Assembly: GCA_044352355.1 (NCBI GenBank)
Contig: JBILEA010000001.1
Coordinates: forward strand, 1 to 55,215
Direction: 5' to 3'
DNA length: 55,215 nucleotides
Source of the DNA: Pontiellaceae bacterium
GTDB taxonomy: Bacteria; Verrucomicrobiota; Kiritimatiellia; Kiritimatiellales; Tichowtungiaceae
In this document: piece by piece, positions 1 to 55,215 of the stretch
How the letters are laid out: every line of letters begins with the position of its first letter
Numbering within the stretch: position 1 is the stretch's first letter
Made by a program: the position numbers and the translations under genes
Notes under the pieces: model-generated
The model's database searches: none
Seen by the model: only the letters and a program-made list of their open reading frames with translations
What the model was told of the DNA's origin: nothing

Positions 1-49
1 CTTCGCCGCAGCCGATACAGCCCTGCGCGCGGCGAAGCAATCTCGATAA
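1..49 (+). CDS. 3' end of a CDS entering the window (possible GGDEF-like C-terminus)
   Basis: Frame from nt 2 reads FAAADTALRAAKQSR*, resembling the terminal ADxALYxAK helix of GGDEF domains; only 15 codons are visible. Confidence 0.3.
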   Translation, partial: FAAADTALRAAKQSR

Positions 50-62
50 AGATCATCAATAG

Positions 63-221
63 TTAAAAATCTTTATCCCAGAACCAGACCAGCTTTGTTT
101 CACTGTTGGCTTTTCCCGCTGCGTTACTGCCTTTTAGCCCCGGCTCTTTAATCGTCGTCCGGCTAACGCAAGAACTGCAAAGCAGAAGCACTGCGCTCAA
201 ATACAAAAGTTTTTTTAGCAT
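63..221 (-). CDS. small putative lipoprotein (52 aa)
   Basis: MLKKLLYLSAVLLLCSSC signal peptide with lipobox-like Cys; ATG at 221 preceded by GGGTGAG; lies just downstream of serA. Confidence 0.6.
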   Translation of the reverse strand: MLKKLLYLSAVLLLCSSCVSRTTIKEPGLKGSNAAGKANSETKLVWFWDKDF

Positions 222-240
222 AAGCTCACCCTTTGTTTGA

Positions 241-1818
241 CTAGAAGGAGACCGCACAAACGTTGATGGCTGCAATTTTTTCAGCCACTTTTGCCAGCAC
301 CTTCTCGGGGACCGGCTGACTTACCTTGAGGACCGCGATGGATTTCTGTCCATCCCGGTTATGCGGATTACGCACATCGTCAATATTGATATTTTCTTTA
401 GCCATAGCCCCGGCGATTTCGCTAAGCACTCCCGGACGGTCCATATAGGTAAAGAGCGCAATATGCCCCTTCGGCTCAAAGTAAAGCCGATCAAAATCAC
501 CGATACGCGAAACCATCATGCGACCTTCCGCCAATGTACCGCGCACGCTGATGCGACGCAATTCGCCGGCACCAATGCTTGCCATGAGGTCAATGGTGAT
601 CGAATTACCGTAGCCCTTGCTTTGATCGGCTTCACGAGTGGAATACTCCACGCCCATATCCTTAAGGAACGCAACGGCAGCTTTCGGATCCATCGAACGG
701 TCAAATTCTGCACTGAGCGCACAGACAACCGGTACGGAAAGCCATTTGGCAAAGCGTTGGAGATCGCCGTAAAAGCTGGTTTCAATTTTGCTGAGCTTGG
801 TATCACCGCCAAGGACATTCCGGCAAAGAACAGTGAGCGTGTAGGTCAATTCGGCGTAGGCTTCGTCGAGTCCCTCGGGAATGTCACGGTTGACAATATA
901 GGACGTGACGCCCTTCCCATCAAAATCAATAAGCTGTTCAGCCGAACGCTGGGCCGCATTGAAATTTGCTTCCTTCGTCGAAGCGCCGAGATGCGGTACC
1001 ATAATGTCGGCAATGTCTATGACGCTCTTCGGGCCTTCGGCATCCTTAGGATAGACATCGTTGAGAAAACGAAGCGCTTTCTCGGCCTTAAGGGCACGCA
1101 GATCGTTTTCGTTAACAACGCCGGAACGGGCGCAATTGATGAGCGTGGCGCCTTTTTTCATACTGCTCAACAGGTCCTTATTAATGAGCCCTTTAGTATG
1201 CTCATTTTCAGGAATGTGCAGGGAGACGTAATCGCTCTGCGCAAAAAGGTCTTTCAGGCTGACCAGTTTAGCACCGATACGCGCAGCGGCTTCTTCAGAA
1301 AGAACCGGATCGAAAGCGAGAATTTTACATTCGAACCCGTTGAGACGCTTGGCCACCAGCTTGCCAATCGCTCCAAGTCCGACGATACCAACGGTTTTCC
1401 CGGTCACTTCACGCCCCATAAACTTAGTCTTCTCCCACTCGCCACGGCGGGTGGATGCATCGGCGGCGATCAGGTGGCGGGCGTCAGCGAGCATGAGCGC
1501 AACGACCTCTTCGGCAACGGCATTGGCATTAGCTCCGGGGGTGTTCATCACATCGATTTTACGCTGCCGCGCATATTTCGTGTCGATCGTGTTGTACCCT
1601 GCACCGGCACGAATAACGACCTTGAGACCTGGCAGAGCATTAATCAATTCAGGCGTAACTTTTTCGCTACGAACAATAAGTGCATACGTATCAGGATGCT
1701 GCGCGGCAAGCGCCATAAGCTCAGTTTGAGCATCCTGCACAACGGTGTAACCCCCATTCGCTTCAAGAAGTTCCTTGGCAACGGCGTCGAGTTTCGTCGG
1801 AATCAGTACTTTCTTCAT
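241..1818 (-). CDS. serA: D-3-phosphoglycerate dehydrogenase (long form with ASB and ACT domains)
   Basis: RAGAGYNTID, NTPGANANAVAE, GIVGLGAIG Rossmann motif, INCARSG, PHLGAST, C-terminal DRPGVL ACT domain; ATG at 1818 after GGAGAA. Confidence 0.92.
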   Translation of the reverse strand: MKKVLIPTKLDAVAKELLEANGGYTVVQDAQTELMALAAQHPDTYALIVRSEKVTPELINALPGLKVVIRAGAGYNTIDTKYARQRKIDVMNTPGANANAVAEEVVALMLADARHLIAADASTRRGEWEKTKFMGREVTGKTVGIVGLGAIGKLVAKRLNGFECKILAFDPVLSEEAAARIGAKLVSLKDLFAQSDYVSLHIPENEHTKGLINKDLLSSMKKGATLINCARSGVVNENDLRALKAEKALRFLNDVYPKDAEGPKSVIDIADIMVPHLGASTKEANFNAAQRSAEQLIDFDGKGVTSYIVNRDIPEGLDEAYAELTYTLTVLCRNVLGGDTKLSKIETSFYGDLQRFAKWLSVPVVCALSAEFDRSMDPKAAVAFLKDMGVEYSTREADQSKGYGNSITIDLMASIGAGELRRISVRGTLAEGRMMVSRIGDFDRLYFEPKGHIALFTYMDRPGVLSEIAGAMAKENINIDDVRNPHNRDGQKSIAVLKVSQPVPEKVLAKVAEKIAAINVCAVSF

Positions 1819-1942
1819 AGTTTTCTCCACAAAATCAGGTGAATGCCCACCAAGGTAATCGGCGAACGGAGACGAATCAAGTTCAGACAGTTTTGTTTTT
1901 CGCTTCTTGACCGTTAACAGGGCGCTCTTCTATGGTGTCGGC

Positions 1943-2446
1943 ATGAAATCTGCAAAATTCCTATTGTTTCCCGTTCTGGCACTGGTTCTCTCTAGCTGTG
2001 CGGGCTACCGCGTCGGCAGCCCACTGGATAAATCAATCAGAACCGTGAGTCTGACGGTTGTTAACAAAACGAGCGAACCCTCCATTGAGGTCGCAGTGCA
2101 AAAGGCGCTGCGAGCCGAGTTGCAGATGGATGGCCGTCTTGAAGTCCGTTCCAAGGATGAGGCGGATGTTGCCCTGAGCGTGACGCTTACCGATTTCAAT
2201 TTAACTCCGCTGGCTTATGTCCGGAATCAGGGCTCACGAGCTGATGAATACCGCATGACAATTACAGCCAAAGCTGTACTTAGCGATGCTGAAACGAATG
2301 AGGTAATTTCAGAAACCCCTGTAGTATTAGGCGAATCGGATTTCCGGTATATTGCCGACACGACCTCTACAAAACGCGCCGGATTACCTAAAGCAGCAAA
2401 CGATCTGGCCCGTAAAGTGGTCAGCTCAACCGTTACCGCGTGGTGA
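1943..2446 (+). CDS. lptE: LPS assembly lipoprotein LptE family
   Basis: Lipobox LSSCAGYRVGS, VVNKTSEPSIE, ADEYRMTITA and C-terminal LARKVV...W pattern typical of LptE-family proteins. Confidence 0.75.
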   Translation: MKSAKFLLFPVLALVLSSCAGYRVGSPLDKSIRTVSLTVVNKTSEPSIEVAVQKALRAELQMDGRLEVRSKDEADVALSVTLTDFNLTPLAYVRNQGSRADEYRMTITAKAVLSDAETNEVISETPVVLGESDFRYIADTTSTKRAGLPKAANDLARKVVSSTVTAW

Positions 2447-2453
2447 AGAAGAT

Positions 2454-2552
2454 TGGAATGATGAAATAAGGGAGTGATGGATTATTGATCGCTCCGGGTT
2501 ACTCTGATCTTTAGCTCCCAGCGATCCAGCCCACCGCTCCTCCATTGCTCCA
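2454..2552. repeat. degenerate 8-bp-period repeat with inverted arms
   Basis: tggaatga-tgaaataa-gggagtga-tggattat ... cccagcga-tccagccc-accgctcc-tccattgc-tcca. Confidence 0.55.
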
Positions 2553-2587
2553 AAAAAAACCGCTCTGTTTTCACAGGGCGGTTTTTT
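2552..2587. terminator. bidirectional rho-independent terminator between convergent lptE and rpsT
   Basis: aaaaaaaaccgctctgt-tttc-acagggcggtttttt hairpin with A and T tracts on either side. Confidence 0.8.
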
Positions 2588-2647
2588 ATTGCCGAAGCGA
2601 GCTTCGGCATAGAAAGCGCAGACAAGCCTGCGCAATCCATAGGAGGC

Positions 2648-2914
2648 TTATTTCGCCAGCTTACGCAGAGCGGCAAGCGCTCTCTTTTTGCGGCGAATAG
2701 CGGTGTTTTTCTTGATTACGCCGCGTTTTACGGCTTTATCAAGCACCGAGCTGTACTCGCGCACAGCTGCATCAGACGTTTCAACAACGCCTAACGCCAA
2801 CACTTCACGCGTTTTACGGCGGACAGATTTGACTTTCGTCTTTACCGTCGTGTTGCCGACACGCTGTTTTTCGGACGAGCGCATCCTTTTTTTTGCACTT
2901 TTAATATTCGGCAT
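2648..2914 (-). CDS. rpsT: 30S ribosomal protein S20
   Basis: MPNIKSAKKRMR...LDKAVKRGVIKKNTAIRRK. Confidence 0.97.
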   Translation of the reverse strand: MPNIKSAKKRMRSSEKQRVGNTTVKTKVKSVRRKTREVLALGVVETSDAAVREYSSVLDKAVKRGVIKKNTAIRRKKRALAALRKLAK

Positions 2915-3149
2915 TTTTGAACCTCGGTTTTACTGGGTCATCGCTACTGGGTGGGCGGCTGTCGCGCATGGCACGCGAACGGGCACGAGCCTGTTTTTTG
3001 CGGCGTTTGTCGCCTGGTTTTTCGAAGCGACGGCGTTCGCGCATATCTTTCAGAATTCCTTCGCGGTCGAGCAGTTTTTTCAAACGGCGGAGCCCTTTTT
3101 CGACAGGTTCACCACGACGGAGTTTTACTTCACAAGTTGTACTGGCCAT
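2901..3149 (-). CDS. rpsU: 30S ribosomal protein S21
   Basis: EVKLRRGEPVEKGLRRLKK...EGILKDMRERRRFEKP; overlaps the rpsT start. Confidence 0.93.
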   Translation of the reverse strand: MASTTCEVKLRRGEPVEKGLRRLKKLLDREGILKDMRERRRFEKPGDKRRKKQARARSRAMRDSRPPSSDDPVKPRFKNAEY

Positions 3150-3249
3150 AATTTTTAACACCCCCTTAAGCGGGTAGAATTTTCACAAAGGCGGAGAAGT
3201 TAGGTGATGAAGGTTGTTTTGTCAACCGATTATCCGGGGAAAGGGCCCG

Positions 3250-3471
3250 TCACTCTCTGTGACGGAAGGAGATGCGTCCCTTGGTCAGATCATAGGGCGA
3301 AATTTCGACGGTCACCCGGTCGCCGATTGCAATACGGATGAAATTTTTGCGCATTTTCCCGGAAATATGAGCCAGGATGCGGTGTCCGTTTACCAGCTTC
3401 ACGTTGTACATCGTGGCGGGCAGAACCTTTTCCACAACACCTTCAAGTTCAATTACTTCATCTTTGGCCAT
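3250..3471 (-). CDS. infA: translation initiation factor IF-1
   Basis: [11 protein letters not shown]...[14 protein letters not shown]...[10 protein letters not shown]. Confidence 0.98.
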
Positions 3472-3635
3472 GCATTCTCCCGTGCGGTTTCATTTTTGTC
3501 GCGCCGATGCTACACGTGCACCCCGCCATTGCAAGAAGGCATTTGAAAAGAGTTTATGCGAAAACTTGAGTGCACGCCCTCCACAGGGCATATTTGCGCG
3601 CTTCAAACCCCATCATTTTGAAAGAGGATGTATTT

Positions 3636-5288
3636 ATGAACGCATTAAAAAAATCGCAGATTTTCAACGGACCGCAAGGTCCGGTGGTATTGGTCATCAT
3701 GGACGGCGTCGGCCTTGGTAAATACGAAGAAGGCGACCTGGTCCGCTCCTCCAACACGCCTCAGCTCGACTGGCTAACCAAAAATGCAATTGCAACTCAG
3801 CTTCAGGCGCATGGGACAGCCGTCGGCCTGCCGAGCGACGAAGATATGGGCAATAGCGAAGTCGGCCATAACGCCATCGGTTGCGGACGCGTATTCCATC
3901 AAGGCGCGGCGCTCGTTAGCGAAGCCATTGCCTCCGGCGCCATGTTTACCGAACCAACCTGGAAAGGGCTGATCGCCAACGTCAAAGCAAACAACTCAAC
4001 GATCCATTTTATCGGGCTTCTTTCCGACGGCAACGTTCACAGCCACATGGACCACCTCAAGGCCATGCTCAAGCAAGCCAAAACCGATGGCGTAAAGACC
4101 GCGCGCATTCATCCGCTCATTGACGGCCGCGATGTACCGCCGACTTCCGCACTCGAATATGTGAAACCGTTCGAAATCTTTTTAACAGAACTCAACGCCG
4201 ACGGAACCGTGGACTACGCCATCGCCTCCGGCGGCGGGCGCATGAATATCACCATGGATCGCTACAATGCCAACTGGGACATGGTCAAGCGCGGATGGGA
4301 CACGCATGTGAAAGGCGAAGGCCGCCTGTTTAACTCCATGACGCAGGCGATTGAAACCTTCCGTGCCGAAAAGCCCGGCATTCTCGATCAGGACTTGCCG
4401 CCGTTCGTGATTGAACGCAACGGCAAAGCCATCGGTAAAATCGTAGATGGCGACAGCGTGGTTTTCTTTAATTTCCGCGGCGACCGCGCGCTTGAAATGA
4501 CCAAAGCGTTCGAAGCGGATGATCTCAAGGAATTCGCCCGCGGACCGAAACCGAAAGTGAAATATGCCGGCATGATGCAATATGACGGAGATCTCGGCAT
4601 CCCGCGCAGCTATCTGGTCACGCCGCCGGCCATCAACCGCACCATGGGCGAATATCTCGCCGCATCCGGTGTTCATCAGCTTGCCATCAGCGAAACACAG
4701 AAATACGGCCACGTCACGTATTTCTTCAACGGCAACCGAGCCGATAAATTTAACGAAGCGCTTGAAGACTACATTGAAATCAAATCCGATGTCTGCCCGT
4801 TTGAAGACGCCCCGCGTATGAAGGCCGCTGAAATCACCGACGCCGTGATCAAAGCGATTGAAAGCGGGAAATACCAATTCATCCGCCTCAACTATCCCAA
4901 CGGTGATATGGTCGGCCACACGGGCGTCTTTTCTGCCGTAAAAATTGCCGTCGAATCCGTCGATGAGTGTCTTGGGAAACTTAAAACAGCTGTCGAAAAA
5001 GCCAAAGGCATCATGGTTGTCAGCGCCGACCATGGCAATGCCGATGATATGTATGAGCACGATAAGACGGGCGCCGTAAAGCGAAACAAAAACGGCCAGC
5101 CACAGGCCAAAACAGCTCACTCGCTCAATCCGGTCCCGGCCATCGTCTACGATCCGTCCGGCACATCCAAAGCCCGGCTATCGGCAGTAAAAGGTCTAGG
5201 TATCAGCAGCCTCGCCGGCACCTGCCTGAAACTACTCGGTTACGAGCCTCCAGCCGATTATACCCCCTCCATCGTTGACGTTGGCTAA
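3636..5288 (+). CDS. gpmI: 2,3-bisphosphoglycerate-independent phosphoglycerate mutase
   Basis: IMDGVG, MGNSEVGH phosphoserine motif, LSDGNVHSH, DGRDVPP, NFRGDRA, NGDMVGHTG, SADHGNAD; GAGGA RBS before ATG 3636. Confidence 0.96.
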   Translation: MNALKKSQIFNGPQGPVVLVIMDGVGLGKYEEGDLVRSSNTPQLDWLTKNAIATQLQAHGTAVGLPSDEDMGNSEVGHNAIGCGRVFHQGAALVSEAIASGAMFTEPTWKGLIANVKANNSTIHFIGLLSDGNVHSHMDHLKAMLKQAKTDGVKTARIHPLIDGRDVPPTSALEYVKPFEIFLTELNADGTVDYAIASGGGRMNITMDRYNANWDMVKRGWDTHVKGEGRLFNSMTQAIETFRAEKPGILDQDLPPFVIERNGKAIGKIVDGDSVVFFNFRGDRALEMTKAFEADDLKEFARGPKPKVKYAGMMQYDGDLGIPRSYLVTPPAINRTMGEYLAASGVHQLAISETQKYGHVTYFFNGNRADKFNEALEDYIEIKSDVCPFEDAPRMKAAEITDAVIKAIESGKYQFIRLNYPNGDMVGHTGVFSAVKIAVESVDECLGKLKTAVEKAKGIMVVSADHGNADDMYEHDKTGAVKRNKNGQPQAKTAHSLNPVPAIVYDPSGTSKARLSAVKGLGISSLAGTCLKLLGYEPPADYTPSIVDVG

Positions 5289-5359
5289 AGGTTTCCAGTC
5301 TTTGAAAAACGGGAGCTTCCCGCTCGACGGAGGGTTGACTAAAAAGGTAATTTGCCCAT

Positions 5360-8300
5360 ATGCATACGTATTTCTCTAAAGTCGTTTCGCCGCTGCTTGT
5401 CTCTTTTTTCTTTTATACATTTTCAGCACAAGCAATTGATCTGACGCCAAAGGAAAAGGAGTGGCTGAATGAGCATGGAGGGGTCATTCGTTTCGCCAGC
5501 GAACAGAATTACCCGCCTTTTGAGTTTACCGGCGAAAACAATGAATCGCTGGGCATGTCCGTTGAGCTCGGCAGATGGCTGGCAAAGGAGATGGGGGGTA
5601 AGTCCCAATTTTTTCATATGCCATTCAAGGAGGCTCAGGAGTCGGTGCTGTCTGGGCAGTATGATGTTATCGCTGGCTTATCATACAGTAAGGAGCGAAC
5701 TCAGGCCTTCGGATTTACGCCGGTCATATTTCAAATCCCCGCCTCTCTTTTTGTTCAGGTCGCCTGCGACGACATTGAAACGATCAACGATCTGAAGGGC
5801 AAAACGGTTGCCGTGCCTGAGACTCATTATGCAGAAACGTTTATCCGCCAAAAGGAAATAAACTGCAACTTACTACTGACTCCAAGCTATAAGGAGGCTG
5901 TCGAAGCCGTGGCATCAGGAAAAGCCGATGCCCTCGTCGGAGACGAACAGGTTGTTTTCTATTATCTCTACCAAAACGATTGGACAGAACTGGTAAAAAA
6001 GACAGGCCGCTCATTATACACCGGACAATATTGCATGGCGGTGGCCGCAACCAATCAAACCCTGCTCTCCATCCTGACAAAAGCCATCGAACAAGCCCGC
6101 GTTTCCGGTGTCATTGGAAAGGTTGAGCAGGAGGGGTCTGGATTAGAATACACATCACTTGGGTTCCAGATTTTCCGATATATCCGCTACGTTATCATCG
6201 GTGTAGGAATCCTATTGGCCGCAGTACTACTATTTTGGATTTGGGATATCAGATTATCGCGCCGCGTGCTGGCAAAAACCGAACAGTTGCGCAATAGTGA
6301 AGAGCGCCTTCTCACCATCTTCCAAAACTCCCCCGATGCACTTTTTATTGAAGATCAACACGGGCTCATACTGGATGCCAATCCCGTAGCCTGCGCCTTC
6401 CATAACCTGAGCCATAGTGAATTAATCGGTAAAAATGCATTCGACCTGATCCCTGCCAGTCGCCGGGAAGAAGCAAAATTTGATTTTCACAAGTGGTTCA
6501 ATGGGGAACTGAAACGCCACGAAAGCCTTTCTCACGCCGGCGACGGTCGCGAAGTCCCCGTCGAGATTATTGGTTCACCATTACGTTTTGAGGGCAAAAA
6601 CGCCATACTGCTACTAATGCGGGATATGACCGAGCGTAAACAAGCCGAACAATCACTCAAAGAAAGCGAAATGCGCTACCGCGGACTGATTGAAGCGCAA
6701 AGTAATTTTATCGTCCGTTTTGATGTAAACGGCGTTTACACCTTCGTCAATGAAGCCTTCTGCCGGTTTTTAGGCCGCGCACGCGGCGAACTGATCGGGC
6801 TGGACTGCCGCTCCCACGTTTATCATGACGACATCTCCATTCCGAATAAAACCATTGAGACCCTTGTATCCCGTCGTGAACGGGTCGTATCAATGGAATG
6901 CCGTATGCGCTCCCGAACCCATATTGCCTGGGTGCAATGGGAGAATATCGCCGTATTCGACGAAGCCGGACGGGTAATCGAAATACAAAGCGTGGGACAC
7001 GATATCACGGAACGTCGCCGGATTTATGAAGCACTGCAGGAAAGTGAAAAACGTCTCCGGTTTCTGTTTGAAGAAATTCCTCACATCGCCGTGCAAGGAT
7101 ACAACGCCGCCCGCGAAGTCATTTTCTGGAACCGCGCCAGCGAAGGTCTGTATAACTATTCAAAAAATGATGCGCTCGGTAATAAAATAGAAACCCTCGT
7201 GATAGCAGAAGATCAGCGAGAAGATATAGTAAAAGCTTTCGATGCATGGGTCAAAAACGGTTCGCTCATTCCATCCGGCGAGATGTTGAAGAAGACGTCG
7301 GACGGACGCTCTGTATCAGTTTACTCCAATTGTCTCGCCACACGAAACCAGCGCGGTGAATGGGAAATATACGTCGTCGACGTTGACCTGTCCGAACTTA
7401 AACGCGCCAGCGAGGAACTGGTCAAGGCCAAAGAATACGCAGAGAGAGCCAGTCGCGCCAAGAGTGAGTTTCTTGCCAACATGAGTCACGAAATCCGCAC
7501 CCCGATGAACGGCGTCATGGGAATGACCGGACTGCTGCTCGAAACCGAATTAACAGCCGAACAACGCGACAATATTCAAACGATTATGGAATCCACACAA
7601 GAACTCATGCGCATTATTGATGAGTTGCTGGATATCTCACGCATTGAAGCCGGCGAAGTACGCTTATACCCTGAGCCGTTTAATCCGCGTGAAACCACAG
7701 AAAAAGTAGTACTTCTTTTCGCCGATCGCGCCGGACGCAAAGGCGTAGATCTTTCCATTGCCATTCATGAAAGCGTTCCAAAACAGCTATTCGGCGATTC
7801 GGGGCGCGTCCGGCAAGTCCTGATCAATCTCGTAGGAAACGCTCTCAAGTTCACCCATAACGGACACATCCAAATCCGAATGCAGGCAGAACCGGTTGAA
7901 AATGGCTGGAATTTAATTGCCGATATTAAAGACACCGGCATCGGCATGACCCCCGAGCTGCAAGAACGTATCTTCGAAAAATTTACACAAGGAGACACCT
8001 CCTCCAAACGTCAATACGGTGGCACGGGGCTTGGACTCGCTATCACTCGCCAATTAGTTCGCTTAATGGGCGGTGAAATTACCGTCGTTAGTGAAGTGGA
8101 CAAAGGAACGACCTTCCAGTTCAACCTGAAAATGGGTCGCGTTGACCTCGCCGAGCCGGTTGCACCCCCGCCGGCTGTAATAACGGACGAAACAAAAATA
8201 ATTGATGCCGACATCCTGCTGGTTGAAGATAATCTGGTGAACCAGAAAGTGGCAACCGCCATGCTCAAAAAGCTGGGGTGCAACGTCATCGTGGTCCCCA

Positions 8301-8569
8301 ATGGCGCAAGGGCACTCGAACAAATTGCCCTGCGTACATTCGATCTCATCTTTATGGACTGTCAAATGCCCATTATGGATGGTTTTGAAGCCACCCGCGC
8401 CATCCGCCAGATGGTTGGTGCCATTCACGATATTCCGATTGTTGCCATGACCGCGCATGCCCTAAAAGAAGACCGCCAACGTTGCTTGGATGTCGGTATG
8501 AATGATTATCTGGCCAAACCCGTTCACCGTGAAGCACTCATCAATATATTGAAAAAGTATTGCGGCTAG
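5360..8569 (+). CDS. hybrid sensor histidine kinase/response regulator (periplasmic SBP_bac_3, three PAS, HisKA, HATPase, REC)
   Basis: NYPPFEF SBP motif, TM helix, three PAS-like repeats, [16 protein letters not shown]-box, [25 protein letters not shown], receiver LVEDN/FMDCQMP/AKP. Confidence 0.93.
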
Positions 8570-8573
8570 GCGC

Positions 8574-8601
8574 TTGATATTCTGAAAAGGCTCCGTATAT
8601 T
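8574..8601 (+). promoter_or_regulatory. sigma70-like promoter for tRNA-Ser
   Basis: TTGATA-16 nt-TATATT, 12 nt upstream of the tRNA. Confidence 0.55.
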
Positions 8602-8613
8602 TCCCACTCGCTC

Positions 8614-8701
8614 GGAGAGGTGGCAGAGTGGTTTAATGCGCCGGTCTTGAAAACCGGAGAGCCGCAAGGTTCCGGGGGTTCGAATCCCTCCCTCTCCGCC
8701 A
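8614..8701 (+). tRNA. tRNA-Ser (anticodon TGA)
   Basis: GGAGAGG/CCTCTCC acceptor stem, CCGGT-CTTGAAA-ACCGG anticodon arm, long variable arm, GGTTCGAATCC T-arm, encoded CCA. Confidence 0.97.
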
Positions 8702-8803
8702 CTTTGCGACGCTTCCCAAAAAGACGGGATCAAGGAAAATGGCAAATCCGCCAAGGTCACCATCGCACTAGCCAGCACGATTCCGCTTTGCTAGATTCCA
8801 ACT

Positions 8804-9970
8804 ATGAATACGATTTTTGATTCATCCTTTCTCCTCGCAACAGGGCTCCTGCTTACCGGATGTATCAGTCTGAAGGCCACAGCCTCACCGTCCACGTACC
8901 GCGTCTATTTTGGAACGTCGACCAAGCAGGAAGGCCTTAGCGGAATCTATATGTCGCTACTCAATACGCAGACCGGCCAGCTGAGCGCCGCCGTTCGCGT
9001 CAGTGAGACCATCAAATCCGGATTTATAACGATCCATCCCGACGGGGTTCATCTTTATTCTTCCAGTGAGGAAGCCCCTATCGCCGGCGAAAATACAGGT
9101 ACCGTCAGTGCCTTCCGCATATCGGAACCCAACGGAGCATTACTCAACATCAGTACCCTGCCCTCTGAAGGCGCCGGCCCCTGCCACGTCTCAATTGACC
9201 CGTCAGGAAAAAATCTACTCGTGGCTAATTACACCGGCGCAAGCTGCGCTGTATTGCCCATTTTGCCTGACGGCTCATTAGCCCCTGCGACCTCAATCCA
9301 AAGACACACCGGATCAAGTATTCACCCAAAACGGCAAACCAAGGCCTACACCCATTCCATCAACTGTGATCCGGCGGGACAATTCACCATGGTTGCCGAT
9401 TTAGGTACCGATAAAATCATGATCTACCGCTTCGATGCCACAAAAGGTTCACTCACTCCGAATGATCCGCCCTTTGTAAAAACCGAACCCGGCGGCGGAC
9501 CGCGCCACCTCACCTTCCATCCGTCCGGCCAATTTGCTTACGTCAATTTTGAACTCAGCAATAAGGTGACGGTTTTTCAATACGACGCAAACAAGGGGGT
9601 TCTGACCGGCATCCAAACTGTATCGACACTCCCCGCCGGGTTTTCCGGCGAAAATACCACGTCTGAAATTCAAACCACACCCGACGGGCGTTTTCTATAC
9701 GTTGCAAATCGCGGCCATAACAGTCTGGCTGTTTTTGCCATCGACCCCGTCACCGGCCAACTCACCTCACTCGGCCACGAGCCGACCCGCGGAGACATCC
9801 CGCGCCATTTCCGTATTGATCCTGCCGGAAACTATCTAATTACCGTCAATGCAAAATCCGGCAATGCCGTGGTCTTCAAAATCAACCGCGCAACCGGCCA
9901 ACTCGAATTTACTGGAAGCCAAATTCAGCTTCCCAGCCCCAGTTGCGTGCAGTTTCTGGCCATCCCTTAG
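8804..9970 (+). CDS. pgl: 6-phosphogluconolactonase-like beta-propeller lactonase (exported)
   Basis: [45 protein letters not shown] motifs; N-terminal signal. Confidence 0.85.
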
Positions 9971-9975
9971 CCGGA

Positions 9976-10857
9976 TCACTTCATCGCCATTACTAACCCC
10001 GACCACTCGTTATCGCCGTCGCGCACAATTTCTCGTCCGCCCAGCCGGACAAACGTATCAGCCACCCCGTCGAGTTCGACTTCGCGAATACCGGTCAGTA
10101 GCAGATATTTTCCCGCTACGCGCAAAAGCGTCGCCGCATTATCGATCAGCAGCGAGGCATAAATGTTAGCGCAGACGATGTCATATTTTTCATCCGGCCA
10201 TCCATTGGTGATATCATGCTGACGAAACGAGGTCTGTTTCGTAACGCCGTTGGCCTCCGCATTCTCAGCCGAACATCCGACACAGATCGGGTCAAAATCA
10301 ACGCCCAGCGCCTTTTCGACGCCCAGCTTGACGGCAGCAATCGCCAGAACGCCCGACCCGGTACCCACATCGAGCATCGTCTTCGCGCCGCTTTGCGGAA
10401 CAAAACGGTCGAGCTGTTCGAGACAAAAGCGCGTCGTAAAATGATTACCCGTGCCAAAACTCAACCCCGGATTAATCACAATCTCAATCCGTCTGCCGCC
10501 CTCTGTCTTCTGTCCTCCGCCCTCCGGCCCCGCCATCCACGGCGGAACAACACGAAGCTTCTGTCCAATATCCATTGGTTTAAAATGTTTCTTCCAGCTT
10601 TCCGCCCACTCTTCGGCGGCATACTCACGGACCGCACAGCCTTTGACCGGAAAATGCGCCATCGCCCGTGCGGCGAGCTCTGCCTCAATCGTGCTGTCAA
10701 AATAGATTTCGAGCGCGCATTCAACGCCGCCGGGCTTTTTCAGCTCAACAACGGTTCTTTCAAGATTTTCCGCCACCCAATCACTGATCATCTCCGCCGC
10801 ACTCTGCGCCGTCATAAGTGTCAAAATAGCTCCACCATCCGGTTTTTCTGTTTTCAT
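9976..10857 (-). CDS. prmA: ribosomal protein L11 methyltransferase
   Basis: WAESWKKHFKP, VVPPW, INPGLSFGTGNHFTT, LDVGTGSGVLAIAA, DIVCANI. Confidence 0.92.
   Translation of the reverse strand: MKTEKPDGGAILTLMTAQSAAEMISDWVAENLERTVVELKKPGGVECALEIYFDSTIEAELAARAMAHFPVKGCAVREYAAEEWAESWKKHFKPMDIGQKLRVVPPWMAGPEGGGQKTEGGRRIEIVINPGLSFGTGNHFTTRFCLEQLDRFVPQSGAKTMLDVGTGSGVLAIAAVKLGVEKALGVDFDPICVGCSAENAEANGVTKQTSFRQHDITNGWPDEKYDIVCANIYASLLIDNAATLLRVAGKYLLLTGIREVELDGVADTFVRLGGREIVRDGDNEWSGLVMAMK
10488..10529. repeat. in-frame 7-bp-period repeat inside prmA
   Basis: tccgtct-gccgccc-tctgtct-tctgtcc-tccgccc-tccggcc, encoding GPEGGGQKTEGGRR. Confidence 0.7.
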
Positions 10858-10895
10858 GTGGAGGTTTTTAACAGAACGGCAGAAAGAACGAACCA

Positions 10896-11099
10896 CTAAT
10901 TCGCACTAACGGCGAGTTTGGTGTTGCGAAACTCCAGCACATAATCCGCCGTCAGAGCCTTGCCGCGTTTGCCGCGCCCTTCGATACGGCCGGGCGCAAT
11001 CGGATATTCCCGCCGGACACGACTACCCTCGACAACGCCTCAGCCCGCCGCTTTTAACGCGGGATCAATATGTTCGGCTCTGGTTTCGGCTTCGTTCAT
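10896..11099 (-). pseudogene. hsdR: type I restriction subunit HsdR N-terminal fragment
   Basis: MNEAETRAEHIDPALKAAG*GVVEGSRVRREYPIAPGRIEG...ADYVLEFRNTKLAV, then truncated; TGA where the conserved Trp of AAGW is expected. Confidence 0.85.
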
Positions 11100-11115
11100 G
11101 GCGCATCCTTGTCTT

Positions 11116-11169
11116 TTGACTGGGTTGACGTCAATGACTCCATTGTCAGCCGAGTCAATATGATCAACT
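11116..11169. repeat. 9-bp-period GAC/GTC repeat, 3' flank of four-helix-bundle gene
   Basis: ttgactggg-ttgacgtca-atgactcca-ttgtcagcc-gagtcaata-tgatcaact. Confidence 0.7.
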
Positions 11170-11172
11170 CCT

Positions 11173-11922
11173 TTATACCGGTCTTGTTCCTTTGCAATCC
11201 GGAAAAACTGAACAGCCCCAGAAATCACCTTTCGCCGACTTACGCTGGCGCATCGGCTTGCCGCACTGCGGGCATTCCGGCGATGGCGGAAGACTCTTCT
11301 CCCGCGCCTCGATGCGTTTGGCCGTGAGCCGTTCGCTGAAGCCGCCGTTTTCTTCAAACGCCTTGCCCTGCGCTTCAATCTGACTCTTCAACATATTCAG
11401 CGCGCGGCCGATGATAATGAGCATCGCATTGGCCACCACCACCGCGTCATCGGCATCGAGCCACCGGGCGTACTTCTTGCGTTGCTCCAGCGCATGTTTC
11501 GCCGACTCATGAACCATGTCGTCGGAGAATGGCGCCGGATCCAGCGAGATCGCATTCACGGCTTTCGCTTCCGGCTCGTGCACCGACCACGGGAGCTGGT
11601 GCCGGTCGAGAATGAACACCTCGTAATCGCCGCGCAATTCGCTAAGGCTCGCCCGCGCTACATCGGTGAGTTTCATCTCGGTGTCCTTGGAGGTCGAAGA
11701 CCGCTCCGAACCCTCGATGATATTCTGCCGACCGCTGCGCGCGGCCTGGGTCATCTGGTCATACTGCCGCCCTTTCGGGTCGTAAAACTTCGGCCCTGCC
11801 TCGCGGTGATCGAACGTCAGAAAACGGCGGCAGAATCGCAGCGTCTCGATCTGCACAATCGTCGCCAGCGTGAAAGAATGGAGACGGCGGAACCCGCCGT
11901 GTTTATCGAACAGCTCAGGCAT
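11173..11922 (-). CDS. four-helix-bundle protein (TIGR02436-like) with suffix domain (TIGR04258-like) and topoisomerase-type C4 zinc finger
   Basis: GGFRRLHSF, DQMTQAARSGRQNIIEG, KLTDVARASLSELRGDYE, FEENGGFSERL, CPQCGKPM...FWGCSVFPDC. Confidence 0.88.
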   Translation of the reverse strand: MPELFDKHGGFRRLHSFTLATIVQIETLRFCRRFLTFDHREAGPKFYDPKGRQYDQMTQAARSGRQNIIEGSERSSTSKDTEMKLTDVARASLSELRGDYEVFILDRHQLPWSVHEPEAKAVNAISLDPAPFSDDMVHESAKHALEQRKKYARWLDADDAVVVANAMLIIIGRALNMLKSQIEAQGKAFEENGGFSERLTAKRIEAREKSLPPSPECPQCGKPMRQRKSAKGDFWGCSVFPDCKGTRPV

Positions 11923-11958
11923 GCAAAACTCCTTGTTGGTGGCGGTGGTGCGCCCTTA

Positions 11959-12021
11959 GTGACCCTTTTGACGTCATTGTCATCCCGTCCAATTTGGTCA
12001 ATAACGTCACTCGTGTCAAAC
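11959..12021. repeat. 9-bp-period GAC/GTC repeat, 5' flank of four-helix-bundle gene
   Basis: gtgaccctt-ttgacgtca-ttgtcatcc-cgtccaatt-tggtcaata-acgtcactc-gtgtcaaac. Confidence 0.7.
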
Positions 12022-12029
12022 ACCTCATC

Positions 12030-12074
12030 TCACAACTCCCCGTTAAACGCCCGGTGCAGCAGAAATTTTTTTAA
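12030..12074 (-). pseudogene. hsdS: type I specificity subunit HsdS C-terminal stub
   Basis: LKKFLLHRAFNGEL* matches the canonical HsdS ending (LKKSLLxxAFxGEL*). Confidence 0.7.
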
Positions 12075-12532
12075 TGGTGTCAATCAGGTCATCATCATCA
12101 AGCGGGCTGGGCGCCCCTGGTTCCGCCCCGGATTGAGCGAATAAAACCACGTCTTGCGGGTCTTGGTTCCCTTTCCCAAAAACAGCACCACGGTTTTGAC
12201 GCCCGCGCCTTGAAACGTACCGCCGGGACAATCGAGCACGGTGTGCAGGTTGCAGCTTTCCAGTAACAGCTTCCGCAGACTCACCGAGGCGTTGTCGGTA
12301 TTGCTCAAGAAGGTGTTTTTGATGACGACACCAGCGCGTCCGCCCGCTTTGAGCATTTTGATGAAGTGCTGCAAAAACAGGAGCGCGGCTTCGGTGGCCT
12401 TATCTTCTTCGAGACCGTCGAGGTATTTCAGAAACAGCAGCCAGGAGGCTTGCTCGGTATAATCCAGCTCGCTGGTGCATCCGGCATCCTTCCAGAGAAC
12501 GTCGTCGATATTCTTGAAGCTTGTTCAAACAT
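12075..12532 (-). pseudogene. hsdM: type I methyltransferase HsdM, frameshifted and internally deleted
   Basis: MFEQA/FKNIDDVLWKDAGCTSELDYTEQASWLLFLKYLD joined directly to LFLQHFIKMLKAGGRAGVVIKNTFLSNTDNAS...LHTVLDCPGGTFQGAGVKTVVLF; frameshift near 12518; SAM-binding and NPPF core absent. Confidence 0.85.
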
Positions 12533-12565
12533 AAAGGTCTTTCCAATCTTGTGGCCCACTGCGAT

Positions 12566-13948
12566 TTAAACTGTATTCCGAATCAAATAATCACGGATCG
12601 CCGATTCATCATTGGCAATCGTGTCGCAACGGGTTTCGGCGTCGGCGAGTTTGTCGAGTGCCGGATGGTGCGCGGCAACGCCGATCGCCTGTTCAGTGGC
12701 GTCATTAAATTTGGCCGGGTGCGCGGTCGCCAGACAGATGGTCGGAGCGGCGGAGTCCGCAAAGCATTCTGCAACGACCACACCGACGGCGGTGTGCGGA
12801 TCGAGGATGTACCCTTCCTGTTCGTAGCATTTTTTAATCATCGCCAGCGTCTGCGCAGTGTCTGCTTCGCCTGCGGCGAACAGAGGATCCATAACTCCGT
12901 CCGCATTCAACTCAACCGTCAGCGATTTGTTTTTAGCAAAGCTGTCCATCAGTTCGCGCAGTTTCGCGGAGTCTTGACCCAGCCGATAGTAGAGATAGCG
13001 CTCAAAGTTGCTGGCGACCTGAATGTCCATCGACGGACTGATCGTCGGCACGACTTCGCCCATGCTGTAGACGCCGGTGTTGAAGAAGCGCGACAGGATA
13101 TTGTTTTCGTTGGTGGCCAGAATCAGCTTTTTGACCGGCAGGCCCATCTGCGCGGCGATGTATCCGGCCATGATGTCGCCGAAGTTTCCGGTCGGCACCG
13201 CGAACTGCACTTTTGCCGCACCGGTGTTTTCCTGCACACGGAAGGCGGCGTAAAAATAATAGACGATCTGGGCCAGCACGCGCGCCCAGTTGACGGAGTT
13301 GACGGAGCCGAGCGAGTGCTTTTCTTTAAACTTCACATCGGAGAAAATAGATTTCATCAGATGCTGGCAGTCGTCGAAGGTGCCTTCCACCGCGAGATTG
13401 AAGACGTTGTCATCGAGCACACTGGTCATCTGCTTTTCCTGAACGGGACTGGTGCGGCCCTTCGGATGCATGATGAAAATGCGGATATTCTTTTTGCCGT
13501 GAACGCCGTAGATGGCGGCCGACCCGGTGTCGCCGCTGGTTGCGCCGAGAATGTTCAGCTGACCACCGCGTTTTTCGAGAACGTACTCGAACAGATTGCC
13601 GAGAAACTGGAGCGCCACGTCTTTGAAGGCAAGTGTCGGGCCGTGCCATAGTTCCAATACATGGAATCCGTCGACCCGAACAACCGGAGCCACGTCTGCG
13701 GCGCGGAACGTGGAATAGCTTTTTTCAATCAGCATTTTGAGATCGGCAGGCGGCAGATCGGTCGCGAACAGACTCATCACTTCGAACGCCAGCTCCTGAT
13801 ACGAAAGCCCTGCCCACGCCGTCAGTTTACCGAAAACGTTCGGCAGATTTTCGGGCAGAAGCAGTCCGCCGTCGGGTGCCAGCCCGGTCATTACCGCATC
13901 CAAGAATCCGACCGGCTTCATTTGGCCTCTGGTACTGATATATTTCAT
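12566..13948 (-). CDS. thrC: threonine synthase
   Basis: MKYISTRG, GLAPDGGL, LELWHGPTLAFKDVALQ (PLP Lys), ATSGDTGSAA, NSVNWAR, VPTGNFG, SPSMDI, DPHTAV, ATAHPAKF. Confidence 0.97.
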   Translation of the reverse strand: MKYISTRGQMKPVGFLDAVMTGLAPDGGLLLPENLPNVFGKLTAWAGLSYQELAFEVMSLFATDLPPADLKMLIEKSYSTFRAADVAPVVRVDGFHVLELWHGPTLAFKDVALQFLGNLFEYVLEKRGGQLNILGATSGDTGSAAIYGVHGKKNIRIFIMHPKGRTSPVQEKQMTSVLDDNVFNLAVEGTFDDCQHLMKSIFSDVKFKEKHSLGSVNSVNWARVLAQIVYYFYAAFRVQENTGAAKVQFAVPTGNFGDIMAGYIAAQMGLPVKKLILATNENNILSRFFNTGVYSMGEVVPTISPSMDIQVASNFERYLYYRLGQDSAKLRELMDSFAKNKSLTVELNADGVMDPLFAAGEADTAQTLAMIKKCYEQEGYILDPHTAVGVVVAECFADSAAPTICLATAHPAKFNDATEQAIGVAAHHPALDKLADAETRCDTIANDESAIRDYLIRNTV

Positions 13949-13955
13949 ATGCAAC

Positions 13956-13984
13956 TCGTAATGCGTAATTTCGTAATACGTAAC
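13956..13984. repeat. short CGTAAT tandem repeat upstream of thrC
   Basis: tcgtaat-gcgtaat-t-tcgtaat-acgtaac. Confidence 0.6.
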
Positions 13985-14114
13985 CTAAAATGAACGGCAG
14001 ACAATAGACCAGCCTCCCGCCCGAATACACGAAAAAATAAGGGCATATTGATGGAGAGAAACGAATGATCTAAAGTACTTAACGATTGAGATGTTGTTTC
14101 GCAATACGTCAAGA

Positions 14115-14200
14115 AACCCACCCCGCCCTCCGGGCACCCCTCCAGTGGAGGGGATTTTACAAGCTCCCCTCCGAGGGGTGGTCGCAGACCGGGGTGGGTT
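14115..14200. repeat. GC-rich REP-like palindromic element
   Basis: aacccaccccg...cacccctcc...ggagggga / tcccctccgaggggtg...cggggtgggtt nested inverted repeats. Confidence 0.7.
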
Positions 14201-14244
14201 ATGGTGTTTGAAAAACACCCTCATCCATGCTTAGATCCGGACCT

Positions 14245-14973
14245 ATGTCCAAATTCGCTTATGCCGCTGAATTAAAAAAGACCTTCCGTTGCTACGGACA
14301 TTTCTACCGGCTGCATATTGAAGGCGTAAGCCCGCAACTTTGCCGGAGTGTGCTGGAAATCACTTCATTGCCGCGCGAAGCCGTCGGCGCCAAAAGCGAC
14401 CCGCATGACCTGTTCAGCCGTTCAGGAAAAGAACTGAATCTGCCGGATGCGGTGGTGATTATGATGAACCCCGGCTCGTCGCGCCCGATTGAGGAGGGCG
14501 ATACCGACAGCTTGCTGACCCTGCCGCTGCCCGCCGGATTTATCAAACCACTGGTGCTGACTCAGCCGGATAACACCCAGTACCAGATTATGCGGGTGAT
14601 GGTTTCCAAGGGCTGGAACCACGTCCGGGTGCTGAATATTTCCGACCTGCGCGATCCGAAGAGTCCGAGCTTTATCGCCAAAACAAAAGATCTCGCCACC
14701 CTGCCCGGCGGCGCAACGCACAGCCTGTTCTGCGAAGAACGCTCCGCTGAGCGCAACACGTTGCTCCGGCGCAAACCGGGCGCACCGTTCATCCTCGGCT
14801 GGGGTCAGGATGCCGGACTGATTCCACTCGCAAAACAATGCTTAAGCCGGATCGGAGGCGAAAAGATCATTACCGTACCCGCCGGAAACGATCCGGCGCT
14901 GACGGCTCATCCCAGCCCGATGCTTCAATCTAAAAAAGAAGAATGGCTCGACGCAATTCTGACCGCATTCTAA
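14245..14973 (+). CDS. hypothetical protein, divergent DUF1643-like
   Basis: VIMMNPGSS, DNTQYQI, VLNISD, LGWG and AHPSP occur in the same order as the DUF1643 motifs GLNPS/DPT/ANIF/WG/HPL. Confidence 0.6.
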   Translation: MSKFAYAAELKKTFRCYGHFYRLHIEGVSPQLCRSVLEITSLPREAVGAKSDPHDLFSRSGKELNLPDAVVIMMNPGSSRPIEEGDTDSLLTLPLPAGFIKPLVLTQPDNTQYQIMRVMVSKGWNHVRVLNISDLRDPKSPSFIAKTKDLATLPGGATHSLFCEERSAERNTLLRRKPGAPFILGWGQDAGLIPLAKQCLSRIGGEKIITVPAGNDPALTAHPSPMLQSKKEEWLDAILTAF

Positions 14974-14981
14974 TCTCCGCC

Positions 14982-16226
14982 ATGCTTAACAAAAAAACAC
15001 CCTTTCATTTGATGGCTAAACCGGCGGGACCGGACTGCAATCTGGCCTGTAAATACTGCTTCTATCTCGAAAAAGAAGTGCTCTTTAAGGAAAATAAGAT
15101 TCACCGGATGAACGATGCGGTGCTGGAAACCTACATCAAGCAGTACTGCGAGTCGCAGAACACCCCGGAAATTCTCTTCGCCTGGCAGGGCGGCGAGCCG
15201 ACGCTGATGGGTGTAGAATTTTTCCAGAAAGCCGTTCAGCTCCAGAAACGGTATTCCGCCGGACGTCCGGTGCAAAATGCGTTTCAAACCAACGGTACCC
15301 TAATCGATAACGACTGGTGCAAATTCCTGGCCAAAGAGAAGTTTCTGATCGGCCTCAGTCTTGATGGTCCGCGCCATATTCACGACAAATTCCGCGTTGA
15401 CCGCGGCGGCAACCCGACATTTGACAAGGTAATGAAAGCGCTCAAGCTGATGAAGGCCCACCGGGTGGACTTCAACACGCTCACCTGCGTCACCCGCCAG
15501 AACGCACAATACGCGCTGGAAATCTACGACTTCCTGAAAAGCACCGGCAGCACCTTCCTGCAGTTCATTCCAATCATTGAACGTAAGCCGGACGATGCCG
15601 CCGCGCGCCTCGGCCTGAAACTCGCCCTGCCCCCGGATCTGGCTTCGGCAGATGATGATGACCGCGTAATGCCGTGGACGGTTCAGCCGAAGCAGTACGG
15701 GCAATTCCTGATCGATATTTTTGAGGAATGGGTGCGGCGTGACGTTGGAAATGTTTTTGTGCAGATTTTTGATGTGATGCTCAACGGCTGGATGGATATG
15801 CCGCCGCCGCTCTGCGTCTTTGCCGAGCGTTGCGGCAGTGCTATGATCATTGAACACAACGGCGACATCTACGCCTGCGACCATTTTGTCTATCCCGACT
15901 TCCGGCTCGGCAACATTCTCCAGACTCCCATGACCGAACTGGCTCACTCAGAGAAACAGAAAAAATTCGGTAACGACAAATTCGACAAGTTGCCGGAATG
16001 GTGCCGCAAGTGCGATGTCATGTTCGTCTGTCACGGCGAATGCCCGAAGCATCGCTTCATCAGCACACCGACCGGAGAACCGGGGCTGAACTGGCTGTGC
16101 GAAGGCTACAAGATGTTCCTGCACCACATTGACCCCTACATGCGCACGATGGCGCAACTGATCCGCAACAACCGTCCCGCCGCCGATATCATGGCCATGG
16201 TTCCACCGAAAAAGAAGCCGCTCTGA
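14982..16226 (+). CDS. anaerobic sulfatase maturase (radical SAM/SPASM)
   Basis: KPAGPDCNLACKYCFY CxxxCxxC, WQGGEPTL, QTNGTL, SLDGP, SPASM cysteines (YACDHFV, CRKC...CHGECPKHR). Confidence 0.95.
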   Translation: MLNKKTPFHLMAKPAGPDCNLACKYCFYLEKEVLFKENKIHRMNDAVLETYIKQYCESQNTPEILFAWQGGEPTLMGVEFFQKAVQLQKRYSAGRPVQNAFQTNGTLIDNDWCKFLAKEKFLIGLSLDGPRHIHDKFRVDRGGNPTFDKVMKALKLMKAHRVDFNTLTCVTRQNAQYALEIYDFLKSTGSTFLQFIPIIERKPDDAAARLGLKLALPPDLASADDDDRVMPWTVQPKQYGQFLIDIFEEWVRRDVGNVFVQIFDVMLNGWMDMPPPLCVFAERCGSAMIIEHNGDIYACDHFVYPDFRLGNILQTPMTELAHSEKQKKFGNDKFDKLPEWCRKCDVMFVCHGECPKHRFISTPTGEPGLNWLCEGYKMFLHHIDPYMRTMAQLIRNNRPAADIMAMVPPKKKPL

Positions 16227-16234
16227 AATTTACC

Positions 16235-16591
16235 TCACGGCCTGAATATAAAGTAGACTGCGCCGAGGATGCAGAGTCCGGCCCAGAGATAATCAAGCTT
16301 GAGCGGCTGATGCATGTAGAAGATTGCAAACGGCACAAAAACCGACAGTGTGATAACTTCCTGCATGATCTTGAGCTGCGACAGCGAAAGCTGCGTGTAG
16401 CCGATCCGGTTGGCTGGAACCTGAAGCAGATATTCGAACAGCGCGATGCCCCAGCTGACCAGTGCGGCGATAAACCATTTCCGCCCCGCCATGTTGCGCA
16501 GGTGGGCATACCACGCAAAGGTCATGAAGATGTTGGAAAGTGCCAGCAGGAACGCCGATTGAAGCGCGGGGGCAATGAGAATCAGTTTCAT
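16235..16591 (-). CDS. DMT family small membrane protein (DUF486-like)
   Basis: SNIFMTFAWYAHL, SWGIALFEY, QVPANRIG, QLKIMQEVITL. Confidence 0.9.
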   Translation of the reverse strand: MKLILIAPALQSAFLLALSNIFMTFAWYAHLRNMAGRKWFIAALVSWGIALFEYLLQVPANRIGYTQLSLSQLKIMQEVITLSVFVPFAIFYMHQPLKLDYLWAGLCILGAVYFIFRP

Positions 16592-16675
16592 AAATCCTTT
16601 CGTGCGGTAAATAGCGCGGAAGATAGGCTCGCCCAATCCGTTTGAAAAGAGGAAAAAGCCCGCCGGAGAAATCGT

Positions 16676-17311
16676 ATGAAAGAAAATTTTGGACTCTATA
16701 TGGTAATGACCGACCCGGTCGTCGGCTATGAAGCCTGCGCACAGGCGGCGGTGAACTGCGGGCTGCGCTATGTTCAGTTGCGGATGAAAAACACACCGCG
16801 CGCCGCCATACTGGCTGAGGCCCGCAAAGTCCGCGCTGTCACAGCAGGAACTCAGACCCTTTTCATCATGAACGACGATGTCGAGCTGGCCTGGGCCGCC
16901 GACGCTGACGGCGTACATCTCGGTCAGGGCGACCTGCCGCTTGATGAGGCGCGTAAACTCTGGGCCGCGCCCGGTAAAATTTTCGGCCTCTCCACGCACA
17001 GCGAGGAACAGGAGCTGGCAGCACGGGCCTTAAAGCCGGATTACATCGGCGTCGGTCCTGTTTTCCCGACCCCGACCAAGGCGATTGCCGATCCGGCCCT
17101 CGGCATCGAACGCGCAGGAAACATCATCAAAAACTCACCGCTCACCTGCGTAGCACTCGGCGGACTAGACGAAACCAATCTCGCCGGAGTTTTGAAGGCG
17201 GGCGCGGTCAACTACTGTGCCGTACGCGCCATCATGCAGAGCCCGGAGCCAGAAAAAGTGATCCGCACGCTACAACATATCTGGCATGTTACTTCAGATA
17301 TAATCAAATGA
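16676..17311 (+). CDS. thiE: thiamine phosphate synthase
   Basis: VQLRMK, IMNDD, ADGVHLGQGD, GLSTH, DYIGVGPVFPTPTK, VALGG. Confidence 0.93.
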   Translation: MKENFGLYMVMTDPVVGYEACAQAAVNCGLRYVQLRMKNTPRAAILAEARKVRAVTAGTQTLFIMNDDVELAWAADADGVHLGQGDLPLDEARKLWAAPGKIFGLSTHSEEQELAARALKPDYIGVGPVFPTPTKAIADPALGIERAGNIIKNSPLTCVALGGLDETNLAGVLKAGAVNYCAVRAIMQSPEPEKVIRTLQHIWHVTSDIIK

Positions 17312-17354
17312 TTTCAAAATAGATTCTCCGTTAGCAGTTATATAGGGTATCGAT

Positions 17355-18137
17355 ATGAATCGGCGCACATATAAATCTCGTTATGGTGAGTTATGGACTC
17401 ACGATGAATCCGTACTCGCTTTTGACCTTTACTGTAAAATTCCGTTTCATAAGACTAAGTCAAATAACCCGGCCGTGATAGAACTAGCTCGAATTCTAGG
17501 ACGCACTCCTGCGTCTATTGCACGAAAACTTGGAAATTTTGGTGCTTTTGACCCCGCTCTTCGAAAGATTAATATTTCGGGGCTTACACACACGAGCAAG
17601 CTCGATCAAGCAATATGGGAAGAGTTTCATCGAGACTGGGACGGCCTTGTATGGGAGGCCAATAACTTGCGAAATAAGCTGGAATCCACCCCTGCCCGAT
17701 CTTCTGAAAATTCGTTTATACAACCGACGGGCTCTTCAGAAACAGTCCGCCTCACAAAGCAAAGAGTTCATCAGCGTTTTTTCCGAGAAGCGATCTTGAG
17801 CAGTTACGAGACGACCTGTTGCGTAACAGGAATTGCAATCTCAGACTGCCTGATCGCAAGCCACATTATCCCGTGGAGTGAAGCTGCATGTTTTCGAACA
17901 GATCCAACAAATGGGCTGTGTCTAAGCGCCACGTTTGATCGCCTCTTTGATGCCGGACTGATGAGTATCACGGATGATTTGATGATCTGTTTCTCATCGC
18001 AGATTGTTAAGTCAAAAGAGTCTGAAATCCGTGATTTATTACTCCGCTATCATAAGCAACCCATCAGAAAACCTCGCCGTTTCTTTCCAAATCCAGAACA
18101 CCTTGCTTGGCATCGCAGACATCAATTCAAGAACTAA
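17355..18137 (+). CDS. HNH endonuclease (putative modification-dependent restriction enzyme)
   Basis: N-terminal LGRTPASIARKLGNF; C-terminal QRFFREAILSSYETTCCVTG, ASHIIPW, DPTNGLCL, FDAGL, LAWHR; AT-richer than its flanks. Confidence 0.85.
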   Translation: MNRRTYKSRYGELWTHDESVLAFDLYCKIPFHKTKSNNPAVIELARILGRTPASIARKLGNFGAFDPALRKINISGLTHTSKLDQAIWEEFHRDWDGLVWEANNLRNKLESTPARSSENSFIQPTGSSETVRLTKQRVHQRFFREAILSSYETTCCVTGIAISDCLIASHIIPWSEAACFRTDPTNGLCLSATFDRLFDAGLMSITDDLMICFSSQIVKSKESEIRDLLLRYHKQPIRKPRRFFPNPEHLAWHRRHQFKN

Positions 18138-18150
18138 TAGGGAAAGCATC

Positions 18151-18402
18151 ATGAATGAAAATATCGCGCTTCAATCCTTGACATTCGAGTACAAGAAAGC
18201 GATGGCCTCGCCAACGTGCCTAAACAACGAGCTCGTCAGCTCAGAACAACTTATCACAACCCTATGCAACAGCCACAACTGGACGCAAAAAGGCGCTCAA
18301 GTCATCGTCGCCCTTGCGAATGATTATGGTGCATTTGTTTTGCGAAATGCTCTGGCCCTCGCGATTGCCATGGACAAAGAAGACGGGGACTTGGGACTCT
18401 AA
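18151..18402 (+). CDS. hypothetical protein (83 aa)
   Basis: ATG after AGGGAAAG, directly downstream of the HNH gene; ends YGAFVLRNALALAIAMDKEDGDLGL. Confidence 0.65.
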   Translation: MNENIALQSLTFEYKKAMASPTCLNNELVSSEQLITTLCNSHNWTQKGAQVIVALANDYGAFVLRNALALAIAMDKEDGDLGL

Positions 18403-18429
18403 AATAGAAAATCACAGAAGACTAAAGTC

Positions 18430-19362
18430 ATGAAAACATCTCGATCACTGCTGCTTGCTCTCATTTTTGCTTTGCCAATGCTGGCGATGACGGCCCCGGT
18501 GAAAAAGGCCGATGCCAACAACGCTCCAGATGATACTGCTCTGGTGTCTGTGGAGCCGGGAAAAGAGTTTACCTACAAGCTGTCAGGCGGAAAACCACGG
18601 AAGCTGGAAGTTTATTTCCCGGACGGATGGGACGCGGCGAAAAGCAAGGTGCCGGGCGTCATCCTGTTCCACGGCGGAAGCTGGAAAGGCGGCACGCTCG
18701 ATCAGTTCCGCTACGCCTGCAAATACCTTGCCAGCCGCGGACTGGTTGCCGCCACCGCGAATTACCGGATGCTGACAGCCGATGAAGTGAAGGCGCTGCC
18801 CGCCGGAGAGTCGAACAAGCGAACCTGCGTCACCGATGCCAAGAGCGCTATCCGCTGGATGAAGCAGCACGCGGCAGAGCTCGGCATCGATCCACAACGA
18901 CTCATCACCGGCGGCGGATCCGCTGGCGGGCATGTCGCGATACTGGCTACGACCAATCCGGGACTGAACGATCCCGCCGATCCCAAGGAATTTGACACCC
19001 GCGTAGCGGCCTATCTCCTGTTCAATCCCGCCTTGAAGGACAGTGACCGCAGTGATCCCGAGATTTATGCGATGCAGCATCTCAAAAGTAATTTCGCGCC
19101 GGCCGTTTTCTTCTTTGGAGATCAGGATCAACCCTGGAAACCCGGCTCGGACGCCGCGTTGCAGCAGCTCAAAGCTATGGGAAACACTACGGCAGAACTT
19201 TGGGTCGCCGAAGGTCAGGGACACGGCTTCTTCAATAAGCCCCCGTGGCAGGATGTAACACTCGCTCAGGCTGACCGTTTTCTGGTGAAACACGGATTCC
19301 TTGGAGGAACCGGTACACTGCCTCCGCCGAAGACCGGCGAAAAATTGATTCAGGGGCCTTAG
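18430..19362 (+). CDS. exported alpha/beta hydrolase (esterase/lipase)
   Basis: Signal peptide, FHGGSW oxyanion motif, GGSAGG nucleophile elbow, GDQD, GHGFFN. Confidence 0.88.
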   Translation: MKTSRSLLLALIFALPMLAMTAPVKKADANNAPDDTALVSVEPGKEFTYKLSGGKPRKLEVYFPDGWDAAKSKVPGVILFHGGSWKGGTLDQFRYACKYLASRGLVAATANYRMLTADEVKALPAGESNKRTCVTDAKSAIRWMKQHAAELGIDPQRLITGGGSAGGHVAILATTNPGLNDPADPKEFDTRVAAYLLFNPALKDSDRSDPEIYAMQHLKSNFAPAVFFFGDQDQPWKPGSDAALQQLKAMGNTTAELWVAEGQGHGFFNKPPWQDVTLAQADRFLVKHGFLGGTGTLPPPKTGEKLIQGP

Positions 19363-19442
19363 CATCCAATGGTTGGAAGAAATGGTTCCATTATTTGACG
19401 TTTTTCAGCTAGTCTCTCGGGGAATTTTCCAAAGGAAATACT

Positions 19443-20678
19443 ATGAACCTCAAAGTTGCTGTTCTTTTGCTCGCGCTTTTCGCCTTCGCTGCCGCGCCGC
19501 GGGCGGCAGAGTCGTACACCAATGCCTATGAGGCGATTGCCCTTTTCACTAAGGTGCTCGAAGAGGTCCACCGCAGTTATGTGGATACCAACGAGGCCGG
19601 GTACGATTCGCTGATCCGCCACGCCATGACCGGCATGCTTCAGGATCTGGATCCCTACAGCCAGTTCATGGATAAGGAATCCTACGAGGACATCAAAGAC
19701 GATACCGCCGGACATTTCAGCGGCGTCGGACTGGTGGTCAGCATGAAGGACGGGCTATTGACTGTCGTTTCGCCGATGGAAGATACCCCGGCGTTCCGCG
19801 CCGGAATGCTCTCTGGTGATATCATTATCGAGATCGACGGCAAGGAAACACGGGAGATGTCACTTTCCGACGCCGTTAAAAAAATGCGCGGGGATGCAGG
19901 CGCAGAGGTGAAACTGAAAATCGTGCGGCCTTCGACCCATGCGATAAAAGACCATGCGTTGATCCGCGAGGAAATCACGGTAGCCAGTGTGAAAGATGCC
20001 AAACTGATTGAAGATCATATCGGGTATATTCGCCTTACTCAGTTTAATGAGCCAACCGCTGAAGATTTGAAGAATGAACTGAAGAAGCTGACGGATCAAA
20101 AGATGAAGGCGCTGGTTCTCGATCTGCGCGGTAATCCCGGAGGACTGCTGACCACCGCCGCCGGTGTGGCAGAACTTTTTCTACCACGCGGCGATCTGAT
20201 TGTTTTCACCAAAGGCCGTTCAAAGGAAATGGATCAACAGTCTTTTAAATCGTCCGGGTTTACCCACTACACCGACTTTCCAATGGTTGTATTGGTCAAC
20301 GGCGGCAGTGCCAGTGCGGCAGAAATTGTTTCCGGTGCCTTGCAGGATCATAAACGCGCGGTACTGGTCGGTGAAAAAACCTTTGGTAAAGGTTCTGTGC
20401 AAAGCATTCTGCCTCTGGAAGACGGCGCAGCGATCAAACTGACGACTGCCAAATATTACACCCCTAGCGAGCGCGTAATCCATGGGAATGGTATTGAGCC
20501 GGATGTCAAAGTGGTTATGAACCCTGAAGACCTTTTTAAAATCCGCATGAAGCAGGCACGAAAAGCGGATGCAACGGATGTCGCCCATTCCATCGAACCG
20601 GAACTCCGCGACATTCAGCTCGACTACGCGATCGGCACACTCAAGGGGATGATGATTCAACAGGAATGGATGAAGTGA
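19443..20678 (+). CDS. ctpA: carboxyl-terminal processing protease (S41, PDZ)
   Basis: LDPYS, PDZ domain, LDLRGNPGGLL, SASAAEIVSGALQD, GEKTFGKGSVQ, GIEPD. Confidence 0.93.
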   Translation: MNLKVAVLLLALFAFAAAPRAAESYTNAYEAIALFTKVLEEVHRSYVDTNEAGYDSLIRHAMTGMLQDLDPYSQFMDKESYEDIKDDTAGHFSGVGLVVSMKDGLLTVVSPMEDTPAFRAGMLSGDIIIEIDGKETREMSLSDAVKKMRGDAGAEVKLKIVRPSTHAIKDHALIREEITVASVKDAKLIEDHIGYIRLTQFNEPTAEDLKNELKKLTDQKMKALVLDLRGNPGGLLTTAAGVAELFLPRGDLIVFTKGRSKEMDQQSFKSSGFTHYTDFPMVVLVNGGSASAAEIVSGALQDHKRAVLVGEKTFGKGSVQSILPLEDGAAIKLTTAKYYTPSERVIHGNGIEPDVKVVMNPEDLFKIRMKQARKADATDVAHSIEPELRDIQLDYAIGTLKGMMIQQEWMK

Positions 20679-21733
20679 TTATTCTCGGCATAGAAACCTC
20701 TTGCGACGAAACCGCTGCGGCCGTATTGATCGACGGCGCGGTGCGTTCAAACATCATCTACTCGCAGATCGCCAAGCACGCCCCCTACGGCGGCGTCGTG
20801 CCGGAAATTGCTTCGCGCGATCACGTTAAAAAACTGCCCGGCATTATCACGGAAGCTCTGCAGGGCGCCGGATGTACCTTTGAGCAGCTTGATGCTATCG
20901 CGGTGACCTACGGCCCCGGGCTCTCCAGCTCCCTGCTGATTGGTTATTCCGCCGCGCGGGCGCTCAGCCAGCGCCTTGGAATCCCGCTCACCGGCGTACA
21001 TCATCACGAAGGCCACATCTATTCGGTTTTCCTAAGAGAAACCTCTCCTGTACTCGACGGCGCATTCCCGATGATGGTACTGCTCGTTTCCGGCGGCGAT
21101 ACCAAGTTGGTTTACATGAAAGCTCCCGGCTGTTATGAGGTCGTCGGCCAAACCATCGACGACGCGGCAGGCGAAGCGCTCGACAAAGGCTCGATGCTAC
21201 TCGGTCTCGGCTATCCCGGCGGCCCCATTATTCAGAAAACGGCCGAAGGCGGCAATCCGCAGTCCGTGCGCTTTCCGCGCGGACTCGACAACGTCGGCGG
21301 CGAGTGGAAATACGCTTTTGACCGCAAACTCTGCTTCAGCTTCAGCGGACTCAAAACAGCCCTGCTCTATCATGTGCAAAATCATCCGGACACACTGAAG
21401 AACGAAACCGCAAAACGGGATCTGATCGCCAGCTATCAGGAAGCCGTCGCCGATGCCCTCGCCGTCCGGGTCGAACGGGCGCTGGAACAATATCACTGTG
21501 CATCGTTTGCTTGTGCAGGCGGCGTATCGCTCAACAAGGTTCTACGCGAAAAACTTGGAAAAATTTCAGAGAAATGCGGCGTACCGTTACGGCTTTCCTC
21601 CCCCCGATTATGCACCGACAACGCCGCCATGATTGCCGGTGCGGCGTACATTAAGCATACGGCGGGACACCCTTTTATCCTGCCCGAAGATATAAATCCT
21701 AATTTACAGCTAGAGAATTGGGATAACGCTTGA
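20666..21733 (+). CDS. tsaD: tRNA N6-adenosine threonylcarbamoyltransferase
   Basis: LGIETSCDET, GGVVPEIASRDH, HHEGH, LVSGG, DDAAGEALDK, FSFSGLKT, CTDNAAMIA. Confidence 0.97.
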   Translation: MDEVIILGIETSCDETAAAVLIDGAVRSNIIYSQIAKHAPYGGVVPEIASRDHVKKLPGIITEALQGAGCTFEQLDAIAVTYGPGLSSSLLIGYSAARALSQRLGIPLTGVHHHEGHIYSVFLRETSPVLDGAFPMMVLLVSGGDTKLVYMKAPGCYEVVGQTIDDAAGEALDKGSMLLGLGYPGGPIIQKTAEGGNPQSVRFPRGLDNVGGEWKYAFDRKLCFSFSGLKTALLYHVQNHPDTLKNETAKRDLIASYQEAVADALAVRVERALEQYHCASFACAGGVSLNKVLREKLGKISEKCGVPLRLSSPRLCTDNAAMIAGAAYIKHTAGHPFILPEDINPNLQLENWDNA

Positions 21734-21758
21734 CGCTCCGAAGTCGGCAGACTACCTT
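21730..21758 (+). promoter_or_regulatory. sigma70-like promoter for tRNA-Gly
   Basis: TTGACG-17 nt-TACCTT. Confidence 0.55.
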
Positions 21759-21773
21759 AATCGCCCTTTCATT

Positions 21774-21847
<74 letters not shown>

Positions 21848-21867
21848 GTCTTTTAGTTAATGTTTAC

Positions 21868-21900
21868 AGGGGTTTGCTAACAGCGAGCCCCTTTTTCTTT
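21868..21900 (+). terminator. rho-independent terminator after tRNA-Gly
   Basis: aggggtttgct-aac-agcgagcccct followed by ttttcttt. Confidence 0.7.
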
Positions 21901-21916
21901 GTCCCTCTGCCGCCAG

Positions 21917-21936
21917 ACTTCGGGGGAAACTTCGGG
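21917..21936. promoter_or_regulatory. putative integrase arm-type binding repeats
   Basis: ACTTCGGG twice with 12-bp period, between the tRNA and the integrase. Confidence 0.4.
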
Positions 21937-22005
21937 TTTGGCCGGTTGATTCGCCCTGTTTGATTAAGGGCGTTTCATATGAACACAAACAACAGGAGGC
22001 AGAAA

Positions 22006-23346
22006 ATGGGACTGGAAATTACACGGAAGAAAGACGGGACATTGCGGTCAAACTGGTGGTACGGACGGTTTGAGATAAACGGGCAGACGAAGTGCGTGAG
22101 CCTTGATGTCGAGATCAAGGGGCGCATCCCCGCCACGCTTCGCGAAATCGGAGACCCGCTGTTTGAAAGGTCGCGTGCTCAAGCTCAGGTAAAGCTGGAC
22201 GAATTGATCCGCGAGGCCAGAAGCCACAAGGCCGCGGAAAGGCACCTGCAGGACCTGTACGAGCTGAAAGCAGGCAGTGCACTGCACAACGCACCGCTGA
22301 CAGAGATGGAGAGCATCTGGGATAACATTCCGACGAAGAAGACCCGGTCGAAGCAGTGGGTTGAAACCCAGCACAGCGCATTGAAGGCGTTCCGGGAGTT
22401 TATCACAAAGCAACACTCGCATGTTGCCACCATGCCGCAGGTGACGCGGGCCATGGCGCTGGCCTGGCTGCGGACGCTAGATGAAAAGGGCCTTCGAGCG
22501 GAGACCTACAACCATAAGCTGAACCTGTTTCAAAGCATCTTTAATCCGGCGGAGAATACCGGGGTGCTGCGCAACCCGTTTGCCGGCATTCCGCGAAAAC
22601 GGAAAATGACAGTACATCGCGAGCCGTTTACGGAGGAAGAACTGGAACGCATAATAGCGCACTGCGGAGAGCTGATCCGGCCGGTCTTTATCACCGGCAT
22701 GTGTACAGCCATGCGGCGTGGCGACTGCTGCCTGCTGAAATGGGACTCCGTTGATCTCGAGAACGGATTTATCACGGTGGAAACCTCCAAGACAGGCGAA
22801 ATGGCTGAGATTCCGCTGTTCTCCCGGCTCCGGAAGGAGATCGAGAATATGCCCCGGTTTGGGGAATATGTTTTTCCCGAGGCCGCCAAAATGTATCTGG
22901 AAAATCATCGCGGGATCAGCTGGCGGATGAAAACGGCTCTGGAGAATGCCGAGATCACAAGGAACAAGGTCGGCAGAAATGGCCGACTGGCAAACATTAA
23001 GGGGTTCCATTCCCTGCGAACAACGTGGATCACCATGGCGCTGACCGCCGGGGTTCCGATGGAGCTGGTGCGGCGCGTTACCGGCCACTCCACGGTCAAT
23101 GTCGTGCTCAAGCACTATTTCCACCCGAAGCGGGAGGATTTTCGCGAGGCATTGGAGTCCTCGCTTCCTCACACCCTGACCGGCGGGACAGAGGAGCGCT
23201 TCGACCTGCCCAAAGAGGTGCTACAGCTCGGCAAGGTGGTTCGTTCGCTGACGCACGAAGGGCTGGTCGAAAAAGTCGAAGCCCTTACTGCGGCGGTTGC
23301 CCGCATGACGAAAGCCCAAAAAGCCGCCGCCGTCATCGCCGCCTGA
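22006..23346 (+). CDS. tyrosine recombinase/integrase
   Basis: AGGAGG RBS; catalytic R (AMRRGD), K (TSKTG), HxxR (FHSLR), H (TGHS), Y (KHYF). Confidence 0.93.
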   Translation: MGLEITRKKDGTLRSNWWYGRFEINGQTKCVSLDVEIKGRIPATLREIGDPLFERSRAQAQVKLDELIREARSHKAAERHLQDLYELKAGSALHNAPLTEMESIWDNIPTKKTRSKQWVETQHSALKAFREFITKQHSHVATMPQVTRAMALAWLRTLDEKGLRAETYNHKLNLFQSIFNPAENTGVLRNPFAGIPRKRKMTVHREPFTEEELERIIAHCGELIRPVFITGMCTAMRRGDCCLLKWDSVDLENGFITVETSKTGEMAEIPLFSRLRKEIENMPRFGEYVFPEAAKMYLENHRGISWRMKTALENAEITRNKVGRNGRLANIKGFHSLRTTWITMALTAGVPMELVRRVTGHSTVNVVLKHYFHPKREDFREALESSLPHTLTGGTEERFDLPKEVLQLGKVVRSLTHEGLVEKVEALTAAVARMTKAQKAAAVIAA

Positions 23347-23625
23347 GTAGGGAGGTGAAACAAGGTGAGCAGAGCCCCGTTTGATTTATCAAACTTTTTG
23401 AAAAAATAGTTGAGAAAATTTTTATGCCCCAGAAAACCAGCTCTGCGACGGGAATATCGTTCCATAATGTTTAACCCGTGCCGCAAAATGAACAAACCCA
23501 ACGTATATTTGGCATTCTTAAAAGCAACGATCAAAAGGGAGTGGCAACCCTCGGCGGAATCCGGTAGAAATTCTCCACCCGAGACAACTGTCGCGAGAGG
23601 CGGGTCTGTCGAAGACAGAACGACA

Positions 23626-23730
23626 ATGAAACGGCAAAAATACGAAATGGATGAATGGGCATTTATTGAAATCGCCAACGACATCCGTGACATTAAAAAC
23701 CAGTTGAAAACAAAAATTGCGGGATTATGA
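23626..23730 (+). pseudogene. probable C-terminal remnant of a type III restriction (Res) subunit
   Basis: RQKYEMDEWAFIEIANDIRDIKNQLKTKIAGL* resembles type III Res C-termini (from recall); its stop overlaps the next ATG (ATGA). Confidence 0.45.
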
Positions 23731-25262
23731 ATCAGAAAGAAAAAATACGCATCTTCGTCAGCTCGGTTCAAAAGGAACTTGAACTTGAGCGGGTAGCCGT
23801 CGCCAGCTGGGTATCTGCCGATCCGCAACTGGCCGATGTGTGCGAAGTCGTACTCTTTGAAAAAGAACCGCTTTCCGGCAAACGAATCCGTAAGCCCTAT
23901 CTGGAATGTCTCGAAACCTGCCAGATTTATCTGCTGATTCTGGATTGCGAATACGGAAATCCGCCGGAATTTTCCGCTACGCATGAGGAATACCGGTTCG
24001 CTTGCGAAAAGGGACTCCCCATCTTGATCTTCCTGAAAGGAAAGACCGATTACAGGAGGGAAGCAAAAACCAAAGCATTCCTGAAGGAAATCAAGGACGA
24101 CGATAACACGTATAAACGCTTCCATGACCGGCTGGATTTGGAGCCTGAATTCAGGAAAGCCCTTAACCGGGCTCTGGAAAATTTATTCGATGTTCAGATT
24201 GAATCTGAGCCAGCGGATACAGTTCCATCGGTTGAATCCGCCTCGGTATTTGAGCAGCAGGCTCTGGATATCTCCGCAGACCAACTCGATGAAACGTCAT
24301 CGGAAAAATGGCTTCGCGCAATCAAGGCGGTTCCGGAAGGACAATCCCTTTCGGATATAGAACGGCTGAATGCATTACGGCAAAAAGGACTGGTTCGGCT
24401 TGAAGGTAGCTTATTCCGGACACAGGCGTCCGGTCTGCTTTTTCTGGGCAAAGACCCGGCGGCCCGATTCCCGCAATGCCGGATTTTTGCCGATGCATTC
24501 CGGGGAACGCTTTCGGACAGCACCCCGGCGGATCAGATCACACTTTCCGGGCCAGCTCCGGTTTTGGTCGAACAGGTCTGGGAATTTGTTCAGAAAAACA
24601 CGCGTCATCCGATGCGGGTTGTCGGCATGACCCGGATCGCACTGGATGAATATCCCCGTGAGGCTGTCCGTGAATGTATTGTGAATGCCATTGCCCACCG
24701 GAACTATGAAGACTCCGCACGCCAGATTCTGGTCAAACTGTTTTCCGACCAGCTGGAAATTCTGAGCCCGGGCTCGCCGATGAAGCCGCTGACCGTGGCC
24801 AAGATACGGAAAGGAAACTGCCCTCCGTGCTCCCGCAATCCGGTGCTCGGCCAGTATCTGAATCACCTTCGCCCGATGGATCAGCGCGGCAGCGGAATCG
24901 GGCGCATGAAAACCGCCATGCTCAATCACGGACTGAATGGGCCGGAGTATGCTTTGACCGAAGGCTATTTCTGCGTCACGTTGAAGGGGCCGGGTGATGA
25001 TCTGGATTGTTTGAGAATTCCGGCGGGAGCTTCGGCGGGACTGCCGCCAGCGGTTGAGGAACAGTTAAACGCGAGACAGAAGCGGATACTTGCATACGTA
25101 TCTGAGACCGGGCTTGTCACCAGCGGGTGGTGCCGCAAAGAGTTTGATGTCACGTATAACACAGCCTATCGGGATCTTTCAGCACTGGTGGAGTTGAGGC
25201 TTCTGAATCAAAAGGGCAAAGGGCGGTCAACCCGGTATGTTTTGTTTGGAGTGGGATCGTGA
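23727..25262 (+). CDS. DUF4062 - HATPase_c_4 (RecG C-terminal-like) - winged-HTH protein
   Basis: RIFVSSVQKELELER...YG...SATHEEY (DUF4062); YPREAVRECIVNAIAHRNY, EILSPG, SRNPVL, QRGSGI (HATPase_c_4); LNARQKRIL...TAYRDLSALV...GKGRSTRY (wHTH). Confidence 0.88.
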   Translation: MNQKEKIRIFVSSVQKELELERVAVASWVSADPQLADVCEVVLFEKEPLSGKRIRKPYLECLETCQIYLLILDCEYGNPPEFSATHEEYRFACEKGLPILIFLKGKTDYRREAKTKAFLKEIKDDDNTYKRFHDRLDLEPEFRKALNRALENLFDVQIESEPADTVPSVESASVFEQQALDISADQLDETSSEKWLRAIKAVPEGQSLSDIERLNALRQKGLVRLEGSLFRTQASGLLFLGKDPAARFPQCRIFADAFRGTLSDSTPADQITLSGPAPVLVEQVWEFVQKNTRHPMRVVGMTRIALDEYPREAVRECIVNAIAHRNYEDSARQILVKLFSDQLEILSPGSPMKPLTVAKIRKGNCPPCSRNPVLGQYLNHLRPMDQRGSGIGRMKTAMLNHGLNGPEYALTEGYFCVTLKGPGDDLDCLRIPAGASAGLPPAVEEQLNARQKRILAYVSETGLVTSGWCRKEFDVTYNTAYRDLSALVELRLLNQKGKGRSTRYVLFGVGS

Positions 25263-25618
25263 ATTTATCGATAATCTATCGATCATTTTCCCGAATCTAT
25301 CGATGGGGCAATCTATCGATAATCTATCGACGTTTCGATGAAATCTATCGAAAGTACAGAAACCTGCGCTCTGTGAAATCGACCGATAATCTTCCGATTT
25401 TTTTCTCTAATCTTCCGATTTGAACTCTTTTGTATGCGGGCGAAATCGACCGATTATCGACTGATCATTCGGAATAATCGTCCGATTGGGCCGCCGGAAA
25501 TCGTTTCATAATCGTTTCACGCTGGGGCGCTAATCGTTTCATTGCTATATCCGTCAATCGGAGGGCTGCGTGAATAATCTATCACTTTTCTATCACCAAA
25601 ATGGTGGAATCTATCACA
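25262..25618 (+). repeat. array of six box-box-spacer-box modules of 11-bp direct repeats
   Basis: Modules start at 25262, 25310, 25377, 25444, 25499, 25576; boxes at offsets 0, 11 and 32 (33 in module 5); box types AATCTATCGAT, AATC(G/T)(A/T)CCGAT, AATCGTTTCAT, AATCTATCAC. Confidence 0.92.
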
Positions 25619-25712
25619 GCGAAAAGAAGATCATTGGAAAACAGTTGCGGGAAATTTCTCATCCAAAACGTCATAGTTTTCTGGGCATCCCAGCCGTCCT
25701 GTTACCTTCGTT

Positions 25713-27203
25713 TCAGAATTCTGCACAAATAAACCTCAACTTCTGAATAATCCGAATCATGGCCAGCGTGTCGAGATGGCAGTATTTCAGGAGTGCGGCG
25801 CGAACGCGTTTCCGCTCTTCCTCAGGAACGTCGCCAAACGTAACGCGGGCGTATTCGCTACTAGCGGTTCCCCCGTCACCAATTTCCATCTCACCATACG
25901 AGAGTTCCGGCACGAGCGCAGGCAGAACTTGTTTGATGGAAGCGGTGCCCCCTTGGTTGGGATGGTAATAGTGAAACGCTTGGAACGGTGCCAACAAATC
26001 AACAAAGCGCGGGATAAGGTCTTCGACAAAAGGCCTAAATTCGGGGAAGGCTTCTGCTGTTTCGCGCAGTCGTGAAATCTCAAAGCTCATGTTGTAAGCC
26101 ACAATATTGCCATCCGGACCGATGTGCTTCTCCAATGTGGCAAGGAGGTCGGGGCGCGGATCGGTCTTCCCGTCGGACAGAAATTCAACATGCTCCGGCT
26201 CAGAGTCGTAGGATTTCCAGATATGAAGTGAGAATTGAAACGGTATCTGCTGATATGGCCGGGTGTTGTCGTATGGGGGAATGGCTGATTGGAAGGTCTC
26301 AAAGTCTAGGTGGTATTGGGGGAACGTCAGCCCGTTTAAAAAGCCTCGAATTGCATCCCTGTCAATATGCGGCTCTTGCGACAATACGCAGTCGCGCTGA
26401 ATTGCTGCCTTGTGGCTCAAATAAAACTCAGGCGGCAGGTCGCGAATCCCGAAAATCCCTTTATCAATCAGCTCCTGCTTTTTATCAGACCCCAGTCGAT
26501 AAAGCGTTGTTACGTTGTCTTCGGGCAAAAAGGCCCAGCATTCTGCACACAAAGGACATTCGTAGGGATCTGAGCAGTGCGACCCGACTGCTACCTCAGG
26601 ACATTGAGGCTCGCTGATCACGGCTAGCATCCTGTCCATATTCCCACGCACTTGAGGCAGAATCTCCGCCACTGCTTCCGTAACGTCGGCCTTAGTGAAC
26701 AGTTGCCCGGCATCAATCTCTCCGTGGCGAACATATTGGTTATTAATGTGAGTTACAAAGCAGCGGCTAATCTTCAGTCCGGCAGACTCGTAGCAGTTTT
26801 TTTGAAACGCGATATCTTCCAAATAGACCGGCTTAACCCCCGTTGCGCTTTTGACCTCAACAATGTCCCAGGCATCGTCGCCGACAGGTACAAGGATGTC
26901 TGCCTGCGCATAGGCTCCGTCGTGTGAGAACGTCGCCTCGAAGATGGGCTTCCTTAATGGTAGCGCCTTGGCGGTCTCTTCTGCCATTTCCTGAAATGCA
27001 CCAGAGCGGTAGACGATTTCAATGCCGCCGGGATAAAGCGACTTCGCCAGGTCGCCGATCACATGCCCCTGATCAAATCGGGCCTGTACCGATGCATCCA
27101 CCTCTGGCAACCGTTCTTTGTCGTTGTAATGCACCCACAGCAACTTTGGGCATTGCAACCCGAGGCAGTATTTCGATTTAGAGATATTTCTTAATCTGCT
27201 CAT
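25713..27203 (-). CDS. DUF2779 protein: Cas4/RecB-like PD-(D/E)xK nuclease fused to RNase H-like 3'-5' exonuclease
   Basis: ISKSKY...QCPK, ADIL...IVEVKS, CSDPYECPLCAEC; C-terminal LDFET, PYQQIPFQFSLH, YNMSFE, DLL, SIKQVLP, YCHLDT. Confidence 0.88.
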   Translation of the reverse strand: MSRLRNISKSKYCLGLQCPKLLWVHYNDKERLPEVDASVQARFDQGHVIGDLAKSLYPGGIEIVYRSGAFQEMAEETAKALPLRKPIFEATFSHDGAYAQADILVPVGDDAWDIVEVKSATGVKPVYLEDIAFQKNCYESAGLKISRCFVTHINNQYVRHGEIDAGQLFTKADVTEAVAEILPQVRGNMDRMLAVISEPQCPEVAVGSHCSDPYECPLCAECWAFLPEDNVTTLYRLGSDKKQELIDKGIFGIRDLPPEFYLSHKAAIQRDCVLSQEPHIDRDAIRGFLNGLTFPQYHLDFETFQSAIPPYDNTRPYQQIPFQFSLHIWKSYDSEPEHVEFLSDGKTDPRPDLLATLEKHIGPDGNIVAYNMSFEISRLRETAEAFPEFRPFVEDLIPRFVDLLAPFQAFHYYHPNQGGTASIKQVLPALVPELSYGEMEIGDGGTASSEYARVTFGDVPEEERKRVRAALLKYCHLDTLAMIRIIQKLRFICAEF

Positions 27204-27340
27204 ATAACTGAGTTCCCTTGCTCTTTTCACATTTCGTTTGTTTTTCGGCGAGCCCTAAATCTTTATCCCCTTCCAGCGGACGGTAATGCCGTTACAAAGA
27301 TGCTTCTTATATTCATACTCAGGGTTTATCAGACCCAACC

Positions 27341-27419
27341 GGACGCCAGCTGTCCTACCACCAAGTTTTACCGTTTTTTTTCGTCATCAAATTATGGTCA
27401 TCAGACGCTCAGTGTCTGA
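27341..27419. promoter_or_regulatory. two GAC-N7-GTC palindromes in a divergent intergenic region
   Basis: GGAC-GCCAGCT-GTCC (27341-27355) and TCAGAC-GCTCAGT-GTCTGA (27401-27419). Confidence 0.45.
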
Positions 27420-27542
27420 CCGGCCCCGGTACGATGCCTTCGATAATTAACAAAAGGAGTTGGTATGGCTGGCGAAAAAAACAAAACAGGGTGTTTGAAT
27501 CTAGGCAACGATAAACCGGAACACCGACTACCACCCTTTATC

Positions 27543-28025
27543 ATGACAAAAGGCTACGTAAAAACAGGTGCAGAATTTTCAAAGGATCGGACGCATCGCT
27601 ACGCCCTTTACCGGGTTTGGGATGAATCCAAACCGTTGATCATGTTCATCGGGCTGAATCCTTCAACGGCAGATGAAAATATGGATGACCCGACGATCAA
27701 GCGGTGTGTTGCCTTTGCCAAACACTGGGGTTATGGCGGGCTTATCATGGCCAATATTTTTGCTTACCGTGCGACCGATCCGCGAAAGATGAAAATGGCA
27801 ACCGATCCCGTTGGCCCCGAGAATGACAAATGGATACGGAAGCTCGCCAAGAGCGTGGACAAGGTTGTCGGCGTTTGGGGAAATCATGGAGCCCATCAAA
27901 ACCGGGGCGAGGATGTTATAAAAATGTTTCCCGAGCTGTTTTGTATCGAGCAGAACAAATCCGGAACTCCGGCGCATCCCTTATACAAAAAGATGACAAA
28001 CGGCCCTGTGCCATTCGACCGCTGA
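27543..28025 (+). CDS. DUF1643 domain protein
   Basis: AEFSKDRTHRYALYRVWD, FIGLNPSTADE, DDPTIKRC, WGYGGL, ANIFAYRATDP, VWGNHG, PAHPLY. Confidence 0.92.
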   Translation: MTKGYVKTGAEFSKDRTHRYALYRVWDESKPLIMFIGLNPSTADENMDDPTIKRCVAFAKHWGYGGLIMANIFAYRATDPRKMKMATDPVGPENDKWIRKLAKSVDKVVGVWGNHGAHQNRGEDVIKMFPELFCIEQNKSGTPAHPLYKKMTNGPVPFDR

Positions 28026-28054
28026 TTTAGTGATTAGTCGTCGAGCGCACGCTG

Positions 28055-28073
28055 AGCCGATTCGCGGCTTTTT
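28055..28073 (+). terminator. short terminator after the DUF1643 gene
   Basis: agccg-attcg-cggct followed by a T tract. Confidence 0.45.
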
Positions 28074-28087
28074 GCCTTATTGGGCCT

Positions 28088-28807
28088 TCAAAGCAAAACT
28101 GCGTTTGATATTCCCGAACCGTGGGCCAGGTTGTCGCAAAACACAACGGATTTAAATTTATACTTGGGCAGCACTGTTTCCACCGCAATTCGACCCATCA
28201 GCGGAACGGCGTTGTTAGCGCCATGAAAAACGAGGTGTGGAAAGACGCCCATATTATTGAGCCCCTGTACAAGATCAGAAATCGGAAGAAATGGATCAGA
28301 AAATCCAGCGGAATATATCAACAACATTTCCTCAATGGCGTTTAGTTTTATATCGTTCCACTTGTCGGATGAAAGCCAGGGGAAAAAATTTGTTGCAATC
28401 AAAACAACCTGTGTTCGGTTGGTAGCATCCAGCGGCAGAGCCAGATCGTCATATACTTTTTTGAGGCGTCCTCGCATTTTAGTGTCGTCATACCACGGCT
28501 TTACTATGCCTCTTGATGTCCCAATTTGACCATAATTTATACCAACTGCGACGACCACCTCGGGGATAGACTCTGGGACATCACCCCCGTCGTATCTTCC
28601 AGTAGTGCTGTTTTTATTAGCGCTGTCTATGACGGCAACGACCTGATTGTATGCAATAGGATTGCCCAATACGTCTTTCAAAATGTCATTCTGGGGTTTG
28701 CACCAATCCTTACAGTGCGTGCTGAATCCTCCCGCCGGAAGTTTTGGGGTTACAATAGGGGTCGTGTTAATTCCGTCTATAATTTTTTCGAGTTCTCGTT
28801 TCGTCAT
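28088..28807 (-). CDS. hypothetical protein, UDG-superfamily-like (paralog B)
   Basis: GGAGG RBS; VAVGINYGQ, IATNFFPW, LVFHG, CDNL motifs shared with the upstream paralog; AT-rich. Confidence 0.75.
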   Translation of the reverse strand: MTKRELEKIIDGINTTPIVTPKLPAGGFSTHCKDWCKPQNDILKDVLGNPIAYNQVVAVIDSANKNSTTGRYDGGDVPESIPEVVVAVGINYGQIGTSRGIVKPWYDDTKMRGRLKKVYDDLALPLDATNRTQVVLIATNFFPWLSSDKWNDIKLNAIEEMLLIYSAGFSDPFLPISDLVQGLNNMGVFPHLVFHGANNAVPLMGRIAVETVLPKYKFKSVVFCDNLAHGSGISNAVLL

Positions 28808-28918
28808 TTCTTCCTCCGTCGTTCACCGAATTGTACCCAGACTGCCATTCGGCAAACTGTGAGTCAACATCGGGTCAGCTTCCAGTAAGACATGACCGAC
28901 TCCCTGTTCCTATAGTTG

Positions 28919-30449
28919 TTAGTCGTCTATACATCTTTGCATTTTTTTGGTGTTCCGACAGAGATCGCCCTTTTCATACCGTTTAAGTTTATTGAGCTGC
29001 TTAATATAGTCGTAGGGGAGTGAGAGGTTCGGGAGAAGTATCCATTTGTTGATTTTTCGATTTTCGATCCATAGACGAAAAAGAGCAAAAACTTCGCTAC
29101 CCATGCCGTGACCCACCCAAAGAACAGGCTGCTCTTTCTTTGATAATTCATCTGCGAGCGCGTCTAAATGAAGCCAGTCACTTGTTGAAGTGGCTCCATT
29201 AAAAGGCGGATTGTTAATCAAAAGATTTGCCCGGAGACAGGTCTCGACGTCCTGCCAGTAATCATCCGTAATCCACACGCAAAAATTTGTCATAACGAGG
29301 TGGAAATCATAATTTTTATCATAATTTGTCAATAGGCTAGGACTTGAGGCCAGACTGTATTTGTACCAGTTCACGGGGTCTTTGCGGTACGCTTCCAGCC
29401 CGCCATGCAGTTTGGTTTTCTCACCTTGAAGCCCTTGTACAACGCCGGGTGATTTTGGATCGATATCGCGCGGGCAACTGTTTGTTCCCTGAGTGTAATT
29501 TGCGCCAACAGAGACTACAATCGGAAGAGTCTCATCCATTTCCTCCAGATGAAGTGCAAAAACTTGAATTGGACAACGTGCCCCAATTGGAATAGGAAAG
29601 ATGCGTGGCCGCACACTAATGGGATCTGGCGGGGTTGGCACTTTTACTTGTCCCTCAAGGTTTTCCAGCAGGCCTTTTAACTTTGAATACTGTCGAGTAG
29701 ACATTGGGTTATCTCCTTTAGGTTTGCTTTGTATTCCCTGTTTACTCATCTCTTTCGATCTGATGAGTGTCACACTATTCAACCTTGTGAGGTAACTCCA
29801 ATGCCCCTCACAGAACCGTACGTGCGATTTTCCCGCATACGGCTCTTCAAATGTGTTCGCAAACTCCAGCTTTCACCTTCATCCGCTATAAGGTTAGTTT
29901 CCGTTTTCATAGTTTCCGGTCTCATGAACCGCCTTTGTTTCCTCTAATCTCTTCACACATCTGTCAGCCCCTTCGAGTCGGGTCGCCCCGCACAGGGCAT
30001 TACCCCTGCTACGCCTCTACTATGAGCTGATCCGACTCCCGTACATCCTTCCAGACATCCTCTCCTCTTCAGATTGTTTGTCCGTATCCCCTTGCGGGGA
30101 AGCCGTACGGGTCTCCCAAGTTCATGTAACACGCTTTCGTTTCCATACCACGGTCTCAGACCCCGGACGAGGGATGCATCGCTCACCTTGACGCGGCGCA
30201 CCCTGTTGCCTTCCAGTAAATGAACACTGTCGGCCTCATCGAAATGAAGTATTTCGGGGCTCAATCCCTTCACTTGCGTTGCGGTCTGGAAACTCCTCTC
30301 CTGTGGCTTCATCCGGTTCGTTACCTCCCCAGATGCACATTTGGTAACGGCCTGCTGGTTAGGCTTTGGCCGTGCCGGATTTTAACCGGCTGCCTGTTAC
30401 ACGCTTTGCTTGGCGCACTCATTTTAACTTCCGAATTATCTTCGTTCAT
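28919..30449 (-). CDS. hypothetical UDG-superfamily-like protein (paralog A), split by a group II intron; exons 30449-30419 and 29691-28919
   Basis: Joined exons give 804 nt in frame: MNEDNSEVKMKYSKLKGLLENLEG...; motifs VSVGANYTQ, VMTNFCVW, WVGHG, LPNL. Confidence 0.78.
29692..30418 (-). ncRNA. ORF-less group II intron (IIB-like, 727 nt)
   Basis: 5' GTGCG at 30418; domain V GAGCCGTATGCGGGAAAATCGCACGTACGGTTC (29845-29813); 3' CTACTCGAC at 29692; EBS1 TCATTT pairs with exon AAATGA; EBS2 ACTTC pairs with GAAGT; no RT ORF. Confidence 0.93.
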
Positions 30450-30461
30450 AGATACTCTTTC

Positions 30462-30544
30462 AAGGTAGAGCAAGCGTCCCGCTTGCTTTCTGTCTCCGTC
30501 AGACCCGCTGAGGCGGGAAACGAGCGGGACGCTCGTTCTACTTT
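30462..30544. repeat. REP doublet (inverted GTAG-type REPs)
   Basis: aaggtagagcaagcgtcccgcttgc ... aacgagcgggacgctcgttctacttt. Confidence 0.75.
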
Positions 30545-31829
30545 AATGTTTTATATCGGACGGACAGGGGTCGTAGTGCGGGTGAGAAACTTTCGGAACA
30601 CGCAGGCCTCCGGTCTGATACAGCTCCGGCACACCGTCGCATTCGATGCGGATCACCGGACAGACCGGATCAGGAGTCTTCTCTGGCAAGCCTCTAAGCG
30701 TAACACGAGTGCCATCCTGCTTGAATTGGACTTTCTGTTCATGATCACCCAGCAGCGTCACTTGCTTGACGCTGCATTGCAGCCCGCCCAACGTCAGCTC
30801 CGAACCGGACCAGCGGCGGACCAGCCAGTACAGGGTGTTGCGTTTGGCGGTGACCGGTCCGTGCAGATTAAAATCTCCACGATTCCCGTCGCGCTGATCG
30901 CTGCGCTCTTCGAGATGGAATACAAACGGTTCGGTATCATAGATCGCTTCACCGCCGCAGCGGCGTAGCCAGGCGCCGACTTTTTCCAAACATTGGAACG
31001 TTTCTTCGGGAACCGAACCGTCCCCTTTGGGTCCGACGTTCAGGAGCAGGTTGCCGCAGCCTTGTGCGGCGGCGGCCAGCAGATCCACCACCTGCTGCGG
31101 GGTTTTCCAGTCATGGTCTCCGGCATGGAAGCCCCAGCTGTTGTTGAGGGTCATGCAGGCTTCCCACGGACGCCACGGTTTCGGCGAACCCATGTGTCCC
31201 TCTGGGGTAGCAAAGTCGCCGGGCAAGCCGTTGCGTCCGTTAAATAAAATGTGCGGCTGGATTTCGCGCACCATGGCGTTCATGCTTTCCGCCTGCCAGC
31301 CGTCAGAATTAAAGGGCCACCAGCCGTCGTACCAGAGCGTGTCGATCGGGTTGTATTTTGTGACCAGCTCTTTGATCCGCGCAAAGGTATGGTCGATGAA
31401 TTTATCATAAGCCACTTTATCTTCCAGCGCATCGACGGCATCGGGCTTGTCGTGCCAGTTATTAAGGCTGTGGTACAGCCCGACCTTCAACCCGCGCTTA
31501 CGCGCGGCGGCAATCAGTTCGGCAACGAGATCGCGCTTTGCGGCGGTTTTTGTTGTGCAGAAATCCGAGAGCTCTGTCTCGTAGAGACGGAACCCTTCGT
31601 GGTGCATGGTGGTCAACACCACATATCGCATGCCGGCGCGCACGGCCAGATCGCACAGCGCGTCGGCATTAAATTTTTCTGCCGTGAAGCGCTCAGCCAA
31701 TGCCGTGTATTCGTCAAACGGAATCTCTTCGCGATTCCACACCCACTCGCCGCGCTCCAGCAGACTGTAGAGCCCGTAGTGGACAAACAGCCCGTAGCGG
31801 GCGTTTTTAAACCAGATATCATCTCTCAT
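30543..31829 (-). CDS. alpha-L-fucosidase (GH29)
   Basis: WFKNARYGLFVHYGLYS, GMRYVVLTTMHHEGF, GLYHS, LWYDG nucleophile motif, WEACMT..SWG, NLLLNVGPKGDG. Confidence 0.92.
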   Translation of the reverse strand: MRDDIWFKNARYGLFVHYGLYSLLERGEWVWNREEIPFDEYTALAERFTAEKFNADALCDLAVRAGMRYVVLTTMHHEGFRLYETELSDFCTTKTAAKRDLVAELIAAARKRGLKVGLYHSLNNWHDKPDAVDALEDKVAYDKFIDHTFARIKELVTKYNPIDTLWYDGWWPFNSDGWQAESMNAMVREIQPHILFNGRNGLPGDFATPEGHMGSPKPWRPWEACMTLNNSWGFHAGDHDWKTPQQVVDLLAAAAQGCGNLLLNVGPKGDGSVPEETFQCLEKVGAWLRRCGGEAIYDTEPFVFHLEERSDQRDGNRGDFNLHGPVTAKRNTLYWLVRRWSGSELTLGGLQCSVKQVTLLGDHEQKVQFKQDGTRVTLRGLPEKTPDPVCPVIRIECDGVPELYQTGGLRVPKVSHPHYDPCPSDIKH

Positions 31830-31833
31830 TTTT

Positions 31834-34410
31834 CTATCTTCCCCCACTCTTGAACCAGACCGGAGAGGACCATGTTTTATAGCCCTGGGCGGTCTGGACA
31901 CGGACATAGTAGTACCCCGATTCTATCGGATCATTGTCCGTGAATTCATACGTTTTCACGCCAAATGAATATCCGGGGAAGCTTCTGATCTCCTCCCCGT
32001 TGCGCACCAGCACCACGTTGATCACCGGCATCGCCGAGCCGATGGTAAACGCGATCTTCCGGGCACCGTTGCAGACGATCGCATCAGATCCGACCTGCGG
32101 TTCGGTTCCGTTGACTGTAAATTTAAGCAGAACTTTTTGGCCGGAGGTTGCATAAACCGTTCCGCCCTTGAGCGCATCAAACACGCTTTCGCGATCCAGC
32201 GAAGTGGTTTTGACCGCCGTCATTTCGGCTGGCAGACCCGTGTAGTAGGCTTCCGTGCCGTGATCGGTACCGGCCACCATGCCCAGTCCGGGACGCAGGG
32301 CAAAGCCGTCATTCACGGAGGTTTTTCCCTGAATGTCATTCGGCATGCCGGTAAATTCGCGCGGGAAGCTGTTGCACCATCCGCTCACTTCGAGCGTTTC
32401 ATCGAACCCGGGAAGCACCGTCGGATCGCCGCAATGGAAATGACTGGCGACGGTATAATTCCCCGGCTCTTCGCGTTCCAGCACAGCCTTCAATTTTTCC
32501 GGCGTATTGGACTCGTCGCACACCGCATTGTAAATGCGTTTCGGCATACTGCGGAACAGAATGTTGCGATGGCCGGGATACGGACGAACCCAAGGAACCT
32601 CCTGAGCCATATTCGCTGTCCACTCGTACCCGGGTAGCGTCACAAAATGTCCGGGCTGATTGAATTTATCCAGAGTCCGGCGCAGCAGTTCAAAACGCTC
32701 CGGTGTGATGTCGAAGCAGTGATCGGTGAGCGCCCAGTAATCCAGTCCGCGATGGCCCCATGATTGAAGATATTTATCGAACGGATGCAGCCGGCCATCG
32801 GAAAGCTGCGAATGCGTATGAATGTCGCCGAAAAATATTTTTCCGGGGCCGAAACTGCCGTCGGTTACAATCAGGTTGCTCATGCCGCTCACGGAAGAAT
32901 CAGCCGCATCCATTGCACGAACCACAAAGGCATCGCGGGCCGCTGCGGAAATGCTCAGCGTTTTAATGCCGTGATCCTCCGGACTGAAACGGACGCTTGC
33001 GGGAAGGCCGTCCACTCCGGCAGGCGCGAACAGAGAAACCGTGCCTGTATAGCCGTCGGCGATGTTGCCGAAGGAATCAATGGCCACCACCTTAAGTTCA
33101 AAAGCCTCTCCGGCATCGGGAGTTCCGGGCGCATGCAGCACCAGCGAGACCGCAGGGCGCGCAACAATATCCACCACTGGGAATTCCCCCGGTAGCCAGC
33201 AGCCGTTGCCGGTCAGGTCATAGAAAAACTTGAACGGATAGTTCCGCTGGGTCAACAGCTGGGTGCGTATTCCCGGGCCCTCTTTCGATCCGCCGACCGT
33301 GATGGAAACCGTATCGCCCGGTTGCAGGGCCGCGCCTTCATTGCGAAGTGTGACGGAGAAAAAATGTTCGCGGTTCAGCGTCAGTTTTGCCCCTTGACGC
33401 GAACAGGCGACTTCTACGAATCCGGGAGCTGTGCGGTCGTTCCACTGCAGTTCCGACCAGTCTTTTTCCGGAAGATGCCGGATGGCCTGCGTGCGCGGCG
33501 TTCCCCGGTTGCACTCAATCACCTCATTGCCCAGATAAAACAGGATCGCTCCGCCGTTCGGCAGACCGTTTGTGCCGGCCGTATAAACAAACTGTAAGGA
33601 ATGGCTGGTTCCGGCAACCAGCTGCTTCGGTCCTTCATAAACCAGCCGTCCTAAATCCGGATTCCCTTTGGCATAGTCCGTCCAGGAAATGTCTGTAGCG
33701 GAAAGAAGGCCGAAGCAATAGACAGGAAATCGATACGGCTCGTTGAAGGGCAACTGATCCGGGAGCGGACTCCAAGAGGTCACCACGCCGGAGGCGTGTT
33801 CAAAGCGCACAATATCCAGCGGCAAGGGCTGTGAACGAAACTGTTCCGCGCTCATGGACAGTGCCGTCCACAGGATACGAACCCGTGCAGTCCAGAGCTT
33901 GTCGCCGGTCAAAACCTCGACAGATGTGCCCTTTTCTTTCAGACCGACGGTTTGCTGTTTACCGTCCGGTCGAAACATCACCTGAACCAGCCGGTTGCCG
34001 GGAACAATTAGATTAATCGATACAAAATCGCTTGTGAGAAACGCAATATCCTTCTGCGCAGCCAGATTCTTGAGAACCTGATCCAGTTCCGGCTCCGCCA
34101 TCTTCAGATCAAACAACAGCCCGTCTTTCGTGTATGAAACCGAGCCGCTGACCGGATGGTCAATAAACGGCAGACTGCCCGCATTGTAAATGCCGCGGTA
34201 CGGATGGGTGCAAACCGTTGTGAAACCATCAAACAGGGCTGTTCCGTTATGGCATGCCGCAATTTTCGGCACCGCCCCAAAACGCACCAGATGATAGTTG
34301 ATCGCACTCATATTCATTTCTCCCTGACAGACCGGTCCGCAAACAGCCAAACTCAGCGTTGCCAGCGCAATCGTTTTAACCGGTGTTTTTTTAAATTCAA
34401 AAAATTTCAT
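31834..34410 (-). CDS. exported protein with C-terminal PHP-fold metallohydrolase (DUF3604/CehA-McbA-like)
   Basis: Signal peptide; FGDIHTHSQLSDG, ALTDH, GYEW, GHRN, AGTDH, YATSG, YYYVRV...WSSPVW. Confidence 0.75.
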   Translation of the reverse strand: MKFFEFKKTPVKTIALATLSLAVCGPVCQGEMNMSAINYHLVRFGAVPKIAACHNGTALFDGFTTVCTHPYRGIYNAGSLPFIDHPVSGSVSYTKDGLLFDLKMAEPELDQVLKNLAAQKDIAFLTSDFVSINLIVPGNRLVQVMFRPDGKQQTVGLKEKGTSVEVLTGDKLWTARVRILWTALSMSAEQFRSQPLPLDIVRFEHASGVVTSWSPLPDQLPFNEPYRFPVYCFGLLSATDISWTDYAKGNPDLGRLVYEGPKQLVAGTSHSLQFVYTAGTNGLPNGGAILFYLGNEVIECNRGTPRTQAIRHLPEKDWSELQWNDRTAPGFVEVACSRQGAKLTLNREHFFSVTLRNEGAALQPGDTVSITVGGSKEGPGIRTQLLTQRNYPFKFFYDLTGNGCWLPGEFPVVDIVARPAVSLVLHAPGTPDAGEAFELKVVAIDSFGNIADGYTGTVSLFAPAGVDGLPASVRFSPEDHGIKTLSISAAARDAFVVRAMDAADSSVSGMSNLIVTDGSFGPGKIFFGDIHTHSQLSDGRLHPFDKYLQSWGHRGLDYWALTDHCFDITPERFELLRRTLDKFNQPGHFVTLPGYEWTANMAQEVPWVRPYPGHRNILFRSMPKRIYNAVCDESNTPEKLKAVLEREEPGNYTVASHFHCGDPTVLPGFDETLEVSGWCNSFPREFTGMPNDIQGKTSVNDGFALRPGLGMVAGTDHGTEAYYTGLPAEMTAVKTTSLDRESVFDALKGGTVYATSGQKVLLKFTVNGTEPQVGSDAIVCNGARKIAFTIGSAMPVINVVLVRNGEEIRSFPGYSFGVKTYEFTDNDPIESGYYYVRVQTAQGYKTWSSPVWFKSGGR

Positions 34411-36665
34411 TTTTCCTTCTCCACCCACCCATCATCAGCGGCATCACGGGTTCTGGAGCCCAGCGCTTTTAAAAGCTCCATCGTGCTTTTAACTGCACCG
34501 GTGCCGAACCAGATCAGTGTGACAATTTTCAGCAAGATAAACATGCCAAGCTGGACTGCAAAATAAGTGATCCAGAAATCATCGTTCCGTACGCGTACTA
34601 AATTGATTACCAGAACAACCAGATTGGCAATGATCCAGCCGTATGACCAGATCGTCACCCCGATGTAAACCTTCCTGTCCATCGGCGTAAATTCGGAGTT
34701 GATACCGATCAACGCCCGCCAGCCGCGCACCGGCGTTTTGTCCTGTACATCGTCCGTCTGGTACGGCCCGCGATGCAGCAGTTTATCCAGATCGTACACT
34801 TTGCGTGACGCCAGCGAAAACCCGATATAAACGGCGATGGCACTGAGCATGGAAATAAAATAGATCCACTGTCCGCTGACACAGCGAACGGTGTAATAGA
34901 GATTCTTTACCAGCGAAGTCCCCGGAGGAATTACAGCTCCCGGAGCCGGAGACAAACGTACGGCCTGCAGGGCGTCCGGCCAAATTGCTGCAGGAACCGA
35001 TTTAACCGGCGGCTGCTTCCCATAGGCATAATGCAACGTACCGGCAGACGACACTCCATCCTGCGCGGTCTGACTGATCCGCACACCAAACCATTCCTCC
35101 CGCCGCCAGACCGGAACGTTACAGACCCAACGTCCCTCTCCGGCAGAAACCGCCTCCACCTCATTTAAATTCACGGATGCGGCATCCGGAGCGTACACTT
35201 CAAAGGAAATGCGCGTGAAAGGATTCTGCTGGATGATGATTCCGGACACGGAAAGCACAGCACCAATAATCAGCGCCGCCCAGGCACCGGAGGTTGTGCC
35301 GCGTTTCCAGTAAAGTCCGCCGATAATCGCTGCGCCGGCTCCAGCCGTGAAGATAGCGCCGGTTATGGCAAAAAACATCAGAATGTATCCCGTCTGCAGA
35401 AAAAACAAACTGAACAGATAGGCAAACAGCGCCACTCCGGAAATGGACCACCGCAACGCCTTCATATGCCCCTCCGGCGTAAACGGCTTTTTACGGAACG
35501 GCATAATGACATCCTGAACAAAAATACTGCCCCAGGAATGAAGACAGGTGTCGTCCGTTGTTACTGCCAGAGAAACCATCACCGCGACCAGACACCCAAG
35601 CAGACCGGCAGGCAGAATAGCACTAATCCCGATCGGCACCGTCATCTGCTTTTGAATGGCCGGATTGGTAATATCAGCCAATCTCAACTGGATTTCCGCC
35701 GCGATACCGGCGAAGTCAGGGTGGTGCATGACAGTGTAAGCCGCGATGGAAAAAAATCCCATGATAGTCATCAGCACATTGCTGCGCAAAATCGCCAACA
35801 CCCCGGCCATACGGGCTTCATGAGGTGACTTAGCAGCGGCATTATATCCGCTGTTCCCCTGCCAGGCCATACGCGCATAGAACGATCCGAAAATCGCAAT
35901 GGCATAGAACCAAAAGTTGAACTCGCGAACCTTGCCGGTTTTGAAGGGGTTGACCATGGACACGGTATCGGCGTTAGGGACACTCTTGAGCGTCTCGGAA
36001 ATCTGATGCCAGCTAACTGTATGCAGAAGAAAGCCGGTCAGCACCAATACCATAGAAACCAGAATAATCCCCTGAAGTGCGTCCGTGATCATGATAGCCA
36101 CCTGTCCGCCGCGCAGAGTGACCCACAGTCCGAACCCAAGCAACAAGGCCATTACGACGGCATAACTCAAAGAAATCGGAAGGACTCCAATATGCACCGT
36201 ATAGTCTGGAATTCCGCAGGCATAAATCAAAAACCGGGCGCCGACCGACGGAAAAATTCCGTAATTAATTAATCCGGCGACGAACGCCAGCAGTCCGGTC
36301 GCCTTACGGAAACTGCGGCTGTACCGCTGTTCAAAAAACTGAGACAGAGTCAGAGCCCGGGTCTGCCGGTACCGGTAAATGATCCACCCTGACAACATCA
36401 TGATTACACTGAAAGGCTGAGACAACACGCTCCACCAGTTAGCGCCCCAGCCGGTGTGATAACCCACTTCCCATCGGGCCATTACAGAAATCGCGCCGAT
36501 CGCGCCCATTTCTCCGGCAACCGTTAACAAATAACGCCCGGCCATCCGGTTTCCCGCCAGGAAATCCGAAACTCCTGAAGAATATCTCTTAACAAACCGG
36601 ACCATGCCAATAACAACAGCAACAACTAATCCGACAATCACCCAATCCACCAGTTTCATGTACAT
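34407..36665 (-). CDS. sodium:solute symporter (SSS) family transporter
   Basis: SDFLAGNR, RYRQTRALTLSQFFEQRYSR, GGQVAIMITDALQG, GGLYWKRGT; many TM helices. Confidence 0.9.
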   Translation of the reverse strand: MYMKLVDWVIVGLVVAVVIGMVRFVKRYSSGVSDFLAGNRMAGRYLLTVAGEMGAIGAISVMARWEVGYHTGWGANWWSVLSQPFSVIMMLSGWIIYRYRQTRALTLSQFFEQRYSRSFRKATGLLAFVAGLINYGIFPSVGARFLIYACGIPDYTVHIGVLPISLSYAVVMALLLGFGLWVTLRGGQVAIMITDALQGIILVSMVLVLTGFLLHTVSWHQISETLKSVPNADTVSMVNPFKTGKVREFNFWFYAIAIFGSFYARMAWQGNSGYNAAAKSPHEARMAGVLAILRSNVLMTIMGFFSIAAYTVMHHPDFAGIAAEIQLRLADITNPAIQKQMTVPIGISAILPAGLLGCLVAVMVSLAVTTDDTCLHSWGSIFVQDVIMPFRKKPFTPEGHMKALRWSISGVALFAYLFSLFFLQTGYILMFFAITGAIFTAGAGAAIIGGLYWKRGTTSGAWAALIIGAVLSVSGIIIQQNPFTRISFEVYAPDAASVNLNEVEAVSAGEGRWVCNVPVWRREEWFGVRISQTAQDGVSSAGTLHYAYGKQPPVKSVPAAIWPDALQAVRLSPAPGAVIPPGTSLVKNLYYTVRCVSGQWIYFISMLSAIAVYIGFSLASRKVYDLDKLLHRGPYQTDDVQDKTPVRGWRALIGINSEFTPMDRKVYIGVTIWSYGWIIANLVVLVINLVRVRNDDFWITYFAVQLGMFILLKIVTLIWFGTGAVKSTMELLKALGSRTRDAADDGWVEKEK

Positions 36666-36748
36666 AATTGACCCTTTCGTAAATTATCAAATTCGATGAA
36701 GTTCCGAGCCTCTTGAGACGCCTGAATCGCTGTTCCTTATCCGGCCAT

Positions 36749-38287
36749 TCAGTCCGCTGTCTGATTCGCCGGCGGCCAGGGGGACGGGGTGTTGCACAGA
36801 TGAAGGAAGCGGCTCCAGCTCACTTTTCCCGAATGCAGGAGCCGCGACGGAGTCAGCGCGTCTTCCCCCCCTGCGGTCAGGTCGAAATCGTAATCCGTCT
36901 TGCGTTCATATTGCATACTGAAATCCAGCAACTGCTGCAGGAGCCCGGCTTTCACGCTCAGACAGGCGGGATCGTCCCACAGGTTGCGAATCTCCCCGGG
37001 ATCAGCCGCCCGGTCATAGAGCTCGCCGGTCTGATGCCCGGAATAATAGACCAGACGCCAGCGCTCCGTGCGAATAGCGGAGGTGCGGTGCGGGGCGGGC
37101 CAGAACATTTCCCATTCGCAGAAAACCGCATCCTTTCCCCGTTCGCCCGCGACAACCGGCAACAGAGAAATTCCATCGCGTCCGCCCGGCGGCGCGATAC
37201 CGCACAGCTCACACAGAGTCGGATACAAGTCCACCGACTCCACCAGCGCATCGCACGTGCTCCCTTTCGGTCCGCCCGGCCATGCCAACAGATACGGAAT
37301 CCGCTGGATCGACTCATAAAGTCCCAGATTTTTGTGGAACAGCCCGTGCTCTCCGGCAAAATCGCCATGATCGGCGTTGTAGCAGATCACGGTATTCTCC
37401 AGTTCGCCGGCTTTCTTGAGATAATCAAGTACCCGTCCGATTTCCCCGTCGATCGCGGTGATCAGCGCATAATAGCTGGCCAGACAGCGCTTCAACCGCT
37501 TTTCATTCGTCGCCAGCGGATAATCGCCCCGCTCCAGCAGAACCTTCCGCAGATGCTCCGGCTTGCCGTCAAACTTGTTTTCCATCCAGTCCGACGCGCT
37601 CGCGGGCAGCTCGATCTGCTCTGGATCGTACAGGTCGAAGAACTCCGGGGCCGGAGCGATCGGCCCGTGCGGCCGCTGAAAGCTCATGTGGATGTAAAAG
37701 GGACGGTCCGGATCGCGCTCCTTGAGAAACTCCAGCGTCTGCTCGCCGGTATAGCGCTCAATGGAATGTTCATAGGGAAGCTGCGCCGGCTGGCTGCCGT
37801 CCAGCGTATATTCCTGCCCCGGCTTGGCGGCTCCCTCCTCATAGAAATCAGCCAGCCCCTGTTTCTCCAGATAATCGAAATAGTGACAGGAGAACGGGTC
37901 ATTGCGGTCGGCATCGCACATATCCGTATAGCGGATAAACTCAAATCCGTCGGCATCCCAGCGGCGGGTCAGGTGGGACTTGCCGATCAGTGCGGTCTGG
38001 TATCCCGCGCGCCGGAATACGGTCGGGAGAAGATTTTCATCCGGCTCCGGATAGCGCACGTGATAATTGCCGTACATGCGGTGGGTCCGCATGTACTGTC
38101 CGGTCACAAAACAGGTGCGCGACGGCGAACAGATCGGATTGTTTACAAAGCCGTTATTAAAATTCACACCCATCGCCGCCAGACGGTCCAGCGCCGGAGT
38201 CTTGACCGTCGGGTGCCCGGCGTACCCCGCGCAATCGGCATGGTGCTGGTCACTCATCAGCCAAAGCACATTCAATCGTTTTTTCAT
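36749..38287 (-). CDS. Cys-type formylglycine sulfatase (S1)
   Basis: NVLWLMSDQH, TPALDRLA, CSPSR, GKSH, PHGP, ADHGD..GEHGL..K. Confidence 0.95.
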   Translation of the reverse strand: MKKRLNVLWLMSDQHHADCAGYAGHPTVKTPALDRLAAMGVNFNNGFVNNPICSPSRTCFVTGQYMRTHRMYGNYHVRYPEPDENLLPTVFRRAGYQTALIGKSHLTRRWDADGFEFIRYTDMCDADRNDPFSCHYFDYLEKQGLADFYEEGAAKPGQEYTLDGSQPAQLPYEHSIERYTGEQTLEFLKERDPDRPFYIHMSFQRPHGPIAPAPEFFDLYDPEQIELPASASDWMENKFDGKPEHLRKVLLERGDYPLATNEKRLKRCLASYYALITAIDGEIGRVLDYLKKAGELENTVICYNADHGDFAGEHGLFHKNLGLYESIQRIPYLLAWPGGPKGSTCDALVESVDLYPTLCELCGIAPPGGRDGISLLPVVAGERGKDAVFCEWEMFWPAPHRTSAIRTERWRLVYYSGHQTGELYDRAADPGEIRNLWDDPACLSVKAGLLQQLLDFSMQYERKTDYDFDLTAGGEDALTPSRLLHSGKVSWSRFLHLCNTPSPWPPANQTAD

Positions 38288-38539
38288 AAGTTAATTTCCT
38301 CTTTTAAAAATGAAAAAAAACAATGCCCGATAACGCCCCAAACAACAACGCATACCAAAAGCTCCCCGTAACATTTTGTTCATTTATGATGATAGTTTTC
38401 CGTCCGGAAAATTTAAAACATCCTCATGGAGCCTTCCTGACCGCAGCCGCAGGCTGCGTCATCCAGCCTTCACCGGAGGGGCGTCGGTTCCATCTAAACC
38501 CTATCCACCCGATAAAACAGGTTCGGTGAATCTTTGAAT

Positions 38540-38695
38540 TTATGGCTCTCCAACTGTTCCACCCCAGTCGGCGGGACGAGTTCTGACCGGCGCTGGCTCA
38601 AGGCTTGTTTGAGATGCGGACAACTCCTCCGGCAGACACAACGGCTTCACTGCGGTCGACTTCACCGCAGGCACCGGATTCATCTCTGCAAAATA
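38540..38695 (-). pseudogene. detached 3' end of the gene interrupted by IS5
   Basis: Removing the IS and one AAAATA copy gives in-frame ...RNYFAEMNPVPAVKST...GTVGEP*. Confidence 0.75.
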
Positions 38696-40208
38696 GTCGG
38701 TGCTGAAAAAGTCATTTGATCCAATGTTTTCAGATCGGATGGCAGAACTTACGGGATAAAAATTTGCAAGGAATGTGTGGAATCCGTCCGGGAACCTTGC
38801 AAAAATTTATGAATGAAACCGGTTAAAACTCCTCATAATCCGCAGGGCGATCTGTTCAAAACTGAACTCATCCGCATCCTTGATCTGAACCATCCGCTCG
38901 TCCGTCTGGGCAAAGAAGTCGATTGGAAGCGGCTCGGTGATGTGTTTGGCAAAACCTATTGCGAAGACAATGGACGTCCGGCGGCAAGCACCCGGCTGAT
39001 GGTGGCGTTGCATTACCTCAAATACACCTTCAACCTCAGTGATGAGGATGTGGTTGAAGCCTGGGTTGAAAATCCGTACTGGCAGCACTTCAGCGGAAAC
39101 CAGTATTTTGAACACAGAAAGCCGATTGATCCGACCAGCCTGACGCGCTTCCGCAACCGGATCGGCGAGGCCGGAGCCGAAGAGCTTCTCAAGGAAACGA
39201 TTGCGGCCGGTCTCAAGGCGATTACACCCCCTCAACTCAAGCGGGTCAATGTGGACACCACGGTTCAGGAAAAAGAGGTTCGCTATCCGACCGATGCTCG
39301 GCTCTACGAGCGTTCCCGGGAACGGCTGGTAAAAGCCGCCAGTGAACGCGGAATCGGGTTGCGTCAGAACTACAACCGCACAGCGAAGCATCATCTGCTG
39401 ATGAGTCATCGTTATGCTCACGCCCGCCAAATGAAAAAAGCGCGCAACTGTACCCGCAAACTGCGCACCATTCTTGGGCGGGTCATCCGGGATATTGAGC
39501 GCAAAGCCCCTGGGATCGACGAGGATCTACGCAACCTGCTGGATGTTGCCCGGCGCATTCAGGAACAACAGCGGACAGACAAAGGAAAGATTTACAGTGT
39601 TCATGAGCCGCAGGTGGAATGCATCAGCAAGGGCAAAGCGCATAAGCGCTATGAGTTCGGATGCAAAGTCAGCGTGGCGGCGACCAGCCAAGGCGGCTGG
39701 TTCGTTGGAGCCAAAGCGATACACGGGAATCCTTATGACGGTCATACACTGAAAGAGGCCCTTGGACAGGTTGAACGCATTGCGCAAAGCCCGGAATACG
39801 CTTTCGTTGACATGGGGTATCGGGGCCACAACTACGAAGGGGTCTGTGAAGTCCATGTGGATAAACGCAGACGGGGAGGAACAGCCCGAAGTCTTTGGAA
39901 ATGGATGAAACGGCGCGCCGCCATCGAACCGGGGATCGGCCATTTGAAACGAGAGCACCGGATGGATCGGTGCCGACTCAAGGGAATCGAAGGCGACCAG
40001 ATCAATGCGATCCTGAGCGCGGCGGGAATGAACTTCGGGAAGCTGCTGAAAGCAGCCTTCCGGCTTTGTTCATTGTTGCGCCTTGTCGTTGCCCACCTGT
40101 CCGATGTTCTCAAACAGGTCTTGTGGACACTGCGTTCGGGAATCTTCCTTCCTGATCGACGGGATGGAATCTCTGCATTTTTGTAAAACAGGGTTTTTCA
40201 TGGGCGAC
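38696..40208 (+). mobile_element. IS5-family insertion sequence (1513 bp)
   Basis: Imperfect IRs GTCGGTGCTGAAAAAGTC / GGGTTTTTCATGGGCGAC; AAAATA direct repeat at 38690-38695 and 40209-40214. Confidence 0.9.
38813..40186 (+). CDS. IS5-family transposase
   Basis: HPLVRL, GRPAASTRLM, WVENPYWQHFSG, NVDTTVQEK, KGKAHKRYEFG, NPYDG, VDMGYRG, RRAAIEPGIGHLK. Confidence 0.95.
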   Translation: MKPVKTPHNPQGDLFKTELIRILDLNHPLVRLGKEVDWKRLGDVFGKTYCEDNGRPAASTRLMVALHYLKYTFNLSDEDVVEAWVENPYWQHFSGNQYFEHRKPIDPTSLTRFRNRIGEAGAEELLKETIAAGLKAITPPQLKRVNVDTTVQEKEVRYPTDARLYERSRERLVKAASERGIGLRQNYNRTAKHHLLMSHRYAHARQMKKARNCTRKLRTILGRVIRDIERKAPGIDEDLRNLLDVARRIQEQQRTDKGKIYSVHEPQVECISKGKAHKRYEFGCKVSVAATSQGGWFVGAKAIHGNPYDGHTLKEALGQVERIAQSPEYAFVDMGYRGHNYEGVCEVHVDKRRRGGTARSLWKWMKRRAAIEPGIGHLKREHRMDRCRLKGIEGDQINAILSAAGMNFGKLLKAAFRLCSLLRLVVAHLSDVLKQVLWTLRSGIFLPDRRDGISAFL

Positions 40209-41123
40209 AAAATAGTTTCGAACGTTCAGCGGATACACCGTGCGATCCGTGCCATCCACCAGCTTGAATATCTTGTATTCATCGCCATCCATCACCGGCC
40301 AGCGATCCCAGCCCATCCAAAAGATGATGGCTTCCACGGCCTCGTATTCCGCCAGAACTTCCACGATCCGCCGGTTTTTTTCCGGGGGCACCACTTCATA
40401 GTGCGAGGCGGCTCCGCCATTGTAAATATAGGGCGAATTGATGACCGCCTGCGGAATCAAATCCCCGTTGGATTTCCGGATCAGCGTCGATGCTTCAACC
40501 CCCTGCCGAACCATCGCCTCCCAGGTCGGCTCCGCCTTTTTGTCCGACTCCCCGAAGCGGATATAAACCACCGGGGTGATGTAATCCAGACTGTCAAAGA
40601 CCCCCTGCCTCCCCAACTGCTGAAGCGAACGCAGTCGGCTCATGAAGAGCTCGTCATAATCGCCTTTCGCGTCCGCATTGATGATGCCATACAGAGAAAG
40701 TTTTGATTCCGGAAGAAGCTCGCGGGCCACCCGAAGCCGCATTCGCAGTGCCGATCCCGTTTTCTCCCGCATTTCCGGATCCATCCTATGAATGTTTTTT
40801 GGATGAATCGGTGATTCCAAATCCAAAAGATAAAACATGTCCGGCGAATCTTTGAATTGATAAGTCTCCAGGTATTTCCGGAAACTGCTGCGCACCTGTT
40901 CCTCTGTGTAGGATAGACATTGATCCACATCGTCACCATTTCGCCATAGAAGTGCAAAACCGCCCACCGATACAATGTCGGTAGAGATACCGAGGTCTGA
41001 GAGGTCCTCCCCGGATATCCGGTTCTGCAGACAATAATAGACCGGCACATCCCGGGACACCCCGAGTGCCGGAAAAACCAGCAAAAAAAGACTGAAAAGC
41101 GAAACGAATAATTTTCCCGTCAT
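40110..41123 (-). CDS. exported TIM-barrel glycoside hydrolase-like protein (GH56/GH18-like DxE); native C-terminus replaced by IS sequence
   Basis: Signal peptide; YLLDLES, LSLYG, DYITPVVY, IIFW; GGAGAG RBS; native sequence ends at 40209. Confidence 0.6.
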   Translation of the reverse strand: MTGKLFVSLFSLFLLVFPALGVSRDVPVYYCLQNRISGEDLSDLGISTDIVSVGGFALLWRNGDDVDQCLSYTEEQVRSSFRKYLETYQFKDSPDMFYLLDLESPIHPKNIHRMDPEMREKTGSALRMRLRVARELLPESKLSLYGIINADAKGDYDELFMSRLRSLQQLGRQGVFDSLDYITPVVYIRFGESDKKAEPTWEAMVRQGVEASTLIRKSNGDLIPQAVINSPYIYNGGAASHYEVVPPEKNRRIVEVLAEYEAVEAIIFWMGWDRWPVMDGDEYKIFKLVDGTDRTVYPLNVRNYFVAHEKPCFTKMQRFHPVDQEGRFPNAVSTRPV

Positions 41124-41211
41124 AGCGACTCTCCTTTTGATTTATAAAACTCAAACTAAATAAACCCGATTTAAAAAACACGCTCCATAAAAGGTCGCCC
41201 GTCACATCTGT

Positions 41212-42162
41212 TCATTTATGCAGGAAGGCATCGTTCGGTCTGACTGCATCAAAAAACAAAGAGACAGAAGGATGCCCCGCAGCTTCCCAGCTGGTGTAAT
41301 TCGCCCCGCCCCAAAAAGCAAAACAGCTGATTTCGCCGGAATCTACATACCGCTCCAGTGTCTCGATGATGTGCCGGGAATAGGCATAATCAATCAACTC
41401 ACGGTGATTCAGCGAGTTGCCGTTTAACACCATATTGAAATACATCAGGGGAATCACCCCCAGATGGGCCCCGGTCTCTTCGGATTAAATGACTTCCACG
41501 CAGGCATCGATGCTTCGGATCACATAGGTTTCAATTCTGGTTTTAAGCAGTGCTTCTGTGGTACAGCCGGGGTCGTCCGGCCCGTTACGGAGATACAAAA
41601 CGGGAATCAAATAATCCACTTGGTCAAATACGCCGGCCACCACAGCCGCTTTTAACCCGGCAACGACCTCGCCGGCATTGACACCGGTCGCGTTCAGCAC
41701 AGGAGTTCCGTAAAGAGACAACGCTGCTTTCGGAAAAATCCGCTTAATGACCGCAATACGACGGATGAACCCCCGAAAAACATCGGCCTGATCCTGTGAA
41801 TTCAAAAGATACCACCCTTCAGGGTGAAAAAGCCCCTCAATATCAAGAATGATCTGACCGCAAAAATTGGAATCAATTCCGATCATCCCGGAATCGACAT
41901 GTCCTTGTATGAAGACATCCAGAAAATCCTCGGTACAGGCGCCAAATTCCGAATACGTATCAAATCTGCGATCCTGATCGTTTGCCGCAAGATAACAGGC
42001 TTGAATACTCACCATCTCATTTTCAACACCAAACGGCAGGTACTCCTCCCGATCCGGTTGCGGTGCGAGATCATTGTTGTACCCGATCAACACATGCGGT
42101 TTTTGAGCGGTTGTCATCATGAACAGAACAGATAAAAACGACTGCAAGATCAATACATTCAC
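41212..42162 (-). pseudogene. paralog of the GH-like protein with an in-frame TAA at 41485-41487
   Basis: GTG start after AGGAG; ILDIEG, LSLYG, DYLIPVLY, FAFWG; the two track ORFs lie in the same frame. Confidence 0.7.
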
Positions 42163-42225
42163 TCTGTGTCTCCTACATACAGGCGATTCCAAATCGCACA
42201 AATCCGCCGCGCTTTCAACCGGCGT

Positions 42226-44562
42226 TTACACGAAAGGCCGTAAAGAGGCAGGGCGGTCTGTCCCCAGACCGCCGCTCCAGATTGGTCCGGGCTCGACCAG
42301 CAGCACCCGGAAGTCATTCGCCGGCAGGGTCAGCTCAATTGCGTTGCCATCAAGGTCGAGTGAGGTGGCATCTTCCATATCCGTCACGCTCCCGATCCCG
42401 CCATCGAGCTGCAATCCGCCGGGATTGAAAACAAAGCGGCAGGATTGTTCTTCGCGGCTCCAGTTAGCCAGAATGACCACCGCCTTGCCTGCACCGGACT
42501 TGACCAGCGCCGCGGCATAAACGCCCTGCTCCGGCGGCTCCACCAAAAACTGCCCGGCATCCGCCGGGCCGATATGCGTCATATCCCCGTATAAACGGCC
42601 CAGCCGGCTCTGGAATGCTGCATAAAGATTGTGCACCTCATTCAGGTCGCAGCGCGACTGAACCAGCGGCAGATCCAGAACGAGCGTTCGCGCCAGCATG
42701 CTGCGGGTATAGGCCCGGTACACTTCGGGGTGGGCCTGATACCAGGCCAGCTGCCCCGCCAAGCTTAACTCGTATTCAACCCCATCCGGTCCGGTTATAC
42801 GGGACGGCCAGTTCGGCGCCCATTTCAGAATCTGCGGCAAAAACAACTGCACGGCGCCGGAAGAGACGCTGTAAGCACCCAGCCAGTAGTCATCACTCAG
42901 CAGCGAATAATCCGGAAGGTATGGATAATGCCCTTCGGGAAGCTCCCCGCGCGCGAAGGCCTCCTCTCCCTTTTCATAGAACGTTGCATTGACCCCTTCG
43001 CCCGAGGAGACCAGGTCCACAAAAGAACTGAAAACAACGGGGACTTTGCCGTGGTGCACGTTGATCAGATAGTCCGGATTCAGGCCCTTGAGTGCCTTAT
43101 AGAGCCGCTTGTAAAACTCACGGATTTCGTAGACCGGCTTGTAGTATTTCTCGCTGTTGCCGACGTATTCGCCGGCCAACGGATTGCAGTGGTTATCGGT
43201 CGTATCGCCTAGGTCCATATAGATGCCGGCGTAGCCATTGTCGCGCACACCCGCCACGATCTGCCACAGCAGCCAGTCCCGTGCGCTTTTCGAGTAGAGA
43301 TTCAGCGGGAAACACTCGCCGAATACGCCGGGAATACTGCCCGTTTCGGAAAGAACCCAGGCGGGCGGCAGCGTGCGGCCAAGACCTTCCGGAGTGACAA
43401 ACCAATAGGGAAAATACTTCTGCCACTCCGGCACGTTGACATGGTGCAGAAACACGGAAGAATACGGCATAACTCCCGTCTGCTGATCTTGCCAGCGGGT
43501 CATCGAACCCTCCCATTCCGCAAGCCGCTCGCCCGATTCGGGAGGTTGAGGCAGCCCGGGTATATTCAACGGCAGCGGAGAAACAGGTCCGGAATAAAAC
43601 GTAATCAGCCGCCACAGCGACCGATCCAGCCAGGAGTACGAATTGAAAGACGTAATCGCCACAATCGCACGGCCCCGGTTCAGCGGCGGCTTGATCGGCA
43701 GGGGGAGCAGCGCAAAGGACCAGGTCGCCGGTGCAGCAACCTGCCGCGGCAGATCCACCATATTAAGCCGTACCAGCACGTCATCGGCACGGGGTATGAT
43801 TTCCAAAGCCTTCGCTGCATCCCGGTTCGACCATTCAACATTGTCGGGAATGGCCATATCGATGCCAACACGGGATCCGCTGATACAGAGGTGGGAGTTG
43901 AAGGCGAACGCTCTCGTCCCATCAATTTTTCCGGTGCTTTCCTCAATGCCGAAGCGCGTGCTGCGCTGAAGAACAAAGTCATATTGATAGCCGAGGTTGA
44001 AAAACCCGGCCGCCTCTTTGCTCATGGGAAGCTCCACCGTCAGCCGGTCTAAAGACAGCGCAGCGCCGTCCGGAATGAGGGTCAGATCAATGCGGGTAAA
44101 CCCGTCGAATTCCACACTGGTCTCGACGGTGATCCGTCCACCTAGGATTTCCATGTCGCCGCGGACAACCGCCCGCTCGTCACTTTCCTTGCGCAGGCTG
44201 CCGGGGATTGGAGCGGTTTGCACCGAATTTCCGCCGACTTCCAAATCCACTGCGACAGGACCGGCCAGAACCGGACAGGTTTGGCTTTCGATTTGCTGAG
44301 GAACCACGCCGCCGCCGAAATCCAGTTCGCGCCCCCAGACGCGAACCGTGGTTCCATCGACCTCAACCGGAGTAAACGGGGAGGGAACCCCCGGCGCCAT
44401 CCCCAGCGCGTTATTCTCCCAGTCAAACCCGAAACCCTGGTAGTATCCAAACGATGCGCCGGGCGGAAAGGCCCCGCTCATTTGAAAAAACACCCCCCGT
44501 CCGCACAAAGCCCCTGCAAGGAGCATCATGCAAACCAGTCCGCTTTTTCGACGCGCTGTCAT
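42226..44562 (-). CDS. exported glycoside hydrolase domain protein (DUF6067/GH123-like), copy 2
   Basis: GVPSPFTPVEV, VEFDGF, PLPIKP, AGIYMDLG, YEIREFYKRLY, GEG, VILANW. Confidence 0.7.
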   Translation of the reverse strand: MTARRKSGLVCMMLLAGALCGRGVFFQMSGAFPPGASFGYYQGFGFDWENNALGMAPGVPSPFTPVEVDGTTVRVWGRELDFGGGVVPQQIESQTCPVLAGPVAVDLEVGGNSVQTAPIPGSLRKESDERAVVRGDMEILGGRITVETSVEFDGFTRIDLTLIPDGAALSLDRLTVELPMSKEAAGFFNLGYQYDFVLQRSTRFGIEESTGKIDGTRAFAFNSHLCISGSRVGIDMAIPDNVEWSNRDAAKALEIIPRADDVLVRLNMVDLPRQVAAPATWSFALLPLPIKPPLNRGRAIVAITSFNSYSWLDRSLWRLITFYSGPVSPLPLNIPGLPQPPESGERLAEWEGSMTRWQDQQTGVMPYSSVFLHHVNVPEWQKYFPYWFVTPEGLGRTLPPAWVLSETGSIPGVFGECFPLNLYSKSARDWLLWQIVAGVRDNGYAGIYMDLGDTTDNHCNPLAGEYVGNSEKYYKPVYEIREFYKRLYKALKGLNPDYLINVHHGKVPVVFSSFVDLVSSGEGVNATFYEKGEEAFARGELPEGHYPYLPDYSLLSDDYWLGAYSVSSGAVQLFLPQILKWAPNWPSRITGPDGVEYELSLAGQLAWYQAHPEVYRAYTRSMLARTLVLDLPLVQSRCDLNEVHNLYAAFQSRLGRLYGDMTHIGPADAGQFLVEPPEQGVYAAALVKSGAGKAVVILANWSREEQSCRFVFNPGGLQLDGGIGSVTDMEDATSLDLDGNAIELTLPANDFRVLLVEPGPIWSGGLGTDRPASLRPFV

Positions 44563-44593
44563 TCATTGCCTACCTGACCATCCCGACCAGAAT

Positions 44594-45340
44594 TTAGGGC
44601 AACGCTTCGCGGCGCAGTGCCTCAACGGCCTCCATATCCAAGGCCGCAGAATCCATATAGAAATTGTCGAGCAATCCGTCAAAAGCCTGCTTGTACGCCC
44701 CCATCGCGCCGAGGGAAGGGACGCTTTCGATATCCGGAACTCCTCCGGCCAGATTCACCTCAGAAACCAAGGACACCGGAGTGTCCTTGTCGCCGACATA
44801 GAATTTCGCCTGTTTGCCTGCGAGCGAACTGTCGTAGGTGACGGCAAAAAAGACCCATTTCTCCGTCGCGGTGTAACTCTCGGCAGTGACCGCGGCCCGC
44901 TGATTCACCTGCAACTGCAATTTTCCCGGTTTCGGCGAACCGACAATCACTTGGCTGTCCGCATCCTGCCAAACCAACAGCGTTACGCTTCCGCCGATCG
45001 GCTCAGTGCTGGCTGTCTTAAACCAACCGGCAATCGTAAACGCCGGCAACGGTCCTGAACGGACACTGAGCGTTCCCGCCCGTCCGCCCGCCCCGCCCAT
45101 GGCAACCGCATCGCTGTTGTCAAACGCCCGGTCACCCGCCTTGCCCGACACGCCAAGCCTGTCAGCGGAATGTAAATCCATCATGGCTTTGGAACGGTCT
45201 CTGAAGGTGAAATGGCCAAGAGTGCCTTCGTTGATTGCACTTCTGCCGGACCCGTTGAATTTAAGATCAATCAGCGCGGCTTGCAGCACCCCGGCCGATA
45301 AAAACAACACGCCCATCATCTGAACCATTTTCCTGCTCAT
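44594..45340 (-). CDS. LamG/ConA-like jelly-roll protein lacking PEP-CTERM
   Basis: AAAAGGAG RBS; signal peptide; FTIAGWFK, WVFFAVTYDS, AFDGLLDNF; paralog of 48936-49757. Confidence 0.8.
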   Translation of the reverse strand: MSRKMVQMMGVLFLSAGVLQAALIDLKFNGSGRSAINEGTLGHFTFRDRSKAMMDLHSADRLGVSGKAGDRAFDNSDAVAMGGAGGRAGTLSVRSGPLPAFTIAGWFKTASTEPIGGSVTLLVWQDADSQVIVGSPKPGKLQLQVNQRAAVTAESYTATEKWVFFAVTYDSSLAGKQAKFYVGDKDTPVSLVSEVNLAGGVPDIESVPSLGAMGAYKQAFDGLLDNFYMDSAALDMEAVEALRREALP

Positions 45341-45426
45341 TTTCTTCTCCTTTTTGTTTTCGCGTTCACCCTGCCTGACGCAATCACTCCTGACGGGCGC
45401 ACATTGCGCCGCCTTGCCCGACCGGT

Positions 45427-46491
45427 TCAGATCAGAGACCCGTAGTCCCGGCACGCATCAACCAGCGCCTGAATATTCTCCCAAGACACTTCCGGCTCGA
45501 GCAAATGGGAAGGCGCCAGAACGAGCCCCCCGCCGGCCCCGACCTGTTCAATCATCCGTCGCACGGCATCCCGCACCTCATCGGGGGTTCCGAACGGCAA
45601 CACCGTCTGGGTTCCGATGGTTCCCCAGAACGAAAGGCGATCGCCATATTCCTTTTTAAGAGCCGCCGGATCCATGCATTCCGGCTGAACCGGATTGAGC
45701 ACATCCACACCAATCTCGATCAGTTCCGGAATAATCGGGTCAATCACTCCGTCTGAATGATACCAAACCAGCGCCTCCGGATTCACTTGCTTGACGGCTC
45801 TGATTTGCCGCGCAAGCCTCGGTTTCAGAAATTCTCTCCAACTCTCCGGCGACATCATCATCCCGGTTTGCGAACCGACATCGTCTCCAAGCATAATGAT
45901 ATCCACACCGTCCGCAGCGAGCCGCGCGGCAACCCGCTCATTCCGGCAGGTCAAGCGCTCGAGAAGCGCGTGGACCTTCTCCGGATCCGTATAAAAATCC
46001 GTCATCAGGTCTTCCATCCCGCGAATATGCCAGCCCCATTCAAACACCTTGCCGACCAGTGCCTTGACGGCCAGGCCGCGTTCATGCAGTTCTTTCACCT
46101 GCCCGCTGACCTGCTCAAAGCGGTACGGCTCATCGAAATCGTCGAGCGGATAGGTTTCAACATCCTCCAATGTCGTGGCGTCTCCCGCCAAGGGTGACAC
46201 AATATGGGTAAAGTGAGCGACCGACCCCGGCTCGTGGGCAACGCCTATATCCGTGAAGACCGTCCCGGGTTTCAAAGAGCGTCCCTCATAATATTTCCGG
46301 GTGTCCGGCTTGTTCCGGCTCGGGGTGATATTGATCAAACGCTCATCGAACCCGTAAAAATCCTCATAATCTGCACTGCCATGCCTCTTCTTGAACTCGT
46401 CCAGCAATGCCGGAGAGAGGTGAAAACTCAATGGAATATGCGTTCCGCCGGTACGCCTGATTACACGGATGATATTTTCACGTTTCGTCAT
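45427..46491 (-). CDS. uroporphyrinogen decarboxylase-superfamily protein (MtaA/CmuA-like)
   Basis: IRGMEDLM, GDDVGSQTGMMMSP, YHSDG, IGVDVLNPVQPECMD, FWGTIGTQ..LPFGTP, LAPSH. Confidence 0.85.
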   Translation of the reverse strand: MTKRENIIRVIRRTGGTHIPLSFHLSPALLDEFKKRHGSADYEDFYGFDERLINITPSRNKPDTRKYYEGRSLKPGTVFTDIGVAHEPGSVAHFTHIVSPLAGDATTLEDVETYPLDDFDEPYRFEQVSGQVKELHERGLAVKALVGKVFEWGWHIRGMEDLMTDFYTDPEKVHALLERLTCRNERVAARLAADGVDIIMLGDDVGSQTGMMMSPESWREFLKPRLARQIRAVKQVNPEALVWYHSDGVIDPIIPELIEIGVDVLNPVQPECMDPAALKKEYGDRLSFWGTIGTQTVLPFGTPDEVRDAVRRMIEQVGAGGGLVLAPSHLLEPEVSWENIQALVDACRDYGSLI

Positions 46492-46545
46492 TTTCTCTCT
46501 CTCTCCATTTTTTAACACATTGCGCCCCAGGTTTTTCCGGGCTGC

Positions 46546-48825
46546 TCAGGGCTCGACCAGCAGCACCCGGAAGTCATTCGCCGGCAGGGTCAGCTCAATT
46601 GCGTTGCCATCAAGGTCGCGGGAGGTGCCATCTTCCAGATCTGTCACGCTCCCGATTCCAGCGCCCAACCGGAGTCCGCTCGGATTGAGAACGAAGCGAC
46701 GGGATTGCTCCTCCCGACTCCAGTTGGCGAGGATCACCACCGCCTTACCGGCCCCTGATTGAACCAGAGCTGCTGCGTGGATGCCCTGCCCCGGTTGCTC
46801 GGCCAGAAACTGCCCGGCATCCGCCGGGCCGATATGCGTCATGTCGCCATAAAGGGCACCGAGATGCTTTTGGTATCCGACATAGAGCCGCTTGACCTCC
46901 TCAAGGTCGCAACGGTTCCACAACAGCGGCAGGTCGAGAACCAATGTCCGGGCCAGCATGCCGCGGGTGTAGGCCCGGTAAACGTCCGGGTGCGCCCGAT
47001 ACCAGACCGCCTGACCCGCCGAGCTCAGTTTCATTTCCTTGCCCTGCTTATCAGTGACCGTCTTAGACCAGAACGGGTTCCATTTTAGAACATGGGGCAT
47101 GATCAACTGCACCGGACCGATTGGAACACCGTAGGCACCCAGCCAATAATCGTCGCCCAAGAGAGAATAATCCGGGAGGTAGGGATAATGCCCGTCGGGG
47201 AGTTCTCCGCGTTCAAAGGCCTCTTCTCCCTTTTCATAGAAGACCGCATTCACTCCCTCGCCCGTGGTGACAATATCCGCGAACGAGCTGAATACGACGG
47301 GGACTTTGCCGTGGTGGACATTGATCAGATAGTCGGGATTCAGGCCTTTGAGTGCCTTGTAAAGCCGTTTGTAAAAGTCGCGGATTTCATAGACCGGCTT
47401 GTAGTATTTTTCGTTGTTGCCGACGTATTCGCCGGCCAGCGGGTTCATGTGATTGTCGGTCGTATCTGCCAAGTCCAGATAAATGCCGGCATAGCCGTTG
47501 TCACGAACCCCCGTCACCAGTTGCCAGATCAGCCAGTCGCGCGCGCTTTTCGGATAGAGGTTCAACGGAAAAACCGCGCCTTTCACGCCCGGGATGCTCG
47601 CCGTCTCGAACTTCCACTCACTGAATCCCTTGCGCCCGCCGCCCTCCGGCGTGACGAACCACCAGGGATGATACTCCTGCCACTCCGGCACATCGACATA
47701 TTGCAGAAACACACCCGCATAGGGAATAACGCCCACTCCGTTTGTCTTCCAGTGTTCCATGGCCTCCTGCCACTGGTCGCGGCGGGGGCCGGATTCCGGC
47801 GGTTGCGGCAGAAGCGGAGTCTTCAAGGGAAGCATTTCAGTCGGTCCGGGACGAAACGTGACAATGTTCCAAAGTGCCGGGTCAATTTCCCCGTTCAAGG
47901 ACATTTGCATGATCGGCAAAGTGGTGCGGCCCCGGCTGACCGAGGGCTTGATCGGCACGGGAAACACGGCAAACGAAAAAGTTGTCGGGCCGCTGATCTG
48001 CCGGGGCTTATCCACCATGTTGAGCCTCACCAGCACATCCCCGTTGCGGGGCGTGATCTCCATGGCCTTGTCCGCATCCCGGTTCGACCATTCATAATTG
48101 GTGGGGATGGCAATATCCAGACCGACACGGGATCCGCTGATGCAGAGATGGGAATTAAAGGCGAAGGCCTTCGAGGCATCGATTTTGCCCGTGCTCTCCT
48201 CAATGCCGAAGCGCGTGCTGCGCTGTTCAACGAAATCGTATTCATACCCCCGGTTGAAAAACTGCGCCGCCTCCCCGCTCATCGGAATCTCCACCGCCAG
48301 CCGGTCTAGAGAAAGCGGAGCACCGTCCGGGCTGACGGTCAGATCCATGCGGGTAAAGCCGTCGAATTCCACACTGGTCTCGACGGTGACCCGTCCGCCG
48401 GGAATGGCCATTTCGCCGTGAACAACTGCCCGTTCGTCATTTTCCCGCCGTAGTATGCCGCGGATTTGAGCGATTTCCACCGGATGTCCGCCGATCTGCA
48501 AATCCATTGCGACGGGACCGGCCAGCACCTTTCGCTTTTGGCTTTCTACTTGCTGCGGGATCACGCGTCCGTCAAAATCAAATTCACGTCCCCAGACGCC
48601 AACGGTGGTTCCATCCACTTCAACCGGAGTAAACGGAGGTGGCACACCCGGCTCCATGCCCAGCGAGTTGTTTTCCCATTCATAACCGAACCCCTTGTAG
48701 GGGCCGGATGCGGCTCCCGGAGATTGAAATTCAATCGGTGATGACACCACGCCCGCCGCTTTCTCGCCTTGCGAGAACACCATTGCGGCAACGACCAGTG
48801 CGCCTGAAATTGTTGACCTTCCCAT
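46546..48825 (-). CDS. exported glycoside hydrolase domain protein (DUF6067/GH123-like), copy 1
   Basis: Colinear, highly similar paralog of 42226-44562. Confidence 0.7.
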   Translation of the reverse strand: MGRSTISGALVVAAMVFSQGEKAAGVVSSPIEFQSPGAASGPYKGFGYEWENNSLGMEPGVPPPFTPVEVDGTTVGVWGREFDFDGRVIPQQVESQKRKVLAGPVAMDLQIGGHPVEIAQIRGILRRENDERAVVHGEMAIPGGRVTVETSVEFDGFTRMDLTVSPDGAPLSLDRLAVEIPMSGEAAQFFNRGYEYDFVEQRSTRFGIEESTGKIDASKAFAFNSHLCISGSRVGLDIAIPTNYEWSNRDADKAMEITPRNGDVLVRLNMVDKPRQISGPTTFSFAVFPVPIKPSVSRGRTTLPIMQMSLNGEIDPALWNIVTFRPGPTEMLPLKTPLLPQPPESGPRRDQWQEAMEHWKTNGVGVIPYAGVFLQYVDVPEWQEYHPWWFVTPEGGGRKGFSEWKFETASIPGVKGAVFPLNLYPKSARDWLIWQLVTGVRDNGYAGIYLDLADTTDNHMNPLAGEYVGNNEKYYKPVYEIRDFYKRLYKALKGLNPDYLINVHHGKVPVVFSSFADIVTTGEGVNAVFYEKGEEAFERGELPDGHYPYLPDYSLLGDDYWLGAYGVPIGPVQLIMPHVLKWNPFWSKTVTDKQGKEMKLSSAGQAVWYRAHPDVYRAYTRGMLARTLVLDLPLLWNRCDLEEVKRLYVGYQKHLGALYGDMTHIGPADAGQFLAEQPGQGIHAAALVQSGAGKAVVILANWSREEQSRRFVLNPSGLRLGAGIGSVTDLEDGTSRDLDGNAIELTLPANDFRVLLVEP

Positions 48826-48870
48826 TGTTATGACTCCTGACGTTAAAACTTCAACTGGTACCCTTTACCA

Positions 48871-48901
48871 ATCACGCCGCCCGTAAAGAGGGCGGCGTGA
48901 T
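48871..48901. terminator. strong intra-operon stem-loop (attenuator or mRNA stabiliser)
   Basis: atcacgccgccc-gtaaaga-gggcggcgtgat; no clear U tract. Confidence 0.55.
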
Positions 48902-48935
48902 GGATTAAACCCGGTCGTCCAACCGCGAGTGAAAA

Positions 48936-49757
48936 TCACGCGATCAGGCGGCGAAGAAACAGCAGAACTGAAGAGCTGATCACGAACAAACCGACCGTGG
49001 CGGGTTCAGGAATGGCTGCCACACGCATGGCATCAATTGACTGAAGATCCATCGCGCCGGAATCCAGATAGAAATTATCGAGCAAGCCGTCAAAAGCTCT
49101 GATCGGATTTCCCTGATTGCCTATCGTTATGGTGCCCGTGATATCGGGTGCTCCCCCGGCTAAGTCAAGCGAAGAGACCAATGTTGCCGCACTGTTTGTT
49201 CCTCCAACATAAAACTTCGCCTGATTGGAGCCGAGCGTACTGTCATAGGTCATGGCAAAAAAGACCCATTCCTGAGTCGCGGTATAGCTTGCAGCACTCT
49301 CGACAGTGGTTGCATTGACTTTCAAACTCAGTTTACCCGAATTCGCTGAGCTGACTATCAATGCGCTATCGGCATCCTGCCAAACAAGCAATGCAGCACC
49401 ACCGCCAATCTGGGTCGTATCAGCGGTCTTAAACCACCCGGCAAGGGTGAAACTCGCCAGCGAACCGGAGTTCTGGTTGATATCGGATCCTGCCCGTCCT
49501 CCGCTTCCGCCCATTGAAGCAGAAGCGCTGTTGTCGAACGCCCGATCACCCGCCAGACCCGACACGCCGAAACCATCCGCAGTATGCAAATCTGTGTTTG
49601 CGCTGCTACTGTTCTTCAGCGTGAAATTACTGGTTGTTCCGGCGTTGGTTGCAACAGTTCCCGTCTCGTTAAACCCGACATCAATCAATGCCGCATTCAA
49701 CACCCCGGCCGACAACATCGCCACGCCTGCCACCCAACTGATTCCTATTCTCTTCAT
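48936..49757 (-). CDS. LamG-like protein with PEP-CTERM sorting signal
   Basis: GAGGAG RBS; signal peptide; FTLAGWFK, WVFFAMTYDS; ends IPEPATVGLFVISSSVLLFLRRLIA. Confidence 0.9.
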   Translation of the reverse strand: MKRIGISWVAGVAMLSAGVLNAALIDVGFNETGTVATNAGTTSNFTLKNSSSANTDLHTADGFGVSGLAGDRAFDNSASASMGGSGGRAGSDINQNSGSLASFTLAGWFKTADTTQIGGGAALLVWQDADSALIVSSANSGKLSLKVNATTVESAASYTATQEWVFFAMTYDSTLGSNQAKFYVGGTNSAATLVSSLDLAGGAPDITGTITIGNQGNPIRAFDGLLDNFYLDSGAMDLQSIDAMRVAAIPEPATVGLFVISSSVLLFLRRLIA

Positions 49758-50110
49758 ACTCGCTCTCCTCTCTCTTGCCTCATCATCAGGCTCCATAGGC
49801 GACCTGCCGCTGGATACAAAAACCTGATCAATTGATGGCACTGTATCCCGCCATGCATCTTTCGCAATCAAAAGGAGTCGTTACCTGTAACCCATTGTTC
49901 AAAAAATATTCTTCCATCGAATAATCTTCGGTTTTTGCGCAGTAAAAAAGAAATCAAGCTGGAGTAAAACAACAGCGTTGGCCCACGGATGGCAAAGCCG
50001 TCCCGCGGATTGATGACCAGAGAATGAACCAAAATTCGGCAGTAGAGGATCGCGAACCGAGCCGGAGGCGAGTTGGGCACCGCGAATGCGGGGCAACGAA
50101 GTGGCAATCA

Positions 50111-50254
50111 ACGCGAATGGGCACGAATTTTTAAAAACCCCAATAAAAAAACAGGTTTCAGTACGATGTCATAGAAACGGAACCGCATCCATTAGGTGCA
50201 GAATGTAGTTTGCGTAAGTCATTTATCATTAGCGATTATTCGCGTTAATTCGCG
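50111..50254. repeat. 10-bp-period CGAAT/ATTCG inverted repeat element
   Basis: cgcgaat-ggg-cacgaat ... attagcg-att-attcgcg-tta-attcgcg. Confidence 0.5.
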
Positions 50255-50529
50255 ATCCAAATTCAGCACGGTTTTGGGTGTAATCCCCAATTTTAACCGC
50301 AAGCGGAAGGCCGGTTCAAGTCGGCTCGGTCAGGATTTCATTCAATACCTGATCTATCTGCCAGATGCCGCAAAGAATCCCTGCACTCCTCCTCTGAATC
50401 TGATCGCCTCCGTACACGACCAGGTTTCCAAATAGATTGCCGCGCAACGGATGAGTGAGCAACTGACCGACCCGCCCGGCACACAGCCGGACAAACGCAA
50501 ATCCAAGAAAAAAACATGGATTTTACAAA

Positions 50530-50556
50530 ACGTTATATAATAGATACTTATAACGT
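50530..50556. promoter_or_regulatory. AT-rich palindrome, candidate operator of the glycan locus
   Basis: ACGTTATA-11 nt-TATAACGT between the LacI gene and the first structural gene. Confidence 0.45.
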
Positions 50557-50629
50557 ATTTTATGACCTGCTGTTCATTTAATCAGGTCGACGTTCTTGCG
50601 GTTTGCTCTCTGGGTCCGGCGCGACCCGG

Positions 50630-51916
50630 TCAGCGCGTTTGACAGAACGCCGTTTGTCCGGAATGCCACTCGCCCCGGATATGCAGAATGCGGGCGGCAA
50701 TCGGCAGTTTTCCGAACCGGTTGTTGATGAGCTGTTCGTGCAGCAGGTTGATCGCCGATTCAGCGCAGGTAGTCAGGCAGTAATCAATCCCCGCAAGATA
50801 GGGCTTTGCGGGGGGCAACCCCAACACAACCAGACCGATGTGTTCCGGAGCATTCCTTACCCGGTCTTCAATCGTCTGGCAAAAGGGACTGCCGGTCCAC
50901 AGGGTCAGGATCAAATCCGGTTTCTGCCGGTCAAACCACCGGTTAAGCCGCGCTTCGGTATCTTGTCCGCCGCAATCGAACGGCTCCAGCAAGCGCAAAT
51001 CGCGATGCGCATAGCGGAATGAATGGTAGGCGCCGAAATACTCAACCGACGCATCATAGTCCGGATCCAGCACCAGACCGACCCGGCGATAACCCAGATC
51101 GCAAGCCTGCCTCAAGGCCAGCTCCATATTGTACGGGCAATCCGGCAGGACGCTGTAACAGGGAATCCCCGGTCGGCGCCCGCAGACCACCGCATAATGA
51201 TCCCAATCCAGATCGGGAACCGGGCTCCGGCCGGTAATATACACCCCTCGTATCCCGCGTGCCTTCAGGATTCCGTCAATCCGCTCGCCGGTCATGCCGG
51301 GTTCCGCATAGCCGAGCGTATCCAGATGATAGCCCAGCTGCTCCGCTCTCGCCTTGGCCGCGTGATAATAGGCGACCAGAGTCAACCCTCTTTCATTCCC
51401 GTACGAGGCGGGCTCTCTCTCCAGATCATGCAACATCAGGATCGTTGTCCCGGTATCGTTCTGCTTTCTCCGGCGGATATCGGTCATCAGCGCCGCCGTC
51501 AGCGGATTGGGCCGATAACCCATCCGTCCGGCCAGCCCAATGATTTTTTTACGCGTTTTGTCCGAGATGCCCGCCGCGCCCCGCAACGCTCTTGAAACCG
51601 TCTGCTTGGAAACGCCCGCCGCCCGGGCAACATCGGCCATATTGACTTTGGCGCCAAAGGCGGTGGGCGGCAATGACGGCACCTCTTCAGGAACAAACGA
51701 ATCCTCCTCATCCATCGGCAATGGATGGAGTTCGCGCAGAATTTCAGACGCCTTGCCCGTCGAAATCCCGAAGCGTTCCGCGACCGCCCGCACGGTCCAG
51801 CGTGTTCCGTTGGGAGCAGGATCCTGCTTCACCGTCCGGGTGATTTTTGAAATTTCAGCAGCCGGAATCTCCGGACGCCCCCGCTTTGCCGTCTTCCGCA
51901 TCGTTGTCCGTTTCAT
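50630..51916 (-). CDS. LacI-family transcriptional regulator with an extra N-terminal HTH
   Basis: VNMADVARAAGVSKQTVSRALRG...MGYRPNP followed by a sugar-binding fold; additional RGRP...RWTVRAVAERFGIS HTH. Confidence 0.88.
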   Translation of the reverse strand: MKRTTMRKTAKRGRPEIPAAEISKITRTVKQDPAPNGTRWTVRAVAERFGISTGKASEILRELHPLPMDEEDSFVPEEVPSLPPTAFGAKVNMADVARAAGVSKQTVSRALRGAAGISDKTRKKIIGLAGRMGYRPNPLTAALMTDIRRRKQNDTGTTILMLHDLEREPASYGNERGLTLVAYYHAAKARAEQLGYHLDTLGYAEPGMTGERIDGILKARGIRGVYITGRSPVPDLDWDHYAVVCGRRPGIPCYSVLPDCPYNMELALRQACDLGYRRVGLVLDPDYDASVEYFGAYHSFRYAHRDLRLLEPFDCGGQDTEARLNRWFDRQKPDLILTLWTGSPFCQTIEDRVRNAPEHIGLVVLGLPPAKPYLAGIDYCLTTCAESAINLLHEQLINNRFGKLPIAARILHIRGEWHSGQTAFCQTR

Positions 51917-52139
51917 ACCGGTATTTCAACCAACATCCCCACCGAACGCAACGTCCGAGTTAAAGAAACCCGCCTTCGTTTGAAGGCGGTTACTTAAAAA
52001 CTGCATACATCGCCAGGATGTTTTTAATAGGAATATCCGGCCCCAGTATTTGGCTCGGTGCAAAAATATAACCGCCCCGGGTTCCGCCGAGAACTGTAGC
52101 GGCCATCTATTAATGAGACTCATTTTCCAAAAAACCGGG

Positions 52140-52409
52140 TTACACTTTTCCTCCTCTGGAGATCGTAATAAAGCCGTTCTCCAGTAACCAGTTTCGCACG
52201 GCTGTGCGCCATGCCCTGTCTGTTTCATAGCCTTTCACGGCCATGAGCTCCAGCATCTTTTCTTTTATGTTTTCATAGACCTCCTGTCGTCTGCGGCGGG
52301 TGTACTGCCGGGCGGTGTTTTGCCCGGAACCGAACACCTCGCACGGGGTGCGGTGATTCAGGTCGGCCAGCGGCCGGTGATTGAGCTCGTGGATGTCCAT
52401 CTCGTGCAC
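52140..52409 (-). pseudogene. C-terminal remnant of an integrase-core transposase
   Basis: HELNHRPLADLNHRTPCEVF resembles the YNxxRPHxxLxxxTP end of rve transposases; no DDE core upstream. Confidence 0.55.
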
Positions 52410-52496
52410 CGAGCGGGACAGGAATACGAACCGATTCTACACACCCTTCATCCCCGCAGATACTACGTCACTCGCTCCGGCTGCACATCTTTTTCC

Positions 52497-53792
52497 CGTT
52501 CTTCGTAAATTTTCATGGGAGCAACTCCAGCTTTCCGCAGTGGAAAAGGATGGCGATCCGGTAGCCGCGAGCGTTTGATTTAACGGTCTGGATTTTCGAG
52601 TTCAGACCCTCGACCACTCCATTGCTGATCTTCCAGGCCAGAAAGCTCAACAAGTTCTCGATATGCTTTTTGATCATCTTCGCCACCTTCTTGACCGGGG
52701 TCTGGCCGCAGTTAATGGCCCGGGCATACCACTTTTCAAAGAACACACGTGCCTGTGTCACGTTCGGACAGTTCCAGAAGTGACTAAACAGCTCCTTGAT
52801 TTCCCATGCGCGGGCCACTTTCAAGCCAGCCTTTTTGAGTTCCTCGAACCGGGCGGCGGCATCCTCTGTAAGCGCCGGCTCATTTTTCAGCCACCAGTAT
52901 TTCGTACCTTTTAAGCCGTCCTCTCCATTGCGAATCATCTGCCGGTTCTCTTGCCGCCGCACCTGATCCACCGCTTCATTGAGATGTTTTGAGACATGGA
53001 ACCGGTCATGAACGATCTCGGTGAACGGCATGACCTCGTTAACCGCATTCCGATAGGCAGGCCACATATCCATGGCCGCAGCGAACACCCCGGATTGCTG
53101 GGGGTTGCTCAACGCCTTGTTCAGCAGCTTTTTAGCCGATTGTTCGTCCCGGTTTTCCGCCACATCCAGAACACGGCCGCCTTCCAGATCGCAACAGGTC
53201 GTTACAAAGCTCATCCCTTTCCCGAAGCTCTTCTCATCGATTCCAATGTAGGGGATCTGCCTCTTTTTACGCCGGGCCAGTCCCCGCTCAACCGCCCGTT
53301 TTTTGATCGTCTCAACCTGATGCCAGTTCAGCTTCAGCAGCTTGCGGGCATCCTCCACGCTCCGGGCGGACTGAAGCACACTGATCGCAAACCCCTCGAA
53401 CAAAAGAGTAAACCGGGCATGCTTTCCGGCCCACGGAACGGCCACGGTTTTAACTCCATGCTTCAAGCACTCCACACGCGGGGTTTTCGCATGAAGGAGC
53501 GTCTCAAACTGCATGGTGTCAAGATGACGCCAGGTGCGCCCGGCGGCTTCATCATAAATCCGGCAGGATGCGCCGCACTCCGGGCATGTCTCAGTCTGCC
53601 CGACGTGCTCAACATAAATGTCCACCTGCAGCTTTTGCATATTCAAATCGACCTTGGTGACCGACCACGGCGAGCGCAGTCCCAGCAACTGTTCGTAATG
53701 TTCTTCTGTAAGCATGCCCCGTTATGTGCCTGAAATCCGGTTGGCAAAAAAGCTCCGTTTCCCTCACACTCCACGAAATTCAGCGAAGAACC
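52497..53792 (-). mobile_element. ISL3-family insertion sequence (1296 bp)
   Basis: IRs GGTTCTTCGCTGAATTTCGTGG / CGTTCTTCGTAAATTTTCATGG; 8-bp TSD CTTTTTCC at 52489-52496 and 53793-53800. Confidence 0.92.
52513..53715 (-). CDS. ISL3-family transposase
   Basis: CPECG zinc finger, RTWRHLD, IGIDEKSF, AMDMWPAY, VHDRFHV, SNGVVEGLNSKI. Confidence 0.93.
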   Translation of the reverse strand: MLTEEHYEQLLGLRSPWSVTKVDLNMQKLQVDIYVEHVGQTETCPECGASCRIYDEAAGRTWRHLDTMQFETLLHAKTPRVECLKHGVKTVAVPWAGKHARFTLLFEGFAISVLQSARSVEDARKLLKLNWHQVETIKKRAVERGLARRKKRQIPYIGIDEKSFGKGMSFVTTCCDLEGGRVLDVAENRDEQSAKKLLNKALSNPQQSGVFAAAMDMWPAYRNAVNEVMPFTEIVHDRFHVSKHLNEAVDQVRRQENRQMIRNGEDGLKGTKYWWLKNEPALTEDAAARFEELKKAGLKVARAWEIKELFSHFWNCPNVTQARVFFEKWYARAINCGQTPVKKVAKMIKKHIENLLSFLAWKISNGVVEGLNSKIQTVKSNARGYRIAILFHCGKLELLP

Positions 53793-53904
53793 CTTTTTCC
53801 TAATTTTCATCCATTTCGATCAATGTTTTCAGGGAAATTCAGTGCGGATTCGTTTTCGTATAGGCCAGTAAAACGTAATTCCGTTTTTCTGAAAGCAACC
53901 GGTT

Positions 53905-54957
53905 TTAGTTTTCATCGTTCAACTCTATTGTTTTGCCGGTGCGTGCAGACTCATAGCAGGCTGCTAGAATTCTCTGGCTGCGCAGTCCGGTTTCTCCGTC
54001 CAGCACCGTCGGACGGTCCTCAAGAATCGCCGCGCTGAACTCTTCGATTTCCGCCCGGTACATATTGACCGGTTCAGGCCGAAGAATCAGTCCCTCTCCG
54101 GGATCGCGAGCCATCTGCCCGGCATCGTAAGCGGCTTTGTCCCCTTCAAAAAAGGCTTTCATCTCTCCGGCTTCGCCCTGCCCGATCGTTCCGCAGGCCA
54201 GAATGCTGCCTTTCGACCCGTACAGTTCGAGCACGTTTTTGCTGCCGGCATCCGGAATGCAGAAAAACGCATCCACGGTCGCCATAGCGCCGCCGGCGAA
54301 CGTCAGCAGCGCCACGGCGCTGTCCTCGGATTCATAAGCATGCACGCTGCGGTGAATGGAACAGCTGACGGTTTTCACCTCGCCGAAAAACATTTCCAGC
54401 AGATCGATGCAGTGGCCGCCCATATCCATCAGGCTGCCGCCGCCGCCCTGCGCCGGATTCTGACGCCAGGCGCCGTCCATGGGCGGATACCAGCAGGAGA
54501 GCTGCGCCCGGCCGTAGACCGGCTGACCCAGGCGACCTTCGTTAATCAGTTTCAGCGCGGCCTGATGCTGCGACTGAAACCGCATCATGAAGGCGATACC
54601 GAGCATGACGCCCGCCTGTTCGCAGGCGGCGATCATCTGCTGCGCCTCATCGTTGCTCATGCCGAGCGGCTTTTCGCACAGGATGTGTTTGCCGGCCGCG
54701 GCGGCAGCCAGCACCTGCGAACAGTGCAGATAAGCGGGCGTGGCGATGTAGACCGCATCCGCATCCAGACTCAGCAGTTCCTCTTCGCTGCCCGCCGCAA
54801 CCGCCCCGGTTTGCGAGGCCAGTTCCGTATTGGCCTTCTGATCGACGTCATATACCGCAGACAGTTCGGCATTGTTCGCCGCCAGAATTCCCTCCGGGAT
54901 GGTCCGGCGTTTTGCAATTCCGCACGACCCCAGAACAGCCCACTTTATTTTTTTCAT
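53905..54957 (-). CDS. Gfo/Idh/MocA family oxidoreductase
   Basis: WAVLGSCGIA, DAVYIATP..LH, GKHILCEKP, WR...GGGSLMDMGGHCID. Confidence 0.93.
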   Translation of the reverse strand: MKKIKWAVLGSCGIAKRRTIPEGILAANNAELSAVYDVDQKANTELASQTGAVAAGSEEELLSLDADAVYIATPAYLHCSQVLAAAAAGKHILCEKPLGMSNDEAQQMIAACEQAGVMLGIAFMMRFQSQHQAALKLINEGRLGQPVYGRAQLSCWYPPMDGAWRQNPAQGGGGSLMDMGGHCIDLLEMFFGEVKTVSCSIHRSVHAYESEDSAVALLTFAGGAMATVDAFFCIPDAGSKNVLELYGSKGSILACGTIGQGEAGEMKAFFEGDKAAYDAGQMARDPGEGLILRPEPVNMYRAEIEEFSAAILEDRPTVLDGETGLRSQRILAACYESARTGKTIELNDEN

Positions 54958-54973
54958 CCCGTCCTCCGATTAA

Positions 54974-55215
54974 TTAATAGCTTGTCACTACGGTCCGCCA
55001 AGACGGCTTGTAAACTCTCAGCCCGCCGATACGGATATGCGACTGATAAACGCCAAAGCCGATTCGCAGAGCCTTTTCGGGGCTGACCGCCTGCGGCACT
55101 TCCGATTCCATCACCAGATGTCCGTCGACAAAGATAAATGCGATTTTCCCGACGTTTCCCGAATGGATTCGGTACATTCTGCCAGCCTCCAGCGGGAAAA
55201 GCGGCGTCGTTGTTG
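54974..55215 (-). CDS. 3' part of a CDS (ConA/DUF1961-like beta-sandwich), runs off the window
   Basis: Open frame to the window end: ...GRMYRIHSG...IFVDGHLV...RIGFGVYQSHIRIGGLRVYK; GGAGG RBS for the next gene just after its stop. Confidence 0.55.
   Translation of the reverse strand, partial: TTTPLFPLEAGRMYRIHSGNVGKIAFIFVDGHLVMESEVPQAVSPEKALRIGFGVYQSHIRIGGLRVYKPSWRTVVTSY

What the first reader, a model, noticed from the sequence alone, without database searches (positions are those of the whole stretch)
25262..25618. Six-module array of helically phased 11-bp boxes with module-specific sequences, starting at the stop codon of a DUF4062-HATPase-wHTH gene
Seen: six modules with near-identical geometry, box-box-10 nt-box (offsets 0/11/32; 33 in module 5), separated by unique linkers of 5, 24, 24, 12 and 33 nt. 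Boxes are similar within a module but differ between modules: M1-2 AATCTATCGAT, M3-4 AATC(G/T)(A/T)CCGAT, M5 AATCGTTTCAT, M6 AATCTATCAC. The first box overlaps the gene's TGA. Known: 11-bp tandem direct repeats on one DNA face are how wHTH proteins such as PhoB/OmpR bind. Inference: geometry conserved while the box sequence changes concertedly is not explained by slippage or CRISPR. It suggests a stack of cognate sites for different wHTH alleles, either footprints of successive gene-plus-site cassettes or a DNA array that loads or guards a DUF4062 effector. This is the best candidate here for an undescribed system.
Basis: partly seen in the sequence, partly recalled or inferred. Interest (0 to 1): 0.88.

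Follow-up and report, generated by a model that had tools for sequence, protein, structure and literature searches.

The report
Stacked DNA locks for NAD-destroying enzyme
Behind a likely NAD-destroying anti-phage gene sits a stack of short DNA repeat modules, each matching a different swappable DNA-reading tip of that protein family, and because old modules are kept and some phages carry lone copies, the DNA itself likely acts as the lock that holds the enzyme off, which would be a new kind of antitoxin.

Summary
Observation confirmed. The six 0/11/32(33) modules are the only ones in the 3.0-Mb genome. The gene encodes a NIR/DUF4062 NADase, a GHKL ATPase and a wHTH, with catalytic residues invariant in 120 of 120 homologs. 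In 39 of 41 related loci a triple module sits at the stop codon (controls 0 of 272). Its sequence follows the wHTH recognition helix (r=0.62), not the protein core (r=0.03). wHTH plus module are swapped between near-identical cores. M1-2 match the resident helix. M3-M6 match other live alleles, and M6 still carries its old gene's last codons. New here: orphan modules also trail unrelated replacement genes, and eight unrelated phage records carry lone family-type modules (wrong-spacing controls 0); none encodes a matching wHTH. Binding and function are untested. Best model (0.5): the bound site holds the NADase off, site loss releases it, orphans are addiction scars and phage copies are decoys. 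Rivals: regulation, activation on the site, neutral recombination marks. Ten literature searches found no description of the array. Earlier scan notes on other DNA saw this protein type and 'matching repeats'; in the lines shown, none mentioned the code, the stacks or the phage copies.

The parts
21774..21847 (+). tRNA-Gly, likely integration site of the island (context)
   Evidence: no second copy of its 3' end in the window
21979..23346 (+). tyrosine integrase (context); the same integrase precedes the differently tipped allele in L001
   Evidence: PF00589
23623..23730 (+). relic 3' end of a BPTD_3080-family (type III-like) restriction endonuclease gene, overlapping the start codon (ATGA); the gene once sat in a restriction-modification operon as in L112
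   Evidence: 81% amino-acid identity over 32 residues to the gene upstream in L112; family
23727..25262 (+). 511-aa gene: NIR/DUF4062 NADase, GHKL ATPase (PF13749), winged HTH
23748..24002 (+). DUF4062/NIR TIR-like NADase domain (residues 8-92); predicted catalytic E88 at 23988-23990
   Evidence: E88 in 120 of 120 homologs, Y89 119, F10 118; role of the Glu from passages
24672..24983 (+). GHKL ATPase: E316/N320 motif and PF13749 (residues 333-419)
   Evidence: E316 and N320 in 120 of 120; equated with RzAgo E314/N318 from its ExxxN spacing, not by alignment
25055..25075 (+). approximate swap point between the conserved core and the variable wHTH tip (about codon 445)
   Evidence: 57-60 of 60 identical bases per block against L001 for the first 1,260 nt, then 52, 32, 24, 29; a contig joint at 25075 in run X9
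25065..25244 (+). winged HTH; recognition helix TYNTAYRD (T476-D483) at 25152-25175
   Evidence: model pLDDT 86-92 over residues 451-500, helices 449-461/466-473/477-489 and two wing strands; profile hits solved HTH proteins weakly
25262..25304 (+). M1, box AATCTATCGAT: cognate to the resident helix
   Evidence: same box follows the TYNTAYLD allele in L117
25310..25352 (+). M2, same box class; this module and its linker are an orphan behind TRQAV-type alleles in L001, L002, L004, L112
25377..25419 (+). M3, orphan: boxes 2-3 AATCTTCCGAT = (S/T)YDTANRD alleles; box 1 AATCGACCGAT = ANDTAGRD allele; missing in two strain contigs
25444..25486 (+). M4, orphan: AATCGACCGAT / AATCGTCCGAT = ANDTAGRD and (V/A)KDTAVRD alleles
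25499..25542 (+). M5, orphan: AATCGTTTCAT = SKVTAVRD allele (L106); M4-M5 with linker shared with L100
25544..25577 (+). relic of the last ~11 codons of an AYQTVYRD-type gene, joined to the M5 flank at a ~10-nt microhomology
   Evidence: DNA alignment to the L100 gene end continuous through M6; best C-terminal matches are both YQ-class
25576..25618 (+). M6, orphan: AATCTATCAC = AYQTVYRD allele (L100, L116)
25713..27230 (-). convergent DUF2779 gene (context; no co-oriented gene lies downstream of the array here)

Best explanation
The array is a stack of allele-specific DNA modules behind a likely NADase-ATPase-wHTH defence gene: the first module pair matches the resident DNA-reading helix, the rest match other alleles, and the matching module likely serves as a DNA antitoxin that holds the enzyme off until the site is lost. 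SHOWN by sequence: (1) the wHTH tip and its downstream module are exchanged together onto near-identical cores at about codon 445; (2) box sequence tracks the recognition helix; (3) distal modules are leftovers of earlier occupants; (4) unrelated phages carry lone modules. INFERRED: (5) the wHTH binds three boxes on one DNA face (0, 1 and 3 helical turns); (6) head-to-tail binding would keep the GHKL domains from forming the ATP-driven oligomer that NIR NADases need; (7) phage-driven destruction of host DNA, or loss of the island, would free the protein to deplete NAD+ (abortive infection or addiction); (8) a recombinant that replaces the gene would survive only if it keeps the old site while old protein persists, which would explain the stacks; (9) phage modules would be decoys that re-capture freed protein, driving turnover of the tip.
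For: Module at the stop codon in 32 of 41 near loci (strict) and 39 of 41 (relaxed); controls 0 of 618 and 0 of 272. Mantel on 32 loci: box~helix r=0.62, p=0.0002; box~core r=0.03, p=0.31; box~helix given core and non-helix wHTH r=0.52. 0 of 31 pairs with at least 70% core identity but a different helix share a box; all 10 identical-helix pairs agree at box positions 5-10. Residue-base pattern over 26 unique helices: position 2 Y to T 7 of 7; position 3 D to C 14 of 14, N/V/P to T 8 of 8; position 7 R to G 15 of 17, A/N/S/K to A 8 of 8. In the near clade (59 proteins, 8 helix classes) the core tree needs 35 changes (shuffled 38.7 +/- 1.8) and the helix-free wHTH tree 7. Orphan modules in 11 of 35 loci. 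L115 keeps a frameshifted old wHTH fused to its own cognate module. In L171 a YhcG nuclease gene ends in the last codons of a YDTAN-type allele and keeps that allele's module. No locus with a full NADase and a broken wHTH among 36 checked: L031 has a broken wHTH but also lacks the N-terminal half. Eight unrelated virus records carry lone family-type modules; wrong-spacing controls give 0; no PF13749 in 7 of 7 tested and no family wHTH in any of the 8. Boxes are mixed in 7 of 8 phage modules but uniform in 31 of 35 cognate host modules. 17 of 37 loci adjoin a restriction-modification or DUF1156/DUF3883 gene. Precedent for nucleic-acid-scaffolded off states: RzAgo head-to-tail filament, retron IX (abstract).
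Against: No binding, toxicity or defence data. Three to six boxes per chromosome could hold only a few protomers, so the model needs very low expression or spreading from the site; neither was shown. In RzAgo the apo form has only minimal activity and target DNA activates it, so the GHKL module need not be 'on by default'. Only 1 of 55 distant homologs has this strict geometry, and many show no repeats by eye, so the wider family can lack a site. Phage copies were found only for the xxCCGA box class; scans for three other classes, including the window's own, gave 0, 0 and two plain tandem arrays. The hosts of these phages are unknown, and L127 lies beside an integrase and may have picked its module up passively. 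One group of six related phage records has a similar triple inside an unannotated ORF that may be a replication initiator, so some phage copies may be iterons. M3 is lost in strain contigs, so orphans are dispensable later. Loci are related, so the p-values overstate independence; the trees are FastTree only, without an AU test. No background rate was computed for the 17 of 37 neighbour count.
Confidence: 0.5

Rival explanations
1. Regulatory operator. The wHTH binds its module to control transcription, as a roadblock or autoregulator at the 3' end, or as a regulator of the downstream restriction-modification genes. The NADase is triggered by some other phage signal, and orphans are neutral leftovers.
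For: Direct repeats at 11-bp spacing are typical of wHTH regulators (recalled). The gene often sits co-oriented inside restriction-modification operons, so the module precedes the next gene. Three sites suit a regulator's stoichiometry.
Against: No cognate box upstream of the gene in 0 of 29 loci and no module elsewhere in the genome. In the window the next gene is convergent. It does not explain rapid tip swapping, retention behind unrelated genes, or lone phage modules with exact geometry.
Confidence: 0.18
2. Activating scaffold. Binding to the module promotes the active oligomer, so the system fires when the locus or a matching foreign DNA is amplified, for example an excised replicating island or phage origin iterons. 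Phage modules would then be the sensed targets.
For: RzAgo is activated by target DNA and has minimal activity in the apo form. NIR activity rises with oligomerisation. One phage group carries a similar triple inside a possible replication-initiator ORF.
Against: A cognate activator next to its own gene risks self-killing. Phages would be selected to lose such sites, yet eight unrelated ones carry them, mostly intergenic or inserted in frame in a small ORF. It does not explain why old sites are kept.
Confidence: 0.15
3. Mobility or recombination mark. The bound module is a recombination or insertion target, or it blocks end resection, so replacements end just before it. The stacks and phage copies are neutral by-products of gene traffic through this slot.
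For: Junctions fall at microhomologies a few codons before old modules (window M6, L171, L183). All boxes share AATC, which favours module-to-module recombination; M3 is deleted between boxes in strains. An earlier scan note saw an archaeal relative behaving as a movable unit.
Against: The protein has no recombinase or nuclease domain. Phage modules carry no relic gene tail and have mixed boxes, which looks more like selection than capture. It does not explain fast diversification of specificity.
Confidence: 0.12
4. Non-coding RNA antitoxin or CRISPR-like array acting as RNA.
For: An array of repeats beside a toxin-like gene, as in type III toxin-antitoxin systems (recalled).
Against: No Rfam match in the array; folding z = -1.3; strict helical phasing; covariation with a DNA recognition helix; no promoter-like site in front of it.
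Confidence: 0.03

Closest known systems
'Schlatpase'-HTH proteins (SLFN_AlbA_2 + PF13749 + HTH; 'HisKinase-HTH' pSlfn; PDB 3lmm DIP2311) and SLFN-pAgo RzAgo (bioRxiv 10.64898/2026.05.29.728809: abstract, passages, sections 10 and 12; PMC13056530: passages)
   Same: GHKL PF13749 body with an ExxxN motif, C-terminal HTH, defence-island context; 3lmm is the best structural match.
   Different: The head is a NIR NADase, not a Schlafen RNase, and there is no Argonaute. The passages seen mention no downstream boxes, tip swapping or site stacks. The HisKinase-HTH architecture is not among the four that PMC13056530 lists as tested.
NIR/DUF4062 NADase defence systems: Swarozyc, Evangelion, Vulcan, Vesta, PsAvs2 (bioRxiv 10.64898/2026.05.01.722283, 2026.06.25.731849, 2026.09.04.749371: passages; section 6 of the last)
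   Same: DUF4062 domain with the conserved Phe and Glu-Tyr; likely NAD+ depletion as output.
   Different: Those carry Avs, HEAT-repeat, short auxiliary or phosphatase partners. 'HATPase' occurs 0 times in all three main texts and 'HTH' or 'wHTH' 0 times where searched; figures and supplements were not visible.
Polymorphic toxin-immunity loci (CDI/Rhs/Maf; recalled)
   Same: A variable C-terminal tip with its cognate partner directly downstream, swapped as a pair onto a constant body, and stacks of orphan partners behind.
   Different: Here the variable tip is a DNA-reading domain and the partner is a 43-bp DNA site, not an immunity protein. The toxic domain is the constant N-terminus, and there is no secretion domain.
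DNA-restrained effectors: retron IX (bioRxiv 10.64898/2026.07.14.737667, abstract), Retron-Eco1 (as cited), Hailong (recalled)
   Same: DNA holds an effector inactive and phage attack on that DNA releases it (proposed here, shown there).
   Different: Those use enzymatically made single-stranded DNA from a dedicated polymerase. Here the candidate is a genomic double-stranded site with no polymerase, and specificity changes by domain swap.
Type I restriction-modification HsdS target-recognition-domain exchange (recalled)
   Same: DNA specificity changes by recombining a recognition domain; frequent RM-operon context.
   Different: The recognised site travels with the domain in one place instead of being spread over the genome, and there is no methyltransferase partner.

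Membership tests
NIR/DUF4062 NADase effectors | DUF4062 domain over the Pfam cut-off | tested here: met
   PF13271 47.6 bits vs cut-off 24.7, residues 8-92
NIR/DUF4062 NADase effectors | conserved catalytic Glu in an E-Y motif and N-terminal Phe | tested here: met
   E88 120 of 120, Y89 119, F10 118; motif described; equivalence by motif, not by direct alignment to Eva01
NIR/DUF4062 NADase effectors | NAD+ hydrolysis and phage defence | not testable with these tools
   needs assay
Schlatpase-HTH (SLFN + PF13749 + HTH) | PF13749 GHKL domain with ExxxN | tested here: met
Schlatpase-HTH (SLFN + PF13749 + HTH) | SLFN_AlbA_2 nuclease head | tested here: not met
   no AlbA_2 hit; DUF4062 in its place
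SLFN-pAgo | Argonaute core | tested here: not met
   511 aa; PADLOC pAgo hits cover only residues 173-420, the shared GHKL part
Polymorphic toxin-immunity systems | variable C-terminal tip swapped on a constant body, orphan partners downstream | tested here: met
Polymorphic toxin-immunity systems | toxic tip, protein immunity gene, secretion or trafficking domain | tested here: not met
   tip is a wHTH, partner is non-coding DNA, no trafficking domain in Pfam
CRISPR array | one near-identical repeat alternating with unique spacers of constant length | tested here: not met
   boxes differ between modules, linkers 5-33 nt, no Rfam match in the array; cas genes were not searched
Type III toxin-antitoxin (RNA repeats) | structured repeat RNA upstream of the toxin | tested here: not met
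   array is downstream; z = -1.32; no Rfam match
Retron / Hailong DNA-restrained systems | linked reverse transcriptase or nucleotidyltransferase making the inhibitory DNA | tested here: not met
   none among the window neighbours or the 64 neighbour ORFs of 37 loci
OmpR/PhoB-type wHTH regulon | sites at promoters, upstream of the gene or elsewhere in the genome | tested here: not met
   0 of 29 loci have an upstream cognate box; no other triple module in the genome
Integron attC array | palindromic attC sites flanking retained gene cassettes, IntI integrase | not tested
   boxes are direct repeats and genes are not retained, but no attC model was run

The most novel reading that the evidence does not exclude
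A widespread class of single-gene defence or addiction elements in which the antitoxin is a 43-bp genomic DNA site read by a swappable wHTH under a simple residue-to-base code. The protein guards the integrity of the host chromosome, old sites pile up as a fossil record of past alleles, and phages answer with DNA-only decoys, an anti-defence element that encodes nothing.
Probability: 0.45. Interest if true: 0.95.

Novelty: categorically new. Interest (0 to 1): 0.86.

Why it matters
The protein parts are known (NIR NADase, GHKL ATPase, wHTH), but the system logic was not found in print. Effector-GHKL-HTH proteins are very common (60,692 Schlafen-GHKL proteins are cited), and what their HTH does was not found described. 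This locus gives cognate sites, a testable recognition code with natural mismatched controls in the same array, and a candidate mechanism. If the site is an antitoxin, it is a new toxin-antitoxin type, a way to sense host-genome destruction without a second messenger, and a DNA-only anti-defence decoy. It would also predict that cloning such genes without their 3' flank kills cells or hides their activity in screens. Even if the antitoxin model fails, dozens of natural wHTH-site pairs with a position-specific code are a ready set of orthogonal DNA-binding parts.

Tried and rejected
Chance or slippage: rejected. Structured RNA: no support. RNA runs X18-X20 gave only scattered short contigs, with none of this organism's array, so expression is not shown either way. 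Homodimer prediction of residues 1-432 with ATP: no answer, score 0.00, not evidence either way. A blind test of the code on modules found by pattern (28 matches in 26 of 401 genomes; 13 chance-like, 8 at known loci, 7 new) could not be run, because none of the 7 new modules had a cognate gene directly upstream. The protein-level relic-tail test was decisive only for L115 (score 76). Window M6 (30), L171 (29) and L183 (29) did not exceed the background maximum of 30 among 106 random stops, though each best hit fell in the cognate class; the M6 claim rests on the DNA alignment. Cultured phages (INPHARED) gave only E~1 chance hits and plasmids none for the array; plasmid protein hits were at most 35% identical. 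No attR copy of the tRNA end in the window. NCBIfam has no model for the protein. Literature: ten searches, including 'DNA antitoxin' (0 papers), found no description of the array. Most subscription papers and all bioRxiv supplements and figures were out of reach, so domain-architecture figures of the NIR preprints could show this protein.

Full report
Observation. The six modules, their 0/11/32(33) geometry, the linkers and the one-base overlap with the stop codon are as described. They are the only such modules in the window and in the 3.0-Mb genome on both strands. M3 and M4 are mixed rather than uniform. The region has no Rfam match and folds no better than shuffles (z -1.3). Contigs from runs X9 and X16 lack M3, and X16 also lacks 22 nt of M5.

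The gene. P0001 (511 aa) has DUF4062 at 8-92 and PF13749 at 333-419. An AlphaFold2 model (mean pLDDT 77) shows a Rossmann-like head, a GHKL body and a well-predicted winged helix; the best fold match is 3lmm. Three 2026 preprints (passages) show DUF4062 ('NIR') to be a TIR-like NADase used in phage defence, dependent on a Glu in an E-Y motif. E88 is present in 120 of 120 homologs, as are GHKL E316 and N320. In SLFN-pAgo the same PF13749 domain drives ATP-dependent tetramerisation, and head-to-tail filaments hold the effector off; its apo form is nearly inactive. The gene lies behind tRNA-Gly and an integrase. It overlaps a relic 3' end of a BPTD_3080-family restriction gene, the same gene that precedes the homolog in L112. 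Of 37 related loci whose neighbours were scanned, 17 adjoin an RM or DUF1156/DUF3883 gene (no background computed).

A cognate module travels with each wHTH. From 124 loci with a match, 96 non-redundant ones had the wHTH end and a stop; 41 of these (including the window) scored at least 200 bits. A triple module lies at the stop in 32 of 41 under the strict rule (0 of 618 controls) and in 39 of 41 allowing 10-11-nt first spacing (0 of 272). Only 1 of the 55 distant loci passes the strict rule; some have other repeats and many none. On 32 loci, box similarity correlates with recognition-helix identity (r 0.62, p 0.0002) but not with core identity (r 0.03, p 0.31), and stays at 0.52 after removing core and non-helix wHTH similarity. 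None of 31 pairs with close cores and different helices shares a box. Over 26 unique helices the pattern is position-specific: residue 2 Y to T5 (7 of 7), residue 3 D to C7 (14 of 14), residue 7 R to G9 (15 of 17). Residues 2, 3, 6 and 7 form one helix face, and Asp-C and Arg-G are standard contacts (established knowledge). This is strong but indirect evidence of binding; kinship inflates the p-values.

The tip is swapped. The window and L001 are 57-60 of 60 identical per block for 1,260 nt, then unrelated from about codon 445. Mean pairwise identity among the 60 closest proteins is 0.75 in the NADase, 0.74 in the ATPase and 0.45 in the wHTH; 120 homologs show 47 helix variants. In the near clade, helix class is almost random on the core tree (35 changes; shuffled 38.7 +/- 1.8) but clean on a helix-free wHTH tree (7). 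For all 107 labelled proteins the figures are 50 (shuffled 75) and 15 (FastTree only).

The distal modules are orphans. M1-2 match the resident TYNTAYRD type. M3 matches (S/T)YDTANRD, M4 ANDTAGRD and (V/A)KDTAVRD, M5 SKVTAVRD, M6 AYQTVYRD. M2 with its linker is shared with L001, L002 and L112 (the M2-type module also with L004), and M4-M5 with L100. The linker before M6 aligns with the last ~11 codons of the L100 gene and continues through M6. The join lies at a ~10-nt microhomology with the M5 flank, so a block ending in M5 appears to have replaced a resident AYQ-type gene up to, but not including, its module (inference). Orphans occur in 11 of 35 loci. L115 keeps half of an old wHTH fused to its cognate module. 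A module-first scan of 401 genomes added 7 modules, all orphans: five behind distant HATPase-wHTH genes with their own repeats, one behind a YhcG gene ending in a YDTAN-type tail, one unassigned.

Phages carry lone modules. A pattern fixing only AATC...GA and the spacing found 17 virus records: 9 plain tandem arrays, 1 non-family match and 7 with family boxes at the unspecified positions (about a 1% chance each). A second pattern added one more (L151) and six related records with a similar triple inside an unannotated ORF. Wrong spacings gave 0. The eight loci share no sequence beyond the module and lie among phage genes such as terminase, integrase, PhoH, ParB and resolvase. No PF13749 was found in the 7 records tested, three of them at least 90% complete, and no family wHTH in any of the 8 (the tool notes these wHTH searches had no positive control, though the profile scores E 1e-31 on the window's gene). 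Seven of eight have mixed boxes, against 31 of 35 uniform cognate host modules. Against over-reading: only the xxCCGA class was found, three other classes including the window's own gave nothing, and hosts are unknown.

Mechanism. The model that accounts for tight tip-site linkage, retention of old sites even behind unrelated genes, fast turnover of specificity and lone phage copies is a DNA antitoxin (0.5): bound means off, site loss means NAD+ depletion, orphans are addiction scars and phage modules are decoys. Its weak points are stoichiometry, the inactive apo state of RzAgo and the site-less distant relatives. Regulation (0.18) is weakened by 0 of 29 upstream boxes, no regulon and a convergent downstream gene. 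Activation on the site (0.15) and neutral recombination marks (0.12) stay open. A homodimer prediction gave no answer.

Known systems and novelty. The protein is a new variant of Schlatpase-HTH with a NIR head and fails membership of each named system tested. The organisation resembles polymorphic toxin-immunity loci (recalled) and the proposed action resembles DNA-restrained retrons (abstract), but with a genomic site and no polymerase. Ten searches found no account of the array; supplements, figures and most subscription papers were not visible. Earlier scan notes on other genomes saw the protein type and 'matching repeats'; these are leads, not support. I rate the system categorically new on its shown anatomy, with the mechanism untested.

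Noticed in passing
G000 contig C147 (L007), about 850-1600: Another stack in the same genome: a HATPase-wHTH gene with AAATGCGCCAA repeats, then a partial second HATPase-wHTH with in-frame 12-nt repeats (GAQS) and ATGAC(C/T)CA repeats, then two AATCGTCAAG boxes of the family studied here. Nine further PF13749-like paralogs exist in the genome; several show their own repeats after the stop.
   Followed up: partly
L048, L050, L055, L062, L068, L072, L073, L077, L093, L096, L098: Distant HATPase-wHTH genes with helix S(A/P)ET(I/L)RRD carry TATCCCACA repeats after the stop, while many relatives with SEETIRRD or SDETIRRD show none: a possible natural loss-of-site series.
   Followed up: no
L131:2476-2742: The phage module is inserted in frame in a small ORF right after a DTPRT motif and followed by TDTPKR; L136's module ends exactly at the next start codon.
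   Followed up: partly
L143, L144, L148, L149, L154, L155: One phage group has an AATCCCCCGAC triple with the same geometry inside a 300-aa ORF with no PHROGs or NCBIfam match, possibly a replication initiator with iterons; this may bear on the origin of the wHTH-site pair.
   Followed up: partly
window 29692-30383 (-): Group II intron RNA domains (Rfam RF02005, RF00029) with no long ORF between them in the ORF list: probably an ORF-less or truncated intron, overlapping the start of the 28919-29782 ORF.
   Followed up: no
window 28088-28807 (-) and 28919-29782 (-): Two island ORFs (239 and 287 aa) with no Pfam, PADLOC or NCBIfam match, beside DUF1643 and DUF2779 genes; possible further cargo.
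   Followed up: no
L102 and L023: The open frames are much longer than usual (over 1,000 and about 717 codons), suggesting N-terminal fusions to the NIR-GHKL-wHTH unit.
   Followed up: no
L156, L157: Virus records with long mixed 7/11-nt ATCGTCA tandem arrays resembling the TRQAV-class box, next to other repeat runs; unexplained.
   Followed up: no

Follow-up and report, generated by a model that had tools for sequence, protein, structure and literature searches.

As far as the accessible text of the published accounts goes, the described system nearest to the intron reported here is the IIB1/CL1 clade of group II introns, which is alike in site choice. Its members, among them Avi.groEL and EcKTE56.groEL, lie at initiation or termination codons and leave the frame of the host gene usable; the groEL stop UAA, for example, becomes UAG (PMC12584367, PMC4028801). 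The clade is further marked by a 5′-subterminal insertion of 300–700 nt and by a CL1 RT with a C-terminal endonuclease (PMC12584367). Introns of classes E and F (IIE/IIF) have a small IIB-like ribozyme and an endonuclease-less RT (PMC3753933, PMC3552965; for the classification of IEPs, see PMC3552965 and PMC5894124). The TeI3 introns of Thermosynechococcus elongatus include ORF-deletion derivatives that spread with the RT in trans (PMC2882425). Some TeI3 and other ORF-less introns sit between two ATGs, and a start at the downstream ATG is possible there without splicing (PMC2882425, PMC4424553). A 2015 review names homing sites, terminators, and attC as the three target specificities; it adds that a bacterial intron without an ORF is almost always accompanied in its genome by a related IEP (PMC4424553).

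The intron and its relation to described classes

The window, that is, the whole stretch of 55,215 nt analysed, contains a 727-nt element on the minus strand at 29692..30418, which runs from GTGCG at the 5′ end to CTACTCGAC at the 3′ end (30418 to 29692). Its 3′ exon at 28919..29691, also on the minus strand, is referred to here as the host gene. The first-pass annotation had read the element as an ORF-less group II intron, and both the sequence and the two Rfam models bear this out: group-II-D1D4-6 scores 135.6 bits (cut-off 49), and Intron_gpII scores 56.6 bits on domains V–VI (cut-off 40). The hallmarks of group II introns are present, with GUGYG...AY ends, an AGC triad, a bulged branch A, and EBS1–IBS1 pairing. 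A six-domain-like structure is predicted for the whole intron, with a fold z of −7.2 and 0 of 20 shuffles equally low. The element is a real ORF-less group II intron.

The domain I core (30151..30383, minus strand) is the part matched at 135.6 bits, and it begins at intron nt 36. EBS1, TCATTT, lies in a hairpin loop at 30218..30223 and pairs at 6 of 6 positions with IBS1, AAATGA, at 30419..30424, which contains the targeted ATG (30422-30420). EBS2, ACTTC, at 30246..30250 complements GAAGT at 30431-30427 at 5 of 5 positions, so that both of the pairings with the flank that had been proposed for this minus-strand element hold. The TCAT core of EBS1 is the complement of ATGA and is common to the relatives that target start codons. 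Domain V (29813..29845) has the AGC triad at 29845, again as first read, and a 5-nt GAAAA loop, while domain VI (29694..29810) is long and branched, with the bulged branch A at 29698. A candidate for α′, read from the Rfam alignments, is the terminal-loop sequence GGUGA, which can pair with UAACC at 4 of 5 positions. Of the RT ORF there is, as had been noted, only a remnant, a stub at 29846..29910 with an ATG at 29910, about 22 codons ahead of domain V.

The intron is colinear with a full-length, RT-bearing relative of 1992 nt (L043), to which nt 1–506 are 80% identical and nt 571–727 are 85% identical, with about 1.27 kb of ORF missing. These identities to both ends of L043 support the earlier view of a non-autonomous group II intron, derived, to judge from the alignment, by ORF deletion. 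The RTs of its relatives (447 and 431 aa) match RVT_1 only and end just before domain V; judged by these RTs, the lineage is endonuclease-less.

Comparison with the IIB1/CL1 clade shows one likeness and several differences. Insertion occurs at or next to start codons here as well, in 22 of 27 readable flanks of the clade described below. However, the window intron has no 5′-subterminal insertion, since domain I starts at nt 36 and the whole intron is 727 nt, the RTs of its relatives (431–447 aa) have RVT_1 without an endonuclease, and a wide range of unrelated genes is targeted. Because two defining features of the IIB1/CL1 clade, the insertion and the endonuclease, are absent, the intron was rejected as a member of it. 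The ribozyme shows IIE/IIF features, namely a small IIB-like form, a 5-nt domain V loop, and α′ in a terminal loop (PMC3753933), together with the long domain VI of IIF (PMC3753933, PMC3552965); the class likeness is known here from these ribozyme features. Start-codon targeting is absent from the accounts of classes E and F, as far as their accessible text extends (PMC3753933, PMC3552965). The likeness to TeI3 lies in the deletion of the ORF. In TeI3, however, the second ATG belongs to the exon and there is one conserved target (PMC2882425), whereas the present intron carries its own Shine-Dalgarno sequence and ATG into many genes.

An RT-bearing relative was also sought in the same genome. 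Searches with PF00078 and with alignment A2 found no cognate RT in the 90%-complete, 377-contig assembly, in which the only RTs found were one on C199 and a C-terminal remnant on C54. The C199 RT is the only whole one and belongs to a full-length intron (L035) behind a hairpin and T-run. It is unlikely to be the helper because of that site, its long outgroup branch, and its class C-like look. In G056, an RT of the cognate type is present beside other intron copies. Movement of the deleted form would need an RT in trans, and such an RT may have carried it to two or more places in this genome, namely the start of the host gene (the C194 flank) and the start of a sulfatase gene (the window flank and C37).

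Start-codon sites and the ATG in domain VI

Domain VI carries an ATG at 29702..29704 (minus strand), 13 nt before the 3′ splice site and in frame with exon 2. It is preceded by a Shine-Dalgarno sequence, AAAGGAG, at 29713..29719 on the 3′ strand of the domain. A start at this ATG would yield a 261-aa protein beginning MSTRQ. All 5′ ends of the intron in this genome lie directly behind ATGA. The 3′ ends all have the Shine-Dalgarno sequence together with the ATG, at 13 nt from the splice site, and that ATG is in frame with whichever gene comes next: a sulfatase gene, an aldose epimerase gene, or the host gene. Annotation is misled by this arrangement, as gene callers begin proteins at the intron's ATG (MSTRQ).

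The RT of the full-length relative in G056 (447 aa) was used as the query for a survey of the lineage, so the group was not defined by the trait. Loci were gathered from genomes, plasmids, metagenomes, and viral contigs; the metagenome part consists of 79 loci from the best 80 of 594 matches, and the viral part, of 80 loci, is represented by L178–L211 only. In a tree of 132 distinct RTs, the trait is carried by a clade of 33 rows (SH-aLRT 86) with a 22-row core (95), and L043, the relative aligned to the window intron, lies inside the 33-row clade.

The 5′ flank is readable in 27 of these 33 loci and ends in ATGA in 19, in ATG plus another base in 2 (one with an ambiguous boundary), in GTGA in 1, and in another sequence in 5; a start codon plus one base thus accounts for the 22 flanks mentioned above. 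The background of ATGA in this genome is 0.44% per position. At the 3′ end, readable in 26 of the 33, there is an ATG at −13 in 21. Among the 107 loci outside the clade, only 1 of 53 readable 3′ ends has an ATG at −13, and ATG plus one base closes 2 of the 63 5′ flanks that could be read. Both ends could be read in 20 members: 16 have a start-codon site together with the ATG, none has a start-codon site without it, 3 are retargeted and have lost it, and 1 has it at another site. The members of the clade are kin, and these counts do not represent independent events.

An ORF of at least 100 codons continues in frame from the ATG at 19 of 25 ends, compared with 3 of 50 for the other frames. This count took ATG-bearing ends with at least 300 nt of exon, and 9 ends with shorter exons were dropped. 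The first base of the 3′ exon is A in 33 of 33 loci. Because the TCAT core of EBS1 matches ATGA and the first 3′-exon base is A, the sites are mostly the Met-Lys or Met-Asn starts of unrelated genes, as comparison of the flanking sequences shows; 35% of the 638 Shine-Dalgarno-led starts in this genome read ATG-AA. The 5-contig assembly G055 contains four whole ORF-less copies of 739–767 nt, all four of which fit, with frames of at least 383 codons. In L125, a member of the clade, the in-frame 3′ exon has a motif resembling the start of the β subunit of glycyl-tRNA synthetase, and essential genes may therefore be targets too.

Other arrangements were seen at the edges of the survey. L092, on plasmid pKAP298 of Caedibacter taeniospiralis, is a member of the clade with 61% RT identity and a Shine-Dalgarno sequence and ATG in domain VI; it lacks its 5′ end, and its frame closes after 5 codons at an overlapping ATGA. 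L192–L197, a related lineage on viral contigs outside the clade, are inserted directly after GGAGGT, with a purine-rich run in domain VI and the host ATG 3–6 nt into the 3′ exon, which is Shine-Dalgarno targeting rather than ATG targeting. L198–L207, another lineage that is viral and outside the clade, have a 5′ flank ending ACAATG, directly past an ATG, with none at −13, and their site looks, from these flanks, like a single conserved homing site.

We consider it probable that this lineage inserts one base after start codons (ATGA|A) and brings its own Shine-Dalgarno sequence and ATG, permitting translation without splicing, and that the flanks of the window are different genes, likely joined across two copies (see below). 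The RNP would reverse-splice into the Met-Lys and Met-Asn starts of many genes by means of the TCAT core, as in established retrohoming. Insertion would cut the gene off from its Shine-Dalgarno sequence and ATG, and domain VI would supply new ones. The unspliced mRNA would then be initiated at the domain VI ATG, giving MSTRQ in place of MK, whereas the spliced mRNA would give the native protein. Translation that starts at the host ATG and runs through an unspliced intron is ruled out here, since that frame stops after 31 intron codons. The spliced joint was not found in the contigs of two RNA runs, which cover the intron but not exon 2. Since domain VI carries a Shine-Dalgarno sequence and an in-frame ATG, the gene behind the intron is likely readable without splicing, and splicing likely does not gate its expression. 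Gating had been suggested for this locus at first, and the lineage-wide presence of a start within the intron makes it unlikely.

The ATG is predicted to be paired in the domain VI stem, as is the GAG of the Shine-Dalgarno sequence, and the predicted probability that the ATG and half of the Shine-Dalgarno sequence are unpaired is about 0. Folding for splicing and ribosome loading would thus compete for the domain VI stem. An alternative is that the lineage does target start codons but the domain VI ATG is locked in its stem and unused, so that host genes need splicing. The predicted full pairing would fit this, as would the intact EBS1/IBS1 pairing and catalytic domains and the 6 of 25 ATG-bearing ends without a long in-frame ORF. 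However, the ATG is invariant while its stem partner takes four forms (CAT 21, TGT 7, TAT 3, CGT 2), and it has been lost in 3 of the 4 retargeted members with both ends read. It is also nearly confined to the clade (1 of 53 outside), and a purine-rich, Shine-Dalgarno-like run lies ahead of it in most members, even though the length of domain VI varies from 60 to 121 nt. We regard a stem-locked, unused ATG as quite unlikely.

Should the start in domain VI prove functional, a mobile intron could enter nearly any gene at its start, with neither loss of expression nor any need to splice. The persistence of ORF-less copies (four in G055) would then be explained, and a single helix would offer a simple test of ribosome loading against ribozyme folding. 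A further copy in this genome (L002, C54 11605-12310) is 706 nt long and has a domain I 98% identical to that of the window intron. It has lost domains II–III, keeps a remnant of the C-terminal part of an RT, has a shorter domain VI, and lies at the start of an aldose 1-epimerase gene. Although it is probably incapable of splicing, it retains the Shine-Dalgarno sequence and the ATG, making it a natural test of the replacement start.

A replacement Shine-Dalgarno sequence and ATG in domain VI is not mentioned for the IIB1/CL1 clade in the accessible portions of PMC12584367 and PMC4028801, and the trait is not described in those of PMC7306698, PMC8919778, and PMC3073962. Our literature search found no paper on it; supplementary intron tables may list members. 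The novelty of start-codon targeting combined with a replacement start is accordingly provisional, and what appears to be new here, likewise provisionally, is the targeting and the replacement start of the lineage rather than gating.

The flanks of the window

Excision of the intron joins the two flanks into an open frame of 267 codons beginning at the ATG at 30449, and the first-pass annotation concluded that the intron splits a novel gene, that splicing restores its frame, and that splicing may gate a toxic or defence protein. The arithmetic of the frame holds, EBS1 and EBS2 match the window flank perfectly (6/6 and 5/5), and the host gene does lie in a defence-like island. The 267-codon frame is nevertheless not confirmed as a gene, because exon 1 is a foreign flank. 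In G026, a relative within the genus, the host gene is free of the intron. The G026 DNA is 92% identical to window 28841-29691, continues without a gap into C194 95-1331 at 93%, and then stays colinear through the WYL gene of C194 into C172. This intron-free allele does not continue into window 30419 onward. Since the empty site joins exon 2 gaplessly to the C194 flank, the native upstream DNA of exon 2 is, on this alignment, C194, which also ends in this intron.

The protein sequences agree with this. In the 90% cluster of the host protein (n = 15), MKYSKLK opens 10 members, 3 are internal fragments, and the remaining 2 are calls made in the window itself, from ATGs inside the intron. The nine extra N-terminal residues of the spliced frame occur in 0 of 10 intact intron-free alleles and 0 of 14 homologues; the MKYSKLK starts themselves were chosen by gene callers. 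Intron-less alleles beginning like exon 1 had been put forward as something to look for; all 10 intact ones begin MKYSKLK instead, and at the protein level the intron-less N-termini do not match exon 1. The ATG at 30449 is, moreover, almost without a Shine-Dalgarno sequence (predicted strength −2.4 kcal/mol, vs −12.2 kcal/mol at the C194 flank), and the intron supplies its own start. The 267-aa spliced protein is rejected, given its native upstream and the lack of any allele with the extension, and a novel 267-aa gene from 30449 gated by splicing is highly improbable.

Two features of the DNA just upstream of the intron may be mentioned. A 35-bp inverted repeat at 30462-30544 is REP-like and recurs many times, both in this genome and in its relatives. 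A sigma-70-like site at 30463-30435 was discarded as being at chance level (2 sites vs 1.5 expected); it would begin transcription below the ATG at 30449.

Three intron 5′ ends (C56, C194, C54) and three 3′ ends (C56, C37, C54) are present in the assembly, C56 being the contig of the window. C194, with a 5′ end, and C37, with a 3′ end, are identical to the window copy over 94 and 96 intron nt, and C37 and C194 end 97 and 99 nt inside the shared sequence. The window's 5′ flank lies after an SSF transporter and a fucosidase, and C37 opens with a sulfatase. In a paralogous cluster on C29, the order is SSF, fucosidase, one further gene, sulfatase, and a gene 74% identical to the 732-aa ORF of C37; the C29 fucosidase is 77% identical to that of the window, and the C29 sulfatase is 66% identical to the first gene of C37. 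By elimination and from this paralogous gene order, the "exon 1" flank of the window most likely belongs to the C37 sulfatase. The pairing is based on these two arguments because a search of 33 genus genomes for the C37 sulfatase gene without the intron gave no such allele.

The comparison with G026 and C194 thus shows that C56 pairs non-native flanks from two intron copies. The join is rather likely to be a short-read misassembly across the 727-nt repeat, which we favor over recombination. Identical copies yield in-frame chimeric contigs that resemble spliced genes, as in this window. The intron contigs are deeper than exon 2 in both DNA runs examined (36.7 vs 14.4; 12.8 vs ~4), which fits a repeat but gives no copy number, and the C194 junction was seen in both of these runs. 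Four further runs, with about 55% of the words, may come from intron-free strains. Four other contigs of this assembly, C375, C104, C71, and C67 (L006–L009), share one terminus, the 3′ end of another group II-like element that differs from the present intron; the searches made did not recover its body. This common 3′ end shows that the assembly has collapsed repeats.

The window could instead be real DNA in which recombination between two intron copies has swapped flanks and placed a UDG-like gene behind the fucosidase cluster, still translatable from the domain VI start or after splicing. Exon shuffling between intron copies has been noted for TeI3 in Thermosynechococcus (PMC2882425, in its accessible portion), and since all copies share one phase, swapped flanks would stay in frame. 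However, C56 is the only assembled path across the intron repeat, C37 and C194 both break off some 100 nt into it, as contigs do at a repeat that an assembly fails to resolve, and no piece spanning the intron is present among the contigs listed for four of 21 runs (two RNA and two DNA). Genuine recombination is, on balance, unlikely, and misassembly remains our preferred explanation of the join.

A wider reading, which we put forward only tentatively and consider rather doubtful as a whole, is that a widespread, endonuclease-less lineage uses every ATGA|A Met-Lys/Asn start as a homing site, does no harm because it rebuilds the ribosome-binding site and start in domain VI, and thereby forms a switch between splicing, with the stem folded, and translation, with the stem opened, the window perhaps being an in-frame swap of promoter and gene. 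If this were true, targeting of start codons would rank as a fourth strategy next to the three listed in the 2015 review, recombination between copies would swap promoters and genes in frame, and in the window such a swap may have brought a defence gene with a UDG fold under the control of a cluster for sugar catabolism.

The host gene and its island

What kind of protein does the host gene encode? The intron-free alleles specify 258 aa, and the family comprises 109 representatives at E up to 0.001. The protein has no match in Pfam, PADLOC, NCBIfam (above chance), or PDB sequences. A structure model built from 74 sequences has a pLDDT of 89, and in a structure search with this model, UDG-family enzymes account for 7 of the top 8 titles. 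The best structure match has Z 6.9 with an rmsd of 4.4 over 155 residues, where a Z below 8 may reflect a common arrangement, and the best Foldseek match is SMUG1 (E 0.012). The model therefore points weakly to a UDG-superfamily-like fold.

Brig1 and Brig2 are similar in description, with about 260 aa, no Pfam match, a predicted UDG-like fold, and a mobile or defence-like neighbourhood. The best Z of the host protein is lower, however, at 6.9 vs 9.2 for Brig1 against family 4 UDG, a comparison made by description only, from the accessible text of these sources (PMC11078745, bioRxiv 10.1101/2025.10.29.685425). It is plausible, on the predicted structure, that the host protein is a candidate Brig1/Brig2-like defence glycosylase, and the 109-member family without a Pfam match would then be a candidate set of UDG-fold defence enzymes.

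Paralogues of the host gene flank it on both sides. The next gene (28088..28807, minus strand) is a distant one, 26% identical over 163 aa with a pairwise E of 2e-5. Tandem paralogues with invariant G-x-N, N, and W positions and a weakly UDG-like predicted fold are seen at window 28088-29691, at C194 120-863, and on C15 of G026, and they too are candidate defence glycosylases. With C194 placed upstream, there are three paralogues in a row in this genome, next to DUF1643 and a WYL regulator. The host gene and the next paralogue are each preceded by a segment of about 80 nt (window 28813-28891), and the two versions are 81% identical. In C194 and G026, where it lies ahead of the host gene, this segment is the coding tail of the previous paralogue, while in the window it is intergenic. 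The sequence of this shared segment suggests tandem duplication or cassette exchange.

The island, a mobile one, contains an integrase beside a tRNA gene, a DUF4062-ATPase, DUF2779, and DUF1643, with the WYL regulator on C194, and the G026 version has PD-(D/E)XK, HNH-like, and PIN genes. Four imperfect, ATCGAT-rich repeats of about 46 nt (window 25260-25487) are found between the gene for the DUF4062-ATPase and that for DUF2779.
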